16,649 nucleotides of DNA from Nannocystineae bacterium. Its GTDB lineage: Bacteria; Myxococcota_A; Polyangia; Haliangiales; Haliangiaceae. The stretch is taken from NCBI GenBank assembly GCA_007133195.1, contig SLNH01000154.1:1-16649 (forward strand), written 5' to 3'. Shown here piece after piece: positions 1 through 16,649 of this stretch. The translations under genes were made by a program, and so were the position numbers. Positions within the stretch are counted from its first letter, which is position 1. The number at the start of each line of letters is the position of its first letter. The notes under the pieces were generated by a model that worked only from the letters and a program-made list of their open reading frames with translations, did no database searches and was not told where the DNA came from.

Positions 1-30
1 AAGAGCGCCTTGGAAATGTCGCGGTTCATA
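1..30 (-). CDS. Possible 5' end of a gene running off the window start (MNRDISKAL...), downstream of gyrA on the same strand
   Basis: ATG (plus-strand 'cat' at 28-30) is preceded on the minus strand by GGGAGG with an 8-nt spacer. Only 10 codons are visible and no homology can be assessed. Confidence 0.2.
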
Positions 31-174
31 GCGTCTACCTCCCTCGAGTCAGAATCATCGCGTCGCTTGTGGTCGCCCCTCGCCCGCGCCGGACCCGGCG
101 GCAAAGCGCCGCCAGGGGCCCCGAGCGACGGGGCAGTCCATGCGGCAGGCGCTGGGCGAGCCACATCTCGTCGT

Positions 175-2790
<2,616 letters not shown>

Positions 2791-3098
2791 CCGAGCTCCG
2801 CGAATCCCGAGGGATCCCAACCAGTGACGAGGAGAAAGCGTTCGGGGCAGTCCCCCTGGTCCCAGGGCACCGGCCGAGATCCGCCAGCGCGCCGGGCGAT
2901 GCGGCGTCGCTCGCGATCAAGGCCGCTGGGGGCGGCTATTCTTAGCCCACAATCGCCCGGAATTCAACGACGAAGCCGACTTTGCATGAGGGCGTTTCGC
3001 CTGAGTTTTTCGGTGGGTTACGGCCGGGAGGAACAGGGATCGGCAGCCTGGCGCGCCGGCGGGTTTACACCTAGCCGGCGGCCGATTACGTGTGGCTC
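2791..3098. promoter_or_regulatory. Divergent intergenic region expected to hold the promoters for gyrA (-) and the thioredoxin-domain gene (+)
   Basis: A 308-bp non-coding gap lies between divergently transcribed genes. It has locally lower GC (e.g. ttgcatgagggcgtttcgcctgagtttttcgg). No confident -35/-10 assignment could be made by eye. Confidence 0.3.
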
Positions 3099-5135
3099 AT
3101 GTCGAACCGACTCGCCGGCGAGTCCTCTCCGTATCTGCGTCAGCACAAAGACAACCCAGTGGACTGGTACCCCTGGGGCGCCGAGGCGTTTTCCAAGGCC
3201 CGGGCCGAGGACAAGCCGATGTTCGTGTCGATCGGCTATGCGGCCTGCCACTGGTGCCACGTCATGGAGCGGGAGAGCTTCGAGGACCCCGAGATCGCCG
3301 CCCGGATGAACGAGCTGTTCGTCAACGTGAAGGTCGATCGCGAGGAGCGCCCGGACGTGGATTCCATCTACATAAACGCGATCCACGTGATGGGTGAGCG
3401 CGGAGGGTGGCCGCTGTCGGCGTTCTGTGATTCAGACGGGCGCCCGTTTTACGTAGGGACGTACTTTCCGCCGGGGGACCGCTACGGCCGGCCCGGGTTC
3501 GCGCGGGTCCTCGACGCGCTGGCCCGCGCCTACCGCGAGGAGCGCGACAAGCTGGATCAGAACGCGCGCGCCGTGTTGGACGGGCTGCGGCAGATCGACG
3601 AGATCGGCCGCCGCGGCGGCGCGAGCGGCGATCCTGGGGCGCTGTCCGCGAACATGATCGAGGAGGCCGGGCGCGCGCTCGCGCAAAAGGCCGATCCGGA
3701 ATGGGGTGGGCTCGGCAAGGCTCCCAAGTTCCCCTCCCCCTCGGCCCACGATCTCCTCGCGCGGGCGGGACGGCTCGAGAGCGGCGCGCCGTGCCGCGAG
3801 GCGTTTTTGCGCCAGGCCAGAGCGATGGCCCGCGGCGGCATCTACGACCACCTGGGCGGAGGCTTTTCCCGCTACAGCGTCGATGAGCGCTGGCTCGTCC
3901 CGCACTTCGAAAAGATGCTCTACGACAACGGGCAACTCCTCGAGATCTACGGCGACGCGTTCGCGATGTCCGGCGATGGGCGCTTTGCGGAGGTGGTGGC
4001 CGAGACCGTGGGCTGGCTCGAGCGCGAAATGTCCGAGCCAGACTCGGGCGGGCTTTACGCGAGCCTTGACGCCGACTCCGAGGGCGAGGAGGGGAAGTAC
4101 TACGTGTGGACGCCGAAGGAGGTGGAGGATGCGCTCGGGCCGGCCGACGCGATCCAGTTTTCCAGCGCCTACGGGGTGACGAGCGCGGGGAACTTCGAGG
4201 GCCAAACGAGCGTGCTCTCGCGCGTGCGCGAGCCCGAATCCGACGGGGAGGCGCGGGCGCTCGCCGACATGCGGCGGCGGCTCCTCGCGGCGCGCGAAGC
4301 GCGGATTCGGCCGGCCACCGATGACAAGATCCTGGCCGGGTGGAACGGGCTCGCGCTGTCGGGGCTCGTGCGGGCGTGGGAGGCCACGGGGCACGAGCCG
4401 GCGCGCTCGCTCGCGCTCCGTGTGGCCGAATTTTTGGCTCGAGAGATGGTGCGGGGCGAGGGGGAGGGGCTTTGGCGGGTGTACAAGGAGGGGGAGCGCA
4501 AGCTGGAAGGCACGCTCGAGGACTACGCGTACGTGGCCCGGGGCCTGCTGTCCGTCGCCCAGGCCGGCGGCGAGGCGCGCTACTTCGAGCTCGGCCGGGC
4601 GCTCACCGCGCGCATGGTGGAGCGGTTTTACGCGGTGATAGACGGCGTCCCGGTGTTTTACATGACCTCCGGCGAAGACGCCGCGGACCTCGTCCACCGG
4701 CCCGAGTCGTTCGGCGACGGCGCGCTGCCTGCGGGGGCCGCGGTGGCCGTGGAGTGTCTGCTTCGGGTCGGGCGGCTTTCGGGCGACGACGAAGCGCTCG
4801 CCGTCGCCGAGCGCTACCTGGCCGCCCGAGCGCCACTGGCTGCGGAGCAGCCCGTCATGGCCTCGCGGCTGCTTTCCGCGCTCGACCTGTACCTACACGG
4901 GACGGAAGTCGTGGTGGCGCCGGGCGACGGGGAGGCTGCGCTTTGGGGCGCGGTGCGGCGGGCCTACGCGCCTACGGCGCTGCTCGCCGGGGACTTTGCC
5001 TCCGAAGAGATCTGGCGGGGCAAAAGCGCGGGCGAGCGCGGCGAGGCGCGGGCTTACGTGTGCCGAGGGACGAGCTGCTCGCCGCCTACGTCCGATCCGG
5101 CGGCCCTCGCGCGCCTCGTCGCGGCGCGCGAGTGA
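3099..5135 (+). CDS. Thioredoxin-domain-containing protein of the YyaL/SSP411 family (COG1331; N-terminal thioredoxin-like domain plus six-hairpin glycosidase-like domain)
   Basis: N-terminus [88 protein letters not shown] is the hallmark of this family and includes the CHWC redox motif. The ~680 aa length is typical. A GTG at 3090 is an alternative start; no strong SD is present for either. Confidence 0.85.
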
Positions 5136-5247
5136 GCTCACGCCGGAAAACCTAGGTGCTTGCGGGCGCCGCGGCCGCGTGCGAACGTGGGCTCTCTGCG
5201 TGACATCTGGGCCTGTATGTGCGCGCGCCCGTCCCGGGAGGATGTAA

Positions 5248-6648
5248 TTGTCGTCTGACGCGCGGAAAGCCGCAGGGCCGGCGCCCGGCGGCGAGCCCGG
5301 CGAGCCCGAGCGAGGGGAGACGCTCCGCGAGCGCCTGCACGGCGCCCTTTGCGACTTCGTCACCGACGTGGGCGGGGAGCGGGCGTCTTTGCGCAGGTTG
5401 CGGCTCGCGGCGTGGACGCGGCTCCTTTTCATCCTGCCGCTGCTCGCCGTGCCCACTGCCCTCGGGTTCGTGAGCACCCTCGAGCACGCGCACGCGCCCG
5501 GCGCCGCCCAAGCGATCCTTTGGGCGTGGGCGATCTTGTTTCTCGCCAGCATGCTCGTAAACGTGGGGATCCTGGCGGCGGTGGCGCGCAACCGCCCGGG
5601 CCTCGCTCGTGGGCTCACCTACGCGACCCTCACCGGCGAGGTCGTGACGAACCAGCTCGCGCTTCAGCTCATCGGCCCGCTGTCGAGCCACGGCGTCGTC
5701 TATATGGTCATCATCGTGGGGATCTATCGGACCTTCTTCGATTACCGGCTCGCCCTCTACGCGCTCTGTCTGGGCAGCGCGACCTTCGTCGCGGGCGTGA
5801 TCGTCGGGCACGTCGGCGCGCTGCCGCTCGCGCCGATACTGCCGACCTTCGAGCACTGGGTCTACGAGGACTTTAAGACGACGCTGATGGTCGCGTACAC
5901 GGTGATCGCCGCGGCCCTCTTGACGTTCGTGACGTCGAACTACGCGGTGAACCAGTCGGCGAAGCTTCACCGCTACATCACCGAATCGGTGCTGAGGCGC
6001 TATCTCCCGGCGTCGCTCGTCGACCGGGCGGCGCGCGGCGAGCTCCGGCTCGACGCCACGCCCGAGCGGCGAAAGCTCACGGTGATGTTCACCGATTTGG
6101 TCGGCTTTACGGCGATGTCCGAGCGGATTGGCGAGCGTGAGGTCGCGGAGGTGTTAAACCGCTACCTGTCCCGGTGCGCCGACGTCGCCCACGAGTACGG
6201 CGCCACGATCGATAAGTTCATCGGCGACGGCGTCATGATCATCCTGGGCGCCCCCGACGAGCTGCCACCCGCAGATCAGGCGCGGCGCTGCGTGTCGATC
6301 GCGAAAGACATGCGCAAAGCGATCGCCGATACGCCCCTCGAGATCCGCGCGGGGATCCACACCGGCGAGGCGATCGTCGGTCACTTCGGCTCGGAAGTGC
6401 GCTCTGACTTCACGGCGGTGGGGCACACCGTCAATATCGCCGCGCGGCTGGAGACGACGTGCGAGCCCGGCCGGATTCTCGTCGGGGAGGAGACCGCGGC
6501 GCTCCTCGAGCCCGAGATCACGGTGGAGCCCGCGGGCGTGTTCCAACTCAAGGGGATCTCGCACGGGGTGCGCGCCTACTACGTGGTGGAGGACGCGCCT
6601 GACGGGGCGCGCGAGGCTCGAACAAGGCCCCGCGCGGTCGAGGCATAG
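5248..6648 (+). CDS. Membrane-anchored class III adenylate cyclase (6 predicted TM helices plus C-terminal cyclase homology domain)
   Basis: TTG start is preceded by GGGAGGA with a 6-nt spacer. Six hydrophobic helices span residues ~55-230. The cyclase domain is RKLTVMFTDLVGFTAMSE...IDKFIGDGVMIILG...GIHTGEAIVGHFGSEVRSDFTAVGHTVNIAARLE. Both metal-binding Asp (FTDLVGF, FIGDG) are present. Substrate-specifying Lys (IDKFIGD) and Asp (SDFTAVGHTVN) predict ATP specificity. Confidence 0.9.
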   Translation: MSSDARKAAGPAPGGEPGEPERGETLRERLHGALCDFVTDVGGERASLRRLRLAAWTRLLFILPLLAVPTALGFVSTLEHAHAPGAAQAILWAWAILFLASMLVNVGILAAVARNRPGLARGLTYATLTGEVVTNQLALQLIGPLSSHGVVYMVIIVGIYRTFFDYRLALYALCLGSATFVAGVIVGHVGALPLAPILPTFEHWVYEDFKTTLMVAYTVIAAALLTFVTSNYAVNQSAKLHRYITESVLRRYLPASLVDRAARGELRLDATPERRKLTVMFTDLVGFTAMSERIGEREVAEVLNRYLSRCADVAHEYGATIDKFIGDGVMIILGAPDELPPADQARRCVSIAKDMRKAIADTPLEIRAGIHTGEAIVGHFGSEVRSDFTAVGHTVNIAARLETTCEPGRILVGEETAALLEPEITVEPAGVFQLKGISHGVRAYYVVEDAPDGAREARTRPRAVEA

Positions 6649-6676
6649 CCCCGCGGTTCACAGCGTTTGCGCCGCC

Positions 6677-7675
6677 TTAGGCGACGGCGTCGCCCTCCCG
6701 CCAGGCGGCGGCGAACCGGCGCACCACATCGGCGGTGGGCTCGATCTTGTCGATCGCGCGGACGCTCTTGCCCGCCTGAAAGTAATCGCGGTAGCCGCCG
6801 CCGCGAAGCGAGGCCCGCTTGAGCTGCCAGATCGAGCGCAGCGAGTAAAAGCTGCGGATGTAGTGCTTGAACCGCGGGTGGCGCAGGAGTGGACGGATGA
6901 GCGGGCTCGCCCGGGTGCCGAGGCTCTCGACATACGGTGTCCGAATCACAGACACCGGTACCCCCGTGATCTTGTCGGTGTGAACGATGTCGCTCTCGGT
7001 GGCGCGCAGGATGGCCCGCTTGTAGTCGTCGTGGGCGCGGCATTCCAGGGTGGCGATGAAGCGCGTGCCGAGCTGCGCGGCCTGATAGCCGCGGTCGAGC
7101 TCGTGCGCGAAGTCCTGGGGCGCCCCGACGCCGCCCGCACACACGAGCGGGAGGCCGAGATCGGACAGCTCGTCGTACAGCGCCTGCGGGGAGAGGTCGC
7201 CGGCGTGTCCGCCGGCGCGGTCGTTGACGCAGATGAGGCCGTCCACGCCCGCGTCCCGGGCCTTTTCCGCGAACTTGCGGGCGGTGACGTCGTGGTAGAC
7301 GACGCCGCCCGCGGCCCGTACGCGCTCCACGACCCAGCGCGGGTTACCGAGCGCCGTGACGAAAAAGCGCACGCCCTCCTCGAGGGCGACGTCGATCCAG
7401 CGACGCATCCGATCGAGGTAGATGCGCGACGACTGCTCGATGATCGCGTTGAAGCCGATCGGCTTGGATGTGAGCTCGCGGATGCGGCGCAGCCCATTTC
7501 GGAGCTCGTGTCCGTGGACGTACGTGAGGGCGATCGGCTGCACCACGCCCAGCGCGCCCGCCTCCGAGGCGGCGGCGACCAGCTCGGGGTTCGAGCACGG
7601 GTACATCGCCCCGCAGATGAGCGGGATCTCGGCGCCCGAGTGGTCCAAAAAAGAGTTCGTCGCGAATTCGACCAT
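6677..7675 (-). CDS. Nitronate monooxygenase / 2-nitropropane dioxygenase family FMN-dependent oxidoreductase (NMO; FabK-like TIM barrel)
   Basis: 332 aa. N-terminal region IPLICGAMYPCSNPELVAAASEAGALGVVQP and downstream GGHAGDLS...LPLVCAGGVGAPQD are the conserved FMN and substrate-binding segments of the NMO/NPD family. Confidence 0.8.
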   Translation of the reverse strand: MVEFATNSFLDHSGAEIPLICGAMYPCSNPELVAAASEAGALGVVQPIALTYVHGHELRNGLRRIRELTSKPIGFNAIIEQSSRIYLDRMRRWIDVALEEGVRFFVTALGNPRWVVERVRAAGGVVYHDVTARKFAEKARDAGVDGLICVNDRAGGHAGDLSPQALYDELSDLGLPLVCAGGVGAPQDFAHELDRGYQAAQLGTRFIATLECRAHDDYKRAILRATESDIVHTDKITGVPVSVIRTPYVESLGTRASPLIRPLLRHPRFKHYIRSFYSLRSIWQLKRASLRGGGYRDYFQAGKSVRAIDKIEPTADVVRRFAAAWREGDAVA

Positions 7676-7858
7676 AGGATGGGGAAACCTAGCAGAGGGC
7701 CGGCGCCGCGCGGAAGCGCTGGAGGCGAGGCCGGCGCCGATGACGAAGAAAGCTGCGCGGCGTCGCCTTGCTCTGGCGCGGGGAATTCAGCTAGCTTGTG
7801 GGCTGGCAGCTGGCGGGCGCGCGGGCGGCGGGCGCACGGAGCTGGAGGCAGGTTACTC
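7676..7858. promoter_or_regulatory. Divergent promoter region between the NMO gene (-) and the encapsulin operon (+); contains the palindrome AGCTAGCT (~7787-7794) and an 11-bp direct repeat GGCCGGCGCCG (7698-7708 and 7734-7744)
   Basis: 183-bp non-coding gap. The perfect 8-bp palindrome lies ~65 bp upstream of the encFtn ATG. GGAGG at 7844-7848 serves as SD for the ATG at 7859. Confidence 0.35.
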
Positions 7859-8242
7859 ATGGCAAGCTCGAGCGACTCGTTTCACGAGCCCTACGACATT
7901 CTCTCGGACGAGGTGCGCGATCGCCACCGCGCCATCGTGTCCCTCATGGAAGAGCTCGAGGCGGTCGACTGGTACGATCAGCGTATCGCCGCCGCGAGCG
8001 ATCCCGAGCTGCGGGATATCCTCGCGCACAACCGCGACGAGGAGAAGGAGCACGCGGCGATGGTGCTCGAGTGGCTGAGGCGCCACGATGAGGGCTGGGC
8101 CGCCGAGCTAAGTGAGCGGCTGTTTCGAGACGGCGCGATCGTCCAGGAAAACGACGGCGAGCACAACGTTGCCAAGAGGACCCTGCCGCCGGCCGGCGAT
8201 GGGTCGCTCGGCATCGGCAGTTTGAAGGAGACATCGCGATGA
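7859..8242 (+). CDS. encFtn: Encapsulated ferritin-like protein (EncFtn), encapsulin cargo with C-terminal targeting peptide
   Basis: 127 aa: MASSSDSFHEPYDILSDEVRDRHRAIVSLMEELEAVDWYDQRIAAASDPELRDILAHNRDEEKEHAAMVLEWLRRHDEGW... It is near-colinear with characterised EncFtn (e.g. R. rubrum: HEPLEVL..RHRAIVSVMEELEAVDWYDQR..DPEL..ILAHNRDEEKEHAAM.LEWLRR). Ferroxidase-centre residues (Glu in MEELEA, Tyr in DWYDQ, ExxH in EEKEHA) are conserved. The C-terminus ...AGDGSLGIGSLKETSR matches the Family 1 encapsulin cargo-loading peptide consensus GSLGIGSL. The long upstream track ORF (6863-7858) overlaps the NMO gene antisense and is rejected as an extension. Confidence 0.88.
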   Translation: MASSSDSFHEPYDILSDEVRDRHRAIVSLMEELEAVDWYDQRIAAASDPELRDILAHNRDEEKEHAAMVLEWLRRHDEGWAAELSERLFRDGAIVQENDGEHNVAKRTLPPAGDGSLGIGSLKETSR

Positions 8243-9048
8243 ACGAGCTTCTCAGAGAGCTCGCGCCGATTTCGTCGCGCGCGTGGGCCGAGATCGACGG
8301 CGAGGCGGCGCGGCGCCTGCGCCACGAGCTCGCCGCGCGACGGCTCGTGGATATGGACGGACCGCACGGCTGGGACAAGCCCTGCGTCAACCTAGGTCGC
8401 GCGCGAGGCCTGGGCGCCGCGCCGGTGGATGGCGTGTCCGCCTCCGAGCGGCAGGTGGTGCCGCTCGTGGAGCTCAGGACAGATTTCAAGCTCGCCCGGA
8501 CCGAGCTGGAAGCCATCGACCGCGGCGCTGACGACGCGGACCTCTCGCCGCTCATCGACGCGGCCCAGCGCATCGCGCGCGCCGAGGATACGTCTGTGTT
8601 TCACGGGTTCCGCGGCGGGGGCATCGGGGGCGTGTTCGAGCAGTCGTCGCACGACACGATGACCATCTCGGACGATTACGGGGCCTATCCCACGATGGTC
8701 GCCGTCGCGATCGGGCGCCTTCATGACGCCGGCGTGGAGGGACCCTACGCCCTGGCGCTCGGCCCGCGCTGCTGGGTCGGCCTGAACCAGGCGCCAGGGC
8801 ACGGCGGCTATCCGGTCTTCAATCAAGTGAGCCGGCTCGTCGACGGGCGCATCTTCCGCGCGCCGGCGGTAAACGGCGCGATCCTGATCTCGCTCCGCGG
8901 CGGGGATTACCAGCTCACGGTGGGGCGCGATCTGTCGATCGGCTACGCGGCGCACGACGACCGCCACGTATCGCTGTATCTGGTGGAGAGCATGACCTTC
9001 CGCGTGATCACGCCCGAGGCGGCCGTGCCGATGGCGTACGCGGCGTAG
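8239..9048 (+). CDS. enc: Family 1 encapsulin shell protein (HK97-fold; linocin M18 / CFP29-like)
   Basis: 269 aa. MNELLRELAPISSRAWAEIDGEAARRLRHELAARRLVDMDGPHGWD aligns with T. maritima encapsulin [46 protein letters not shown]. The C-terminal block DLSIGYAAHDDRHVSLYLVESMTFRVITPEA aligns with [31 protein letters not shown], and a central GPYAL motif is present. The ATG overlaps the encFtn stop (ATGA). The SD AAGGAG at 8225-8230 is embedded in the cargo's targeting-peptide codons. Confidence 0.92.
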   Translation: MNELLRELAPISSRAWAEIDGEAARRLRHELAARRLVDMDGPHGWDKPCVNLGRARGLGAAPVDGVSASERQVVPLVELRTDFKLARTELEAIDRGADDADLSPLIDAAQRIARAEDTSVFHGFRGGGIGGVFEQSSHDTMTISDDYGAYPTMVAVAIGRLHDAGVEGPYALALGPRCWVGLNQAPGHGGYPVFNQVSRLVDGRIFRAPAVNGAILISLRGGDYQLTVGRDLSIGYAAHDDRHVSLYLVESMTFRVITPEAAVPMAYAA

Positions 9049-9052
9049 CCGC

Positions 9053-9087
9053 GCGCTCGCGGGCGCCGCGATGCCGCCCGCGCGAGC
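9053..9087. terminator. GC-rich imperfect hairpin between convergent enc (+) and HD-GYP (-) genes; candidate bidirectional intrinsic terminator (no T-tract)
   Basis: GCGCTCGCGGGCG - ccgcgatgc - CGCCCGCGCGAGC: ~12-bp stem with one bulge, sitting in the 68-bp convergent gap 9049-9116. Confidence 0.3.
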
Positions 9088-9116
9088 ATCCGCTGGCGCG
9101 CCGGCACCTCGCGCCG

Positions 9117-10691
<1,575 letters not shown>

Positions 10692-10714
10692 CGCGACCTC
10701 CGGTGCGCGGGCGC

Positions 10715-11434
10715 TCAGCGCGCGCTCGTTTCGTCGCCCCCGTCCTCGCTCGCCCCGGGGTGGGTGCGCCTCACGAGGTTCTCCCAATTGTCGCGCATGT
10801 CCTCGGCCTGCCGCCGCGCCGAGCGCGCGGCCGACTCGGCCTCTTTGGCGAGGCGGGCACGGGTACGGGCCTGCTCCTCGTAGGCAGCGTAGTCGAACCC
10901 CTCGGGGCGGATTCCGTGCGCCTCCGCGACGCGGGCCTTGGCGTACTCGTAGCGCGCTTGCTGCGCGTAGGCCGACTCCGCCCTGAAGATGTAGTAGGCC
11001 TCGAGCGCTTCCTGGTGGCGCTCGACGTACTCGACCCGCGCCTCCGCCGCGCGGAGCGCCAGCTCGGCGGCGTCGAGGTTGATGGTGGCCTGCTCGATGC
11101 GGTTTTGGTCGCTCGAGCGGTCGGCGGCCTCCATCTCCGATTGCGCGGACGACGCCTGAAGCGCGGCCTGCTCACGCTCGTTCTTCGCCACCCGCAAGGT
11201 GGTCTCCACGTCCTCGAGTTGCGTCTCGGCGTTGGCCCGCTCCATGACGGCCGCGGCGTAGTCGCTTTGCGCATCCAGGACCGCCCGCTTATCGGCCGTG
11301 GACACGCGGGCGATGTGTCGGTCGTCGAACTCGTAGTCGAGCGGCTCCGGGGCGTTCGAGGAACTACCGCCACAGGCGGCGAGCGCCCAGGCGACCGCGG
11401 AGGCCGCGAGCAACGTCTTGGTTGTCGTGCGCAT
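10715..11434 (-). CDS. Coiled-coil lipoprotein, function unknown
   Basis: N-terminus MRTTTKTLLAASAVAWALAACGGSSS is a signal peptide with lipobox LAAC. The remainder is Ala/Glu/Arg/Gln-rich heptad-like sequence. GGAG lies ~11 nt upstream. It sits 20 nt downstream of the membrane-protein gene and 23 nt upstream of the HD-GYP regulator gene. Confidence 0.7.
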   Translation of the reverse strand: MRTTTKTLLAASAVAWALAACGGSSSNAPEPLDYEFDDRHIARVSTADKRAVLDAQSDYAAAVMERANAETQLEDVETTLRVAKNEREQAALQASSAQSEMEAADRSSDQNRIEQATINLDAAELALRAAEARVEYVERHQEALEAYYIFRAESAYAQQARYEYAKARVAEAHGIRPEGFDYAAYEEQARTRARLAKEAESAARSARRQAEDMRDNWENLVRRTHPGASEDGGDETSAR

Positions 11435-11454
11435 CGTCTAACGAGCTCCTATGT

Positions 11455-13098
11455 TTAGGTGAGATTGGGGTCGGCGTCTCCGGCTCCCGCTCCACCGCCG
11501 GGACCCGACGAGGTCGGCACCGCCAGTGAGCCGAGCTCGCCGCCCAGCTCGGAAAACCAGCCGAAAAACGTCGGTAGCATCGCTTTGCGATCGGGATCGA
11601 GATAGTCAAAGTTTCCGCCGCGGTCGGAGATCTCCCAGAACTCCTCGTTCTCGACGGCGGCGAGCTCATCCCGGATGGATCGCAGCCGCTCGGCGCGCTC
11701 GTCGGCCATGTCGTGCCAGATCCGGCGCGCCATCTCGATCTCTCCCTGCTTGAGGTAGTAGGTCGCCAGCTTGATTTGTGCCTTCCGTACCCCGCGCAAG
11801 CTCGCCTCTTGGATCTCGCCTTCGGTCACCGACGGATCGACCTCCAAAAACAGGTCTACGAGCTCCGACTCTGCGGCTGAGCGAATGGCATGGGCGGTTT
11901 CGCACATAGCGCCCAGGTCATAGGCGACGGTCTCCGTGATGAAGGCGAGCTTCTTCGCGTAACTCAAGTGTCCATAGTACTTGATGTGAGCCGCGATTTT
12001 CAGGGCGGTTTCTCCGTCGCCGAACTCGAGCGCTGCCTCGCCCATAATGCGATATTGGTTGAGAATGGTATAGGCGGTGCGGACGTCGCTGCGATTCAGA
12101 GTCGCCCGCAGGTAGGTGTTGAAGAACTTGATGGAGAGGCTGAGGGGCTCGGGCAGACGCGCCTGTAGGGCGCGCCGCGCGATGGCGCAGGTGTTGATGG
12201 CGACGATGTAGTTGATGTCGCGCATGCCGGCGAGGGCCTCGGTGTAAATGGACTGGTACTGGCGCAAAATCTTGAACTCGAGCCACGCCTCCCCGCGCTC
12301 GAGCCGCGTGAGGGAGCTATCGGCCATCGACGAAAAGTCGGGGTTGACCGCGACGGCCTCGCTGACGCGATACCAGTCGCTACCGCTCGGGGGCCTGTGC
12401 TCGAAGTAGGAGAAGGTGAGGTCCCGGAGCGCATCCACGCAGTGCGTGGCGATGATCTTGTCTTTGTTCGTGACCGCGTGGATGGCGATGTCGGTGAGCT
12501 GCTCCGTCCGGTGGAGAAACCGGCGCTGGTGCGCGAGCACGGCGCTCTGGTTGCGGGTGAGGCTCGCCGCGACGGGCTCGCGACGCGCCTCTTCCTCGAT
12601 CCGCGCGACCAGGTTCTCGGGAGCCAGAAACCGGAACACGTAGGCGAAGTAGGGCGCCATCAAGACGAAGCCGACCGTGCCGATGGCGAGCATGGCGATG
12701 AGGCTCACTCTCGGCACCCAGTCGTCGCCCACGGCGAACGCGATCCAAATCGCCTTGACGCCGCCGATGAGATAGAGCGACATCGCGAGCTGGTTCGCCC
12801 GGTCGCGGAAGAACATCTCCGTCACCGCCGGCGTGTAGCGGGTGGCGGTTAGCTGAACGATAATCGAGACGACCGTGACGATGATCCCCAAGATCGCCGC
12901 GATCGTCGTGGCGACCTGGCCGATCGATTCGGAGACGACCCCGTCGTCGAAGCTCAGATAGTTGACGAGCGGATTCGGGAACCCCGCGTCGTCCAGGTAG
13001 TGATCGATGGAGAACAGCGCCGCGAGCAGCCCCATGGCGATGGCTGACAGAACGAGCATCGGCGCGAGCCAGTCGCGGCGGCGGGTGAGGGCCGGCAT
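11455..13098 (-). CDS. Uncharacterised polytopic membrane protein (4 N-terminal TM helices plus ~370-aa cytoplasmic alpha-helical domain)
   Basis: 547 aa. TM segments: WLAPMLVLSAIAMGLLAALFSI, IGQVATTIAAILGIIVTVVSIIVQL, LAMSLYLIGGVKAIWIAFAV, VSLIAMLAIGTVGFVLMAPYFAYVF. It is first in an apparent three-gene operon. The coding assignment rests on ORF length, high third-position GC and operon context. No family is confidently recognised; it may belong to a DUF-type predicted-membrane-protein family. Confidence 0.7.
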   Translation of the reverse strand: MPALTRRRDWLAPMLVLSAIAMGLLAALFSIDHYLDDAGFPNPLVNYLSFDDGVVSESIGQVATTIAAILGIIVTVVSIIVQLTATRYTPAVTEMFFRDRANQLAMSLYLIGGVKAIWIAFAVGDDWVPRVSLIAMLAIGTVGFVLMAPYFAYVFRFLAPENLVARIEEEARREPVAASLTRNQSAVLAHQRRFLHRTEQLTDIAIHAVTNKDKIIATHCVDALRDLTFSYFEHRPPSGSDWYRVSEAVAVNPDFSSMADSSLTRLERGEAWLEFKILRQYQSIYTEALAGMRDINYIVAINTCAIARRALQARLPEPLSLSIKFFNTYLRATLNRSDVRTAYTILNQYRIMGEAALEFGDGETALKIAAHIKYYGHLSYAKKLAFITETVAYDLGAMCETAHAIRSAAESELVDLFLEVDPSVTEGEIQEASLRGVRKAQIKLATYYLKQGEIEMARRIWHDMADERAERLRSIRDELAAVENEEFWEISDRGGNFDYLDPDRKAMLPTFFGWFSELGGELGSLAVPTSSGPGGGAGAGDADPNLT

Positions 13099-13183
13099 CC
13101 GGCTTCACCCTACTATGGGGCCGCTCCGCGCGACCACAGCCGCGCGGGCGCAGCCCCGGAAAAAGCGCTACCATCGGGCGAGC
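13099..13183. promoter_or_regulatory. Divergent promoter region between the membrane-protein operon (-) and coaX (+), with inverted repeat CCGCGCG-N7-CGCGCGG
   Basis: 85-bp gap. The sequence ccgcgcgaccacagccgcgcgg forms a 7-bp inverted repeat. Confidence 0.25.
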
Positions 13184-13966
13184 ATGAGTCCTCACTCCCC
13201 GGCGCTGCTCGCGATCGACGTAGGCAACACCCACACCGTACTCGGCATCTACCGCGACGAGGCGCTCGTGGCCCACTGGCGGGTCGAGACGGCCGAGGAG
13301 CGGACCGCCGATGAGCTCGCCGTGCTCCTGCGCGGGCTCATGGAGCTCGAGGGGTTCGAATGGGGCGCGGTCGGCGCCGGCATCGTGTCCTCGGTGGTGC
13401 CCCCGGCGGTCGACGCGATAGGCGAGCTATTCGAACGGCACCTGCGCGTGCCCGCGCTGGTGGTCGGGCCCGGTATCAAGACCGGAATGCCGATCCTCTA
13501 CGAAAATCCGCGGGAGGTCGGGGCCGATCGGATCGTCAACGCGGTCGGGGCCTACGATCGCGTGGGGAAGGGGTGCGTCGTCGTGGATTTCGGGACGGCC
13601 ACGACCTGGGACGTGGTTACGCCGCGCGGGGAATACCTGGGCGGCGTGATCGCCCCGGGCGTCGGTATCAGCGCCGAGGCGCTGTACGTGCACGCCTCCA
13701 AGCTGCCGCGGGTCGAGATCGCGCGCCCTTCTCGGGTCATCGGCAAAAACACCGTGGCCTCGATGCAGGCGGGGCTACTTTTCGGCTACGCGGGCATGGT
13801 AGACGCGGTGGCGGCGCGGATCCGCGCCGAGCTCGACTTCGAGCCGACGTGTATCGCGACCGGTGGGTTGGCGGAGCTCATCGGCCGCGAGGCCGAGGCC
13901 ATCGACATAACCGATCCGATGCTCACGCTCCGGGGGCTCAAGACGCTATACGAGAGAAACTGCTAA
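13184..13966 (+). CDS. coaX: Type III pantothenate kinase
   Basis: 260 aa. MSPHSPALLAIDVGNTHTVLGIY carries the IDxGNT phosphate-1 motif of CoaX/Bvg accessory factor family (ASKHA fold). Also present are VVDFGTATTWD and the C-terminal ATGGLAEL motif. The track ORF start at 13007 overlaps the opposite-strand membrane gene and is rejected. Confidence 0.9.
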   Translation: MSPHSPALLAIDVGNTHTVLGIYRDEALVAHWRVETAEERTADELAVLLRGLMELEGFEWGAVGAGIVSSVVPPAVDAIGELFERHLRVPALVVGPGIKTGMPILYENPREVGADRIVNAVGAYDRVGKGCVVVDFGTATTWDVVTPRGEYLGGVIAPGVGISAEALYVHASKLPRVEIARPSRVIGKNTVASMQAGLLFGYAGMVDAVAARIRAELDFEPTCIATGGLAELIGREAEAIDITDPMLTLRGLKTLYERNC

Positions 13967-14094
13967 GGGTTAGGCGGAATGATTCGATCAGGCGAGCGCG
14001 TCCCGTTTCGCCCTCGGATTGGTCGGATTTTGCTCGAATTCCAGGTGCTTATAGGGCAAAGCCGACGAGACGAATTCCTGATTCTGGAGACTAG
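13967..14094. promoter_or_regulatory. Lower-GC intergenic region upstream of the LRV-like gene; candidate promoter or regulatory RNA with direct repeat CGAATTCC (x2, 33 bp apart) and GGATT (x2)
   Basis: 128-bp gap. A TTGCTC...TATAGG pair is a weak sigma70-like candidate but its spacing is suboptimal. GGAG lies 5 nt upstream of the ATG at 14095. Confidence 0.3.
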
Positions 14095-15234
14095 ATGCCG
14101 CTCGAGCACACGCCCCTCGATCCCGCCGCCCTGGGTGAAGAGGCCAACCGCGCGCTCGCCGGGCCGATGCAGAAGCTGGCCGCGCGCGGGCTCGCGCCCG
14201 TGTCCGAGCCGACGGAGCTCGCGAGCGTGCTCTATCAGCTCGCCACGGGCCGCGACGCGGAGCTCGCCCGGGAGGCCGAGAGCTCGGCCACCGGCCTCCC
14301 GGATGGCGTGCTGCGCGGGGCGCTCGGCAGCGAGCTCGTCGATCCGCGGGTGTTGGACTTCTTTGCGCACCGGGTGGTTCACGAGCGCGAGCCACTGCTC
14401 GAGGTCATCGTGCAAAACCCGCGGGCTGCGCCACAGACCGTGGCCGACATCGCCGCACGGGGGAGCGCGCGCCTCGTCGATCTCATCGCCGACAACCAGC
14501 GGCGCCTGCTCGAACATCCGAGCATCATCGCGTCGATGTACACGAACCCGCAGGCGCGCATGTCCACGGTCGACCGCGTGGTGGAGATCGCGGTGCGCCA
14601 GGGCGTCGTGGTGAGGGGCATCCCGGCTTGGGACGAGCTGGCGGCCGCGGTGCACAAGACCGCCGGCGGCGACCCGCTCGCCGGAGCGGGCGCCGAAACG
14701 GACGCCGAAGCGAAAAACGAGGCAGACGCGCTGTTCGCGAGCGCGGCGCTGCGGGCGAGCGCCGATCCGGATGCGAGCGGCGACGGCAACGGGGACAGCG
14801 GAGGGTCGCGCTCGCGCGCGGGCGACGCCCCCCAGCTGCCGATGTCCCAGTTGACGGTGCCGCAAAAGATCCGGCTCGCGACCTTGGGCAAGGCGAGCGC
14901 CCGCGCGACGCTGATCCGCGATCCGGCGCGGCCGGTCGCCATGGCGGCCATCAAGGCCCCGAGCGTCAACGAGGCGGAGGTGCAAAAGTACGCGGCGAAC
15001 AGCTCGCTTCACGAAGACGTGGTCAAGTATATCGCTGCGCGCAGGGAATGGACGAAGCTTTACGGGGTGAAGCTCGCCCTCGTTCAGAACCCAAAGACCC
15101 CGCTGGCGTCGTCGATGCGGCTTTTGCCGCACCTGCGCGAGCGGGACATTCGCGTGGTCTCCCGTTCCAAGGGCGTGCCCTCGGCGCTGGCCGCCCAGGC
15201 TCGCAAGCTGCTGACGCAGAAAGCGCGTGGCTGA
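14095..15234 (+). CDS. Hypothetical protein with leucine-rich-repeat-variant (LRV)-like alpha-helical repeats carrying NPxTP-type motifs
   Basis: 379 aa. Repeated ~25-30-aa units include IVQNPRAAPQTVADIAARGS, MYTNPQARMSTVDRVVEIAV, LIRDPARPVAMAAIKAPSVNEAEV and LALVQNPKTPLASSMRLLPHL, reminiscent of LRV repeats (A.vinelandii LRV protein consensus ...VR.AVA.NP.TP...). A Gly/Asp/Ala-rich low-complexity linker lies in the middle. There is no signal peptide. A good SD is present. Confidence 0.7.
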   Translation: MPLEHTPLDPAALGEEANRALAGPMQKLAARGLAPVSEPTELASVLYQLATGRDAELAREAESSATGLPDGVLRGALGSELVDPRVLDFFAHRVVHEREPLLEVIVQNPRAAPQTVADIAARGSARLVDLIADNQRRLLEHPSIIASMYTNPQARMSTVDRVVEIAVRQGVVVRGIPAWDELAAAVHKTAGGDPLAGAGAETDAEAKNEADALFASAALRASADPDASGDGNGDSGGSRSRAGDAPQLPMSQLTVPQKIRLATLGKASARATLIRDPARPVAMAAIKAPSVNEAEVQKYAANSSLHEDVVKYIAARREWTKLYGVKLALVQNPKTPLASSMRLLPHLRERDIRVVSRSKGVPSALAAQARKLLTQKARG

Positions 15235-16387
15235 CCGAGGCAAAAAACAGGCTCGCTCGCGCCCTAGCGGGGGCGGGTTGGGATTCGCGACCCGCGTCGG
15301 CGCGATCATCGCGGCGCCCACCACCGGGCTCGCGGCGTGCGACCATCCCCGCCACGGGGGCAAGGGGGTGGGCGATCTCATGGTGCTGCTCGGGCTCACG
15401 GTTCTCGCGCTGCGCAGCCAGGAGGTGGTCACGGCGGTCTTGATCATCGCGTCGGGCGAAGTGGGGGGCGGGGTGAGCTCGCTCCTCGGCGCGGCGAGCG
15501 GCGCGATCTCTCGCGAGCTTGCGCTGCTGTTCGGCCTCGGCGTCGTCATCTGGCTGGCGGCCGGAAAGCGCCGCGCTTTCGGCCGCGATCTCGATCTGGC
15601 CGCGGCGGCGGTGATACCGGTGCTCGTGCTCGAAGTGGGCGCCTCACTGGTCTTGGAGGCGATCGGTGCCCGACCGTCAGAGACCGCGAGCCAGGTGCTC
15701 GGGGGCATCGGGTACGGGTGGGCGATCGGGCTCGGTGCGCTGGCGGTGCGCCAGGCGCGCAGGCGCCCAGCGCCGGATGCCGGCGAGGCAACGGGCGATA
15801 ATGCGGTCGAGACGGCGGAGCGCGCTCCGCGGCGCTGTCGCGTGGCGGGGTGGGGCGCGCTTTCGCTGTGGGCCGGGCTCATCGCGCTTCACGGAGCGGA
15901 TATCGCCGGTGACCCGAGCCAGGTGACACCGGTGGTGTCGGGCGACCCGGCGCCCGGTTTCGAGCTCCCCGTGATCGGCGAGGACGGCGAGGTCGGGCCG
16001 GGACGGGCGGCGCTGTCGGACTTCGAAGGACAGGTCGTCGTGATCGAGTTTTGGGCCACCTGGTGCGGGCCGTGTCGCGAGTCGCTGCCGGCGCTCGAGC
16101 GCGTGCGCGCCGCGTACGAGGACCAACCGGTGGCGGTCCTGGCGGTCAACACGGAGGGGCCGGCGCAAGCGGCGAGCGCGCAGGCGATGCTGAGCGACCT
16201 GGACTTCGGCGGCGTGTCGCTGTCGGATACGGGGCGCGTGGCGGATCTCTATCGGGTGACGACGATCCCTCACTTGGCGGTGGTATCGCCGGAGGGGGAC
16301 GTGGCGATGGTTCATCGCGGCTTCCGCAGCGCGAGCCGCTACGAGGACCGGATCCGCGACGTCGTAGACGATCTCCTTGTCCGCTAG
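15227..16387 (+). CDS. Membrane-anchored TlpA/ResA-like thiol-disulfide oxidoreductase (multi-TM N-terminal domain plus C-terminal thioredoxin fold with WCGPC)
   Basis: The C-terminal domain has FELPVIGEDGEVGPGRAALSDFEGQVVVIEFWATWCGPCRESLPALE...TIPHLAVVSPEGDV (thioredoxin-like CxxC, cis-Pro in TIPH). The N-terminal 230 aa contain ~5 hydrophobic helices. The GTG start at 15227 overlaps the upstream gene's stop (GTGGCTGA). The ATG at 15380 (MVLLGL..., preceded by GGGGG) is an alternative start. GC3 of the 15227-15380 stretch is ~83%, consistent with coding. Confidence 0.7.
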   Translation: MADRGKKQARSRPSGGGLGFATRVGAIIAAPTTGLAACDHPRHGGKGVGDLMVLLGLTVLALRSQEVVTAVLIIASGEVGGGVSSLLGAASGAISRELALLFGLGVVIWLAAGKRRAFGRDLDLAAAAVIPVLVLEVGASLVLEAIGARPSETASQVLGGIGYGWAIGLGALAVRQARRRPAPDAGEATGDNAVETAERAPRRCRVAGWGALSLWAGLIALHGADIAGDPSQVTPVVSGDPAPGFELPVIGEDGEVGPGRAALSDFEGQVVVIEFWATWCGPCRESLPALERVRAAYEDQPVAVLAVNTEGPAQAASAQAMLSDLDFGGVSLSDTGRVADLYRVTTIPHLAVVSPEGDVAMVHRGFRSASRYEDRIRDVVDDLLVR

Positions 16388-16405
16388 ATTGCCGTAGGTG
16401 ACCTC

Positions 16406-16649
16406 GTGAGCGCTTCCATCTGTCCGCGATGCAGGGCCTCGCTCGATCCGGTTCGGGCGCCGGTCGCCCGCATCCGCGCAGGTCGCGTAATCAGCTACTG
16501 CTCGGCGCGGTGCGCTGACGTATCCGGTGACGCCGAAGGAGCGAAGGCGACGGAGCTGGGCGCGGCGGCCGGCGCGCCTGCCGAGGCGGCCGGGGCGGGC
16601 GCAGCGGAGCCGGCCCTCGCGCAGCCGCGGCTCGGTAAGCGCGGACCTT
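16406..16649 (+). CDS. Truncated ORF (runs off window end) with an N-terminal CxxC-x22-CxxxC zinc-ribbon / TRASH-like metal-binding motif
   Basis: GTG at 16406 is preceded by AGGTGA with a 5-6 nt spacer. It encodes MSASICPRCRASLDPVRAPVARIRAGRVISYCSARCADV... followed by an Ala/Gly-rich tail. It is in the same frame as the TlpA-like gene but separated from it by the TAG at 16385. Confidence 0.4.
   Translation, partial: MSASICPRCRASLDPVRAPVARIRAGRVISYCSARCADVSGDAEGAKATELGAAAGAPAEAAGAGAAEPALAQPRLGKRGP

Follow-up and report, generated by a model that had tools for sequence, protein, structure and literature searches.

A two-gene operon for a Family 1 encapsulin and its predicted EncFtn cargo, from an uncultured Haliangiales-like myxobacterium

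The analysed DNA, a contig of 16,649 nucleotides hereafter called the window, very probably carries an EncFtn-type (Flp-type) Family 1 encapsulin operon, chromosomal and made up of two genes; GyrA places the host among uncultured Haliangiales-like Myxococcota. The product of the operon is proposed to be a T=1 iron-storage compartment. Gene structure, family membership, residue conservation and purifying selection were observed directly, and the fold of the shell protein was predicted. A preliminary description, made from the letters of the DNA, had already read the locus as an EncFtn cargo with a Family 1 shell: all the parts of that reading which could be checked (HMM matches, fold, residues, peptide) were upheld, and the coordinates it gave for the two-gene operon, 7859-9048, proved exact. 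The features of the locus and of its immediate surroundings are the following.

6677-7675, minus strand: NMO-family gene, divergent from the operon
7676-7858, no strand: intergenic region of 183 bp between the divergent NMO-family gene and the EncFtn gene
7844-7848, plus strand: cargo Shine-Dalgarno sequence GGAGG, 10 nt 5' of the cargo ATG, read from the sequence
7859-8242, plus strand: EncFtn cargo gene, encapsulated ferritin-like ferroxidase (ATG at 7859, TGA at 8240-8242; 127 aa plus stop)
7949-7975, plus strand: codons E31-E32-L-E34-A-V-D-W38-Y39, with entry-site residues E31, E34 and W38 and ferroxidase-centre residues E32 and Y39
8042-8053, plus strand: codons E62-K-E-H65, ExxH ligands of the ferroxidase centre, by alignment to R. 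rubrum EncFtn
8198-8227, plus strand: cargo-loading (targeting) peptide DGSLGIGSLK at the cargo C-terminus, from a six-frame regular-expression scan
8225-8230, plus strand: shell Shine-Dalgarno sequence AAGGAG, inside cargo codons Lys123-Glu124, 8 nt 5' of the shell ATG
8239-9048, plus strand: Family 1 encapsulin shell gene (ATG at 8239, TAG at 9046-9048; 269 aa plus stop)
9053-9087, no strand: G+C-rich imperfect hairpin (inverted repeat) between the convergent shell and HD-GYP genes
9117-10691 or 9117-10787, minus strand: response-regulator-GAF-HD-GYP gene, convergent with the shell gene

The two genes, both on the plus strand, overlap by 4 nt (ATGA). Since, besides this overlap, the ribosome-binding site of the shell gene lies within the final codons of the cargo gene, translation of the two is probably coupled. 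GGAG-type motifs are found at the equivalent position 5' of the cargo gene in four relatives (L029, L033, L032, L034); relatives likewise show GGAG motifs for the shell gene, and start/stop overlaps. The operon promoter presumably lies within the 183-bp region upstream. Downstream, the hairpin has arms of 13-15 nt, 80-85% complementary, and lacks a T-tract; it is a possible bidirectional terminator, not called by the consensus terminator scan.

The identity of the cargo was evaluated by profile searches, and both relevant models matched above their curated cut-offs: Pfam EncFtn-like PF22277 (E=2.1e-38; 130.4 bits, cut-off 27) and NCBIfam TIGR04535 (139.9 bits, cut-off 125). The EncFtn domain covers residues 8-91; after it come a variable linker and the targeting peptide. 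Identity to R. rubrum EncFtn is 60% overall, residues 1-95 aligning without gaps; by this degree of identity to the solved structure 5da5, the cargo would be a short two-helix subunit, without a storage cavity of its own. The roles of the EncFtn metal-site residues, in ferroxidase centre and entry site, were established in R. rubrum (PMC5012862). All seven (E31, E32, E34, W38, Y39, E62, H65, in R. rubrum numbering) are retained here, including the Glu, Tyr and ExxH residues of the ferroxidase centre which had been recognised by eye (E32, E62, H65 and Y39). They are invariant in 27 out of 27 distinct cargos, that is, the one in the window and 26 others, found directly upstream of related shell genes.

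The cargo C-terminus reads GDGSLGIGSLKETSR, near the published Family 1 targeting-peptide consensus, SDGSLGIGSLKRS (PMC8346489). The core GSLGIGSL, which the preliminary description had identified as the targeting peptide, is indeed present at 8201-8224, five residues ahead of the cargo stop, and nearly all of the 27 distinct related cargos carry a motif of the SLGIGSL[KR] type. When the window was scanned by regular expression in six frames, the EncFtn C-terminus was the sole match: neither a second targeting peptide nor a second cargo was found in the window. The NMO-family protein, which ends in ...AAWREGDAVA, carries no targeting peptide.

The shell protein, too, exceeds curated cut-offs by a wide range: it matches Pfam Linocin_M18 (PF04454) with E=1.6e-81 and 273.7 bits (cut-off 24.3), over positions 1-253 of the 253 in the profile, and the NCBIfam equivalog NF041155, "family 1 encapsulin nanocompartment shell protein", with 300.1 bits (cut-off 100). 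Its closest solved relative is 9ry4 (E=6.8e-79, 52% identity). Colinearity with T. maritima encapsulin, noticed at both termini in the preliminary description, extends to nearly the entire protein, residues 4-264 aligning to 4-262 of 3dkt (E=2e-42). An AF2 model (pLDDT 86.5, pTM 0.83) features an N-terminal helix (13-30), a beta-hairpin (51-73), a spine helix (103-122) and an alpha/beta A-domain at about 130-210, followed by a C-terminal P-domain sheet. The predicted fold is thus the HK97 fold of the encapsulin type, with an N-terminal helix in place of the phage N-arm. Compared by Foldseek to the solved T=1 encapsulins of H. ochraceum, E. coli, B. linens, M. tuberculosis and K. pneumoniae, the model scores TM 0.91-0.95, with rmsd 1.5-2.0 A. 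Residues N2, L4, R6, L8, A9, P10, S12, W16, R34, G41 and P42 are invariant in 40 homologues. Both genes of the operon are under purifying selection, dN/dS ranging overall from 0.16 to 0.31 (0.16-0.18 for the shell gene; 0.17-0.31 for the cargo gene, compared to L029 and L033).

Shells of the T=3 and T=4 classes (M. xanthus EncA, Q. thermotolerans, B. methanolicus) are more distant: they match the model with TM 0.71-0.80 at 20-27% identity, and the shell sequence with E values of 1e-8 to 1e-18, versus 1e-42 to 1e-79 for T=1 shells. A T=1 architecture is therefore supported, both sequence and structure being much nearer to solved T=1 shells. A T=1 60-mer had been anticipated from the length of the shell protein: the T=1 assignment stands, on the similarity to solved shells, while length does not serve as its basis.

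For the assembly state, the loading of the cargo, its ferroxidase activity and the role in the cell, proposals may be drawn from characterised homologues, at 46-60% identity. By homology, the 269-aa shell protein would self-assemble into a T=1 icosahedron of 60 subunits, roughly 24 nm across, and the 127-aa cargo would form iron-bridged dimers, arranged in turn as rings of decamers. Each dimer interface would hold a di-iron ferroxidase centre (E32, E62, H65, with Y39 alongside), supplied by the entry site formed by E31, E34 and W38. The flexible linker of about 20 residues terminates in DGSLGIGSLK, which, as in the homologues, would dock into a pocket on the inner face of the shell, made by the N-terminal helix and the P-domain; decamers would therefore be packaged during assembly. 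Fe(II) is expected to enter via the shell pores, EncFtn would oxidise it, and Fe(III) mineral would build up in the shell lumen, so that iron is stored and Fenton chemistry limited.

A close known counterpart is the EncFtn-encapsulin of R. rubrum (Rru_A0973/Rru_A0974; PDB 5da5, 9ry4/9rzu/9s05/9sqr), where 24-nm particles, ferroxidase activity and about 4150 Fe per complex were reported, with EncFtn as a ferroxidase decamer and the iron mineral within the shell (PMC5012862). The two-gene architecture is identical, as are the seven metal-site residues and the DGSLGIGSLK peptide, and the 52% identity of the shells extends over the full length: the same behaviour (24-nm particle, ferroxidase decamer, iron mineral) is expected, by analogy, for the system described here. 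The differences are these: the shell, 269 aa long instead of 280, has no counterpart of a 5-residue insertion that falls at about residue 65, within the predicted E-loop hairpin; the linker of the cargo is shorter by about 6 residues; and the operon belongs to a myxobacterium, while R. rubrum is an alphaproteobacterium. We infer that the 280-aa shell in the PDB entries is Rru_A0974, because the cargo deposited together with it is identical to Rru_A0973 over its first 96 residues.

H. ochraceum, which shares the host lineage (its GyrA is 74% identical to the one in the window), also has an EncFtn-type system (PDB 7odw, 7oe2, 7oeu), whose T=1 60-mer holds four EncFtn decamers (PMC8791618); the shell model matches it at TM 0.91-0.92. 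Its shell (46-47% identity, E=2e-67) and cargo (E=2e-31) are both more distant than the R. rubrum proteins: the system in the window is thus something other than the plain orthologue that the phylogeny of the host would predict, which hints at horizontal transfer or at an old paralogous lineage. Encapsulin operons are horizontally mobile, and an R. rubrum-type operon in a Haliangiales-like genome fits with this. The T. maritima encapsulin with its Flp cargo (PDB 3dkt, 7kq5) belongs to the same family, and shares the targeting-peptide mechanism; identity is about 31%, TM 0.86-0.88, and the host is a thermophile.

Could the locus be a genuine EncFtn encapsulin which departs from the T=1 archetype, either by forming a larger (T=3/T=4) shell or by housing mainly additional cargo encoded elsewhere? 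The model for such an arrangement is M. xanthus EncA with EncB, EncC and EncD, likewise a Family 1 shell from a myxobacterium, which houses ferritin-like cargo, serves in iron storage, forms a T=3 "iron megastore" and has several unlinked cargos. The myxobacterial host is compatible with this alternative, as are a cargo score barely above the NCBIfam EncB_fam cut-off (90.5 bits, cut-off 90) and the fact that only 16.6 kb of the genome are visible, leaving room for cargos encoded elsewhere. Yet the shell is only 20-23% identical to EncA (E about 1e-12, TM 0.71-0.77), while T=1 shells match at 40-52% identity with the TM scores reported above; the cargo scores only 33.8 bits with the EncB model NF058678 (cut-off 210), and its matches to M. 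xanthus EncB/EncC (E=1e-5 to 1e-6) are far weaker than the one to R. rubrum EncFtn (1e-42). The lack of a second targeting peptide in the window points in the same direction. A departure from the archetype is thus very unlikely, and the M. xanthus EncA/EncB subtype in particular is ruled out by the scores with the EncB model and EncA. The HK97 fold, common to encapsulins, together with the phage contamination of Family 1 datasets reported in large-scale searches (PMC8346489), raises another question, namely whether the shell gene is the remnant of a prophage, coding for an HK97-type major capsid protein rather than for a cellular nanocompartment. The shell, however, gave no PHROG match at E<=0.01, nor did any other of the 5 proteins scanned (shell, cargo, a 239-aa protein, a 379-aa protein, the DUF2254 protein); it scores three times the cut-off of the Family 1 equivalog, its model shows the encapsulin-type N-terminal helix, and a dedicated cargo with targeting peptide is encoded directly upstream. 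Terminase, portal and protease genes are absent from the 16.6-kb contig, and the flanks consist of GyrA, PanK, signalling and redox genes. With cellular genes on its flanks and none out of five proteins matching PHROG, a prophage capsid is effectively refuted. It is just as hard to credit that the 269-aa protein is a secreted bacteriocin of the linocin-M18 type, with an unrelated small protein upstream: the Pfam family is named Linocin_M18, and JGI labels homologues "linocin/CFP29 family protein", but members of the family, including that of B. linens (7bcv; TM 0.94 with the model), have been structurally shown to be icosahedral compartments, the upstream protein bears a shell-targeting peptide, and the cargo is co-inherited in 25 of the 31 related loci. 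As for the EncFtn-encapsulin reading itself, evidence contradicting it was not found.

The genomic context was described, before this analysis, as atypical of characterised EncFtn loci: the divergent NMO-family gene and the convergent HD-GYP gene are there, but the significance attributed to them does not hold, as neighbours vary freely among relatives. Other neighbours code for GyrA, a DUF255/thioredoxin protein, an adenylate cyclase, a DUF2254 protein, PanK and an AhpC/TSA-thioredoxin protein. The NMO gene adjoins the operon only in the window and in L029 and L033, two loci with shells 80-82% identical to this one; where shell identity falls to 61-62%, a CsgG-like gene or a thiolase gene takes the upstream place, and the 26 actinobacterial and other loci gave no NMO match. 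Being common only to the closest relatives, the NMO and HD-GYP neighbours are uninformative on function, and a functional link to either was rejected as shallow synteny. The NMO/FabK-like FMN oxidoreductase is most improbably a dedicated, non-encapsulated partner, such as a flavin-dependent ferric reductase mobilising stored iron. If it were, M. xanthus would offer a parallel in its flavin-binding cargo EncD, and through the cyclase and HD-GYP genes on the flanks, iron storage might be linked to cyclic-nucleotide signalling. The NMO/FabK-like gene, divergently transcribed, has its promoter region of 183 bp in common with the operon, and is kept beside it in the closest relatives.

Signals for expression were searched for around the operon. 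A consensus scan of 7500-9400 found neither a sigma-70 consensus promoter nor a T-tract terminator; within 7676-7858 the best match to a Fur box is 8/19, under the background of the window, where up to 12/19 are reached elsewhere. As neither a promoter nor an iron-responsive operator was found, the sequence gives no support here for control by iron or by oxidative stress. No conserved operator emerged from the intergenic alignment with L029, the 82%-identical relative, which is poor, with only short blocks by the NMO start; structured RNAs and tRNAs were not found in the window (Rfam, ARAGORN).

The locus is an uncharacterised example of a thoroughly characterised kind of system, and is closely related to the founding EncFtn system. 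It adds one uncultured-myxobacterial case to thousands of EncFtn-type Family 1 encapsulins, its value lying mainly in correct annotation, and gives no special handle on iron release from T=1 EncFtn compartments. Mildly useful is the observation that, in a Haliangiales-like genome, shell and cargo resemble the R. rubrum type more than they do the system of H. ochraceum, its cultured relative. Annotation pipelines were said to label such genes usually as "hypothetical" and "bacteriocin/linocin"; this is not the case, as dedicated NCBIfam models exist and homologues appear at NCBI under the name "family 1 encapsulin nanocompartment shell protein". The current NCBI and Pfam models suffice to name the two operon genes automatically, shell homologues at E<=1e-30 number 4472, and only JGI still uses "linocin/CFP29 family". 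The system is also recognisable by naked-eye reading of the raw sequence.

By every feature that can be tested in silico, the two-gene operon belongs to both of its defining families: the cargo to the EncFtn ferritin-like proteins, the shell to the Family 1 encapsulins. The preliminary description, which had identified it as an EncFtn encapsulin operon, was right, and the two overlapping ORFs lie exactly where it had placed them. The features of the locus are the following:

7844-7848, +, GGAGG, 10 nt 5' of the cargo ATG
7859-8242, +, cargo ORF, 127 aa, stop TGA
8225-8230, +, AAGGAG, 8 nt 5' of the shell ATG, within the cargo Lys123-Glu124 codons
8239-9048, +, shell ORF, 269 aa, stop TAG
9053-9087, G+C-rich imperfect hairpin, between the convergent genes

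The start codon of the shell and the stop codon of the cargo overlap in the ATGA at 8239-8242. The gene overlap and the embedded ribosome-binding site, both retained in relatives, suggest translational coupling of cargo and shell. The shell Shine-Dalgarno, AAGGAG in the window and GGAGG or AGGAG in relatives, is formed by the Lys-Gly/Glu codons after GSLGIGSL; the overlap reads ATGA or GTGA (window 8225-8242; related loci L029 4809-4830 and L033 2027-2048; the L032, L034 and L035 junctions). Since these signals are built there, conservation of the targeting-peptide tail may be partly RNA-level. Both genes are under purifying selection: relative to L029 and L033 (shell identity 80-82%), the shell has a dN/dS of 0.16-0.18 and the cargo one of 0.17-0.31.

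The cargo frame is open far 5', up to a GTG at 6863, the extended part overlapping the opposite-strand NMO/FabK-like FMN oxidoreductase gene (6677-7675, -). The start is placed at 7859, because the alignments to homologues begin at residue 1 of the 127-aa product. The 459-aa in-frame extension was rejected as one of the spurious long ORFs of 278-542 aa (6863-8242, +; 6946-7860, -; 8392-9228, -; 9255-10883, +), which lie across real genes, antisense or in another frame, as is typical at ~68% G+C.

The cargo passes the cut-offs of both dedicated models, Pfam EncFtn-like PF22277 (E=2.1e-38, 130 bits; cut-off 27) and NCBIfam TIGR04535, "encapsulin-associated ferritin-like protein" (139.9 bits; cut-off 125). 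Among PDB sequences, the encapsulated ferritin of R. rubrum ranks first (E=2.7e-42; for 5da5, "Rru_A0973", E=1.7e-38); residues 1-95 align to it without gaps, and the overall identity is 60%. The Glu, Tyr and ExxH ferroxidase residues described earlier are present, and E31, E32, E34, W38, Y39, E62 and H65 of R. rubrum EncFtn are all found at identical numbers. In that protein, the ferroxidase centre is built from Glu32, Glu62 and His65 of two chains, which ligate its two irons, and Tyr39 lies beside them; another metal site, where the two subunits of the dimer meet, consists of Glu31 and Glu34. Mutation of the ferroxidase centre lowers or abolishes activity (He et al. 2016, PMC5012862). All seven residues are shared by each of 27 distinct related cargos, taken as the ORFs that directly precede related shell genes in the loci retrieved; nearly all of these also end in a SLGIGSL[KR]-type peptide. 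The window cargo tail, GDGSLGIGSLKETSR, is the sole motif of its type in any frame of the window and, as proposed, fits the published Family 1 targeting-peptide consensus SDGSLGIGSLKRS (PMC8346489).

The alignment of the shell to Pfam Linocin_M18 spans the full profile (E=1.6e-81), and the protein exceeds by a wide margin the cut-off of the NCBIfam equivalog NF041155, "family 1 encapsulin nanocompartment shell protein" (300.1 bits; cut-off 100). For cargo and shell alike, the HMM searches suggested in the preliminary description are clearly positive. Among PDB sequences the shell is most similar to 9ry4 and its co-entries (E=6.8e-79; 52% identical over 265 residues), a 280-aa shell co-deposited with the R. 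rubrum EncFtn sequence. An AlphaFold2 model built from 40 homologues (pLDDT 86.5, pTM 0.83) features an N-terminal helix (13-30), an E-loop-like hairpin (51-73), a spine helix (103-122), an alpha/beta A-domain and a C-terminal P-domain sheet: the anticipated HK97-type encapsulin fold is thus borne out as a prediction.

A T=1 shell had been proposed from shell length. The number stands, as a well-supported inference from relatedness to T=1 shells; length as its basis does not. The next PDB matches (E=1e-71 to 1e-42), from E. coli, K. pneumoniae, H. ochraceum, mycobacteria, B. linens and T. maritima, are ordinary small shells by their fold-search descriptions, while T=3/T=4 shells (M. xanthus EncA, Q. 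thermotolerans, B. methanolicus, D. quercicolus) score only E=1e-8 to 1e-18. In Foldseek comparisons, the model superimposes on solved T=1 encapsulins with TM 0.91-0.95 (rmsd 1.5-2.0 A), versus 0.71-0.80 (4.7-8.2 A) on T=3/T=4 shells. The H. ochraceum shell is a T=1 60-mer (PMC8791618); particles of the R. rubrum system are 24 nm in size (PMC5012862). The system in the window falls outside the M. xanthus EncA/EncB subtype; the R. rubrum founding system is the closest.

The pair is very probably a functional T=1 EncFtn encapsulin, its assembly, loading and activity being predicted by homology. By analogy, EncFtn monomers would pair around two Fe ions and then form D5 decamers, which the C-terminal peptide would tie to the lumenal face of the 60-subunit shell during assembly; Fe(II), admitted through shell pores, would be oxidized at the ferroxidase centres and kept by the shell as Fe(III) mineral. 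In H. ochraceum, four decamers are arranged tetrahedrally (PMC8791618); assayed together, the R. rubrum complex sequestered ~4150 Fe and apoferritin ~570 (PMC5012862). The locus adds an uncharacterised example to an already known type: 4472 shell homologues are present at E<=1e-30 in the protein collection, and Flp cargos are the second largest Family 1 cargo class, in 23 bacterial phyla (Andreas and Giessen, PMC8346489). The notion that such genes usually go under hypothetical or linocin labels did not hold: NCBI names the homologues correctly, "linocin/CFP29" being used only at JGI.

GyrA (178-2820, -) is 71-74% identical to Kofleriaceae, Haliangiales and Haliangium ochraceum proteins (H. 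ochraceum 74%), and exact copies of the encapsulin proteins occur nowhere but on the window contig and on two metagenome contigs, which come from two related samples. This makes the host an uncultured, Haliangiales-like member of the Myxococcota. The Enc:EncFtn complex of H. ochraceum itself has been characterised (PMC8791618). Yet, despite the Haliangiales GyrA, the window pair is nearer to the R. rubrum system (shell 52%, E=7e-79) than to that of H. ochraceum (shell 46-47%, E=2e-67; cargo E=2e-31), which may reflect either horizontal transfer or an old paralogous lineage. A phage origin of the shell is effectively ruled out by the cellular neighbours and by the absence of PHROG matches for the five proteins scanned (shell, cargo, 239-aa, 379-aa, DUF2254). 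Besides gyrA, the contig carries a membrane adenylate/guanylate cyclase, the NMO/FabK-like oxidoreductase, a response-regulator-GAF-HD-GYP gene, a type III pantothenate kinase, and:

3099-5135, +, DUF255/Thioredox_DsbH (thioredoxin-domain) gene, 678 aa
10715-11434, -, 239-aa ORF, lipoprotein-like N-terminus (MRTTTKTLLAASAVAWALAAC)
11455-13098, -, DUF2254 membrane protein
14095-15234, +, 379-aa ORF, between the pantothenate kinase and ResA/AhpC-like genes
15278-16387, +, AhpC/TSA-ResA-like thiol-disulfide oxidoreductase, 368 aa

Neither the 239-aa nor the 379-aa ORF has a match in Pfam, NCBIfam or PHROG; gene calling on the duplicate contig L027 includes the latter. The window contains no tRNA and matches no Rfam family. 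The two thioredoxin-fold redox genes share the contig with an iron-storage compartment, in keeping with an oxidative-stress theme, though this does not amount to linkage. Three tightly spaced genes (9117-13098, -), those of the DUF2254 protein, the 239-aa ORF and the HD-GYP regulator, are convergent with the operon; the response-regulator-GAF-HD-GYP gene starts at 10691 by gene callers (524 aa), or at TTG 10787 in the longest ORF (556 aa). The hairpin is a possible terminator. Upstream of the cargo, the 183-bp intergenic region yielded no consensus promoter, no Fur-box-like site and no conserved operator.

The NMO and HD-GYP neighbours had been considered an atypical context. The order NMO-EncFtn-Enc is kept only in the three closest relatives (window, L029, L033), L033 also retaining the HD-GYP gene; at 61-62% shell identity the upstream gene is CsgG-like (L030-32) or a co-directional thiolase (L034, L035/36), and NMO matches are absent from all 26 of the more distant genome loci. 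The two-gene core is the sole conserved unit, and the neighbours therefore represent shallow synteny. A role of the divergent FMN oxidoreductase in mobilising iron, as a dedicated partner of the compartment, is very improbable; the idea draws only on synteny in very close relatives.

The thiolase gene (L034 4342-5505, L035 4493-5617, L036 4454-5617), seen in two separate relatives whose shells are 61-62% identical, is co-directional with EncFtn and directly adjacent on its upstream side, at a spacing of 13 nt in L035. Thiolase and FabK-like NMO-family oxidoreductase are both lipid-metabolism-type enzymes, which may be a coincidence. Reminiscent of the HD-GYP gene beside the window operon, 5 of the 26 loci, mostly Solirubrobacterales, have HD-GYP-domain matches downstream of the shell, at a distance of 4-6 kb, probably by synteny within one order or by chance:

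L010, 11183-11662, -
L012, 12396-12782, -
L016, 11617-12159, +
L019, 11326-11868, +
L020, 11352-11894, +
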